From positions 6,041,734 through 6,105,733 of the forward strand of contig JAHRHZ010000069.1 of the NCBI GenBank assembly GCA_024137785.1: a stretch of 64,000 nt of DNA, read 5' to 3'. The position numbers and the translations under genes are program-made. Every line of letters starts with the position of its first letter. The stretch's first letter is position 1. Below the pieces are notes generated by a model. That model was not told where the DNA came from, ran no database searches, and saw only the letters and a program-made list of their open reading frames with translations. This DNA comes from Ginglymostoma cirratum. Taxonomy: Eukaryota. This document shows positions 1 to 64,000 of the stretch, in pieces.

Positions 1-116
1 TAGGCCCGAAACGTCAAGTTTTCCTGCTCCTATGATGCTGCTTGGCCTGCTGTGTTCATCCAGCCCCATGCTTGTTGTCTCGGATTCTCCGGCATCTGCA
101 GTGCCTTTTATCTCTG
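1..116 (+). mobile_element. Penelope-like element terminus (pLTR tail) with the 3' half of a hammerhead motif, cut by the window edge
   Basis: Starts TAGGCCCGAAACGTCAAG (stem II 3' strand + GAAAC + GTC). Near-identical to the reverse complement of the copy at 54980-55107. Confidence 0.75.
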
Positions 117-1689
117 ATACTAGGTTCATGAGTTGTTCATTTTTGGTTGGAGAAAATAATTATCAGGTTTCACTCGAATGAAATAGCCCTTGGGAAATTT
201 GTATTTCCAATCAATATCAGGGCATACCCTACACATCTTGGAAGTCACATTTTGTTACCTTCCAAGCGCCATTTACAACTCAGTATGTGTATAGGTTGAA
301 AAGCTTATTTAGCAGATGCCCGTTGTACAGTCTGACTATTGCTACCTCTTGACTAATACTTTCAAGAAGTCACTGATTTTATCCCCAAGCGGTCTGTCAG
401 CTCTCCAATGTGGTCCCACCTCCCTGTTTGAAGAGGTGGAGCAACCTGTATGCTGATAAGTTACCAGAATGCAAATGTTCAGCAAGATATTGTGAAAAGA
501 AGGCCCTTTAAAGACATGAAAGCTATTTTCAATTGCAGGCACGTAACGATGAGCACATGAGCATGTCGCTGAGTAGGGGGCAAGGCAGAGATCCAGTCAT
601 GGAGACATGACATTCAACATCAATGACATAAACGTAAACCACTCAGAGAGCCAATAAAGTGCTCAACAGCCACCATATCATGCACGGCTCGTACTGAGGT
701 ATCTGTGAATGCACTGGAGCAGTTGCAATGGGGAGGGAATGACCTTACACCAGCATTGCAAGAGCTCCAGATACAAATTCCACCCTGGTATCAATATCCC
801 TATGATTTTCTTTAAATTAGGAAATAGGTCAGCCTGCACAATTCATTTTGAGATGCACATTAATAGCACTTTAATCTATTTCATTGTTTGGGTCATCATT
901 TGTTTAATTCCAAATTACTATCCACCAGGCAATATTGATCATACTTGTGATAAAATTAGTAAAATAAAACTTGCCCATTAATCAGTTGTGTCAGCAAATC
1001 ATTTATGTTTCAACGGAAGAATGTATAGATTCTCTGGTTATGTGCAAGAACATCCTTTGGGAAGATTAAATAGGCATGTCTGTGCCAATGATGGATGAGT
1101 TTCCATTTGTACAGCAGGTATTTAATTAGGAGTAAGGTTAAGGAATTTGACAACAGTGAAACATTTCAGTTCAAAGTGTCTCATGAAATGCTTCTTTTAT
1201 TTGTTGTATTATTTATTACGGCTCACAAACAAAACTAATTCACGAAAACAGCCCCACTTGCTTGAAATGTTTGCAATAGTCACCTTAGGGAACCGCTTAA
1301 TTCAAGTAACTTCTCAGAATGCATTTTTAATAGGCACCTCTACTGGCATTTAAAAATATGAGTTTGTGCTTCTCTTGTCCCTGTCAAATTTTGACAAACA
1401 TATCTTTGTAGTTCTGCCTCTGAATGAAGTGTCTATCTGAAATCAACAAGGAAGCATAAATAGGTCAGATCTCTGTAGAATATCAACAATGAACCTCTAT
1501 GTAAAATTATATTAAAGACAGCGACCAACAATCAGCTTACATGAAGTGTTCATGCAGAAGATAAGGTTGCTTGAGACTTTGTGTTTTTCGAAGAAAGATG
1601 GTAAAGTTTGCAACTTGTGTAATGGAACAACTTGTAATGGAAAGCCATTTTAAGAACTTTCCGTTAGAAACAGAGGGAGGAGGAGGAAG

Positions 1690-3971
1690 ATGAAGCGATC
1701 ATAATATGGTAGAGTTCAGTCTGCGGTTTGAAAGAGAGAAGGCAAAATCAGATGTAATGGTGTTACAGTTAAATAAAGGTAATTACAGGGGCATGAGAGA
1801 GGAACTGACGAAAATCGACTGGAAGCAGAGCCTAGCGGGGGAAGACAGTAGAGCAACAATGGCAGGAGTTTCTGGGTGTAATTGAGGACATAATACAGAG
1901 GTTCATCCCAAAGAAAAGAAAGATTATCTGGGGGAGGATTAGACAGCCATGGCTGACAAAGGAAGTCAGGAAATGTATCAAAGAAAAAGAAACAGCCTAT
2001 ATAGTGGCCAAGAGCACTGGGAAATCAGAAGATTGGGAAGGGTACAAGAACAAACAGAGGATAACAAAGAGAGAAATAAGGAAGGAGAGGATCAAATATG
2101 AAGGTAGGCTGGCCAGTAATATTAGAAATGATAGTAAAAGTTTCTTTCAATGCATAAGAAACAAACGAGAGGCAAAAGTAGACATTGGGCCGCTCCAAAC
2201 TGATGCTGGAAGGCTAGTGAAGGGAGATAAGGAAATAGCTGAAGAACTTAATAAGTATTTTGCGTCAGTCTTCACAGTGGAAGACATGAGTAATATCCCA
2301 ACAATTAAGGAGAGTCAGGGGGCAGAGTTGAGTATGGTAGGCATTACAAAAGACAAAGTGCTAGAAAAGCTAAAAGGTCTAAAAATTGATAAATCTCCTG
2401 GCCCCGATGGGCTGCATCCTAGAGTCCTGAGGGAGGTGGCTGAGGAAATAGCAGAGGCGTTGGTTGTGATCTTTCAAAAGTCACTGGAGTCAGGGGAAGT
2501 CCCAAAAGATTGGAAAATTGCTGTTGTAACCCCCTTGTTTAAGAAAGGATCAAGGCAAAAGATGGAAAATTATAGGCCCATTAGCCTAACCTCGGTTGTT
2601 GGTAAAATTCTAGAACCTATCGTTAAGAATGAGATTTCTAAATTCTTGGAAGTGCAGGGTCGGATTAGAACAAGTCAGCTTGGATTCAGTAAGGGGAGGT
2701 CATGTCTGACAAACCTGTTAGAATTCTTTGAGGAAGTAACAAGTAGGTTAGACCAGGGAAACCCAGTGGATGTTATCTATCTAGACTTCCAAAAGGCCTT
2801 TGATAAGGTGCGTCACGGGAGGCTGCTGAGTAAGGTGAGGGCCCATGGTGTTCGAGGTGAGTTACTGGCATGGATTGAGGATTGGCTGTCTGACAGAAGG
2901 CAGAGAGTTGGGATAAAAGGCTCTTTTTTGGAATGGCAACCGGTGACAAGTGGTGTCCCGCAGGGTTCAGTGTTGGGGCCGCAGCTGTTCACTTTATATA
3001 TTAATGATCTGGATGAAGGGACTGGGGGCATTCTGGTGAAGTTTGCCGATGATACGAAGTTGGGTGGACAGGCAGGTAGTACGGAGGAGGCGGGGAGGCT
3101 GCAGAATGATTTAGACTGTTTAGGAGAGTGGTCCAGGAAATGGCTGCTGAAATTCAACGTGAGCAAATGTGAGGTCTTGCACCTTGGAAAAAAGAATACA
3201 AGCATGGACTATTTTCTGAACGGTGAGAAAATTCATAAAGCTGAAGTACAAAGGGATCTGGGAGTGCTAGTACAGGATTCTCTAAAGGTTAACTTGCAGG
3301 TTGAGTCTGTGATTAAGAAAGCGAATGGAATGTTGTCATTTATCTCAAGAGGGTTGGAATATAAAAGCAGTGATGTGCTTCTGAGACTTTATAAAGCTCT
3401 AGTTAGCCCCCATTTAGAATACTGTGTCCAATTTTGGGCCCCACACCTCAGGAAGGACATACTGGCACTGGAGCGCGTCCAGCGGAGATTCACATGGATG
3501 ATCCCTGGAATGGTAGACCTAACATATGATGAACGGCTGAGGATCCTGGGATTGTATTCATTAGAGTTTAGAAGGTTGAGGGGAGATCTAATAGAAACTT
3601 ACAAGATAATGCATGGCTTAGAAAGGGTGGACGCTGGGAAGTTGTTTCCGTTAGGTGAGGATACTAGGACCCGTGGGCACAGCCTTAGAATTAGAGGGGG
3701 TCAATTTAGAACAGAAATGAGGAGACATTTCTTCAGCCAGAGAGTGGTGGGCCTGTGGAATTCATTGCCACGGAGCGCAGTGGAGGCAGGGACGTTGAAT
3801 GTCTTCAAGGCAGAGATTGATAAATTCTTGATCTCACAAGGAATCAAGGGCTACGGGGAGAGTGTGGGTAAGTGGAGTTGAAATGCCCATCAGCCATGAT
3901 TAAATGGCGGAGTGGACTCGATGGGCCGAATGGCCTTACTTCCACTCCTACGTCTTATGGTCTTATGAAGC
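1690..3971 (+). mobile_element. Young 5'-truncated CR1 LINE (HER1-like)
   Basis: Begins at the end of the APE endonuclease (SDHNMVEF), with one frameshift near 1840, a long RT ORF, a CR1 3'UTR and a TCTTATGGTCTTATG tail. ATGAAGC occurs at both junctions (1690-1696 and 3965-3971). Confidence 0.95.
2004..3881 (+). CDS. CR1 LINE ORF2 reverse transcriptase (C-terminal 625 aa; endonuclease missing)
   Basis: Motifs KSPGPDG, NYRPISLTS, YLDFQKAFDKV, SGVPQGSVLGP, KFADDTKL, HLEYCVQFWAP and RLRGDLIETYK are all in one open frame. Confidence 0.93.
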   Translation: MAKSTGKSEDWEGYKNKQRITKREIRKERIKYEGRLASNIRNDSKSFFQCIRNKREAKVDIGPLQTDAGRLVKGDKEIAEELNKYFASVFTVEDMSNIPTIKESQGAELSMVGITKDKVLEKLKGLKIDKSPGPDGLHPRVLREVAEEIAEALVVIFQKSLESGEVPKDWKIAVVTPLFKKGSRQKMENYRPISLTSVVGKILEPIVKNEISKFLEVQGRIRTSQLGFSKGRSCLTNLLEFFEEVTSRLDQGNPVDVIYLDFQKAFDKVRHGRLLSKVRAHGVRGELLAWIEDWLSDRRQRVGIKGSFLEWQPVTSGVPQGSVLGPQLFTLYINDLDEGTGGILVKFADDTKLGGQAGSTEEAGRLQNDLDCLGEWSRKWLLKFNVSKCEVLHLGKKNTSMDYFLNGEKIHKAEVQRDLGVLVQDSLKVNLQVESVIKKANGMLSFISRGLEYKSSDVLLRLYKALVSPHLEYCVQFWAPHLRKDILALERVQRRFTWMIPGMVDLTYDERLRILGLYSLEFRRLRGDLIETYKIMHGLERVDAGKLFPLGEDTRTRGHSLRIRGGQFRTEMRRHFFSQRVVGLWNSLPRSAVEAGTLNVFKAEIDKFLISQGIKGYGESVGKWS

Positions 3972-4149
3972 CTTTTCAACTGCTCTGTCATTCAATTTGA
4001 TCACAGCTGATCTTCAATTGCATCTCCAATTCTGCGCCCCCACTTCCCATATCCCTTGCTTCCCTTAGATTGGAATGACAAATGTAATAACACCCTCCAA
4101 CAATGCGATGAATGAACAGTTAACAATGAGAGGAGAGTTGGCCAAGGCA

Positions 4150-4500
4150 CGAGCAGAAAGAGCTGGAAAGCTCAACTTTTTGTTCCATCCTGATTTGGGT
4201 AATATTCACAATTTTGGGTGCACATTTCAATAAGTCTTAAGGTGGGGGTAACTGTGGTTGGAGAGTTAATAACCTGAAAATACCTGACTATGCAATATGC
4301 TTTATCAGTGCCAGAGAGATAACTGCTGTTTGACAGAAGGATGGCTGTGACAAACTACAAAACAGTTTTTGAGATAATGACACACAGCCTTGAAAAATTA
4401 GCATAGATTTAATGAGATTTCCATAGCCTTTGAAGGAAAAACTCTCAAAAGAACAACAGCAGGATGCATACACTCCGAAATCTATTCTCCCATTCAGTTA
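4150..4500 (+). mobile_element. Possible highly decayed Gypsy pol fragment
   Basis: Only loose translated resemblance to the protease-integrase linker of Gypsy pol (e.g. KEQQQD); no catalytic motif. Confidence 0.2.
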
Positions 4501-5734
4501 GAAATATCCTTAAACACGACAGACCCTGTTCCGATCAGGAGGTATGTAAGATGCCACCTGAGCAGTATCAAACTTCACTCCACCATACTTTTTATCGTAG
4601 CAAATATCGAGATATCATATACAACCTTTAATCTTTGTTTGAATTTTTATACATGGTCAGAACAAAATTGGTTGTGGAGTTGTATTTGTGCTTCAGTCTG
4701 ATGTGATCAATTAATTAGATTCAAGCTGTCCTATCTGAGCCAGGAGTTTTCCTTGACGGTAGAGTTATGATGCTTTTGTCAACCTCCATAACAAAAGCTT
4801 TTTTGCCAAGGTGTTCTCACCTGACCAGTCCAGAGGCTTGTCTGTAGCTGTCCCATTTACAGTGGATGGGTGTTCAAGGAGACCCCTGAAGTGCTAAGCT
4901 TAGCACTCTTTGATAACCCTTCTGTCTGTCAGGAGGGAGTCTGTTTACCATTCAAGTTTTCGCCTTTGCCTGCACTTTTAACAAAGCCTTCTACCTACAG
5001 TTTCTGTGACATCAAGGGTGTTATTTTGTCACAGAATTATCTAAAAGCAATGACCAGACCCAGTTTCCTGATGGTTTCCCAGATGCACAGCCTAAGTATT
5101 AATCTAGAGCAGGTCTACACTTGAAAGTCTGGGAAGATGCAAGTTACCTACCTGAGTAATCTTAGCTGAAATAATTTAGAGTAAAAGAGTTTTAAAAACA
5201 CCTAAAACCCAATAGTTACCATGGAATAAACAGCTGGGAAGCAAAAAATGAATTTCTAAGTAAAACGAATTCTGCTTGACAAATGCTTAGTGTCCCTGTG
5301 TAATCACATGTCTTCATTTTGTTGACTCTTCCTCACTTTTTCCATCTAAGGTCTATCAGTTTTTATTATATCTACACAACAAAGAGATTGGCACATTTAC
5401 AACAATGGAGTGGCCTAGCCAAAACAAAGCTCCTGCTCAATCTAAAGATATATCTGCAGCTTTTATCCTGCTGTGTTCGCAGGCTTCAATCCAATGATCT
5501 ACTGTTATGAGATCCCTATAAAACTAGTGAGGCATTTCTGCATTTTATTGTTCTCACTCATGTATTTGTAAATTTTTATGACAATGTATACTGCATGACT
5601 AAAACATATATAATTTCAATGTTTTCCCAAATCTTTTCGAACTCTTTTAAACACATCCCAATTTTCTTTGTCCTGTTGTTGTTTTTGAAATTGTACATTA
5701 TTGCACATATTCCTACCTTCAATTGTCAATCTCT

Positions 5735-6165
5735 AACTTGGCGATAGTCCTGACTGAATGGTAACACTGAGTCAGAAGGTTACAGATTGAATCGAGCTCC
5801 ATGAAGCACAATCCTGGCTGACTCACACGGAGAGTGCTGTCTTTTCAGAGGTGCTCTGGATGCTAAATCCCTTAGCCCCCTTGGGTGAATTGCAAGATCC
5901 CACGACACTATTTGAACAAGAGCAGAAGGATTCCTCTGATGTACTGGCTGGTACTTATCCCTGAATCAACATCACACAAACAGGAAACCTGGCCATTTTA
6001 ATCTCAGTGCTGCTTATGGGAACTTCCTGTAGACAAGATGGTTGCTGCATATTACGCATTACAGCGGCGACAACCCTTCAACAGTGCTTCAGTGTCTGTC
6101 AATTGATATTGTACATCCTGATGTCATGGAAGTTGCTTTATAAATGCAAGTCTTGCATTTTCTTA
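5735..6165 (+). mobile_element. Ancient DeuSINE/SacSINE1-like SINE
   Basis: tRNA-like head (CTGAGTCAGAAGGTT), Deu-domain-like core (GATCCCACGACACTATTTGAACAAGAGCAG...TATCCCTGAATCAACATCAC) and a TATAAATGCAAGTCTT tail. Confidence 0.7.
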
Positions 6166-6894
6166 AAACCCCTCACACAGTTTCATTTTGTAAGGGAATT
6201 ACTATTTTGAAATACATGCAGATTATCAACTTTCCCAGCTGTTTGATAAAATCATGGAGGTAATAAAAATTCTCACTAAAAATGTAATTATTTCTTCAAT
6301 GAATGTCACTTAGTCCAGAAAAACCTTCCCTTCGTTACAATCTAAGCAATGTCATCAGACAGTAGCTGTCCCTCTCCTCACTTCAGGGACAAACTGACTA
6401 ACCGTCCCTCAGGAATACCGTGACGCCTAGGGACTGGTCACGTGGAGCAACTTGTTGACCTTTTACATTCTCTTGTCATTGCTGGAGGGAAAATGATAAT
6501 TTTCATTTGGTGTGACCGCTAAATGGTTAGTGACGAAGACACTCCCTATGTTGATGCCTGCCCTTTAGCAATTTAACGCTTCTGTCCTTCCCTTGTGAGG
6601 AAGTCCCGCCTTGTAAAGTGGACAGCCAATCAGATTGCCGGAAGCTGCTCTGTCCCAGCAACATCAGCAGGAGGGGGTCAGCCATTGTTGTGTTGAGCCA
6701 TTGAAGAGGACCTCAGATTTAGGAATAAACCCAGGCTATCGCCTGCATAGATGGAGCTTAAAGAGTATACAGATGAGTGAAACCGTGCTGTGACTTTAAC
6801 CTCAGCATTCATGTGCTAGGAGGTTGGAACCAATACAGAATATGCTGTGCCGTAGCTTTACCGTCATGTATATCTATCAATAAAGTTGTTCCAC

Positions 6895-7195
6895 AACAGG
6901 AGTCAGAATTTAAGGACACGGGGCAGGCCAAGTAGGAACTGAAATTAGAATAAGATTTCTTCTCCCAGAGAGTGGTGAGTCTGTGGAATCTTCTGACACA
7001 GAAAGCAGTCGAGGTCAAAACATTGTATGTTTTCAAGAATGAATTTGACATAGTGCTTAGGGCTAAAGAGATCAAAAGGGAGAAAGTAGGAACAGAATAT
7101 TGGGTTGGCTAATCAGCCACGGTCACATTGAAAGATAGCAGGCTCAAAAGGCCTCGTGGCCTACTCCTGCTCCTATTCTCTGTGTTTCTATGTTT
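6895..7195 (+). mobile_element. CR1 LINE 3' fragment
   Basis: TTCTTCTCCCAGAGAGTGGTGAGTCTGTGGAAT... followed by GGCCTACTCCTGCTCCTAT and a TTTCTATGTTT tail; homologous to 3700-3968. Confidence 0.85.
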
Positions 7196-7919
7196 AACAA
7201 TCAACCAGAAGTCTGCCCTGAGCTTTTACAAAAAGCCAAACAACTGGCCCGTTACAACATGGCGGTAGAAGTGGAAAAGCCAGTCGAGGAAAGATGGTGG
7301 TTTTGTAAAAGAATGTGAAGAACTATAAGGCAACATTGGATTACTACAAGACAAGGTTGAATCATGAAGCAAAAATCCTCAGAAGATTTCCTGAGTACCG
7401 TGATGTGACAGCTTACTCAAAGTTGAAGTAGGGAGTGATGAGTACCTGATGATTTGCTCAAGTCTACTGGGAACCAAAAATTCTGCAAGCGCAGGAAAAT
7501 TCTTCCATAGTACTGAAGCATGAGAATAATTTTCTACTTTTGAGTGAAAGCTCAGGAAGCTCTTCAACTCCATCCAGTGTTCCAGAGACACTATCAGGTG
7601 TACCAGGTAGCCAATGCTGAAGTTCCGTTCACCTTGAATTTTCATCCAGGTTATTTTGTGGTAACTACAGGTACCATCTCAACAGACCTGATTGCAAATC
7701 TTCCTCGTAAGCGGCAATCTTTGCTGTAGTTTTCATTTGCTCTTTGCAGTGTTTTTGCAAGCCTTTTCGAAGAAGTGTATTTATACTCCGAGGTCTTCCC
7801 AATAATTCGCTCCTCCTTTCATCCTAAACTTGAGAATACGGCGTAAACATCTCAACATAGAAAGTGCTGGATAAACTCAACAGGGCCAGAAGCAACTGTG
7901 GAGAGAGAAACAAAGTTTA

Positions 7920-8708
7920 TTTTATCCTGCTGTGGGACGTGGGAGTCGCTGGCTGGCCAATGTTTATTGCCCGTCCCTAGCTGTCCTTGAGAAGGTGCTG
8001 GTGAGCTGACTTCTTCCACCACTGCAGTGCATGTGCTGTTGTTTGACCCACAATGCCCTAAGGAAGGGAATTCCAGGATTTTGACCCAGCAACAGTGAAG
8101 AAACGATGATATATTTCCAAGTTGGAACAGTGAGTGGTTTGGAGAGGAACTTGCAGATGGTGGTGTTTCCATGTATCTGCTGCCTTTGTCCTGCTAGATG
8201 GAATTGGCTGTAGGTTTGGAAGGTGCTTTCTGAGCATCTTTGATGATTTTCTGCAGTGCATCTTGTACGTAGTACACACTGCTGCTACTGAATATCAGGG
8301 GAGTGGATGTTTTTGGACGGGGTGCCATTCAAGCAGACTGTTTTGTCCAGCATGTCGTCAAACTTCTTGAGTGCTGTTGGAGCTACCCCCATCCAGGCAA
8401 ATGGGGAGTATTCCATCAGTCTCCTGATTTGTGCCTTGTAGATGGTGGACAGGTCTTGGGGAGTCAGAAGGTGAGTTGCTGGCCACATTATTCTTAGCCT
8501 CTGACCTGTTCTAGTAGCCGTTGTGTTTACGTGGTGGGGTCAGTTGAGTACTGGTCAATGTTAACTGCCAGAATATTGATGGCTGGGGATTCAGTGATGG
8601 GAATGGCATTGAATGTCAAGGGGCAGTGGTTAGATTGTCTCCTATTGGAGATGGTCATAGCCTGGCTTTGTATGGAATGAATGTAACTTGCCAATGTCAG
8701 CCCAAGTG
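7920..8708 (-). mobile_element. L2/CR1-group LINE (second family), 3' portion
   Basis: ORF 8285-8488 HLLTPQDLSTIYKAQIRRLMEYSPFAWMG and SKSWNSLP give the RT C-terminus. The 3' tail is shared with 12070-12580, 52860-53010 and the SINE at 29800. Confidence 0.8.
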
Positions 8709-8709
8709 T

Positions 8710-10360
8710 TGTGGAAGAGGTTGCAGTGGGAGAAGTGAATACAAGAGACTAGGTTATAAGTAACTGACTGCTTCAGGCTGGAAAATGTGTTTGGGGATTT
8801 GGTCAGTGAGGTGGGAGGAAGTGAAAGGGCAAGTGTTGCACCTTCTGCAATTGCATGAAAAAGTGCCGTGGTGAATCCGAAAGGTAAAGACATATTAGGA
8901 GTGATGAAGGAATAGACCAGATGTCACAGAGGGTCCAGTCTCTGTGGAACACTGACAAAAATGGGGGAGGGGAAACTGCATTTGGTGGTGGTATCCTGCT
9001 GGAGGTCACGGAAATGGTGAGGATGGTTCATTGATGTGGAGATCGGTGCAGTAGAAAGAGAGGACAAGGGGAACATTATCATTGTTCTGGGAGGGAAGGG
9101 AAGGCTGAAATACAGGAAATGTGTTGAATATGGCTGAGGTCCCTGTCAAACATGGTGAGTGGGAATCCTCAGACGCAAAGGCAAGCTTGGCAGAATCACC
9201 CTGTTGGAAGGTGGCATCATTGAAACAGATGGAGACAGAAAAACTGGGAGAATGGAATGGAATCCTTCTAGGTTTAAGGAGGTGTCGTCAAGGCAATTGT
9301 GGGAGTCAGTGGGTTTTTATTGGATATCCCAGAAATGAAAACAATGAAGTCCAGGAAGGGAACAGTCAGAAATGGACCAGGTGAAGATGAGAGAAGGGTG
9401 AAAATTAGAAGCAAAAATGATTTTTTTTCCAATTCTGAATGAGAACAGAAAACAATGTCAATGACATCTTCAATGTATCAGAGAAAGAGTTTGAGTGGGC
9501 GCCAGAGTAAGACTGAAACGAGGAACGTTCCACATACAACATAAAAAAAACTCAGTTGTAACTGGGACCCATGTGCATAACCATGGACCATATCTTTGAC
9601 TTGGAGAAAATGAGAGGAGTTAAAGGAGAAGTTATTCAGAGTGAGGACAAATTGAGCCTGGCGAAGGACGGTGATGGTGGATAGGACCATTCAGGCATTT
9701 TTTCAAGGGAGAAGCAGAGACCTTAAGACCATTCCAGGGGTGGTGGGGGATGGGGTGTGGGGGAGGGGGAGGTAGATGTGTAGGTGAATTGCATGTCCAT
9801 AGTGGAGAAAACTGGCAATTGTGGAACCAACATAAAGTATCAGAGAATTATGAATGTAAGTGGAAGACACTGAACAAGGTGGAACAGAACAGAGTCAGGA
9901 AAGAAAGAAATGACTTTACTGGGGCAAGAACAAGCTGAAATGATAGGTTTACCAGGGCAATCCAGATTGTTGTGTTTTTGGAAGGAGGTAGAAGTGGGCT
10001 GTATGGGTTGGGGGACTATGACGTGGGAAGCTGTTGAGGAGGAGATCTCCAGAGAAGATGAGGTAGTTGACAATCCTGGAAATTACAGGCTGATGTTCAG
10101 GGGTAGGGTCATGATCCAAGGGGAGATAGGAGGAAGTGTTTGAGAGTTGGCACTGAGCCTCTGCCAGGTAGATTTTGGTATACAGACAACAACAGTAGGC
10201 ACTCTCCTCGGCAAGTTTGATAATGAAATCAGTGTTAGACTTGAAGGAATGGAGTGCAGCAGGTTCAGGGGGTGAAAGGTTAGAGTGGTTGAGCAGAGCA
10301 GAGAAGTTAAGGCAGTGAATGCCATAAGAGGTGATCAGATCATTATTTTCCTCTACCATT
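8710..10360 (-). mobile_element. Decayed Penelope-like element (RT + GIY-YIG start)
   Basis: Frameshifted fragments ALHSFKSNTDFIIKLA (KPADKG region), HFYLLPK, DCPGKPIISACSCP, LTLNNFSFNSSHFLQVK, FHRDWTLCD and NLVSCIHFSHCNL are collinear with PLE RT and GIY-YIG. Confidence 0.88.
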
Positions 10361-10514
10361 TTGAATGACCAGATCGGGGAGAATCATAAAGTCCCTGAAT
10401 CTGTAAACTTCAGACTCTGTAGGGAAATGGCAGGATTGGAAATAGATTCAATGTAAGAGAGCACTTGTAGTTTAATGATTTGGTTAACAATGTTAAGAAA
10501 GTGCTTTTACCTAG

Positions 10515-10596
10515 TAATGTTGGAAACTGAAAATGTACTTAGGGATTGGGGAGATGTAGAGACATGGTTTAAAGAATATGTAAATGAGCCTCTGAG
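10515..10596 (+). other. Candidate 82-nt internal exon of an unknown host gene
   Basis: TTTTACCTAG acceptor and GAG|GTAAGT donor; only one open frame (MLETENVLRDWGDVETWFKEYVNEPL). Confidence 0.25.
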
Positions 10597-12069
10597 GTAA
10601 GTTGTGATGCAGTTCTGATGTCATTAGTCATGTGATACCATTGGCTGTGAAGGTTTGGAATCAGTGCAGCACAGAGTATATTGGTCTGGAGCCTTACCAC
10701 CTCATCCTAGTCTTTCAATCAATGCTGTTTATACTGTCACCTAGAAGTCTGGCCTGAGCATGTGGGGAGACCCAAAGACCCCACACCTTATATTGTCAGC
10801 TGCGGATTTGGAAGACTTGCCGCAGAGGGAAAAAAAGGGTTAGTTTGACCCGTGGACATGGCTCCAATGGGCCCAGAGGCACTGTAAGGAAGGTTGGCTC
10901 CACTTGCCCGACACTAGGCCGCACAGCTAAAGCGGCCTGGCTTCCTGGTTGGCACAGGTCTACCTTCACCATAGGTAAAATACTGCCCGGTGTGGCAGAA
11001 GGACCGATAGCTGGCAGGCTACCAAACCCTCCCCTCTGACACATAACATTTCAGATAGGGCGGAAGGGACGGCAGATAGGTAGATCATCTACCGGGATTT
11101 GAGATCCTCTGTCTTTTAAACCAGCTGGCTGGGCAGTATACAATTCAGCTGGTTTTTCTGGTTAAGGTAAGATAATTACGAATAAATTGGCTTTTATCCT
11201 CGGCTTTGCACTAAGATGGCACCATATTGAAGATAAATTGTGAAATTCAATTTGGTTGACTGCTCCACAGTATTTCAATACTTGGAGACAAAAGTATGCA
11301 ACCCATCAGTGGCATCTAACAGTCTAATTTAATAGCTTTGATCCAGTCGATTATGCATGCTGCTGAGAGATGAAGGCCATTGACATTATAATTTTTCTTA
11401 GAATGTGTTGAATAATTTATTTCAGATGAATTATTTACCGCATTAGAATATCTTTAAGAAACTCAATATTCTTTATTCTATTTCATCATGCAAAATGCAA
11501 CTCCATTTGAGATAATAAGGCCAGTGAGATTATAGAACAATGTGTTTATTTGTTATCGCTGTTGATGTACTCTACCTTCCAAATCAAGAGTGGAGTTACT
11601 TCATACAAAGGTGGCTTCAGTATTATCGGAGTATATGTTAAAGAGCTGAAAACCAATTTAAAATCATTGGCTTATAATAAAGATAACAGGTAGATTGATG
11701 TTGAGTATTAAGCACTTTTGAGAAGTACAACTATTTTCATGGAATCCTATTATTTTTCATTTCATTCTTAATATTTATGCCATTCAACATTTGATGTTCA
11801 AATAAATAACATCGCCCAGCATTCCTGAGAGCTTTGTCCCTCTGATCCTTAGCGTCTTGTTAGCTCTGGTTTTGTGATTGAAGTCTCATTTATTTTTGAT
11901 GTCATCATATTTTGCACTCTATGTTTTGATGGAGTCATGAAGATCATTGAAACGGAAGCCATTTTGCCCATCAAAGTTGAGTTCGCTTTAATTCTTAAGG
12001 AATCCCAAGCGGACCCCACGGCCCTGCTCTTTCCTGCATCTCTGGATTTTCTTCTTTTCTTTCCCGGGA

Positions 12070-12580
12070 TAATTGTGTCACTGGCTGGGACAGTATTTAT
12101 TGCCCGTTCTTAAATGTCCTTCAGAAGGTGAGGTTGGGCTGACTTCTTGAACTGCTGAAGTCCAGAAATGCTGTTAGGTAGGAAGTTGCACAGTTTTAAC
12201 CCAGCAGCAACAACAGAATGTCAATGTTGTTCCAAGTCAAGATGGTGTATGACTTGGAGGTAACTTGTAGGTGGTAGTTTTCCATGTATCTGCTCCTCAA
12301 GTCCTTCTGGATGGTAAAGGCTTGGAAGATGCTGTAGAAGGAGCCTTGGTGATCTTGCAAATGGTACACACAGGTCCCCTGTGCCCTGTTAGAGTAGGGA
12401 GTGAATGTTGAATGTGGAGTGTGGTTTCAACCAAGTGATCAGCTTCGTTCTTAATGGTGTTGAGTTTCTCGAAGCAGGTGTAGAGTGTTTCATTACATTC
12501 CTGACTTGTGCCTTGTGGATGTGAAAAGGCTTTTGGAGCCAGCAAGTGAGTTACTTGCCGCTGACCTGCAGTTATCTCAT
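12070..12580 (-). mobile_element. L2/CR1-group LINE 3' fragment (same family as 7920-8708)
   Basis: GTATTTATTGCCCG...GACTTCTTGAACTGCTG...TTCCAAGTCAAGATGGTG is collinear with 7960-8480. Confidence 0.75.
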
Positions 12581-12599
12581 TGATTCATCAATGTTCATA

Positions 12600-14330
12600 G
12601 TGGAGAAGGAGGCTACTCAATCTATGAGTCCACTCTGATCAACAAAGATCTGATTGCACTAATCCCATTTTTCAGTTTGTGGCCCTGGAGTCTATGGCAA
12701 AGTAAATAAATATTTGAATACTGCTTAAATGCTACAAGAGTTTCTATCTCAATCACCCTTTCAGGTAATGAGTTCCAGAATTTAGTCCACTTTTGTTTAA
12801 AAAAAAATCTCCTCAACAGCTTTCAACATCTTACCTTAAATCTATGCCCCCTTGTTATTGAGCTCTCTACTAATGAAAATAGTGTCTTCCTATCCACTCT
12901 ATCTATGTCCCTCACTACTTTACACACCTTTAGCAGGTCCCCTCTCAATCTTTGTTGCTGTAAGGATAACAACCCCAGTTTGTCCAAATTTTCCTCATAG
13001 CCCTCCAGCCTGGGCAGTATCCTGGCAAACCTCCTCTGCACCCTCTCTGACGTACTCTCATCCTTCCTATAATGTGGTGACTGGAACAGCACATAGTACT
13101 CCAGTTGTGAATGAAACAGCATTTTATGCAGTTCCAGCAAAACCTCCCTGCTCTTGTATTCCGCACCTCACCTCAGCACCAAAGACAAGCATCACACATT
13201 TCTTCTTCACCATACTACCTTCTTACTCTGTTGCCTTCTGGGATCTGTGGATATGCCCACCAAAATTCTTCTGATCTTCAGTCATTTATGGGACTCAGTC
13301 ATTCACAGTGTAATCCTTTGCTTTGATAGCCCTCCCCCAGGTATATTACCTCACAGCTTTATGGGCTGAATTCCATTTGCCACTGCTTTGCCCAGCGGAC
13401 CAGTCCATTGATATCCACCTGCAGTTTATGGCTATTCTCCTTCCTATTAACCAACATACCAAGTTTTGTGTCACCTCCAAACCTCTTGATCATATCTCCT
13501 ACATTTAAGTCCGAGTCACTGATGTGTACCACAAACAGCAAGGGCGTCAGCATTGAGCCCTGAGGAACCCCAACAGAAACAGATTTCCAGTCACCGAAAC
13601 CTCCCTCTACTTTCACTCTCTGCTTTCTGCCTCTCCGTCAATAGTGCACCCAACATACCATGTTGAATCGCATGGGCTGTTACTCTCTTGACCAGTCTGC
13701 TTTGGGGGTCCTTACTACAAGAGCCTTGCTAAAGACCATATAGACCACGTCAAATGCATTTCACTTAACAACACTCCTGGTTACTTCCTCAAACGTACAA
13801 TCAAATTTGTCAAACATGACCTTCCCTGAATAAATCCATGTTGACTATCCCTGATTAGTCCATCTTTCAGTGCAAATATATTCTGTCCCTCCGATTACTT
13901 TCTAATAAGCTCCCCTTCACAGAGCTTAGCGCGACTGGCCTGTAATTTCCTTGTCTATCCCTTCCTCCCTGAACACTTCTCCAGTCCTCTGGCATCTTGC
14001 CTGCGGCCAGAGGATTTGAAACTTACTGCCAGGGTCCCTGGCATCTTCCCCCTTGTCTCATTGAAAATCTCATCAAGGCCTGAGGAATCATCCACTTTAA
14101 ATGCTGTTGAACTCATTTGCAACTCCCTTCTCTCTCTATGCTATTTCTTTATTATTTCACAATGTCCTGCCCTTATTTCTGTTCCTGCAATATCCTTTCC
14201 CATTGTGAAGCCTGTTGCAAAGTACTCATTAGGGGCTGCCCATGTCTCCTGTGTCCCTACGCATATTAGCCCCATGGCCACTACTGGGCCCTCTTCTTAC
14301 CCTGGTTATTGTCATCTTCCTTGTACATTT
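12600..14330 (-). mobile_element. Decayed CR1 LINE
   Basis: ORFs GVPQGSML...RFGGDTKL...WQMEF (13359-13616), LEYYVLFQSPHYRKD...RLRGDLLKV (12823-13140) and FWNSLPERVIE. Confidence 0.9.
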
Positions 14331-14664
14331 TGAAAGAAAGACCCTTTGGGTTTTCCTGTATTACACCCAACAATGCTTCTTTTTTACATTCTTTTTGCTT
14401 TAGTACTTTAAGCTTAAACATTAATTTTTCAACTAGTAATAGAATGTCCAACCAGGGAATATAATTTATTTCTAATTACCGTGCCTTAATATTTTGAAAC
14501 TTTAGAATAACTACCCCATAATTTTCTAAATATCAGGACGTACAACTCAATAACCTCTCCTCATAATTTAATCCTTTGAGTGCAGGTATCATTCTAGTTA
14601 ATGTTACATTGTACTCCCTCTAAATTCATACTTCACTCCTCTCTTCCCAAAGGATGACCCAAAC

Positions 14665-14985
14665 GAGAGCTCAGGGTTTAGTGAGAGGAAGGAGCTGAAG
14701 CAAATTTGTTTTGAAATTGATGGGGTTGAAGACTGATAAATCCCCAGTGCTTGATAATCTACATCCCATAGTACGTAAGGAAGTGGTCCTAGAAATAGTG
14801 GATGCAATGGCGGTCATCTTCCAGGACTGTTTAGATTTTGGAACATTTCCTACAGATTGGGCAGTAGCTAAAGTAACCTACCTATTTAAAAAGGGAGGTG
14901 GAGAGAAAACAGACAATTTATGGAAACGAAGCAGACAGACAAGTCAGCCTGACATCAGTACTGGGGAAGATGCTAGAGTCGAGGA
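14665..14985 (+). mobile_element. CR1 ORF2 internal fragment
   Basis: KLMGLKTDKSPVLDNLHPIVRKEVVLEIVDAM...DWAVAKVTYLFKKG. Confidence 0.85.
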
Positions 14986-15584
14986 CGTTATAGGATCCTT
15001 CTGGCCAAGTATTCCAGTAGACTGGCATGATGGTCTTGTCCCAGAATGGTAGTCTCATCTCAGCTATATCTTCAGAGTATTCTATCATTCCTTCATCAGC
15101 TTTCCCCAATCCCAGGAGCCATTAACTGAACAATGACAAACTTTGCCTTAGTTATTCTTAATTAATATGTACGACTTCTGTCAGCCATACAGGTGTTGTA
15201 GTCTGGCGTCTTATAAAACTTCTCGCTGTATTTTTCATGTATAAGTACTAGTGACGCTCAGTTTCTATTCTGTTTCTATTCAATTTTGTGCTTTTCTAAT
15301 GACTATTTACTCCCTGTTCCCACCTACCTCCATAAAATTTTATCCCTTAGTTATCAAGCTCTGCCTTAAGGACTCTGCTTACACTACCTTCTGAGGAGAA
15401 AGTTCCAAAGACACTCATCCCTCTGTGAGAAAAACTGAAAATCTCAAAAGAAATAGACAGAAAATGACTGTCTATGGAAATCACGAATTGCAATATTTCC
15501 ATTGCAATCTCTGCTTACCTCTATGCCACTAATTTTGAACAGTAACTGTTGATGACCCAGTCCTGTGATAAAAATGGGGCAATT

Positions 15585-15885
15585 GATATTGAGGGAGTGT
15601 TATACTGTCAGAGGAGCAATTGTCTGAATGAGACAGTAAAACAAACCTGAGTCTGTCTTTGTATAGTCATGTAACTATCTTACGGCACTATTTGAAGAAG
15701 AACTGGGTAGTTCCCTAATGTTCAGTCCAATGTTTAACAGGTCATCTAGCCATTATTGCATTACCCTTTATACAAAGTTTCTGTGCACAAATTAGCTGTG
15801 GAATTTCCTACATTACAACAATGGTTACACTTGAAAAGTTATTTTTTCTAAAGATTGGTTTAAAAAGGATAATAAATGCAGGTTT
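15585..15885 (+). mobile_element. DeuSINE/SacSINE1-like SINE
   Basis: GGCACTATTTGAAGAAGA, TGTGCACAAATTAGCTG, CCTACATTACAACA and ATAAATGCAGG; same layout as 5735-6165. Confidence 0.65.
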
Positions 15886-16085
15886 CACCTTTTTCATGAT
15901 TTATTCACACAACTTGCTGACATTTACACCATACTAACATTTTATACGGAACCTGCTCAAATGAAATAAGCTTTCAGCCTGACTGTTAAGTGATTCATCT
16001 ATAGAGGCTCATTTGAGGAGTGCAGTAAGAAAGCTCACAGAACAATTTATAAACCATTTCTCTGCTCTTTCTAATTAAATTGCAG

Positions 16086-16111
16086 GGTATGACAAGGAAG
16101 ATTCAAAGGAG
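16086..16111 (+). other. Candidate 26-nt microexon
   Basis: TTTCTCTGCTCTTTCTAATTAAATTGCAG|GGTATGACAAGGAAGATTCAAAGGAG|GTAAGT; purine-rich body. Confidence 0.35.
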
Positions 16112-16334
16112 GTAAGTTGTAAATTGATTCTCTTAAATTAAGCATAGCTGAGAAAAGGTACATTTTGTTGAAGTTTTTCATCTTGGTCCATCAGGAGAAT
16201 TCAATAGTTGTCAATGTAAATCTTTACATACTTAGGATTATCCAGTAAATGTTGTCCAACTGCAGAATCAGGTCTCATGTTGAACTCTATGTTCTAAATT
16301 TTGCAAGCATGGGCTCGTTGGATATAATTGATAC

Positions 16335-16850
16335 CTTGCTTGTTGCCAAAGGGATACACTGTTTCGTATGGTCCATTAGTCCTTGGGATATATGCCTACA
16401 TACCTGGCATCATATCAGTACTGGAATTCATTGCCTACATTATGCTATTGTGAGATAGACAGGAAATCTTTTCAACTTCACCAATGTAAGGTTGTCAGTC
16501 AGGCTCACAGTGGAGTGCACTTGCTGTGTACGCAGAGCTGCACATGTTATCTCACAGTATTCTGGATGTTACAAATAGAAAGGACATGTGCAGATACTGC
16601 ACGTGTCTCAACTCAACAAAATAGGAGATAGCTAAATCTAAACACAGCCTGGGAGTTAACAGTCAATCGTTGTTAACGGGTGTATTCCCTGTCAGACTCC
16701 ACTTGCTAACCAATCAGCACTCTTCTCTTAAACAGTAGAAATGTTGGTTTTTCACTTTGATTGGTATTCTGGTGAGTGAGAGGTGAAAAGCTTAAACAAA
16801 ATGTGACCCTTTGTGCAATACTAAAGTTCTGTACTACCAAGTAACCATTT
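16335..16850 (+). mobile_element. Old Penelope-like 3' fragment (GIY-YIG remnant + pLTR with decayed HHR)
   Basis: GTCAGTCAGGCTCACAGTG... coding remnant, ACTCCACTTGCTAACCAATCAGCAC, and CTGGTGA...GAAAAGCTTA at 16769-16794. Confidence 0.5.
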
Positions 16851-17629
16851 GCACCAGGAAATACACAATAAAGTCTTTACACGCAAACAAAAATCAATGG
16901 GCTTCCAGATCGAACAGCGGATGGAAAAGGTCAGGGAGAATTTTAGAAGCTATTGAGAGCGTTGTATTCCTGGTTGAATGATTTTTAGATGGGCTGAATG
17001 GCTTTCCATTCTCATGATTGCCTTGTGGATCTCATGAATTACTCCATTTCTGATAAGGTTACGTTTGTGCCTCAGAAGGAAGTCTATGCGCTCAAGTTGT
17101 TGTTTTGATTATATTTACCAAATTGCATCTTTTTAACGTAAGAATGTAGGAAAAGTCAGAGATAAGAAGGATTCAAATGGAAAATTAAAAGAAATCCCGC
17201 AGTAAAATCCACTCCCACATTTAATCATCAGCAATTTGTCATCCCTACTGCTTTCACCTCAGTTATTGTTAGCTAGCTAATTTGCTCAGGATGTTTATCA
17301 ATGTTGGAGTAAAAATGCTCGTTCGGCTATGTATTTTAGTATGAAGGGCTGCTAATGCAGCTCCCGTATGGTGATGGTGGTGCAGTTCAATTATTAAATG
17401 TCCAGGCTTTCTCTGCATGCAAGTGAGCTAAAATATTGAACAGGTTGGAACTCTTTATGTGGAATACAGAAGACTGAAGGTGATCTAATATGAAGCAATT
17501 TAATCAGGAGATGTAGAGAAGACAGCTCCACTTCTGGAAAGTTCAAAACTAGACGTAATGAAGCTGAGATGGTTATTGCTAAATCCAATGAGGAATTCAT
17601 GTGAAACTCCTTTCTCAAAGGTTTGGGTT

Positions 17630-18055
17630 GCAAAGAAAAGCTGGATAGGCTAGGACTTTTTTCGCTGGAGCATGAGAGGTTGAGAGGTGACCTTACAGAA
17701 GTTTATAAAGTTGAGGAGTACAGATAGGGTTAATGGTAGGTATCTTTTCCCTAGGATGGGGGATTTCAAGACTAGGGGGCACATTCTTAAAGTGACAGGA
17801 GAGATATTTAAAAAAGACATGGGGATAAAATTGTTTACACAGAGGGTGGTTCGTGTGTGGAATGAACTTCCTGAGGAAGCGGAGGATGTGAGTACAATTA
17901 CAATGTTTAAAAGATATTTTGATAAGTTCATGAATAGGAAAGGTTTGCAAGGATATGGGCCAGAAGAGGCAGCTGGTCCTAGCTTAGTTTGGGATTATGG
18001 TTTGGCATGGACTGGTTAGACCAAAGGGTCTGTTTCCATGCTGTATGACACTATG
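17630..18055 (+). mobile_element. CR1 (HER1-type) 3' fragment
   Basis: ORF 17687-18019 YLFPRMGDFKTRGH...FTQRVVRVWNELPEE, followed by the 3'UTR. Confidence 0.9.
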
Positions 18056-18119
18056 ATGTTGAACATGTTGAATGCTGGTGGGGCGATTACTATTGATGGA
18101 GATGCCATCTCCTGTCAGC

Positions 18120-18520
18120 GGTTGAACAGCTCCCATTTGAGTTACAACGCAGATTCTGTCTTTCAACTGATTATGATCTTCATGCTAAGACTACTTCAAG
18201 GAAAATGCAGACAACAGCAGAAACTTCTATGTATGGCCTTCTTTGACCACACAAAGTCTGACTCTGTCAATCAAGTGGAATGTTCTTTCCTCCGTTTGGT
18301 TACAGCAGAATTCATCCCATCCTGCATGACAGAAAATGAGCTCTGATTGTCACCAATGGTCCCACCCAATACTTGAGCTACTGGTCTCAAGTAAGGCACT
18401 GTCATGGCACCAATGGTCTTCTGTATCCTCTTTTCCACAACATTCACCTCATGTCCATGAAGCGCCCTGCTGGTGTGTAGCTAATCCACAGGATAAGTGG
18501 GGAACTATCCCACTATGGAA
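18120..18520 (+). mobile_element. RTE-clade LINE RT fragment
   Basis: MIFMLRLLQGKCRQQQKLLCMAFFDHTKSDSVN matches the RTE signature RQLQEKCREQ..PLYMAFIDLTKAFDSVNR. Confidence 0.75.
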
Positions 18521-18599
18521 AACTAATTTTATGAAACTTAGAATACACAGAATAGGTTGCACTGATTCTAAAAGGTGAAAAGAGGTCCTGGATTCTTCT

Positions 18600-18782
18600 G
18601 AAATAAAAGCAAAAATTGCTCAGCAGGTCTGGCGGTATCCGTGGAGAGAGAAACAGTTCACATTTCAAGTACAATAAGACTCTTCTTCAAGTCCTGACTC
18701 TGCCAGACTCATTGGGTTTCTCCAAAAATTTCTGTTCATATTTCAGAATTACAGCATCTGCAGTATTTTGCCTTCTTTTGCC
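18600..18782. mobile_element. Penelope-derived short inverted-repeat element
   Basis: CTCAGCAGGTCTGGCGGTATCCGTGGAGAGAGAAAC ... CTGCCAGACTC...CAGCATCTGCAGTATTTTGC; same family as 21200-21400 and 57076-57450. Confidence 0.6.
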
Positions 18783-19639
18783 TAGCCACGCTTGGATAGT
18801 ATTGGATTATGGTGAGATGACATTAACATAGTTATGATTGCTTTACACATGTTAAAATAAACTAAAATTTGACAAACCTCTGATATAAATGGGGTAGATT
18901 TGGTTCCACAATAATTTTATGAAAAAAAACTCTCCTGACAGGAATAAAAAAAATAGTTTTGTCAGAAACAAGTCTTAATGTCTCACCTGACTGATATAAG
19001 ATTAATGGGCAAGTATTTGATTTATGGGCTGAATGAGCATTCAAATACCACATTTTATTATTTTTGACAGCTTAATATATTGACATGAACACCTGCAATG
19101 TCCTATTTTGTATATAAGTACATACATATTCCTTCACTAAATTGAATCAAGAAGCTTTTAAATGTGTTTGATCATATGACATACTTTGATTTATAAACTT
19201 GAGCACATTCAGCAGCTTGTCAAAAATGAATGTATATCATTTGTTGCATCATACAGGATTGGTGTGTGAGATTTTATTGTGAGTACTTATAACATCACAA
19301 ATGATCTTCTAATCTTTTTTTTAAACAAGGTCAAGCATTAGACAGGGCAAAACGTGTCAAGAGAAAAACTAATGGCTGGTTTATTTTATTCAAGATTTAC
19401 GACAGAAGAACTGAAAGGTCTTTATTTGCGGATGAGACCGTGGTGTATTTGCATGAGAAGAAGTGAAAATCAAGCCACGATTCAGTGGATTTACTCTTGC
19501 CCCTGAATCAGGCAAATCGTTGCATTGTTAATGGTTGCTACAAATAGCTTTGTGTCTTTCTTTTTTCTCCATTTCGCATACTTACAAAAGTCAGTCTTGT
19601 CTCAGTGCTGGCTGTTTCTCTTTCCAAGTGAGAAGACTT

Positions 19640-19880
19640 GCTTTCCCACTTCAGAAATAAAGGCACAAAATGCAGACTGGCACTCTCGTGCCATGCTGAA
19701 AAAATGCTGCACTCCTGGAAACGCCATCTGTTGGATTGTAGGTCCTCTTGGGTGGATGCTACCGTGAAGAAGAACAATGGATTCTTTTTCCTGGTAAAGA
19801 AGAATATTTTGTTGTAATCAAATTGCTCCTAGTGTAACCATTATTGCATTCAGGAACAGCATATATCAGGAAAGGATTAA
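19640..19880 (+). mobile_element. Degenerate DeuSINE-like fragment
   Basis: GCTGAAAAAATGCTGCACTCCTGGAAACGCCATCT...GTGAAGAAGAACA resembles the copies at 5735 and 15585. Confidence 0.4.
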
Positions 19881-20944
19881 ATATACCTTTGCTGTATGAA
19901 TAGATATTGAGCATGTATGTAAGGAGATATATCACCAAGATGTCAGATTGCACAAGAATGGGGACCTGAATCTGATGTTCAGGAGGTGTCCTCTCCTACC
20001 GTCTCTTACATGTTCAATCAAGGGTTATTAACAATTACTGACAAGGATGTGGGCTATCTTCTATCAACAAACAAGACCTGATCATACCGCAGATTTGTCA
20101 AATGTATATGAATTGTGTTTGATTATATGCAGGCAGTGTTTAAAAAAGAATTAAAATGAAAGGTGGATGTTGGTACTATAGAAAACGAGTCTGGAGATTT
20201 GATAATTGAAAATAAAGATGAATTGAACAGATATTTTGCCTTATTCATCTCCTTATAAGATAGAAGTAACATCTCAGAAGCAGCTATAAATCTGGAAATG
20301 GAAAGGAGGGAGTAATTCAGGAAAATTACAGTCACCTGAGAAATGATCCTGAGTATATTTTGGAGCTAGAGGCTAAAAATGATTGGTTTCTGATCAAGTC
20401 CATCCTAGGGTCGAAACAAACCAACTAATGAGATAGATTTAATTTTCCAAAACTCTCTTGATTGATTTGGAAGACAGTGAATGCAACTCCTTTACTTAAG
20501 AGGAGAGAAAACTTCAGAGCAGTTGGCTTAATAGCTTACATAGGGAAAAGGTTAGAATCTGTTATTAAGATATTACATCAGAGCACTTGGATAAATCTGA
20601 CGTAATCAGGAAAAGACAATATTGTTTTACGAAAAGGATAACCTATTTGACCAATCCATTGGGGTTATTTGAATATGTAATACTTGCTATGGATAAAGGG
20701 GAAACCAGTGAGGTACTATGAGATTTACAGATTGCATTTGATAAAGTGTGGCATCAAAGGTTATTATGGAAAGTAATAGCTCATGATGTAGGGGTTTAGA
20801 CATTGGTTTGGAGAGAAGATTGGCTGACTAACAGGAAGCAGAAATTGGATATAATTATCTTTTTCAGGTTGGTAAAATGTATCGAGTGGTGTGCTCAGGG
20901 ACATCAGCTCTTTACAATTTATGAAAATGACTGAGGAAAAGAGA

Positions 20945-21040
20945 CAGAGGGCTTTTGTGGCGCAGTTGTAGCATTGCTACCTCTGGACTAGAAAGCCTGG
21001 GTACTAGTCCCACCTACTCCAGAGGTGTGTTAACATTTTG
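20945..21040 (+). mobile_element. tRNA-derived SINE head
   Basis: TGTGGCGCAGTTG (A-box-like) and GGGTACTAGTCCC (B-box-like); a related copy lies at 60893-60985. Confidence 0.55.
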
Positions 21041-21199
21041 ATTAGGAAAATATTGCAGTGAAGGGACAAAATGTATGATTATCAAATTTGCTTAATACAC
21101 AAAGATAGGAACGAAAGTAAGTTGTGAGATGGACATAAGGGACCATAAAAAGATGGTGGAAATGTCCATTTTGGCTGAAAGAATTTTTAAAAAAAGCAT

Positions 21200-21402
21200 G
21201 AACAAAACCAAAGTTGCTAGAAATGCTCAGCAGGTATGGCAGCATCTGTGAAGAAAAAATAGAGTTTTTTTTTGGGTTTTGGCTTACCAGACCCGAAACG
21301 TTAACACTGTTTTTCCCTTCACAGATGCTGCCAGACCTGCTGAGCTTTTCCAGCAATTTTGGTTTTCTTCCTGATTTACAGCATCCACAGTTCTTTTGAT
21401 TG
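21200..21402. mobile_element. Penelope-derived palindromic element with TSD
   Basis: Arms AAAGTTGCTAGAAATGCTCAGCAGGTATGGCAGCATCTGTGAAG / CTTCACAGATGCTGCCAGACCTGCTGAGCTTTTCCAGCAATTTT; half-HHR GACCCGAAACGTTA; flanked by TTTTAAAAAAA(A)GCAT at about 21185-21199 and 21403-21418. Confidence 0.8.
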
Positions 21403-22134
21403 TTTTAAAAAAAAGCATATTATCTAAATGGTGAGAGACAGTAGAACTCTGAAATGCAGAAGGATCTGGGTAACTAATATATGATTTGCAAAATGTTAGT
21501 ATACTGGTATTGGAAGCAATTAGAAAATTTAGTAGAATGTTTTCATTTATCATGAGAACAATTTAATACAAATGTTAGAAGGTTATGCTTGAATTATACA
21601 GGGCATTGGCGAGAGCTTGTTTGGAATATTTTTCACAGTACTGGTCACCTTATTAAAAGAAAGACGTAAATGCATTAGGAGCAGTTTGGAGAACATTTAC
21701 TAGATTAATACCTGTAATGAGTTAGTTGTCAAATGGTTAGGTTAGACAGTCTAGGCTTGTATTGCTGGAATTTATAAGAGTAAGAGGTGACTTATAAGCT
21801 CGTGAAGGGTCTTGATAGGGTAGACGTGGAGAGGATGTTTCCTCTTGTGGGAGAATCTAGAATTAGAGCTCATTGTTTAACAATTGGGGGTAGTCCATTT
21901 AAAACAGATTAGATATTTTTTCTCTGGGTGTCATGAGTCTTTGGAACTCCTTTCCTGAAAAAGTGGCAGAAGCAGAGTCCTTGAACATTTCTGTGGTAGA
22001 AGGAGATAGACTCTTGTTAAGCAAAGGAGTGAAAGGCTATTGGACTAATCAGATTTCAGGTTAGAATGAGATTATTGAATGATGGTGTCAACTCAAGAGG
22101 CTACATGTTATTCTTGCTCCTAATTGGATTTATT

Positions 22135-23405
22135 AGTGATAGGCAGCATGGGTTTGTGTGGGGAAGGCCATTTCTTGTCAATTTGATTGAGTTTTTGAGG
22201 AGATGACAGCAATGATTGATGAGGGAAGTGCAGTGGATGTTAGTATAGCATGGACTTTCGTATAGCATTTGATAAGCTACCTCATGGCAGGCTTGTACAA
22301 AAGGTAGAGTCTCATGGGATCTGGGGTGTGGTGGCTAGTTTGATACAAAACTAGCTTGGTCGTAGAAGACAGAGAGTAATAGTGGAAAGGTGCTTTTTGG
22401 AATGGAGATCAGTAACTAGTGGTGTGCCACAGGGATCAGTGCTGGCATCTTTATAGGTTACAATATATATAAATGATCTGGAGGAAAATGTAAGTGGTTT
22501 GATTAGTGAGTTTGCAGATGGCACCAAAATTGGCAGAGTTGCAGAAAGTCAGGATGATTGACAAAGGATACATCAAGATAAACATCAATTGCAGATTTGG
22601 GCAGAGAAATGGCGAATGGAGTTTAACTGTGAGCTGATGCAATTTGGGAGATTAAATTCAGGTGTGAGTTTGAACCTTTAGGAGCATTGACATGCAGAGG
22701 GATCTGAACGTACAGGTCCACTGATCCCTGAAAGTGGCAACACAGGTGGATGAGATTGTCAAGAAGGCATACAGCACACTTACCTTTTTTGGCCAGGGCT
22801 TCGAAAGTTGGCAAATTATGTTATGGCTGTACAAAACTTTAGTTAGGCCACAATCAGAATGTTGTGTGCACTTCTGATTGTTACACTACCAGGAGAATGT
22901 GGATGGTTTAGAGAGGGTGCAGAGAAGGTTTACCAGGATGTTGCCTGGTCTGGAGGGTTTTAGTTATGAGGAGAGGCTGGATAAACTCAGATTGTTTTCA
23001 CTAGATAGACTGGGGCTGAGGGGTGGCCTGATAGAGGTCTACAAAATTATGGCAGGCATAGATAGATTGGATAGTTAGAGGCTTTTTCCCAGGGTAGAGA
23101 GGTCAACTACAAGAGGGCGCAGGTTCAAGGTGAGTGGGGGGAAGTTTAGGGGAGAAGTGCGGGAAAATTTTTCAAAGGATGGTGGGTGCCTGGAGCACAC
23201 TGCCAGTGGAGGTGGTGGAAACAGGGACGTTAGCAACATTTTAAGTTGTACATTGATAGAAGTGGGAGCAGGAGGCAAACAGAGGGATAGATACCGTGTA
23301 TGGGTAATAAATAGCATGCCTAAATAAGGATTAGGAATTGGCGCAGGCTTGGTGGGCCAAAGGGCCTGTTCCTGTGCTGTGTTGAATTGTATTATATTAT
23401 GTTTT
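22135..23405 (+). mobile_element. CR1 LINE (second subfamily), 3' half
   Basis: GGTGTGCCACAGGGATCAGTGCTGG (GVPQGSVL), FADGTKIG, and ORF LERVQRRFTRMLPGLEGFSYEERLDKL...RGGLIEVYKIM. Confidence 0.9.
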
Positions 23406-23699
23406 ATCATTTGTATGTTAGTAACAGAATCGTAGACTATTTTCCCAATGGCGATACCATGTCAAATAAATACAAAATGATTATTTTTTGTTTATTGTCT
23501 AATTGTGTTGATTTGTAAATATTTTTGTTAAAATCATCAATGTTATAATTATAGAATTGGCTCACAGCACTTATTAAGCCAAATGACAGAAATTAATATC
23601 AGAAGCATAATTAGTAACATAGAAGGCTCAGTGGGCATGTGAATTCAACTTATATGCTAACTCAGCTTCCCAGTGCTATCAAAATCAAGTCCAATTCTA

Positions 23700-24110
23700 A
23701 TCTCTCAGTAGTTCCTTCAGATCCTACTGTTTGACCTACTGGCTCCCTGTCCTGGGCAAAGTTAGCACCTTCCGCGCCATCTACATCAGGACATAATTGC
23801 AGCAGGCAGGCTGCGGGTTTATTCCAATACAAGCCTGCTTTTATTGAATTGTCCCCTCAACCCATCAGCAATCTGTTTCCCCACAGACCACCCCATATGG
23901 TTACACCCACCGTGCTAAGGATCTATGGCAGGAGAAAACATTCTCCAGAAATAGTGCTCTCATCATAGGCCCCACTACGCATCTACTTAGCGTTGATCTC
24001 CTCAACAATGGTGGGCCCTTTTTAACCATTTCTGGACTGGTCATAGCCTTTGATTGGGGTCCATCATCACTGGGGTTACTAGGGACAAGCAAGCTATCAA
24101 CCGGCATGTG
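23700..24110 (+). mobile_element. Vingi/Ingi-like LINE C-terminal fossil
   Basis: Frameshifted translation gives YWLPVL and PTTHLLSVDL..QWWALFNHFWTGHSL, resembling WLPVLANIAPP...PGFDLPRxxWxxLNRFRTGHG. Confidence 0.55.
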
Positions 24111-26057
24111 GACCAAACAATAACTACAGTACTGAGGAGTTTCAACTGAATAAACTTGAAGATGGCTTAAAGAACTCCGTAGGCATTTATAAGACTATTG
24201 CTTGGCTCAATGTGTATGCACATGCTAAACAAATAAATGAAAATATACACAGAGTCTCTGCAAATCAAAGGCATTTCAGCCCCTAGAACTGAAGAGATTG
24301 TGATGATCTGAAGTAAACCTTTACCTTTTTCTAAACTGACATTTGTTTAAAGTAATAGTTGGAACAAAATTGTCCTGAGTGTTTGAAATCCCTTTGAATT
24401 TACAATGCCAAATGTTAATAGAATCCAGGAAAGAAGTCTAATACTCAAAGTGAGCATACACTTCTGAGTTAGTCTGGATGTCAGAAGAAGTTCCATTAAC
24501 TATCCCAGGAAAATGCATTTATGGTGTATAATAAAAAAATCCATAAATTTGATTTGCTTTAATTTGAGTAAATTGACATCAATATTGATTTTTGTTAGTT
24601 CATTAGTGCGATGATCTGTCACTGGTTAATAATCCACAGAGGAAGGAGACACTCGATAATACCTTTTTGTTACTCTGTAACAAATTACAGTAATCATTGT
24701 CCTATTAACTGTCATCATTCATCATCAATGCAAAGCCTGAAACATTTTAATAATGTCCCAAAAGGTAAACATTAACTTTGTAAATTTTCGAACAAATGTG
24801 ATTTCTGGTCAGGCTCCCTCAGTGGACTTCCTTAAAAGTTATAACTGAATCTAAAGTGAGATACATTTTTTTTTTTGGAGCAATGGTACAAATTGCTTCT
24901 TGTAAGTTATGCCTCATTAGAAAACTTTTAATTCCAAATTGTTTCAAAACTTTTTTAACGATCTAGTTTATTAAAATGTTCTAAACTTTAACAACTCTTC
25001 TTTTCTTTTTGTTTCTTTCAACTAGCAATTGTAACAGAAGCAGATGTCTTTTTTAGCCGTATCATGAAGACTTAGCTTAGGCCAGGAATGATTACTTAAT
25101 GCACCTTAACAAATAATTTTGACGGAGCTGCGGAGAGAGTGAAATGTTTATTTTATTCCCTATTTATTATCCATACTCTTGCATCTCTATCACCTTGTAA
25201 GACATTATTTTTCATTTTATGTCATTTTCCAATGCCTGTGTGTCAATTTGCACGAGATTAAAAGGTCTAAATTCAATAAAAAGCTGCTGATATTGATAAT
25301 ATGAATGGTGGTGACTAAGAGACGCGTTTATGCGGCTGTATGTTAAGTAATTTTTGTCAATATAAGTTTTTGAAGCCTCTGCTAGTGTTATCAATTTCAT
25401 GAGAAGTTCATAGACTTGCCGGATGTGCCACTGACTCGTTGGTACTGAGCATAGTGTATACTTGGAGAGTGGGTATGGAATATGCATGGGTGTACAGAAG
25501 GAGCTTAGGACGATGGAAAGGATATGGGGAATATGATGTATATACAGCATGGAAGATATGAGGACTGGGAAATATAGAGGTACGGACGGCATGGGAACAT
25601 GTGTTGTGGATGGGGGAAGGTTGAAAGGTGAAGGTTCCAGTGCCTAACAATCATGGTTACAGTTGAGCCAGTATCCCAAAAAACAGAAGTGACCTTCTAA
25701 TCTGTCAGACTCACTCTCCACTTGCCTCCAAGGCCATTTCAGACCTCACTCTGGAGATGGTGGTCCCATCTCCAACCTATCCTATGGCAGATGGGTGCAT
25801 CCTTAATAGAGATGGATTTATGGGAATTTTATCACCTCTCACTTCCTATTTCCTTCTCAAACATTCAGCCTACAATGCACACAATAGGAGTGTAATTGCT
25901 TTGTGAACAGATTACAATATGCAAGTATCGCACATTTTGATAATGACTGTTTGTTGTCAAATGTGTCCTGTACATTCCTCCAATGTCTTAATTGACATTC
26001 TTAGTGCAAAAAATATATTTGAGTTAATTGAGTGTAGCATAGACCATTAGCATTTTC

Positions 26058-26262
26058 ATAGAATCCCTACAGTGTGGAAGCAGGCCATTTGGCCCATCAA
26101 GTCCACACCGACCCTCTGAAGTACATTCTGCCTAGAACCCCCCCCCCCCCCGCCCACCCTATCCCTGTAACCCCACATTTCACATGCCTAACCCACCCAG
26201 CCTGCACACTATGGACAATTTAGCATGGCCCAAACTACCTAATCTGCACATCTTTGGACTGG
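26058..26262 (-). mobile_element. HE1-type SINE, 3' part
   Basis: CATAGAATCCCTACAGTGTGGAAGCAGGCCATTTGGCCC...AATTTAGCATGGCC...CTGCACATCTTTGGACT. Confidence 0.85.
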
Positions 26263-27026
26263 ACTCTTGTCGTTGTCCATTATGGGTGCATCTCATGTTG
26301 AAAAGCCTTTCAAGCAATTGATAACATTAATTTTTGTCGAACAGGAAAACCAAATAATTGAATGAACAAAAATGGAACATTTGCTTCTAGGAATAAATAG
26401 GCTTTTTTCCTTTCGAACAATAACAAATTTACAGTTCACGAATGATGACCTTACACAGGTCACGTTTATTGGAAATGAGTGTCAATTAAGTTCTGGTTGG
26501 TTTGTGGAGTCCAACCTTGAACCACTCTATTATGCTGAAGGTAATAATCCTCTTGTACAGTGTCCTCATCTTCTTCCTTGGAAGACTGCTGCTACTCTAC
26601 CAGCTCTTCAATGTTCATCACATCATTTCTATGCCTCTCCAGTTGTACGGAGCACAACATGCTAGCATCATGCAGCATATTCTATCTGGAGTGTACCACA
26701 AGGCCCCCAAAACAGACTGATCCAAGCTCATCTTCAGGAGGCTTTTTGGCTACATCATGATAGTCCTGGTCTGTGCTCTGTTTCAGTCAGCGAATTGCCA
26801 GAAGGAGTTGTCATGATTGACTGGGGCAGCACGCTGGAAACCAAGGCCCAAAAATATGAAATGGTCTTTTCCAATTTTTAGACCCAGGTTGATACAAAGC
26901 TTGCTCAGGGTTTCTGTACTTAACAGGATTTAGTATTTGTTACAAATGATTAGACTTTAGCTACAGGTAAGCCATTATAACCTGACAGCATAAAACAATA
27001 TAAATGTAAACTACACACAGATGCCA

Positions 27027-27067
27027 GTGTGTGCATGTGCGCGCACACACACACACACGCACACACA
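27027..27067. repeat. (GT)/(CA)n alternating purine-pyrimidine microsatellite
   Basis: GTGTGTGCATGTGCGCGCACACACACACACACGCACACACA. Confidence 0.9.
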
Positions 27068-27689
27068 TTTCCTCTGCATTTGAACTTGCTGCCTCCAATC
27101 TCCACAGCTGACTTCTCCAACTTTGCCCCACAGCAGTGACCCCTGATAATGCTACTTTGCTTTAAGTCAACAGATCCCCCAAGACTGACCATGTGCCAAA
27201 ACACTGACTGACCATTAGCCCCGAATTGATGTGTGAGCTTCTGGTCAATCCCTGTTAGACCCCAAACTGGTCTCTGTTCAGCTCTCTGACTGACCTCCCG
27301 TTAATCCCTGGACTGGTTACATTGGACCTGCAGAGATGACCATGGCCCATTCCTCGGAATGTCGAAGTAGTGTCCTCCTGACCTGGACCACCCCAAAGCA
27401 GCTGAATGTCCCTGGATTAAGATTGTTCAATGTTTTTGACTGTCTATGGTGGGACCCACTGACTGACAACTGACCCCTGTGAAGGCATCTATGAAAGGCA
27501 TGCAACTCTGTTCAGATTGTTTGGCGATTTCATTGTTCCACACCCAGATTATACAAATATGAGATTGGATGTAGAGTGTGATGGGCAGGTTGCTGGTTAA
27601 AGTAAGTGGGGACCACTTGGAAGAGTCACCAATTCAGCAGAACCTAAGAGAAGAACACTAAAGTTCATTGAAAGTTGCAATAAGAAACG

Positions 27690-28345
27690 ATAGGGTAAAA
27701 GTTAATCTTGCATTCCATATTATCTGCTGAAATTAGATGCGAGCTTTTTGTGATTCAGAGATAAGGACTCCCAAATCCCTCTCTTCTGTAGCTTTCTGTG
27801 GTCTTTCTACATTTTAAATAGTATTCAGCTCCTCTATTCTTACGTTTGTCCACATTATATTCTATTTGCCAATTTGTGCCCACTCACTTAACCCGTCTAC
27901 ATCCTCCTCGAGTCTCTCTGTGTCATTCTCACCATTGTTTTCCAACCTATTTTTGCATCCTACACAAACCTGGCTATAGTACATTCACTGTCCTCATTCA
28001 AGCCAATTGTGTATATTGTAAATAACTATAGACCAGCCTGATCCTTGTGGCACATCAATAGTTCCAGGTTGGCATCCTCCTTATCCCATACGTTTGTCTT
28101 CTATTTGGTAACCAATCATCTAGCCATGCTAATACACTCTCTCCAACACCATGGGCTCTTATCTTATTAAATAGCCTAATGTGTGGCACCTTATCAAACA
28201 TCTTCTGAAAATCCAAATGTATTAAGTCCATTGCTTTCCCTTTATCTATCCTACCTGTTATATCCTCAAAGAACTCTTGTAAATTTATTAGGCATGGTTT
28301 CCTCTTTGTGAAGCCTTGCTGACGTTGTTGTTCATATTCGATATT
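27690..28345 (-). mobile_element. Decayed CR1 RT fragment
   Basis: The reverse complement contains GATGTTTGATAAGGTGCCACAC (FDKVPH) and GTGCCACAAGGATCAGG (VPQGS). Confidence 0.8.
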
Positions 28346-28537
28346 TCTAAGTGCTCTGAAAGAAGCAATACAGCTTTTAAGCCAGCCAGAAAATGGTCAA
28401 GGAAGTCCATTGGTGACAGATAATTCTTTCTTAAAAGGTAGATGTATCAGGACTCATAACTATACTGTATCAACAAATAATAAATCATATCTGTTTGATA
28501 TTCTTTATTTTGCTGAGGATAATTTTTCCTGTGATAG

Positions 28538-29030
28538 CCATAGAGTCATACAGCACAGAAACAGATCCTTTGGTGTAACCAGTCTATACTATAATCCCAA
28601 GCTAAACTAGACCCACCTGCCCACAATTAGCTCATATCCCTCCACACAGCTTATTCATGCACTTATCTAAATGTCTTTTAAATGTTGTGATTGTACCCAC
28701 ATCCACCATTTCCTCAGGAAATTCATTCCACATGCATACTACCTTCTGTGTCAAAAAAAAAAATTGTCCCTCATGTCTTTTTAAAACCTTTCCCTTCTCA
28801 CCTTAAAAATGTGCCCCCATTCTAGGGAAAAGACAAGTACCATGAACTCTATCTACACCCCTCATTATTTTATAAACTTCTATAAGGTAGCCTCTTGATG
28901 TCCTATGCTCCTTTAAGAACATTACCAGCCTATCCAGCCTTTCTTGATAACTCAAACACTCCATAACTGGCAGCATTTTGCTAAATCTCTTCTGCATCCT
29001 CTCCAGTTTAATATCTTTCCTATAACAGAT
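28538..29030 (-). mobile_element. CR1 (HER1-type) 3' fragment
   Basis: ORF 28803-28997 QKRFSKMLP...RGYLIEVYKIMRGVDRV, with the CATAGAGTCATACAGC tail. Confidence 0.9.
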
Positions 29031-29799
29031 TGTAAGAAATCAGCCAGCACATCCCCATCTTTGCAGGTTGAATTTAATTTCCATTGCCCCCCTTCCTGTC
29101 ATCTATAGATGTGTAAGAGATAGAGACGCATTCAGTCAAAAATTTTATTTTTGCCGGAATAGATTATTTCTTCTGATCAATATTAATGCATTGGTTTCAA
29201 AATGGGCACAACTGTTATGAAGAACACTGGCAAATAATCAGCTTGTGCTTCAAGTATGAAACAATTGCAATTAGCTGTTATCATGAAGTGCTCTAGTTTG
29301 GAGACTGTGTCATCAAAGTTTAATGTATGTTCTATTTCAAAATCCTCAAAGGAGAGATAATAGTTTTCACGACCAACTGTTATATGCAAAAAAAACCAAC
29401 TTCAATCTTCTTAGCAGTCAAACTGAATGGTTTACGTTAATTCATATAATTAAGTGATCTCTTTGGGCACGAACAAGAGATTTATTACGAGCAGAGTTAA
29501 TAACGTATGTGGTGAATAATAGGGGCAGTACTTTTAAACAATGTTTAATTTATTAGTTAGCATGTAGGCTGTGAGGAATGTTATTTCAATGAAAGTGGTA
29601 ATCACTTATTCCAAACCCTTTCTTGTATTAGATCACCAAAATATTCAATTTGCATGTTTGCAAATGTAGTCTTAAGATATGATAATTGAGAATCTAATCG
29701 AAAAAGAAATTAAATTGAAAAGTATTCTGGTAAACTATAAAATGCATCTTACAATTGTGGCCTTTGACTGACTTAATTTAGCAGGTCTGAAATTTGGAT

Positions 29800-30133
29800 T
29801 TTATTCATTTACAGGATGTGAGCGCCACTGACTAGGTGAGCATTTATTGCCCATCCCTAATTGCTCAGAGGGCAGTTAAGAGTCAAACACATTGCAGTAG
29901 ATCAGGAGTCACATGTTGGTCAGACCAGGTAAGGATGGTTCTATTGAACCAGATGGGTTTCCTACGACAATTAACAATAAATCCATGGTCATCATTAGAC
30001 TTTTAATTCCAGATTTATACTGAATTCAAATTCCACCATCTGCTGTGGTGGGATTCGAACCCGGGCCCCCTAAATTTACTTGAGTCTCTGGATTAACAAT
30101 ATAGCAATAATACCACTAGGCCATTGCCTCCCA
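29800..30133 (-). mobile_element. Full-length tRNA-derived SINE with an L2-like LINE tail
   Basis: On the minus strand: A box TGGCCTAGTGG and B box GGTTCGAATCC. The 3' end matches the LINE tail at 7920-7990. Confidence 0.85.
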
Positions 30134-31254
30134 AATAAATCCTTCAAAACTGAAGCTAAAAGAAGGTAGCAAAATACAGTATACATTTTTCTGTAACAGC
30201 TAATGTGGATAAAAAGATCTATTCACTGGGTACCTGCAGCTATTGCTTAAAGGTGCCTCTTAAATTTCTGCAGTGTTCCTCAGTTAATTTCCAAAAGTGT
30301 CCTCTTCACTGGCATTACTCTTCTCTCCCCTTCAGATGCAGTTTTAAGACTTCACTGGATTGGGTCTTCAGTTTATGCCCAATTCAAAGGCTTGGGCATC
30401 TTGGGAGCATCCAATTAAGTCAAGAATGGAGTTTACTGGTAGGCAAATGCATTTCCATTCTCCATGCTTTTTGTCCTGAGGGACAGTGTAAGATTAAACA
30501 CAGCACTTTGCTGAGTATTTTCTACCTGTTGCATAATTAGAATGGCACATTTAGAGTTTTAAAAAGCACAGATAAATCAATAACAGTCAGAAAAGAATTG
30601 CTAACAGAATGTCACATCAAACTAATCTGATTGAATGGTGGTTTAAATTAAAATCCAGGGGTTATGGGAATGAGGACCTAATGTTGGAGAGGAAAATCAA
30701 GGTAAACAGGGAATTGAGAAGGACACTTGAACGGGAATAAGGTGCTAGGATGTCTTAGAAATGTGAAAGACAAAATTTATTTGTAAAGTGCCATGAAGCA
30801 ACAAAGGTACTGCATTACTGAGTGTATTCTGTCGGCCACCACTTAATGGGAAGGATATGGAGGAAGATTGTTTCAAGGAAATTTAAGAGAAATGGAGGTA
30901 TGGTAATGTTGCTATAACAGGGAATGTCATGGTCTTCACTGTGCTTGGTTGGTTTAGCCTGGCTGTTGGCTCAGAGAAAAAAAATGTAAATAATCTGTAA
31001 AAAGAGATGAAAGTTGGAGGTGAAGACATTTTAAAACATCATGACAAAACCTGTTGCTCACATAGAAGTGTTGTTTTCAGCACAGCCCTGAGATAGAAAA
31101 TATACAACATGGATGACAGAAGAGCTTGAGAATAAGATGAACCAGAAAAGCACTGTATATGACAGATGTCAGGTAGACAATACCATTGAGAACCATGTTG
31201 AGCCATTACCATAATGATACCATCTATACTAGGTGCAGAAGCATGCCATGATGA

Positions 31255-31695
31255 TCGAAGGGCTCAGTGGTTAGCACTGCTGCCTCACAGTGCCAGGGGC
31301 CTGAGTTTGATTCTACCCTTGGGTGGTTGCCTGTGTGGAGTTTGCACATACTCCCTGCATCTGCTTGAGTTTCCTTTGGATGCTTCAGTTTCCTCCCACA
31401 GCCCAAAAATGTGCAGGTTAGGTGGATTGGCCATGCTAAATTGCTCCATAGTGCCCAGTGATGTGCAGGCTGGGATCTGCCTGGACTGCATGCAAAACAA
31501 AACTTTTCACTGTCGAGGTATATGTGACAATAATAAATCAAATCAAAAAAGGCTGGGTGGATTAGCCGTGGGAAATGCAAGGTATGGGGATAGGGTAAAG
31601 GTGTGGGTCAGGGTGGGATGCTGTTTGAACAGTTGATGTGGATTTGATGGGCCAAATGGCCTGCTTTCACACTGCAGGGATTCTGTGACTGTATG
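31255..31695 (+). mobile_element. HE1-type SINE, near full length, with an internal ~75-bp insert (about 31475-31550)
   Basis: GGCTCAGTGGTTAGCACTGCTGCCTCACAG head, TGTGTGGAGTTTGCACA, GGATTGGCCATGCTAAATTG and a CR1-derived tail. Confidence 0.9.
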
Positions 31696-31739
31696 TTTAG
31701 AGAATTGCAATAGTTACACTTCTGATCAAAAATGGATAT

Positions 31740-32327
31740 AAGAGTAAATCCTGCAATTATAAACCAGCCAATTCAACATAGTTATTGGGAAAGCTGTAAG
31801 AGATTATAATTTGGGCCAATATTCATATTTGTTGGGCAAATCTGGATTAATTAAGGAAACCCAGCAAACATTTGTAATAAGGGAAGTTGTGTTTAAATAG
31901 TTTGAATTTTTTTGATAAGGTGACAAAGAGAACTAATTAAGGTAACATGGTTGATAGTGCATGGATTTCCAAAAGGCATTTGATAAAGTGCCGTAATAAA
32001 ACAGATGGTAGCAACATAGATTCAAATTTGGTAGAGTGATAGAGGCAGAGGTTGGTGGTGAGTGATTTGCTTTTTGGACCGGAGGAGAACTTTTGGCGTG
32101 GTTTCCTAGCGTACAGCCAGAGTACAACCATTGATTTTTCTTGATTCATTTATGATCTAGATTTGCATCAAATTCAATATTTGTAGATGACATAAGACTG
32201 GGAAGTATTGTAAACTATGAAGTACATGGTGATAGGCTTCAAAGGACAGAAACAGGCTGGTGGAATAGCAGGGCAAGTAGCATATGAAATTTAGTGCAGA
32301 GAAGTGTGAAGGGATTAATTTTGGAAT
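31740..32327 (+). mobile_element. Old CR1 RT fragment
   Basis: ATGGATTTCCAAAAGGCATTTGATAAAGTGCC (MDFQKAFDKV) and TTTGTAGATGACATAAGA (FVDD). Confidence 0.8.
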
Positions 32328-33200
32328 CATAGTTATTCAGCACAGAAAAGGCCCTCCATCCCATCCAATCTGTGCCGAGCTATCTACATTAATTCCATGT
32401 TCCAGCACTTAGCTTTGTTGTGCTATTTCAAGCACTCATTCATGACTTTTTTAAAGTTTGAGAAAGCATCTGGTACTCTCCCAGCAGTGCATTCCAGATC
32501 CTCACCACCCTCTGGGTAAAATGATCGTTATTATTCAAAATGATCAGTTATTATTCTCCTCTAAACCCTTGCCTTTCTTCTTAAAATTATGGCCCCTTGT
32601 TATTGACCCTTCAACTAAGGGGAACTGCTGCTCCCTTTCCACCCTGCCAATGCCCCTCATAATCTTATACACCTCAATCTGGACTCCACTCAGCCTTCTC
32701 CTCTCTGAAGAAAACACTCTGAGCCTATCCAGGCTTCCTTCATAGCTAACCCACTCCGAAACAGGCAACATCCTGCACCACTCCAGTGCAATCACATCGT
32801 TCCTATAGTGCAGAGACCAAGGCTGCACACATCTGTGTCCTAACTAAAGTTTAGTATAGCTCCAACATCACCTCTGCTCTTATAACCTCTGCCACAAATG
32901 ACAAAGTCAAATGCCCCATGTACCTTCTTAATCACCCCAGCTGCCTTCAGGGATCTGTGAACAAGCACCCCAATATCCCTCTATTCCTCCGAGTTTCCTA
33001 GTGTCCTGCTGTTTGTTTACTCCTTTGTCTTGTTACTTTTTCCAAAATGCAATACCTCGTGCTTTACAGGGATACTACTCATCTACCATTTGAACAACCA
33101 ATTCTTCCTCAATATTAACCACCCGAATAATCTTTGTGCTCTCTGTTAACGTGCTTATCAGCAGACACACATTCCCATCTATATCATTTATACATATGTT
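32328..33200 (-). mobile_element. CR1 3' portion inserted antisense into the older CR1
   Basis: ORF 32544-32828 ERRRLSGVQIEVYKIMRGIGRV...GSITRGH. The + strand CR1 resumes at about 33205. Confidence 0.85.
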
Positions 33201-33204
33201 GGTA

Positions 33205-33905
33205 GAAAATATGATGAGAGGCAATATACAAGGTGAAGGATACATTTCAAAAAAGGGTGCAGGAGCAGATGGACCATAGGGTATATGCATATAAATCATT
33301 GAGGGTGACAGGGCTGGTTGAGAAAATGGGGAATAAAGCACGAAAGATCTTTATAAATATGGGAAGAGGGTACAAAATGAGAAGGTATGAAAAACCCATA
33401 TCAAACTCTGGCTTCACGTCAACTTGAATATTGTGAATGATTCTGGGCACCATACTCTGAAAGGCTATGAAAGCCAAGAGACCGGGTGTACAGGACATTT
33501 ACAATTATGTTCCAGAGATGACAGACTTCAATTGTATCGATGGATTGGGAAAACTGTGGCTGTCTTCTCCAGAGAAAAGAAGATTTAAAAAAAAGACTTG
33601 ATAGAGGTGTTGAAAATCCATGAGGCTTCTGGTCAGAATTGACAGCGATATATGTTCCCGTTGGTGGGGTTGAGGAGAATGAAAGAATACTGATTTAAGG
33701 TGAATAGAGAAAGAAGCAACGGTAATGTGAGGAAAAACTTTTTCACGCAGTGAACGGTTAGGGCCTGGAATGCAAATTCGAACATGTGCTGGAGGCAGAT
33801 TCCTTTCAGGCCTTCAAAAGAGAATTGGATAATTATCTGGAGAGGAAAGGTTTTCGGGGCTACGGCAAAAAGATGGGAAAGGACGGCAAAAATTGTTTAC
33901 TCTTG
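33205..33905 (+). mobile_element. Continuation (3' part) of the old CR1 at 31740-32327
   Basis: CTTGAATATTGTG...TTCTGGGCACC, GACTTGATAGAGGTG and TTTTTCACGCAG...TGGAATGC. Confidence 0.75.
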
Positions 33906-34194
33906 TAGGCCTCCTGCATGAGCACCCTAAGCAAATGTAACAGCTGGTATCGTGTCCTGCTACCTAAAGAGACAACAGGGAGTGCATTTGACAGGATCAT
34001 GGCCGATCTGATTTTGACTTCAACTCCACTTTCCTGTCTAATCCTTAAACCCCTTTGACTCCTTTGTCAATCAAGAATCTATCTAAAATAAAACGAAAAC
34101 AAAATCTGTGGGGCCAGAAAACCCCCTGAGCATCATATGCATCTCCCAATGCCTGTAATTTTTCGAGTTGTGATTTGCAAAATTCTGTCCTGTG

Positions 34195-34862
34195 ATCCAC
34201 TGAATTTTTTGAGGAGGTGACAAGCAGGGTCAGTGAGCATGCATTCGATATAATAATGATAGCGGTGTCCTGCCCAAGTTCCTTGGTTCAGCCTCACCAT
34301 GACTTGAGGTCTTGTAATTCAGCTACTTGTAAGATCCTCCCATTTACAATTTAGCTTGGAAGTAATCATATGATGTAATCAACAAGACTTCTAGCAAAGC
34401 TTTCGATCAGATCCAAGATGGAAGAATGGTCATAAGAGTAGAACCCTATAGGATTCAAAACAAAGTGCCAACTTGGGTCCAAAATTGGCTCAGGAGCTGG
34501 ATGAGGTTTTTGGGGTTTTCTATGATGGAAAGGCTTCCAGTGGGATTCCAAAAAAACGCAGTCCTCGGTACCCCATTTTTCTTTTAACAATGTACATTTT
34601 CAATGATTTGGACTCAACTGGAGGGAGTAATGAAAATGAAATTGTAGACCGTGGGAAGGTAACAGTGGACTGGTCAGGGTGAATGGAATATTGACAGATG
34701 AAGTTCAGGCTGGAGGGATGTCAGGTAATGCACTTGAGAAAGACTAAAACAACAAGGGAATGGTTGGATACCGGCAAGTGTTGAGGAAAAGATAAGACCT
34801 TGGAATCCATGCCTACAGATTGCTGAAGGTAGCAGCTGAGGCAGATAGTTGGTCAAGGAGGC
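34195..34862 (+). mobile_element. Degenerate CR1 RT fragments
   Basis: GAATTTTTTGAGGAGGTGACAAG (EFFEEVT) and SSGIPKKR..LG (GVPQ-like). Confidence 0.6.
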
Positions 34863-34864
34863 CA

Positions 34865-37800
34865 TAAGATCATAAATAGGAACAGAGACTAGGCCATCCA
34901 GCCCCTCTGCTATTCAACAGGATTATGGCTGATTTGACATTCCTCACATCCACTTTCCTGCTATTTCCCTATAATCCTTGATTTCCCAGATGAACAAGAA
35001 TCTATCTGCTTCAGCCTTAAGTACACATGCTCTCTGTGGCAAGCATTTACAACCCTCTGAGTGAAGAAATTCCTCCTCACCTCATTTTCAAATTGATGCC
35101 ACTTAATTCTGAGACTGTGCCCACTGGTCCTAGACTCTCCCAGGAGGGGAAGCATCTACCCTGCCAAGTTCATTAAGGATTTGATATGTTTCAATGAGAT
35201 CATCTCTCATTCTTTTAAACTCCAGTGAGTAGAATCCCAAACCAATTAACCTTTGCTCATAAGACAATCCTTCCATACCAGGGATCATCTGAGAGTACGT
35301 CCTCTGAACTGTCTTCAATGAAATTATATCTTTCCTTAAATAAGGGGACCAAAACTGCTCATTGTACTCCAGATGTGGTCTCTCCGGCAACTTTTACAGA
35401 TGCAGTAAGACTTCCCTACTCTTAAACTGCACCCCCCTTGAACTGAGGGTCAACATTCCATTAGCCTCCCTGATTACCTGCTGCACCCCTGTGCTAGCTT
35501 TCAGTATTTCATACACAAATGTCCCAAAGTCCCTTTGTGTTTCTAGTATTCTGCAGTTTTTCTCAATTTAAATGATATTCAGTTATTCGGAGTGTAGCGA
35601 ATTTGTCAGATGACCTCACGAAGGGGCTACACTGTAAAAGCTTGCGTTTTCAAATAAACTTGTTGGACTATAATCTGGTGTTGTGTGACCTTGTCCACCC
35701 CAGTCCAAAACTGGCATCTTCACATGCTAAAAATAATATGCTGTATTTTGTTCTACCTTCCAAAAAGAACAACTTCACGTTATCCCACATTTTACACTCC
35801 ATTTGCCAACTTTTTGCCAACTTACTCAATCTATCAATATCTCTCTGTAATCTGTTTGTGTTCCTCTCACAGCCTGCCTTTTCACCTATTTTTGTGTTGT
35901 CTGGAAATTCAGATCCACAACGTTCGCTTCCTTCCTCCACATCAGTAATATATATTGTAAACAGTTGTGGTCACAGTGCTGATTCCTATGAAACCTCACT
36001 TGTCACAGGTCATCAACCTGAAAAAGAACTCCTTATCCCCACTTGCTGTTTCCTGCCCATGAGCCAATTGTCTATCCATGCCAATATGCTATCTCTGACA
36101 CCGTGGGCTCTTATCTTATGACATAACCTTTTGTAAGGTATCTTGATGAATGTCTTCTGGGAGTCCAATACAACTCGTCTACTAATTTCCCTCTATCCAC
36201 TCTGGTTGAGAGTTCCTTGAAAAGCTCTAATAAATTGGGGTCAGATATGATTTTCCTTTTATGAAGCTGTGCTAGCTCTGCCTGTTTAGATTAGGATTTT
36301 CCATATGTTCTGTTATTGCTTCCTTTAAGAATTGATTCCAATACTTCCTAGCAATAGACGTTAGGCTAATCGGCCTATAGTTACCTGCTTTTTGTTTCCC
36401 TCCCTTTTTGAATAGGAAGTCAGATTAGCAATTTTCCAATCCTCTGGTACTTTTCTAGAATCCGATGGTTTTTGGAAACTTATAACAAATGCACCCACTA
36501 TTTCTGTAACTACCTCTCTTAGGATCCAAGCCATCAGGGCCTGGGGACTTACCTGCCTTTAGCCCCATTGGTATGCTTAATTCTACTTCTTTAGTGATGG
36601 TGATAATTATTCCTCTGCTGTATTCTTTAGTATTATTGGAACTATCTTCTGTTAAGTGTCTTCCACCATAAAGACTGATGCAAACTATCTCTTTAATTCC
36701 TCTATTCCCCAAATACATCTTCCCAGGCACATTTTCTAAGGGACCTATGTTCACTTTGACCTCTCTCTTCCTTTTTGTATATTTAAAGCTCTTAGTGTAA
36801 GTTTTTATATTCCTCAATTGTTGACATTGTAGTTTATTTTCTCTGTCTTTATTATCTTTTTAGTCTCCTTTGCTGGATTCTGAATTTATCCCAGCTTTTG
36901 GGGCTATCACTGACTTTGGCCTCCTTCTATGCTTTTTGTTTCAATTTAATATTCTCCTTAACTCCCTTGGTTAGCCACAATAGTTATCCTGTTCTTAGAA
37001 TTTGCTGAGAGTCATGAATTGCCTCCTTAAATGTCTGCCACTGCTTGCTTACTGTCATTCCTGCTAATCTATCTACTCAGTTCACTTTAACTCTATCGTC
37101 ATTTCATTGTAATTCCCTTTATTTAATTAAGTTAATCTCATTGGTTTCTGACCCAGGTTTCTCACTCTTGAACTGAGTCTTAAATTCTATCATGTTATGA
37201 TCACTGCCTCTCAGGGGAAATTTTACTCAGGGATCATTTATTAAACCTGTCTCATTACACATTACTAGATCCAAGATAGCCTGCTCCCTGGTTGGCTTCA
37301 TGTCATTTGCTGTAGAAAACTATCCCCGATGCACTGTATGAATCATGTTATAGCTCCCCTTTCCAATTTGATTAGCCCAATCAACATGAAGATTAAAGTC
37401 ACCTATAATTATTGCTCTATTCCTTTTACATGCCTGTATTATTTGTTGATTTATTGCCATTCCCACCGAGTGGCTACTCTTGGGATTCTGTACACTACTC
37501 CTATCAATGTCATCTTTCCCTCGCTATTTTTTCCTACCTGTGCCCAAATGAGCTGTACATCATCCAAGCCTAGATCATCTCTCATAAATGTTCTCATTTC
37601 ATTTCTTATTAACAGTGCTACTCCACCACTTTTTCCCTCTGTTCTCTCTCTCTGAATGGTCAAATATACTGAATGTTAAGTTCCCAGTTGGGGTCTCCTT
37701 GTGACTATGTTTCGATGATGGCTTTGACATCTTATTGGCTTTTGTCATTAATGCACGTGGCATGTTGGGTGACTTATAAAACTTTTCACAGTGTTTTTCA

Positions 37801-37935
37801 TGTAAAAGTACACATGGCAGTATATTTCTATTCTATTCTATTCGTCTACCATGATTAATGCCATCAGTTCATCTGCCTTATCCTGAATGCTTTGTGCATT
37901 AAGATACAAAGTCTTTAAATTTGTTGTATTATTGA
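34865..37935 (-). mobile_element. Near-complete CR1 ORF2 relic (endonuclease + RT + 3'UTR)
   Basis: On the minus strand: LYLNAQSIQDKADEL (about 37865-37915), GKSGGVALLI...LIGVVYRIP (APE), KSPGPDG, FPDNTKIG, HLEYNEQFWSPYLRKDI...RMRDDLIETY and the 3' tail. Confidence 0.92.
35590..35725 (+). mobile_element. Penelope pLTR tail with decayed HHR, inserted in CR1
   Basis: CCTCACGAAGGGGCTACACTGTAAAAGCTTGCGTTTTCAAATAAACTTGTTGGACTATAATCTGGTGTTGTGTGA is homologous to 51071-51150. Confidence 0.8.
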
Positions 37936-38039
37936 ATCTCCCTACACTTTTATGGATCCCTGGTATAACATATACAATGTGAGACATTAGGAACTGGCCA
38001 CCCTGCTGTTAAAAGCTAGACACTCCAGGAAAACAACAT

Positions 38040-38480
38040 GTGTTGAAGAGCAGAGAACAGCCCAATATCTGGGGGATGAACTTTTTGCGTCAATGTGGCA
38101 CCCTTAATATTGAAAGAAATCTCCAAGTGTCGGTAGACGTAATTAGATGAAAGTTGACATTAAGCAAAAGCGGGAAGTACGAGGACAGATAGCCACAAGC
38201 TTAGTCCAAAGTATGGGTTTTAAGAAGTGGCTTAAGGGGGGATTAAGAGATGATGCTGTTAAATGCAAGAATCTCATCTTTGGACTTAGATGGCTGAAGG
38301 CACAGTTGCCAATGGTCAAGTGAAGGAAGTGGGAGACTAGAGTTGGGGGAACACAGTTCTTGACGGATCCTTGGGCTGAAGGAGAATAGAAATGTGGAGC
38401 ATGAGGGCAGGAAAGAATTTGAGCATCCGGATGAAAATTTTATAATTGAAGCTCATGCAGGAGACAGAAGCTATAGATTT
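38040..38480 (-). mobile_element. Old L2 LINE 3' fragment
   Basis: GGTTTTAAGAAGTGGCTTAAGG...GGCTGAAGGCACAGTTGCCAATGGT is the antisense of the L2 3' end seen at 40790-40860. Confidence 0.55.
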
Positions 38481-40029
38481 GGTATAACTTGACCTTGTAA
38501 CATTCGGCATGTTAGAATGAGATTGGATTCTGTAGTATAATGAGAAAGAATATGTGCATTGATATACCAAATGAGATACCTCTGACAACATCATTGTTGA
38601 GACTGAGAAGAGAAGAAGGAAAGAACTGTGCTTGAGATCTGTATTTGATACAATGCATGTTTGATTGGAAATAGAGCTTACAGAAACTCCCATGAGTCAG
38701 ACAGTAGCCACTGTTAGATAAGGCAAAGAGAGATGCACCAGATTCAGAGTATGGGCAGTCTCTATCTTAGTAGGGCAGCCTCAAGCGTGCAGTGCAGACA
38801 CTCAACACCTAGGCTTTACAGTTGGCAGCTTTATGAGGCCGACCTGACACAAACTTGAGTCGATGGGAGCAGCGTAGTCCATAGAGATGATAGCCATAGC
38901 ACTCATCAGATCTGAGTGAACAGGAAGTTATTAATGATTTGTTCATTGCTCCAACATTGGTAACCTAAAATCTTTTGCACCCTACTTAAGTTCTCAGTTT
39001 TCTTAATCTATTTCAATCAAAAATAGTGAACATAATGTTTGATGCTGTTTTCTAACTATACTTTTGAGGATAGTTTTGTTTAACGTTTTACCAAATGCAT
39101 CGCATAAATTAATGGCTACAATGGTACCATACATTCCAAACATAAATGTAAGATTAATATTTCTACAAAGAAGTTTCATATTGATATACAATAGCATTAG
39201 AGAAGAGATGCATGACAATAGACTGGACATGTATGACTTTATGGGGTTTAAAAGTACAAGATTTCTACTTGTTTAGGCCTAAGGCTTTAACACTACAAAT
39301 TATTTTCATTCTCAGACTTGAAATCTGTAAATATTTCATTCTAATAATTTGTCATTAAAAACACTCCATTATTTACCACGTAATTTATTTCTGAAATTAA
39401 TTGCAAAAGTATTTGGATGCGAATCCATGAGAAATTCTACCAAGACATTATTTTAGAGGGCCCTTTAGGACTGTGACTTCATCAGTATTTTATTCTTTCA
39501 CTACTTAATATTTTGTTTCTTATTTTGTAAGCTGATATTATTGATTTATTTTTCACTTTCATATACGTCTAGGGCTGAACCTTACCAGATATCATCTCAG
39601 TGTCAATTTAGGCAAGTTTCATGCAGTATTTGTGTCCCTGAGCCCCAGCAACTTTTCTTGCGCTATCTTACCAAACTCACCTCATTAACTGTGTATCCGG
39701 CCCCTTTGGCACCCTGCTCATCATAACCTGCCACTGGCCGCAGTGTTGCCAGGATTTCCTGGTATTCCTGGCACCGGCACCATCTTTAAAACTCACCTTG
39801 TTAAGCATTGGCATCTGCAGCTTTATTTGCCCTGGACACGTCGGACAGAGGGCAAATGACACCCAATGAGGCGGGTTGTTGAAGTAACAAAATGGTTGAC
39901 CACAGCCTCTTCCTCCAGACCCTGTCCCCCATTCTCCAGCTGGGAAGGGCTGTTCTACATGGTTACATTCTTATCTATCTGATCAAAGCCAGAAAATAAC
40001 CTGCGATGGATTCTCATGGAGCCCCTATA

Positions 40030-40885
40030 CTGTTATCCTCTGGTATCCCATAAGGACCTATCCTTGATGCTCTCCTCTTTCTAACTTGTACACTGAATGA
40101 AGTTTTTCAAATGTACAGGGTTCGTTTTCACATGTATGATAATGACATCCAGTTGTACCTCAGTCCCACCTTTCTTGACTCCCCACTGTTGCTAACTCAT
40201 CAGGGTGCTTATCTGACAACCAGTATTGGATGAGAAAAGAAGTTCCTCCAATTAAATATTGAGAAGACTGAACCCATTGTTTCCTCCCCTTCCCCATTTC
40301 AAATTCTGTTCCCTAGCTACTTACTGCATCCCTTTCCTTGACAATGGTCTGATATTAAGTTAGTCTGTGTAAAATCTTGCATCTGTTTGCAATCTTTGGT
40401 GCTACATTTGATCCTATTAATCTCAAAAGTGCGCAATTTCTAAGACCACCTATTTCCATTTCCATACCATCATTCAGCTCATCAGTTGATGAAACCCTTG
40501 TCTGTGCATTTGTAATGTCTAGGCTTGACAATTCCAATTCACTGCTAGCTGGTCTCTACCCTCCACAAATTGGGTGTTATCAAAAACTCTACCTCCTGTG
40601 TGTTAAAATACATCAAGTCCTATCACCCCAATTCTCACTGACCTACATTGGCTCTCCCTAAAGCGAGGTCTTGATTTTAAAATTCTGATCCTGATTTTCA
40701 AACTTCTCTCCATCTCTGAAATCCTCACTCAGCCCAGGAACATCCAAGGTATCTGTGCTCCTCTTATTCTGGCATCTTGTATGCTCACAAATGTTGCTTC
40801 ACCATTAATGGCTGCACCTTCAGTTGCCTAGATACGAAGATCGGAAATTCCCTTCACACACTTGTCCGGCTCTCCATCATATTTT
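40030..40885 (+). mobile_element. L2 LINE RT 3' fragment
   Basis: FHMYDNDIQLYLS (FHMYADDTQLYLS), LQLNIEKTE, ETLVCAFVMSRLDNSNSLLAGL and LHWL. Confidence 0.85.
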
Positions 40886-41029
40886 TTGTTGTCTCAGGGC
40901 TCTAGGCTCTGGAGCGACTTTGCAATGATGTCATGGAGTCCTATAATGTGCCACGACACAAGATTTCTATGTTCGTAGCAGCAAAATTGCAAAAGTATCT
41001 TTGCCAATTAGGCAGAATCTGTCCCAGCC

Positions 41030-41330
41030 ATACTCACTGAGGTGATACGATCAGTGTTAGGACAACAGTGAGCAACAAGTTGGGAGTTTCGGAATACGAC
41101 TCAATTTCTTCAATGCCCTCCTGCTCGGATGTTGAACGCCATGGTCGCCTGCTGCACTATCCACAGCATTACCCTCCAGGGAACGGTGAACCTTGAGTAA
41201 GGTCAGTGGAGAAGGACGAGAAACGGGAACAGGAGGTAAGAAGGGATGAAGAATTGCTGGCAGAGAGAGAAAGAGACAATGATGAACATAGAAATGCCTC
41301 ATCAGCAAATGAAGTCGCTTTCTCCTGCAT
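41030..41330 (+). mobile_element. PIF/Harbinger transposase C-terminal fossil
   Basis: RTTV..QQVG..GIRL then LQCPPARMLNAMVACCTIHSITL (cf. LQYSPxKVxxIIVACCVLHNIAL), followed by an acidic tail. Confidence 0.6.
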
Positions 41331-42744
41331 TCCTCCAGAAAGAGGATCTCTCCTTCATAGCTTCCAGCATTACATCCAGGCCAGGATCTCCCAAGTGAGG
41401 TTCATCCCTTCCCTGAGTGCCAGTCGTTTGACTCCAAAGTGACATCTCACTCCTTGGTGATAAGGTGGAAGGCTTTGATACAATCTGCAGATTTCTCCCT
41501 TAAGACAAAGCACAACCTCATTGGTGACTGCTGTGAGGAGTCCAAAATGACTCCCAACACTTCACCTGATTCATTCCTACCCCCATTAGTTTGAAGTGGT
41601 AAATGCTTTCCTTATCAATCAATGGCTCACTCTGAGAAAACCTTTAGCTTTAATCTGCTTTCCTCTGAGTTTCTGACTCTAAATCGAACCTGTCTCCCAC
41701 CTTCATGGTGAAATTTTTCTCCCAGAGTGTTTACGCGTATTTGTATAAACCACCTAATGTATCTGTTGATCTTTTATTTTTCCACATTTTTTCTCAATTT
41801 CATTTTCTAATTCCGGATCCCCTCAAAATATGTACCCTTTCCAGAATTAGAGGTCAGGTCACAGCGACACCCCAGACATCTACGTAAATGCTATTCTGCT
41901 GTCTGCATTCCGTACTGTGGGAGATACTTGAGGATGACTGATTCTGCTGTGCATTGAGAGCAGATTGAACCGATTCTGCTTAAGTAAGTAATGATCCAAC
42001 ATCTGACTCAAATAATCTGGAATGTGTTATGTACTTCCTGCCTCACAAGATTGTACCAACATTTACAGAGAAATGAATTAATCTCTTGGACATTTTCGAG
42101 ACTAAAAATCACAGCAATTCTTCCACATTAAACTCCTTGGGTCACTGATGATTTCAGGTGGCATAATCTTAAAATATTTCCAAAGCAGTTTTATTGCCAA
42201 TGTTTCTTTGCGGTCTCAGTTCAAAGGGCAGCAACATTGTTTCAAGAAGATAAGAGAAGGATCGGAACAAAGGGTTTAGTTACTTTCTATTTCTCTCCAA
42301 AATCCCATTTATCCCAGTAAACCGTACATACTTTTCATCACTTTTACAGTTTGGAGCTGTTTACCTCCAAGGACAATGGCTATTTGCCAAATATTTTTAA
42401 ATGGTTATAATTGCTGTAAGTAAATCATTATAACATGCATGCAGTACAAAGAAGAAATTATTTGAGCTACTCTTGATGTAAACCCATGACTTTGATTCCG
42501 CTTCAGTACATTTGCCACGCTTTTAAGTAGAGGTCACGTCTGGGTGATTTAACAATACTTCATAATTTTCAAGTCCGAACATAAGTTAGCGAGACATCGG
42601 GGTAAAATGCTACTGTTGCTAATGCAAGCCGGAATTTTGAGTACATCTTTCTTGACAAAATTGCTCTCAAAGCATTTTGAGGTTTGAAGTTGAAAGCAGT
42701 TCCGGAAATTACAGGAAGCAGTTATTGGGGAGTTGTGATAGATT

Positions 42745-43455
42745 TGGAGAGGCTGCAAAGGAAATTTACCAGGATGTGCTGGTCTGGAGAGTTTCAGTTA
42801 TTAAGAGAGAGTGGACAGACTGCAGTTGTTTTCCTTAGCAGAGACGATTGGGAGGGGACATGATGGAGACGTATAAAAGTATGAGGAGCATAGAGAGGAT
42901 AGATAGGAAGGAATGTTTTCCCATGCAGAGGATAAATGACTGGGGGCGTGCATTTAAGGTTTGGGGCAGGAAGTTTACAGTGGATGTGAGGAAAACATTT
43001 TCACTGGTGGTGGATGAATCTACTAGCGAATCTGGAACTCACTGCCTGTGATAGTCAGAGAGGCTGAAACCCTCATAACATTTAAGAAGTACATAGATGT
43101 GCACTTATGATATCAAGACATACAAGGCTATGGGCCAATGCTGGAAAATGGGATTCGAATAGTTAAGTGATATTTGTTAACCAGTGTGAAAGGGCCTTTT
43201 TCTGTGCTATAAGACGGTTGAGAATCTTTGGAACTCCCTGCCACAGAGAATTGTGGGGATAGAGTCTTTACGTATACCTAAGGCTGAGATAGATAGATGG
43301 ATAGATTGATCCTTGATCAGTAGGGAAATCAAGGGTTATGGGAAAACACAGGAACGTGGACACGAGGAATGTCAGATCAGCCACGATCCTGTAGAATAAT
43401 GGAGCAGGCTCCAGGGGCCAAATGGTCTACTCCTGTTCCTATTTCTTATGGTCTT
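42745..43455 (+). mobile_element. Two tandem CR1 3' fragments (42745-43212; 43215-43455)
   Basis: GGDMMETYKSMRSIERID, TGGAACTC twice, and two CR1 3'UTRs, the second ending TTCTTATGGTCTT. Confidence 0.85.
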
Positions 43456-43877
43456 TAGATCGCTATGACTCCATGACAAGAGTAAAAAAAATCTTGAGCA
43501 ATGACACTCACCCTTGTCTCGGAGTCCCTGTTGAATATGTTCAAGGAAAGAGCTCTATCCCCTCAGATGTAGGACAAAGCGGTTCTCAAACTAATTTGTG
43601 CCCTCTGAAAAAGAACTTTTATGAGGAATTTGATAAATTGATGAGGATATATATTTAGGATTGGACTCCTTGATTAATTTAATGCATTAGGATTGCTTTT
43701 ATCGATTTTAACTGTTCGACCTCTGTGATAAGATCACTTTCTTTATGTTGCCAATATTAATTTATTTTTAATTCTTTAACGAATGAACAATATACCTCAA
43801 ATTAATTACTGTATGGGCAATGGAGTTAATTTGACTGGATGTTTCTTTATTGTTTCATATATTTGCCTGAGGAACAG

Positions 43878-43889
43878 AAACTGAAGGAG
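43878..43889 (+). other. Candidate 12-nt microexon (18 nt if the AG at 43870-43871 is used)
   Basis: U-rich tract, then TTTGCCTGAGGAACAG|AAACTGAAGGAG|GTAAGC. Confidence 0.3.
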
Positions 43890-44517
43890 GTAAGCCTGGT
43901 ACCATGTAATACAGAGAAGCGTTGTCTACCTGTAGTTAACCTCGGCAAAACAGGATTCACGCTAGGCGTTCTTATTTTAAGTTACAGGAATTATACGTGG
44001 ATTGGTGAGATGTGTAGGTGGAGGAGGGTAATGAGAAGGAGCTGGTCAGAGAGGTTTACTGAGCCTTGTCAGTTTGGAATTGTATTAGTCTGCAGGAAAG
44101 TACTCTACAAATTATTTGGACAAGGATGGAAGCTTCCTCTGGATTTGACCAAGTAGTTGTGCTTTGCATCTGTGCATGTGTAGCAGCTCCGATTCAAGTG
44201 GAGTTTTGATAATCTTCATAATCAAATCCTGGTGCACACTCTCTGTTGGGTCATTCACACAGAACAAAGAGCTATGTGGTTGTAGTTTGTTTACGCAATG
44301 ATATCTGATCCAGACTTGAGTCATTACCTTTATTAGAGAGGAGAACATAAAGGGATTTTTTTTTTTCTGTTATTCATTGGTTAACAAGAGACTGGCATTG
44401 TAGAGTATGCATTTCAAAATTACTTCAAATTCTCCAGGTGATCCTGTTATTGTGACATGATGAGTTCCCTTACGTTGTATATATTTTTGTACTGTCAGAA
44501 CTGCATGCAGTGAAAAT

Positions 44518-45682
44518 TGTAACGTTCAGGGAACAAGCAGCTCCAAACATTTGAGTCTCACAGCTAATTTCTACATTTGTGCTAATACTCCAAAATATTA
44601 AGTTTCATTCAATACTGTCTAGGAATAAGGGCTGGTTTTGTTACAGGGCTTTCACTTGCTAAATCAAAACAGTCTTCGGTAACTGAAGAACAGCTTTGGC
44701 GTGACACTTATTTGGAGAAGGCAAAGACCAAATTAAGCTCCATGAAGATAGGAACTGTTTAGTTGGACTGCTGAAAAGGCAACTGAACTGGATAGTTGGA
44801 CACTTAGGGAGACAAGTCAGGAGCTGTTGGATGGCTCTGTGTTGGTAAAACTCAAGAAGAAATTCTTGGCTGTTAGTTAAGTGTTGGAGTCAGGCCACCA
44901 GCAATGCACCACCAGCAACGCACTGGGATCGGTAAAGAATCAGAAGGAGCCATTGGTGCCGAAGTGGGTGAGTATGAAGGAAACTTACAAACACTATTAG
45001 TTTTGTGCAGGAGCAAAGCTCAAGGAACATATCCAGAGGCACTACAGGTTTGGTGAAGCTGTCTGTCACGAAAAATCTGGAGTTATGCTTGTAGCGACTC
45101 GGTGGAGTGTAGTTTCCAAAATATCCGGGTGTGTATAATCCCAGAAGAGGAAGGTAAACTGTCAAAACATGAACAATTGTTGAGGGGGACAATAGTAGAA
45201 TAGCTCTCGAGGGATTTTCAAAACCAGTGAAGATTCAAAATCCCTTGTGAAGTGTTGATGTGTTTTAGTGTGAACTACAGGGTCATTAATTCATGGTGGT
45301 GTGGAGAGAGGGTTTTTCTGGGAAATACGTGGGATATGTCTCAACCAAAGCACTGTTTGATGTGTCCAACTATCAATTATCTGTTACCCATACCTGTGTC
45401 ACACTCAGTTAGGGATGTTAGATTACCTCATATCTATCTTGGCAGAGCTTAAACCGTTTTTTTAGTCAATAGTCTTTGCATGAGTGTTTAGCTAAGTTTT
45501 ATTTGTGACTAATTCATAATTTTTTATTGTCTATAAAACCTGGCTGAATTTTTTGCAATACTTAAACAGATACAGTTTATAAACTAATCAATTGACTATA
45601 TCATGAACCTGGTTGATTTTATCGTAAGCAGTCGAAGAGTGGGATTAGAAAGGAATCGATGCTCTCTTCTAACTCTGTCACA
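44518..45682 (+). mobile_element. Probable solo LTR
   Basis: Starts TGTAAC and ends TGTCACA after GGGATTAGAAAGGAATCG...; non-coding. No clean TSD found. Confidence 0.4.
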
Positions 45683-46613
45683 ATAATGATTGTACATTCT
45701 TTCTTTCTTTAAAATCAGACTACACCATGAAACCTGAGTTCATTATCCAACAACCTTCCAGCAGAAGAATTTACTCGATATTTAGTTTCACCCGTGAGAC
45801 ACAATTTTACCTGTGCCATAAATAATCCTTTGGTTTACTAGATTAGTTTGGGAATAAGAAAGACATCCACACGTATAGCCAGAGGTCAGCCAGATTAATT
45901 TTGCATTTGTCACAGGCAGCTGTCAAATGAAAGACTTGAAGAAATTACGTTAGAATGCCAACAGGAGGGACACATGAACATATCTGTCAAAAACACATGC
46001 CATAAAAAAGAGCACAATACAAAAGATCCATTTGTGGCATATTTGGGAAGTTAAAGCTAGTATTAAGTTAAAATAAGAGGCTTATAATCCTGTGACAAAT
46101 AGTAGTAAGCTCAAGGACTAGAAGTGTTGCAGAAACCTGCAAATGGTAGCCTAAACGTTGGGTAAAAAGGGCTTCTTTGGATGAAAAATTTTTAAGTTTG
46201 TTGGATGTGCAAGCAACTTATTAATGGATGGAGTGTAGTGGTTAATCTATGTTAGTATGCACCCTGCGCCCAATCAAGGAACATGGCGTTGAGAAAAGAG
46301 TCCAGCAGGAAGATATCCCTTGCTTCCTTGATGGCAACCCCCTTCCATGACCTCCATCCATCCACACTCTACTTAAAACCAATTGGTGATCTTCAAGATC
46401 AGCCCCACTTTAGTACAGACAGGGGCCTGCTTTCATAGTGGTGCTGCCATAACTGGAGAATTGCCAGTGTCTGATGGGCTAGTCATTCCCGGAGGCAAGA
46501 TTTAATATCCTACTAGGATATTAATTCAGTGCAACACTGCTGCTGTCCAGGTAAGTGCTTGGTTACCTTGGAGCAGTGTTGAGCCTCCCAGTGAAAGATG
46601 ATAAAAGGTTCCA

Positions 46614-47488
46614 AGTCAGTACAGTGTGGAGCGGGAGGAACACAGCAGGTCAGGCAGCATCAGAGGAGCAGAAGAGTCGACGTTTTGCGTTGGGACCCTT
46701 CATCAGGATTGCTGAGCAGGATCAAGTTTGGTGTAGTTATGATCCTTGATGTCCGACAGGGCAGAGGAAAAGCATTGGTTGAGGGTGTGAATCCTGCGTA
46801 GAACGAAAAGCAATAGAAGTCCTTTGCAGATCTTGGAAAGAGAGGCTCTGAGCTTGGGTAGGGCTGACTGTAGTGAGAAAAGATGCTGGTGCATGGCTAC
46901 GAGCATGCAGCTGAGGAACTACGGAGAAAACCATTTCTGGAGCCTCTGGGTGTACTGTAGATAATGGTTGTCGCAGTTTGGTCCCAAATTGGGATGGTCT
47001 GGATGTTGTTTGGAGTCCATGGGTTATGAGCTGGCTGCGTAGGCAGGTACTGAGAAAGGAGATGGAGCTGTAGTACCGGGTTTGTTTCAGTATGTGGTCG
47101 AAAAGCTTCAGGGCAGAGGAGATTACCCATGGGTTACAGTTGGAGAGAGATCCACTGAGGTCTTTCCAGAGGGAGGCAGACAACTTCTTCAATGTGGACA
47201 TCCTTGGAACAGGCTTCGCAGTAGGGGTTTAAGTCACTCAGATAGCAAGAACTGCAGATGCTGGAGTCAGAGTCAACACAGTCTGGAGCTGGAGGAACAC
47301 AGCAGGTCAGGCAGCATTAGTGGAGCAGGAGAGTTGACGTTTCGGGTCGGGACCCATCTTCAGGTCTGCTCAAATCCCACTCCGAAACGTCAGCTCTCCT
47401 GCTCCTCTGATGCTACCTGACCTGCTGTGTTCCTCCAGCTCTGCACTGTATTGACTCTGACTCCAGCATCTGCAATTCTTGCTATCTC
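46614..47488 (-). mobile_element. Internally deleted Penelope-like element with two tandem HHR-bearing pLTRs and an inverted pLTR
   Basis: ORF 46737-47201 (ALKLFDHILKQTRYYSSISFLSTCLR, PLE N-terminus). HHR motifs at 47336-47363 and 46679-46706. Inverted arms 47240-47345 / 47382-47487. Possible diverged TSD TGATAAAAGGTTCCA / TGATAACGGATTCCCA. Confidence 0.82.
47336..47363 (-). ncRNA. Minimal hammerhead ribozyme motif
   Basis: CUGAAGA-U-GGGUC-CC-GACCC-GAAAC-GUC. Confidence 0.65.
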
Positions 47489-47789
47489 TGATAACGGATT
47501 CCCACTGGTCTCCAACCTGCTGGATCAGACCTCTATCACTTGCATTAAATCTCAGTTTCCACACTTGTTTTCAAGTAAAAGACACAAATATCTTATCAGA
47601 AATAAAGTGTAAATAAGGGGATATTAAGATTGAGGGAGTTACGTAATTCTAGCATTTTTCTTACTGCTGATGTAAAGTTAACAAGTGTGTTGTTCTGTTT
47701 TCCCTCATGCTCCATTCTTAAATAGTGGGATGACATTTCCGACCTAGTTTCAAAATACTTATGCAAAAGGTTAAACTTTTTAAGTTTTT

Positions 47790-49978
47790 AATTAAAAGAA
47801 AATTTTTAATTGGAGTAAGGCAAGTTTTAGTGGTATGATACAAGAACTTTCAAAAGTTGATTGGAGTAGACTGTTAGCAGGTATAAGGATGTCTGACAAG
47901 TGAGAGGTGTTCAAGAGTGTGATGACAAGAGTTTAGAGGCATTATGTTCCTGTTAGAGCAGAGGGTAAGGCCGTTAAGATTAAGGAACAATGGATGAAAA
48001 AAGATATTGAAGTTCTAGTCAAGAATAAAAGAGTATCTTTTTTACATATAGACAACTTGGTTCAATTGAATCTCTTAATCAATATTAAGAGCATGGGGGC
48101 ACTCTGAAGAGAGGAATTGGGAAGGCAAAGAGGGGATATGAGATAGCATTTGCAGATAATGTTAGGGATGATCCAAAGAGATTCTCCAAATACATTAAGA
48201 GCAAGAGGGTAACTAGAGAGAGGGCAGGGCCCCTTAGAGATCAAGGAGGTCATCTATGCATTGAACCCCAAGAGATGGGAGAGATTTTAAATGAATATTT
48301 TGCATCACTTTTTACTGTGGAGACAGAAATGGAGTCGAAAGAATGCAGACAAAATAAACTTTGATGTTTTAAAAACAGTTCACATTGCAGAAGACAACCT
48401 TTGGGAGGCCTTAGAGAATATAAAGGTGGATAAATCTCCGGGACCTGATCTAATATATCCCAGAACGTTGTGTGAGTTAAGGTGAAAAATTGCGAGACCC
48501 CTTATAGAAATATTTGCATCATCTATAACTACCAGTGAGGTGCCAGATGACTGGAGGGTGGCTAATGTTGTACCTTTGTTTATGAAAAGTTGTAAGGAGA
48601 AATTGGGGAACTATAGGCGTGTGAACCTGACTTCAGTTGTGGGTAAATTGTTGGAGGTGATTATAAAAAAATAGGATTTATGGACATTTAGAGAGCCAAA
48701 AATTGATTAGGGATAGTCAGCATGGTTTTGTGCAAAGGAAAATTGTGTCTTTCAAACTTGATCGAGATTTTTGCAGAAGTTGCCGAAACGATTGAGGGCA
48801 GACCAGTAGATATTGTTTATTTGAATTTCAGTAAAGTCGTTGATAAAGTTCCACATGGTAGACTAATCAGTAAAGTTAGTTCACATGGGATTCAGGGTGA
48901 ACTCGCCAACTGGATCCATAATTGGCTTAACAGCAGGAGACAGAGTAATGGTGGAGGGTTGTTTTTTGGACAGAAGGCCTGTGACCAGCAGTGTTCCACA
49001 GGGATTGGTTCTGGGTTCTCTTTTTGTTTCATTCTTATAAATGATTTTGATAAGAATATAAAAGGCATGGTTAGTAAGTTTGCAGATGACACCAAAATTG
49101 GTGGCATAGTAGATGGTGCAGAAGGTTATCTAAGATTACAAAGGGATCTTGATCAAGTGGGCCAATGGGCTGAAAAATGGCAGATGGAATTCAATCTGGA
49201 TGTATGCAAGGTATTGCATTTTGGTACAACAAACAAGGGTAGGCCTTATACAAATAATGGCAGGGCCTTGGGTAGTATTGTAGAACAGAGGGACCTCGGG
49301 GTTCAGATACATAATTCTTTGAAGTTTGCTTCATATATAGACAGGATGGTTAAAAAGGCATTTGGCACGCTTGCCATCATTGCTCAGTCCTTTGAGTATG
49401 GGAGTTGGGGAGTCATGTTGAGGTTGTACAGGACATTGGTGAGATCTCTTCTGGAGCACTGTGTCTAGTTATGGTCGCCTGTTATAGGAAAGATATTATT
49501 AAACTGGAGAGGGTTCAGAAGACATCTACAAGGATGCTGCTGGGTATGGAAGGTTTGAGTTGCAAAGAAAGGCTGGGACTTTTCTCACTGGAGTGTAGGA
49601 GGTTGAGAGATGACTTGATAGAAGTTTATAAAATAATGACCGGTGTAGATAGAGTTAGTAGTAGTTATCTTTTCCGTAGAATATGGGATTTCAAGACTAA
49701 GGGACATAGGTTTAAGGTGAGGGAAGAGAGATTTAAAAAAAGACATAAGAGGCAAAGTTTTTACATGGAGGGTTGTTTACGTGAGGAATGAACTTTCCGA
49801 GGAAGTGGGGATGTGGGTATAATTACAATATTGAAAAGATATTTGGATAGATATGTGAATAGGAAAGGTTTGGAGGGATATGAGCCAGGAACAGGTAGGT
49901 GTACTAGTTTAGTTTGGGATCACGTTCGGCATGGACTGGTTGGACCAAATGGCCTGTTTCCTAGCTGTATGACTCTGA
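47790..49978 (+). mobile_element. 5'-truncated CR1 LINE, frameshifted
   Basis: IKVDKSPGPD, ORF 48722-49468 (YLNFSKVVDKVPH, KFADDTKIGG, WQMEFN), RRLRDDLIEVYKIM and the 3' tail GCTGTATGACTCT. Confidence 0.93.
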
Positions 49979-50262
49979 CCACCCAACCCACAACAATTGT
50001 TCCAGAATCTACAGATTTTTAGAAGGTAATCACCAGTGCATTGACTTCCTCTATAGCCATCTCCTTTAACTCTTTAGGAAACAGACCTTCAGGTCAACTT
50101 CTGACTCCATTAATTTCCCCAGTACAGTCTTATTATTGATGATAATTTCATTCAGCTTCTCAATCTCTCTAGTCATGATGTGGAGGTGCCAGTGTTGGTC
50201 TGGCATGGACAAGGTCAGAAATCACACTACACGAGCTTAAAGTCCAACAGGTTTATTTGAAA

Positions 50263-50299
50263 ACACAAGCTTTCATAGTCTTACTCCTTCTTCAGGTGT
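50263..50299 (-). ncRNA. Minimal type-I hammerhead motif (stem II partly decayed)
   Basis: ACAC-CUGAAGA-A-GGAGU-AAG-ACUAU-GAAAG-CUU-GUGU; stem I ACAC/GUGU and palindromic AAGCUU. Confidence 0.55.
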
Positions 50300-51070
50300 C
50301 AGTGAGATAGGTGGTATCAGACACAGAATTTATAAGTAAAAGATCAAAAAGTCACACCATCATTGAGGATGTATTAAACAAATTTAAGATGCTATTAAAT
50401 CTTTAATCAGAGAGAAGGTTATAATTGGTTAATATGTATATGTAAATCTCCGAATTCCTTCAAGATCCTATCCTGTGAGAACTAAAGGTTTTATCAGTGT
50501 AAACAAGAGGTGACATTTTAGGTCAGACAATGCATGTTAGGTGTGAGGCCTTGTTTAGAATCTGTTTGTGTTTTGGTTTAGAGTCTGACAGTCTCATGCA
50601 GATCCTCTCAGACGCACATTGTCTCTTGCACATACACATGCGTGCAAGCGCGCACACACACGAGTCTATGGGGTAAATTTGTATTTGCAGATACATTCTA
50701 TTTTGTTCAAAAAGCGCACAATTGATAGACAGTCAGTCAATGTGGCATTTTCTAAATTCCTACTTTAGAAATAAAGTGAGTCTGACTCCAAACCAAAACA
50801 CAAACAGATTCTAAACAAGTCCTCACACCTAACGTGCAATATCTGACCTAAAATGTCACCTCTTCTTTACACTGATAAAACCTTTAGTTCTCCCAGGATA
50901 GGAAATTGGAAGGAATTTGGAGATATACATATACATATTAATTAATTAAAACCTTCTAACTGATTGAAGATTTAACAGCTTCTGAGGATTGTTTAGCACA
51001 TCCTCATCAATGGTGTGACCCTTTGATCTTTTATGCATAAATTCTGTGTCTGATACTTCCTCTCTCACTG

Positions 51071-51107
51071 ACACCTGAAGAAAGAGTGAGGCTCAGAAAT
51101 CTTGTGT
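51071..51107 (+). ncRNA. Minimal type-I hammerhead motif (decayed)
   Basis: ACAC-CUGAAGA-A-AGAGU-GAG-GCUCA-GAAAU-CUU-GUGU. Confidence 0.5.
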
Positions 51108-52254
51108 TTTCAAATAAACCTGTTGGACTATGACCTGGTGTTGTGTGATTTCTAATCTCTCTAGCTACTTGGAGCTCTACTTCTGAAAACAGATACAAAG
51201 TAATAATTTAGCTTCTCTGCTATTTCTTTATTCCCCATTATGAATTATGTGACTCTGCCTTTAATGAACCCCCATCCATTTTAACTAAATGTTTCCTTTT
51301 TATGTATCTACAGAAGCTTTTACAATCTTTTTTTTTGCTAGGTTGCATTCATATTCTGTACTCCCCATCCTTATCAGTTTCTTGGTCCTCCTGGGTTGTA
51401 TTTCAAAAACCTCTCAGTACTCAGAATGACTGCTATTCTGGCAACTTTAGAGGCTTTTTGTTTTAACTTTTTACAATCCTGAACTTTGTTCATAATCTTC
51501 GTGACTGATCTTTGAGAGTGTTTGCACCTTGAAGGAATGTACAGTTTCTGTAGATTATGTGACAGTTCTATAAAGGCGATCTATTGCCTATGTACACTTA
51601 TGCAATAAATAGCCAAGGCACATCAGAAGCTGTAAGGGGTAAAGTCTGACTTGGAGTATGCCATCATTATCAAATGCACTGATTTGAATTGCTTTGAAAT
51701 GTCCTGGAGAAAAGAAAAGACTGCTTTAGTTCTTCTACTTAAAGTTCCAGATGGTGACAGAACTGGCCATGCTTCATGAGGATTTGTGCCTGTATGCTGG
51801 TATTTGTCACTGTAACTACTTGTCCTCAAAAGTCTGAACTTATTTCCAGCATGTGGAGCTGAACGCGCGCGGGTTGAGAAGTAGACAATTTCCAGCTGCA
51901 TCAGAATTATGCCCGGTGAGTGAAATCCTGTCAATATTTCCAAACTGTTTATTAGTTAGGTCTCCTCAGTGCTATCGAGGGTAGACCTGATAGTGTTCTT
52001 TGACAATTCCGTCAATAGCACACCCCAATTATGTTATTACTGCTTATCTTTTCAGATAGAAATTAACTGACCAATGACTACCAGTGATATCAGTGGAGTT
52101 ACTTATAAGAATCATCAACAGATTATGAACAGTCCACATCAGAAAGTTTAGTGCTTGATGTTCAAGTTTCCATTATTCCTGATTGCCTGGGAGAGTAGGG
52201 AACAGAACAATATGGTTCAGCTATGTTCTATTGCCAGTGCATCAGTGTTGAGAT

Positions 52255-52590
52255 TTCACAGAATCATAGAATTTCTACTGTGTGGAATCAGGCCATTCAG
52301 CCCATCAAGTCTACTCCGCCTCTGAACAGCATCCCACCCAGACCCATACCCCTACCCTCTCCCTATAACCCTGCATTTCCCATGACTAATCCACCTAGCC
52401 TGCACATTCATGGACACTGTGGGCAATTTAGCATAGCCAATCCACTTATCCTGCGCATCTCTGGACTGCGAAGAACGTCACGCAGACACTGGGAGAAAGT
52501 ACACACTCCACACAGACAGGTGAACTCAGACCTGGGTCCCTGGCGCTGTGAGGCAGCAGTGCAAACAACAAAGTCACCGTGCCACCCAAT
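52255..52590 (-). mobile_element. HE1-type SINE, near full length
   Basis: GCTGTGAGGCAGCAGTGC (head, antisense), AACCCTGCATTTCCCATG, GGGCAATTTAGCAT and the CR1-like tail. Confidence 0.9.
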
Positions 52591-52859
52591 TCGATTTTAT
52601 AGGATACCCCAAGTATAAAATTCAGACTTTGCTAATATGATTTATTGTTCACCTTGTGCCTGAGTTGTCAGGCAGACAACTAAAGTGAGGACAATAGATT
52701 CAGCCAGCTGAAGAGAGGGTAGAATTGCAGGAATTATGCTTAGTGTTAGTTTTAGCACTTCCAATTGTCTACACCTCTACCCATTCCTGCAACCTTACTG
52801 CATACGGCCTCTGTCCTCTTGAATACCTTCATTGTTGCTAGGTCAGAAAAGAAACTCAT

Positions 52860-53015
52860 GTCTTAACTACACTGCAAGTGTACACACACCAAATTCATTA
52901 CGAAGGTTCAAGAGGCAATTTACCTCCACCTCAAGGCCAACAAGGAGTGGACGATAAATACTGACTTTGCCAGTGATGATCGCATCGCATGAATGCAGGA
53001 AAATAAAAATAAATC
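52860..53015 (+). mobile_element. L2/CR1-group LINE 3' tail
   Basis: GGTTCAAGAGGCA...CCACCTCAAGG...ATAAATACTG...CATGAATG; antisense match to 7920-8050. Confidence 0.65.
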
Positions 53016-53059
53016 CTTCCTGTCTCCTCATCTCCAGCCCATGGGAAGTGGGCAATGCT

Positions 53060-53378
53060 GCAAGCTCAGAAACTGTTGCCCATCTCTAATTGCCTTTCAA
53101 TCATATTGCTGTAACTCTATCATCTTCAGTCACAAGTAGGTCAGACCCAGCTGAAGATGATAGATTTCCATTCCGAAAGGACAATTGTGAATCTCATGGA
53201 TCTTTACAACAATCATGGTTACCATTAATTTCAATTCTATATCATTTATTATATTATAATTTATATTATTATGTTATAAATTCCAGCTGCTGCCATGATG
53301 GGATTTGAACTTTTGTCCTGAAATCGTTAGCCTGGCTGTTTGGTCCAGTGACATTAACACGACATCACCATCTCCCTT
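53060..53378 (-). mobile_element. tRNA-derived SINE (family of 29800-30133)
   Basis: GGTCAGACCCAGCTGAAGATG, GCCATGATGGGATTTGAAC (B box, antisense) and CACCATCTCC. Confidence 0.7.
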
Positions 53379-53770
53379 ACCATGTTGTGGAAAATACAAC
53401 AGTCAATTTTGTTGTTTTAGATGTTGAGAGAACCTTTAAGATTTGTTTTTTTAAGGTAAAGGACACTTCGGTTGCTTTCACCTATACTCTGGCCTTTCCA
53501 AAATTTGCATTGGGCTGCAAATAATTGAATGATAAACATTTTCATACATACGCCACATAATCTATTTGTACTGTCACCAAAATTGTACTTGGAAGGGCAA
53601 AGGGGATATTTATCACTGCAAAATTCCAGGGAGATGGGAACTTTCAAAGTTCATTCACCGCTACACTAAATTTGAAAAGAAAATAGTGTAAGTTGGATTC
53701 TGTGAAGAGGAAATGCCCTGCGCACACTTAAGCAGAACTAACATCAGTGCACTTTTGTTCCACTCGACAG

Positions 53771-53780
53771 AACACAACTG
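53771..53780 (+). other. Candidate 10-nt microexon
   Basis: Branch point ACTAAC (53737-53742), then CTTTTGTTCCACTCGACAG|AACACAACTG|GTAAGT. Confidence 0.4.
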
Positions 53781-54979
53781 GTAAGTAAATTCTTAAAATG
53801 TCAGGTTTCCAATCTGACTTCTGTCCTGCATTTGGTTCCACATGTTTTGTTCCAACATTCCCTCCTTGGAATTAATTGGAGCTTAGTGCTGGAGGTTGGG
53901 TGTATTCATATTGACTAATGGTGGAAAGATGCATTATTTCCCTTTAGACACCGCAGACTAATGGCACCCAATGTCAGGGCTCACATTTGAAGAATGGCTA
54001 TCTAACTGAAGTGCAGGAGAAAAACCAGAGCCAGTGAACTCTAAACCCAACACAAATCAGTCCATTCGAGGAAATCGCAGGGGCAGCATTGACCCTCCGG
54101 TCTGTATCACCATTCAGAAGTTGTTTTGCAGTGCTGCGTTTTAAAAGGTTCTTATAATTGTGTAGAAATGTGATCTTGTAATTATTTTCACCTCCCTGAA
54201 GGATCCCCATCATCTCTCTCTTGTGGAAGGGCTAATGTGTTGTGTCATGGGCACTGATGAATTGCTGGGGCCCTGGGGATGTGGCAGCTGATGTGCTCTG
54301 AAATGGGAGGCTACTGAATAATTTAAAGCTACTGCTTGACAGCACAGATTCATTTTTCTAAGTGCAACTAAAAGGGAAGATTTACATTGCTGCAGCCGGA
54401 GCCAATGTGCAAGTGATATATCTGGATGGTGCCCAGTGAAAACATTAGTGTCAAGGAGATTATAGTGGGCTTTATTACACACTTCACTTCACCAGTCGCA
54501 AAACAGAATCAGAACAGTAAATGTATTGTTATTCATAATGGTGTGATGGTTATTACTACTGCAGGCTATGGGAGAATTCTTAACATGCAGAATGTAGTAA
54601 ATTGTGGCAAGTGTGTGCTCCCAAGCAAAATGCCAATTTTTGTATTGAATTACATTAAATGTATCCTTTCTCTATTAAAGACCATCATCACACTCTATTT
54701 TTATAACTTATTTGGCTTCCGAGAGGAATGGTTTGCAATTTATTTGGCAAATCTTTTTCTTCTAATTGGAGGAGAGACCAATGATCCATTTCTGTAATGA
54801 AGATGTAGTGTTGCAATTATGCTTTTCAATGCAGATTACATTGTATTGTATTCCAAACATCGAATACTTTACAGCAAAATCTGCATTTAAATGCATTATT
54901 TTAACCTTACATTATCGTTATATAGATGTTATATAGCTCTCCCCTCCTTTTATGTAAAAGCCAAATTATTGCTAGCCTA

Positions 54980-55265
54980 GAGATAAAAGGTACTGCAGAT
55001 GCTGGAGAATCCGAGAAAGCAAGGTGTGGGGCTGGATGAACACAGCAGGCCAAGCAGCAGCATAGGAGCAGGAAAGCTTGACGTTTCGGGCCTAGACCCT
55101 TCATCAGAAATGTGGGAGGGGAAGAGGGTTCTGAAATAAATAGGGAGAGAGGGGGAGGCGGATAGAGGATGGAGAGAGGAGAGGATAGGTGGAGAGGAGG
55201 CAGACAAGTCGAAGAGGCGGGGATGGAGCCAGTAAAGGTGAGTGTAGGTAGGGGGGTAGCCTACC
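54980..55265 (-). mobile_element. Young Penelope solo pLTR with a perfect 13-bp TSD
   Basis: TSD TATTGCTAGCCTA (54967-54979 and 55266-55278); pyrimidine-rich leader, HHR and tail. Confidence 0.9.
55074..55113 (-). ncRNA. Minimal hammerhead ribozyme with intact core
   Basis: ACAUUU-CUGAUGA-A-GGGU-CUAG-GCCC-GAAAC-GUC-AAGCUU. Confidence 0.75.
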
Positions 55266-55751
55266 TATTGCTAGCCTACTTTATTTTCTCAATCACAGTA
55301 TAAAAGGGAATTGTATCACATCAGTTTTATCTGAATTAAAATATTTCCTGCCAGATAATATATGATAGAGATCATGTTTGAGAATGGAACACGGCCTTTG
55401 GAACGTGAGCTTGAGATATTGTGCTCAGCAGATGCATTATGTAAAAACGTTGGCCGGGATCCACCAGGCCATAAAGTTCTTTCCCAGTGGAGGCCTTGCT
55501 GACTTTACGTAAGACATCCTTACTATCTCCATGTACTCCTCAGCTCCACATCCCAGGGCTTTTCAAAACAGATACTCATGAAGCACTGAGCTTTACCTAT
55601 TTCTTAGATTTTGTCCCATACATATTTTAGAAGAACTATGGGCAACAAAACTCCACTGCTGTCCTTGCTCCCTTTCAATTTCTTTCACTCCAGCCAAGGT
55701 GATGATCTGTTTATGACGCTCCTTAAATGTAGTTCCTCAGGTCTTCTTTCC

Positions 55752-55940
55752 CAGGCTAGGTGGTTTGGCCATGCAAAATTGCCCATTGTGTCCAGGTGGA
55801 ATAGCCATGGGAAATATAGGGTTACAGGGATAGGGTAGGGGGTGCGTGGGATGCTCTTTGGAGGGTCGGTTTGAACTTGATGGGCTGAATGGCCTGCGTC
55901 CACACTTTAGGGATTCTTTGATTCCATTATTCCATGATTC
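55752..55940 (+). mobile_element. HE1-type SINE 3' part
   Basis: GGTTTGGCCATGCAAAATTGCCC...GGGTTACAGGGATAGGG...GGGCTGAATGGCCTG. Confidence 0.85.
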
Positions 55941-56034
55941 TTTGTCCAGCTCTGTCTTGCTTTCCCATTTGTTGGCATCCACTTTATTATCACTCTAAAA
56001 GAGTGTACATCCAGGAGGCAAAATATATGCCACG

Positions 56035-56500
56035 CCAGTCTCAACGTTGTCATGATGTCAGAGGCTAGGAAGTCCACAGCAAGTGAATCACCTCCAGACT
56101 CCCCATTGTCCATCCACCATCTATAAATCACAGGTCAAGAGTGTAAAAGAATATTCTCCACATTCCTGGATAGGTGCAGTTCCAACAACATTCAAAAAGC
56201 TTGACACCTCCTTGGGCAAAGCAGCCTGCTGGATTGTCATCCCTAGCATCGCATTCATCATTCAATTCCCCCCACCACTGAAACTCAGTGGCAGCAGATT
56301 GTATCGTCTACAGGACACACTGCGATAACTCGCCAAGACGCCTCCTATAGCAACTTCCAAACCTTTTTACCTTTATTGTCTCGAAGGAAGGGCAGCAGGC
56401 ACATTGGAAGATCACAACTTGCAAGTTCTCCTCCAAGCCTCATGCCATCCTGACTCAGAACTATATCTCTACCTCTGATCCTCTGTTGTGTCAACTTGGT
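56035..56500 (+). mobile_element. L2/CR1-group LINE fragment
   Basis: ORF 56083-56328 STIYKSQVKSVKEYSPHSWIGAVPTTFKKLDT..KAAC. Confidence 0.8.
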
Positions 56501-57075
56501 GATGAATTTCACCCCTAATGAGTTGATAATCCCTGGCTTTGAGTGCACTGCTCCTGCTAGCATGGACACATGCTGCATAATTCCTGTGCATCTATGCTGC
56601 TCTCTCTGAGACTCTATAAATATGCAGCACTGGGATTGTGACAAGGACATTCAGTTATCTCAGTATAGCCCCTGTCCATTACCAGCTCTAGGTTTCCAGT
56701 GCACATTAGCTAGGTGCTCCCAATCTGAATATGGATGCCTGGAGTTACTCAGTGCATGAGTGTACCTCCTGACCCCACATATCATGGGTTCACAGTAATA
56801 CTAAATGTCACTCATATTTTCAGACCAAGACAACTCATTAGATTCCTTCCAGCACTGGATCCAGCTTCTTGCAATCACCTCTTGGCCACTCACCATCCCT
56901 GGTAACTCCAGCCTTCTCTTCTTGCTTAGGATGCTGGTTTCCTCCTCCCTTTCCTGGATACAAGACTTCTTTATCTTAAGACCTTAGGAGTTGTCACTGA
57001 ATTGTGCAGCGATTCTTCCACATGTTAAAGCTATTCCCCTGTGGGGTCTATTGAAGTAAGCCCCCTCCGTTTTTT

Positions 57076-57168
57076 GAAACAAAAACAGAAGTTGCTGGAA
57101 AAGCTCAGCAGGTCTGGCAGCATCTGTGAAGAAAAATCAGAGTTAATGTTTCGGGTCTGGTGACCCTT
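57076..57168 (-). mobile_element. Short Penelope tail insertion
   Basis: On the minus strand GGGTCACCAGACCCGAAACATTA (half-HHR). Flanks CCTCCGTTTTTT / CCTCCCTTTTTT (57064-57075 and 57169-57180). Confidence 0.7.
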
Positions 57169-57279
57169 CCTCCCTTTTTTACCAGGGTCTCCAGTCTGCC
57201 TGAATGCTGTACTTGTGCTTCTGAACAAGGTGTCTTGCAGTGAACTGCTGGTGTTATTGCCCGCCTGGCAATCTGATTT

Positions 57280-57452
57280 GAGTTAACATTTTGAGTCCAG
57301 TATGATTCTTCCTCAGAACTCTGAAGAAGGGTCATACCAGGCTTGAAATGTTAACTCTTTCTCTCTCTGTTGATGATGTCAGACTTGCTGAGTTTCTCCA
57401 GCAAGCTCTGTTTGTTTTGGACTTCCAGCACACGCAGTATTTTGGCTTTTAT
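57280..57452. mobile_element. Penelope-derived element with a back-to-back HHR palindrome
   Basis: 57280-57357 is an imperfect palindrome: CTGAAGAAGGGTC...GAAATGTTA on + and CTGAGGAAGAATC...AAAATGTTA on -. Confidence 0.7.
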
Positions 57453-58251
57453 GCCATCCTTAATTGATTGACTCTCCACTGCTGCTGGACTTCAATTGAT
57501 TCTACCTCATTATGTCACCTCTACTATGTCAATCACTCTGAAGTTACATTTGGTTAGAACAGTATTGGGCGCATAATTCCAAAGATCGACAGAACTTATC
57601 GCAGTTGTTGCGAATTGGTTGGAGTCTTAACTGGTACTTCTTTTTGTGATATACATTGAAGCAGCATCATGATCAAGGGGAGATGGATCATAATGTCTGT
57701 AACAAGTTTTAAAAGAAGCCAAGTTAGGATGGCAATCTGGAATAAAAGAATGCCCTGGTATGAATTCAAACAGTGGATAACACACTGGATTGTGACTATC
57801 TCCATGTGAAAGACTGCCTTCTCCCACGTTGTATCAAGTGCAATAAATGGAACATTACAACATCAAGTTCAGATTTTTTGGTGAGTTTTAAGATTTTGTT
57901 TCTTCCCTCAGTTGGGACAGTCATTTGAAGTAGTACTGGGAAGTACTCTATCAAATTCACAGTTCAAATCTAACAGTAAATGCTAACTGCACTAGAAAAC
58001 TCTGATTTAAGGGCGTAGTTTGTGGGTGGAAGACAAGTCTTCAGTACCATTGTCAGAATATTATCAGGGCCCCACAGTCCCTGTGAAATCTTTAGTTATA
58101 CCACTTCACATGAAGTGAAGAAATATGTGTTTTTGGTTTTCCGCACTGTGAAGCAGACTTGTTTCTATTCCTAAGAGTTAGAAACTTCTTTCTTCAGCGG
58201 CGGGTCAATACAGCATTTCCAAGAAATTATGTGTCTTAAACTAAATTTTTA

Positions 58252-58689
58252 AGGTTCTTGCGAAGATTTGTAGCTCAGGTTGTGGATGAGGTTGTTGGCT
58301 TGCTCGCCGAGCTGGTTAGTTATTGTACAAGATGCTTTGTCACCATGCTAGGTAACATCATCAATGCAGCCTCCGATGAAGCGATGTTGTTCTACTCTGC
58401 TTGGTATTTATATGGTCCAGTCTGTTAAATTGGGTTGTGTCATTTCCTGTTCTTTTTTGCACAGGTTCGTACATGGAGTCTAACTCCAGGTGTTTGTTGA
58501 TTGCACTACAGGTTGAAAGCCAGGCCTCTAGGAATTCCCGAGCTTGCCTGTGGTTGGCTTGAACTAGGACGGTCACATTGTTCCAGTCAAATTGATGGCC
58601 TTTATTGTCCGAGTGCATTGAGATGAGGGAAAGTTCATTGTGTCATAAACTAGCTGTCAGGATACACAAACACCAACTAGCAGCTAAAG
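58252..58689 (-). mobile_element. Penelope (Poseidon-like) 3' fragment with GIY-YIG C-terminus and inverted 5' segment
   Basis: ORF HSDNKGHQFDWNNVTVLVQANHRQAREFLEAW..AINKHLELDSMY on -; KLAVRIHKHQLAAK on + (58647-58688); decayed HHR at 58331-58364. Confidence 0.88.
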
Positions 58690-59010
58690 TCTACAGTCTT
58701 AAGATAGGAATGAAATTCCACTGGCGCGTAGTGTTCAGAAAGGGTATTGTGGGGGAAAAAGGGTTAAATCTTTATTTGATAAGATATTTCCAAATTGTTT
58801 CATATATGTACATTGTTTTGATCTTTTCTATTTGTATAAGGAAAGTTCATACCTTTTGTTAAAAGTACATTAGCAGCTCCTTGTGATTATGTTCAGTGAC
58901 TGATTATCATGGTAATCAGGTTGCAAAAAAAGTTAAACTTATTGTCTATCAATCCAGTAGTTCCTATGGGATCTGACTGTTCCAATACAACTATCAGCTA
59001 GATTCATTAC
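58690..59010 (+). mobile_element. Probable LTR 3' part
   Basis: AT-rich, ending GGGATCTGACTGTTCCAATACAACTATCAGCTAGATTCATTACA (a ...ACA LTR-like end). Confidence 0.4.
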
Positions 59011-59842
59011 AGAGTTAAAAGAAAAAGCGATATTTAACAAGTGGTCTGTTTGCAGATTGGTGAAGCATTTATAAGTGATGGAATACAGATTTCATTGATG
59101 TTTGTTATGTAAGATTGTGTGACTAAATAAGATTCAACATTCGCATAAATGATTTTTGCTGGAAATATTTTGGCCACTTTGGGGTACACTTTGTACAGAG
59201 AGTAATTTAAGGCAACATAAACAGTGAAATGCAATTATTCCAAGGTATAAATTGAAGGTTTTGATTCTTAAATTACTCTATGAAAACAATTAATGTTAAA
59301 GAATACTGTGAAAAGAAATCTTGCCCGGCAACAGCTATTGTGAGCTGCTGCTTTTGAAATCTGAATTTCTTCACTTAGTGAGAGTTCAGTCTTAGAAGAG
59401 TAACTAAGATCATAAGAAGACCTTTTAGTCCACTTCATACACTGCTGTTGTTCAATCGGAGAATTTAACAGTTTGTTTTTAGGTTCAACCACCTTCAAGG
59501 ATATTAATTCCAACTGTCAATTACCAGCCATCTAAAAGATATTTGCTTCTTTCAGTTTGCCCTTAAACATCCTGAAACCACACTTTCTTTCTCTGTTGCA
59601 CAGCCATATTTGAAAATATTCTCAAAGTAAAGAGTGGAGAAAGACATAGGGGAAAAAGGTTAACTCACAGACCATCTTTCAGTGGCCAGTTGGCTTCCTT
59701 GGACCCTTTTGCAGTGTTCTACTGCTGTTAGGATATCTTTTCGACTATTTGTACACATGAGAATTCTTCAAGGTGTCTTTTCCCCACGCTTTCCTCTCCA
59801 GTCCCTCACTGCATTGAGAGCACCTGTAAAATTGCAGTGAGT

Positions 59843-60072
59843 TGCAGAGGGTGGTGCGTGTATGGAATGAGTTGCCAGAGGAAGTGGTGGAGGCTGGTAT
59901 AATTACGACATTTAAAAGGCATCTGGATGGGTATATGAATAGGAAGGCTTTAGAGGGATATGGGCCAAATACTGGCAAATGGGACCAGATTAATTTAGGA
60001 TGTCTGGTCAGCATGGACAAGTTGGACTGAAGGATCTGTTTCCATACTGTCCAGCTATATAACTCCATGACT
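59843..60072 (+). mobile_element. CR1 (HER1-type) 3' end
   Basis: QRVVRVWNELPEEVVEAGIITTFKRHLDGYM plus the 3'UTR. Confidence 0.9.
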
Positions 60073-61194
60073 TGTTCTGCTGCTTACTGTGAAAGAAATG
60101 TGAGTCTCCACCATCTGTACCTTAAGCATTCTTGCTTTTCTATGCAGAAGATTTTATGGCAGTTTAAAAGATAATCTAAATGCAGGAGAACTCAACTCAA
60201 CAAGTTTATCGATCATGATGACGGTAATAATTGAAGAAGAGCATTTAACATTTGGAGGTTAATTAAATATCTAGTTGTTGAATAAGATGTCAAAATAGTT
60301 GTGTTTCCGCTTCATGAGCATCATCTGCCACCTTGGAATATTTACGCAGGAAACAGATGTTAGCTGTTGTTGAGGAGAATGTAGAAAGGATATATTGCCT
60401 GGGTAATTAGGAGCATTTCAGGCACAAATATGTGTGGTGATATGGTGAGCCTGTTCTGTTACTCAGAATTGATGTGCTTGTTTAATTCTATATATTGTCA
60501 ATTCTGTCTTTTTTTTATGAACAACAATAATCTTAAATATGAATGGATAGGCCAACAATTTGTGGCCAAGCAACATAACGGGTGATCTCTCAACCTTGGG
60601 TTACCTTCTCCGGTGTTAAATAACTTTTTGCAGCAATTTGATTTTAACATTTGCTTGACTTAAATATTAAAGTGTTGACATTATGGAGTATGAAATCCTG
60701 CAGTGTCTTGACATTGACATGTTGTGTAGGCTAGTGACAAAGCAAATAGGTGAAGGTAATAACACAGTAATCTAATACTTTCGTTTGTTGTGTCTTTCAC
60801 TTGTTGGTATCTAATTCTGTTAATAGGATGCTAAACAATTAGAAGTTAAAGATAACAAGGCAAACATGTGAGAACTAATTATTTAATTGCTTCTTGTGGC
60901 CCAGTGATGATGTCTCTACCTCTGAGCTGGAAGGTTCCTGTTCTGGTTCCATTGGCCCCTAAGTGTGCTTGAACATTGAAGTAATGGTTAAAAGGTATAC
61001 TTAATTGTGAAAAGAGTAATAAAAGTTACATAAAGAAAAGTCAGTCAGAAGATAATGTTTTATGGTGCATGACTGGTTGAAATAAAAATCTCACTAGGAA
61101 GTGCATGCTTATACTTTCTATTTAAAAAAAAACTTTTAATGTACAACATAGTTCATATCTTGAATGAATTTTGTGGGGATTTAACCAGCCAACT

Positions 61195-61690
61195 GAAAAT
61201 CTGAGCTTCTGGACAAAGACTTTAACCAAGACAAGTTCTCTTCCGGGATTGAAGGAGTTATTCTAGCGCCAAGGTTAAATTGTTTCAAACCCTTGTATTT
61301 AAATTCATGGTCCAGAAATTGTGTTGACCAGGCATGTTGTCTTAACCATTTTGCTCTTTTCGCTTTAGAGTTTCATTTCTTGTTGGAGAAAGCTTTGTTA
61401 GTTATCTGGAAATGTTTCTATGTCAATGATAGCATTGAACTCCCCTTGCCAGGCATTTGTTGCATTTCTTTGGTACTGTTTTGACCCATGTATTGCCCAT
61501 CATGCATGATGTAATAGATGGTGTTGATTCCAACTCTGTGTTTTCTGAACTTTTGGGAGCGTGTGTAGCAAATTTTGTTTGCCTGATCTTCCTTGGATTG
61601 AAGAAGATCTAAATGATGACTCTCAATGATTGACTCTGATGTCATCTGTAATTCATCTTCTTACAGCTCCTTATCTGCAACTTCTTGGTG
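61195..61690 (-). mobile_element. Decayed Gypsy gag/protease fragment
   Basis: LDLLQSKED..DQANKIC (Gag), KCLARGVQCYH (CCHC knuckle remnant) and FNLGARIT...SWLK (DTGA-like protease remnant). Confidence 0.5.
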
Positions 61691-62689
61691 GATGGCTTAA
61701 AAGGGTCTCAATTGATTCTCCCAGTTGTTGAGATCTGATAATGTTACAAGGACTGAGATGTAGTGAGGTAGAAGAGCCCTAGATCTTGAAGAAGATAGAG
61801 GTACTATGATAGGTCTCTGAATCTTTGTACCAATGTCTGTCATACCATGTAACCCGTTGCTCATTGCTATCAAGCAGCAAACTACATTTTGTTTAAGGCG
61901 AGTGTCTTCTCATTTGATGACCTAGTCACATTCCTCTACTGTGCTAGACAAAGCAGGCCTGGTGTATCCAAACCTAACAGGAGAATGGCAGAAAATTGAC
62001 CTTGTGTACAGTAAAAATCCAGTTAGCTCATACACTACGTTGCCAGTGATGATCACCTGACCATTTAATTTAGCCACACTGTTACAACACCATTGTCCCT
62101 AAGCACGAATGTGTTGTAGTGACTGTATTTGTGTTTTTCCTTCTTTCTGTCAAAGCTTTCTTTGTGCTTTTACTCTGCAGTTATTTCTAAGTTGTAGTTT
62201 GGCTCCTGAATCTTCTGAGGTTACATTCTCACCCTTCTGGGGTTTTCCCAACTCTGACTTGTGCTCAGAGTTTTGAGGTTCTTTTTCTGCTTTGAATCTT
62301 TTCTTCCGACTGTTTTTGTGCAAAGTCTTTCATGTTCTGCTCTGCCTTTTGGGGGTTTTCCTGATTTTAGCTGTGTCCCGAGGACTCCTATTTAACTTCA
62401 GATTCTGGCTTTGCAGGTTTCTCTAGCTGTCACCATTCTATGCTTTAGGGTAACAAACTACAAGCATTGTTTGATCCTTCACTTTCACATTGCTAGGCAA
62501 TGGGTGCCTAGATAGAATCTCTCTTTATCCTAGGATAAGACTCTTCTACTCCTGATGAATATCTGCTCATTAAAGATTATTAAATCCAACTCCAGGTATG
62601 CCATTGTCAATGAATACAGCAGCGCATCTGTTGAAGATTTAGTCCTAGTTTAATGATGCGAAACCTCGGAGTCACAGCTCGGTCTGCTG

Positions 62690-63840
62690 ATTACATTCTG
62701 GAAGAGGGATTCCAGTTGCCCTAAGTGCATTTCCCAGGAGTTCCTGTATACCAGGAGATTATCTAAACTGCAATTGGATAAACCTTCTACTACCTGCTTT
62801 CATTAGCCTTTGAAAGGTGGCTGGGTCACTTGACTCTGGCTAGTATAACCCATTCGGAGTTACAAGATGGAGACTTCTTTTGCAAGGGTAGTCAATCAAA
62901 CCTGCCAATGCCCCTTGAGTATATCTATTTTGGTAATGTAAGCTGCTTTACCTGCCCTACCTATTTTAATCTTCATCCCAGGATTGGGACAGGTGCCTGT
63001 TCTGATTGCTGCACTAACTTTGCAGTGTTCAATGCAGGACCCTGTGGAGCCATTTGGTTTGGGAAACTGTTGGGTTTTATCATTTGGCAGTCCAGCTTGC
63101 AGGTACTCTTCTGAACTTGGGCCAGACTTACTGGGCTGAACTGATAGAGGTGTTGGCTTTTGGGAGGGCCCTCTCTCTCATCCATATGTAAAGTGAAGGT
63201 GAAAATCTTATTGGGTTCTGCATAAACCCTTCAATACAGTGAGCAGCCTTGCTTAGCCTTCTCTGTTTTTGTACCTAGGTGGATGAATAAAGTTTGCTAG
63301 TATTTCTGTATTGGTTAGCTAGTTAGGGGCCTCGATTTACCCACTTCCCTGTTAATTCATCGCTATCATCTACTCATCCTCTAGGTTAGTAGCAATGGTG
63401 CTGCCTTTAATAACTTGCTCATCTTGCTGGTGGTATTATTTTATCATAGTCATAGAGAAGTACGGTATGGAACCAGACCCTTTGGTCCAACTTCTACATG
63501 CTGACCTAGATAAATGTAGTCCCATTTGGCAGCATTTGCCCCATATCCCTCTAAATCCTTCCTATTCATAGTGACATGACACAGTCTTTTGTTTTATTTC
63601 CCTGATCAGGCATCTCTAGCAGATTCATTTCGGGGCTTCTTGGCTATCGTCCGTATTGGCCACTGAACCAGGTCTTTAAACAATCCTTTGGTTAGGAGCA
63701 CTAACATGCAGCCTCCCGATTGAAAGGTTTGACGCCCTGACATTTTGTCTGCTTTTAGTTTTGTTGTCATTTGGGAGACTTTCGAGTGTTCTTGGACCAC
63801 TTCACAGGCTCATTAGGGTTGCTTTTGAACTATGTAGTGG
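62690..63840 (-). mobile_element. Gmr1-like Gypsy LTR retrotransposon pol relic (integrase C-terminus upstream of RT)
   Basis: In minus-strand order: QEHSKVSQMTTKLKADK...FSGQY...RLCHVTMIK, then SQHLYQFSPVSLAQVQK, PKPNGST..CIEHCKV, GKAAYITKIDILKGHWQV and LDNLLVY..SWEMHL. Confidence 0.85.
63443..63570 (-). mobile_element. CR1 3' end nested in the Gypsy integrase
   Basis: TCATAGTCATAGAG...CCCATATCCCTCTAAATCCTTCCTATTCATA; the Gypsy reading frame resumes on both sides. Confidence 0.85.
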
Positions 63841-63852
63841 ATTCTGACACGG

Positions 63853-64000
63853 AGTCATAGAATCATACAGCACAGAAACAGGTCCTTTGGTCCAAATGAA
63901 ACTAGTCCCACCTGAGTGCTCTTCGCTCATATCGCTCAACATTTCGTATCTAAATGTCTTTTAAATGTTGAAACTGTACACGCATCTGCCACTTCATCTG
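63853..64000 (-). mobile_element. CR1 3' end (runs off the window)
   Basis: AGTCATAGAATCATACAGCACAGAAACAGG...TCTAAATGTCTTTTAAATGTTG, as at 28538-28700. Confidence 0.85.

Follow-up and report, generated by a model that had tools for sequence, protein, structure and literature searches.

A decayed hammerhead-bearing Penelope-like insertion in Ginglymostoma cirratum and a family-wide junction that points to how its RNA was copied

A 64,000-nt stretch of Ginglymostoma cirratum DNA (assembly GCA_024137785.1, contig JAHRHZ010000069.1, positions 6,041,734 to 6,105,733, forward strand; hereafter the window) holds two hammerhead motifs on the same strand, with a piece of a Penelope-like element (PLE) between them. 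Such a pair raises the question of whether the unit is an amplified, retrozyme-like element released by its own hammerheads, as an earlier note on this DNA had proposed, or a by-product of the copying of its parent.

Layout of the unit and its parent family

Read on the minus strand from 47487 to 46614, the 875-nt unit runs through an inverted arm, a hammerhead, a tail, the start of an ORF, a second hammerhead and a second tail (Table 1). The motif positions confirmed that the hammerheads lie 657 nt apart on one strand, as the earlier note had stated, and a 100-nt direct repeat (46614-46713 and 47271-47370, 85% identity) has the same spacing of 657. The inverted copy of the tail, which had been put at about 105 bp, is present, but it is 113 nt long and also holds the 3′ half of the hammerhead; when the whole insert was folded, this arm paired with the 3′ half of the upstream hammerhead and its tail. 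A degenerate 14-nt repeat, missed earlier, flanks the insert with 11 of 14 positions identical and is likely a target-site duplication. As it is flush with both insert ends, the 875-nt unit most likely arrived in one event. Both modules open with a G, followed by a C and then the stem I strand.

Table 1. Features of the unit and its flanks (window coordinates)
Feature	Position	Strand	Remarks
Target-site duplication, left copy (likely)	47489..47502	-	14 nt, 11/14 identical to 46599-46612; read from flanks
Inverted arm: hammerhead 3′ half and long form of tail	47375..47487	+	113 nt, 89% identity to 47240-47352; arm at long site
Putative RNA 5′ end (47368) and preceding G (47369)	47368..47369	-	Placed from sequence and family pattern
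Upstream minimal type I hammerhead	47332..47367	-	Core intact, stem I damaged; predicted cut after 47336
5′ pLTR tail region	47240..47331	-	Both family end points: 47271 (short), 47240 (long)
PLE ORF N-terminal fragment, ATG at 47201	46715..47201	-	Body profile 5-524 of 3256
Junction: three non-ORF bases ending in G (46714-46712) and putative RNA 5′ end (46711)	46711..46714	-	
Downstream minimal hammerhead	46675..46710	-	G12>A, one stem II pair lost; predicted cut after 46679
Downstream tail	46614..46674	-	Stops at short family end point; 31 nt shorter than arm
Target-site duplication, right copy (likely)	46599..46612	-	Read from flanks

The ORF piece had been described as an N-terminal fragment with neither RT nor endonuclease, and both Pfam and the family profile agree: Pfam returned nothing meaningful for the window copy's ORF, RT and GIY-YIG being absent, and the fragment covers about 490 of the ~3,200 nt of the element body. 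It keeps the true frame for about 73 codons only, followed by a frameshift at 46983-46984, where other copies lack one base. Among sequencing-run contigs, one from run X4 spans the junction (window 46649-46948) with 17 differences in 300 nt and is possibly the same insertion in a related organism. The tail module (46620-46707 and 47236-47499) is ~1000 times deeper in such contigs than the ORF piece, a ratio that is not a copy number but suggests that solo stubs far outnumber copies with an ORF.

The upstream motif runs from CUGAAGA at 47363 to a GAAAC-GUC ending at 47336, and the downstream one from CUGAUGA at 46706 to a GUC ending at 46679, with the predicted cut positions where the earlier note had put them. 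The G12>A change and broken stem II reported for the downstream motif were confirmed, the stem II loss amounting to one of four pairs, and the upstream motif has lost both core-adjacent pairs of stem I, a defect overlooked before. With the downstream core broken and the upstream stem I damaged, the window copy is probably dead, as had been supposed. The G12>A change lies at a CpG and occurs in 47 of 189 family modules (some loci counted twice), suggesting common CpG decay, so that both hammerheads of the window copy were probably intact at insertion. The core and the palindromic ACGU are conserved across the 189 modules. Rfam found no hammerhead between 44000 and 50000, only chance matches of the inverted repeat to miRNA hairpins, and the window hammerheads are called from their sequence and their homology to the family. 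Neither motif gave a hammerhead fold when folded alone, as expected of minimal motifs, and the description of the locus as a non-coding PLE derivative with minimal, dimer-type hammerheads holds.

A protein search of the 4.36-Gb genome with the ORF fragment gave 6,046 candidates, the best 150 of which were scored. Judging by sequence, the parent is a ~3.5-kb Neptune-type PLE with RT and GIY-YIG. Longer stretches of 20 copies are laid out as hammerhead, tail, ORF, 3′ UTR, hammerhead and tail, with the ORF starting 162 nt after the hammerhead core. Translated sister copies give the ORF order RT, C-X4-C-xx-C linker and GIY-YIG, and in one full-length copy (L073) RVT_1 (E 2.6e-6) and GIY-YIG (E 2.9e-4) both fall just under Pfam's cut-offs. 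The family has the features that mark EN+ PLEs, namely one ORF with RT and then GIY-YIG, partial-tandem pLTRs with an optional 5′ inverted copy and a 30-40-nt tail at one end (the two ends of the window copy differ by 31 nt), and a minimal type I hammerhead in the pLTR. Its linker fits the CX2-5CxxC pattern between RT and EN that defines Neptune in the available text of PMC8557442, and the Neptune/Nematis layout matches the parent; linker and domain layout are what the Neptune placement is drawn from. The family falls into two subfamilies. No sampled copy is more than about 86% identical to the window copy, so the latter is old.

Junctions in the window copy and its relatives

Whether the unit was amplified can be read from the joint between its ORF piece and the downstream hammerhead, and the earlier note had itself named a joint unique to this locus as the outcome that would speak against its proposal. 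That is the outcome we obtained. A 90-nt query across the junction gave 29 matches, of which only the window and one other locus (L013) cross both sides, and the L013 joint differs. In the locus search, 35 of the 39 other matches stop before the hammerhead and run on into the ORF; the remaining four enter the hammerhead, and the three that were read (L004, L013 and L021) all have different joints. Among 154 copies, those whose break points lie closest to that of the window copy rank 11th-42nd in similarity to it, and among 141 they rank 7th-38th. The window joint is private among all copies examined, and since the genome searches score the best candidates only, a small hidden family is compatible with this result.

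The idea of an amplified unit supposes that a hammerhead dimer cuts out a monomer of 657 nt, which then becomes a circle and is put back into the genome by the enzyme of the parent; it draws on the same-strand pair with its retrozyme-like spacing, on the probable integrity of both motifs at insertion, on the recurrence of a few other break points, and on the derivation of vertebrate retrozymes from PLE pLTRs given in the accessible part of bioRxiv 10.64898/2026.07.22.740005. However, the joint is unshared and copies with nearby joints are not the closest relatives. A circular template would also put the same ORF sequence before the upstream hammerhead, where it is absent, and the unit has no TATA-like motif upstream. 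Both cores are kept in none of 36 comparable short copies, the downstream G12>A would in a dimer block the upstream cut, and folding predicts that the upstream motif would be hidden inside a 113-bp hairpin in a read-through RNA. [quoted passage not shown] We regard amplification of this unit as largely refuted already and highly improbable, and describe the unit as a non-autonomous PLE by-product; judged by complete units in tandem and by amplification, it does not qualify as a retrozyme.

Some ORF break points do recur within one subfamily, at profile positions 487-489 (L129, L170, L242, L255 and L179), just before an A-rich run, at 321-326 (L165, L274, L254 and L258) and at 1821-1823 (L087 and L171), and these may mark preferred RNA ends. 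Near 324 and at 487-489 the recurring joints are nearly alike. Families sharing a joint near 287, 324, 487, 524 or 1821 were considered and rejected, as their members are not mutual nearest relatives (best rank 5th); the near-identical joint pairs L165/L274 and L129/L255 may reflect a hotspot or a tiny family. Six short copies (L093, L110, L146, L155, L156 and L172) still have 120-630 nt of 3′-end sequence with the TATA-like motif in it, and are better candidates for a non-autonomous family than the window unit. No joint is common to any two of the six, and in L093 and L146 the joint is repeated in the inverted part.

To place the window joint among its counterparts, we profiled 129 of the best 150 protein-search copies (window excluded) and 29 junction-search copies; these samples are best matches and not random copies. 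In the 129 copies, the ORF is joined directly to the hammerhead in 56 and through the 3′ UTR in 55, while 14 have no joint in range and 4 are joined inside the module. On the ORF side, the direct joints are spread over profile positions 248-2423, the lower limit being set by the query. The hammerhead side is fixed: among 69 joints, the 49 with a readable stem I strand were scored (20 outside the scoring rule were left out), and all 49 keep 4-8 nt before CUGA. The base preceding this fixed point is G in 29, A in 12 and T in 8, against an expected 24.5% G from the non-C bases of the ORF strand (p 2e-7), and the next two bases beyond are G in only 7/49 and 4/49. Filler matching neither side occurs in 38 joints, ending in G in 27 and otherwise A-rich, and the 11 of 49 without filler leave room for microhomology.

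This pattern was reproduced in a new set for which the scoring rule was fixed before the sequences were fetched (80 more loci, minus 21 duplicates and one without 5′ body, leaving 58 copies). Direct joints were found in 28 of the 58, at ORF positions 189-1474, and G precedes the fixed point in 11 of the 22 that could be scored, with 6 outside the rule (p 0.009) and no G one base further. Three further joints gave one G. About 45% of scored joints lack the G, two direct joints (L250 and L278) retain about 20-30 nt of UTR, and the 5′ boundaries of inserts have no enrichment for G (9/24, p 0.17). The window junction is a one-off among the copies examined, yet no random deletion: dozens of independent copies have the same fixed point on the hammerhead side, a clue to the way in which the RNA was copied.

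Ordinary two-sided internal deletions do occur in the family (22 are listed), and an AG follows a pyrimidine tract in one subfamily, so we weighed whether a full-length insertion lost its middle by DNA deletion or whether the RNA was spliced from donors in the ORF to an acceptor before the hammerhead. A DNA deletion gives no reason for one side to be fixed to 4-9 nt, for an added G, or for a tie to the state of the 5′ pLTR. Splicing was rejected on the joint sequences, which retain the AG itself and up to four preceding C's; the other subfamily has no AG, and at most break points the ORF does not continue with GT. Taken together, we hold either route to be improbable.

Template ends, product classes and the proposed copying route

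YYANWYY is the initiator pattern. At the fixed point in intact UTRs, it is matched in 66 of 73 modules, in both subfamilies, against a background of 1.6% per position, and TATTTATT begins 31 nt before that point in 55 of the 73 UTR-preceded modules (some loci counted twice). The fixed point therefore looks like a putative transcription start, initiator-like and with the TATA-like TATTTATT upstream; the latter doubles as an antisense poly(A) signal. For L1 and SVA, the available text of PMC3287187 attributes an extra G at the start of retrocopies to cap copying; that G lies at the junction with host DNA, whereas the one described here sits within the insertion, at the proposed jump. RT passing from the end of one RNA to another likewise has a known precedent. 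An untemplated addition at the end of any template could also account for the G, and in AG-AGTC joints a brief fold-back on stem I would equally give it.

The copies fall into two classes. Among 156 copies, 21 have the UTR both upstream and downstream, none has the UTR upstream with a direct joint, 5 start at the hammerhead with the UTR downstream, and 35 start at the hammerhead with a direct joint (two-by-two p 5e-12). In the new set, hammerhead-start copies comprise 18 direct and 4 UTR joints, and the 4 UTR-upstream copies, whose far ends are out of range, include no direct joint. The 3′ UTR is thus present in the 5′ pLTR of 0 of 53 direct-joint, hammerhead-start copies and of no other short copy, versus 21 of 26 UTR-ended copies, and nine copies open at the hammerhead but retain the downstream UTR. 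In the canonical class, the upstream UTR piece measures 72 to >516 nt and is joined seamlessly.

These counts bear on a further possibility, that RT, on an RNA that is longer or circular, stalls at a roadblock (stem I, or a pyrimidine tract that makes the cDNA G-rich) and moves over to a site within the ORF. The fixed point does lie at the edge of stem I and a C-rich tract, the 11 of 49 filler-free joints may use microhomology, and the nine copies just mentioned stop at the point upstream, yet passed it downstream. However, of 26 copies that went past the point once, 21 did so a second time, versus 0 of 35 (plus 18) direct-joint copies with a 5′ end defined as hammerhead-start or UTR. The stop therefore goes with the template, and an RNA that physically ends there accounts for this better than a roadblock does. 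Neither the extra G nor the initiator/TATA spacing is predicted by stalling, and we consider it unlikely.

Two other properties of the copies concern their modules and ends. In short copies, the two modules of one copy are more alike than modules across nearest copies in 27 of 36 cases (0.877 vs 0.861, p 0.0015), as expected if one RNA end was copied twice; the same test gave 14 of 26 for canonical copies. Of 26 copies with an arm, 21 have their arm and their downstream end at opposite tail sites, and the window copy follows suit, its arm being at the long site and its downstream module at the short one. Opposite sites match the two RT start sites and two-strand extension of a lizard PLE in vitro, as described in the accessible sections of PMC11167929.

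We propose that the locus is probably a single decayed Neptune-type PLE insertion, for which RT ran off the uncleaved, capped 5′ end of its RNA and jumped to the 3′ end of an RNA cut short. The start of transcription would lie within the 3′ UTR of a partial-tandem master, 31 nt below TATTTATT and 4-9 nt ahead of the core of the hammerhead, and the RNA would stop early in the ORF. Such an RNA would carry one hammerhead and form no dimer, and it would therefore stay uncleaved and keep its cap; that minimal hammerheads need a dimer for cleavage comes from the available part of PMC4209133. RT would then start inside the RNA at one of the two tail sites, in line with the lizard PLE, for which the same sections of PMC11167929 report internal starts at two sites, extension of both strands, and unprocessed RNA as the main substrate. 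It would copy ~100 nt to the cap, adding the extra G as a copy of the cap, jump to the truncated and often A-tailed 3′ end, copy the ORF piece, tail and hammerhead, and reach the cap again. A second cDNA, started at the other tail site and on the other target strand, would give the inverted arm. Had RT jumped from the cap to a 3′ end left by hammerhead cleavage, the core would be duplicated; this is seen in 0 of 210 sequences, and the 5′ boundaries of upstream modules show no peak at the cleavage site.

More tentatively, and with less confidence than in the jump itself, the two classes may reflect the number of hammerheads in the RNA. With RT starting about 100-130 nt from the capped 5′ end, a wrap-round would be needed to reach the ORF. 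One-hammerhead RNAs, to which this locus and nearly half of the sampled copies would trace back, would wrap by a jump from cap to 3′ end and leave the G, whereas two-hammerhead RNAs would self-cleave as a dimer and wrap seamlessly, via either a circle or a jump from end to end, to yield the canonical partial tandem and restore the promoter. A hammerhead-made circle, as proposed in the available text of PMC4209133, fits the canonical class, and so does read-through of tandem masters. If this scheme is true, the short copies provide the Penelope cycle with a natural control, and the genome records both the in vivo role of the hammerhead and the regeneration of the pLTR.

Related systems and other elements in the window

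Much of this organization is known from other PLEs. In the available portions of PMC8557442 and PMC4209133, Neptune-type EN+ PLEs have partial-tandem pLTRs, a 5′ inverted truncated copy, a 30-40-nt tail and a minimal hammerhead, as here, and share RT, a Zn-finger-like linker and GIY-YIG with the parent; the copies described in those portions are 5′-truncated or partial-tandem, whereas the class with a variable ORF side, a fixed point and an extra G is the one seen here. PAc, a Poseidon element of Anolis, is similar in its two RT start sites bounding the tail, the extension of both target strands and the use of uncleaved RNA, but its ORF begins inside the hammerhead (PMC11167929, accessible sections) and not 162 nt after the core. 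The joints here appear to record how RT behaves at the RNA 5′ end and its route to the ORF, beyond what those sections cover.

In Adineta vaga, the available text of PMC3846280 describes a Pen2 deletion derivative that is likewise a one-off deleted copy with an inverted pLTR and a target-site duplication, a pLTR with TATA and initiator-like motifs, and a Pen1 3′ pLTR joined to variable sequence. The differences are that the Pen2 deletion is ascribed to microhomology, that Pen1 picks up host DNA, and that the text leans to an antisense, self-priming template, whereas a sense, capped template suits the joints here. Metazoan non-LTR retrozymes (PMC7229834 and bioRxiv 10.64898/2026.07.22.740005, in the parts available) resemble the unit in their direct-repeat type I hammerheads, relation to PLEs, non-coding nature and, in vertebrates, dependence on dimers, but their units are amplified, in tandem and complete in their motifs, with circular RNAs in the cases tested, in contrast to the single unit, private joint, ORF remnant and broken motifs found here. 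The literature that we covered, with Repbase notes, supplements and most subscription papers outside its scope, gave no account of this junction class or of the evidence from its extra G, its initiator and the two classes.

The locus itself is an ordinary dead repeat, but the joint signature of its family gives a lead, open to testing, on one step of PLE transposition, and the sister-copy joints bear on the open question raised by Schostak et al. A fixed stop, marked by G, at a predicted start site, together with two separated classes of product, gives an exact nucleotide to examine. The locus also calls for caution, as two hammerheads separated by some hundreds of bases are, in genomes of this kind, usually a by-product of copying and not a retrozyme.

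Other repeats lie in the same window. A 1.6-kb internal piece of the same PLE family (profile 1141-2781) is found at 8709-10325 on the minus strand, and further hammerhead-plus-tail stubs are at 55007-55255 (minus strand), 1-68, 21193-21377, 57082-57402 and 18609-18689; some stubs belong to a second PLE family with a longer stem II, and some are fold-backs. Decayed LINE copies, which we take to be CR1-like, include one with an RT fragment at 48089-49968 on the plus strand (RVT_1 E 1.5e-8 at 48707-49465), with LINE repeats also near 2380-3605, 17609-18044, 22364-23045 and 59845-60050. An inverted-repeat element of ~950 nt at 50212-51158, with arms of 250 and 129 nt at 84-92%, is unrelated to the tail studied here.
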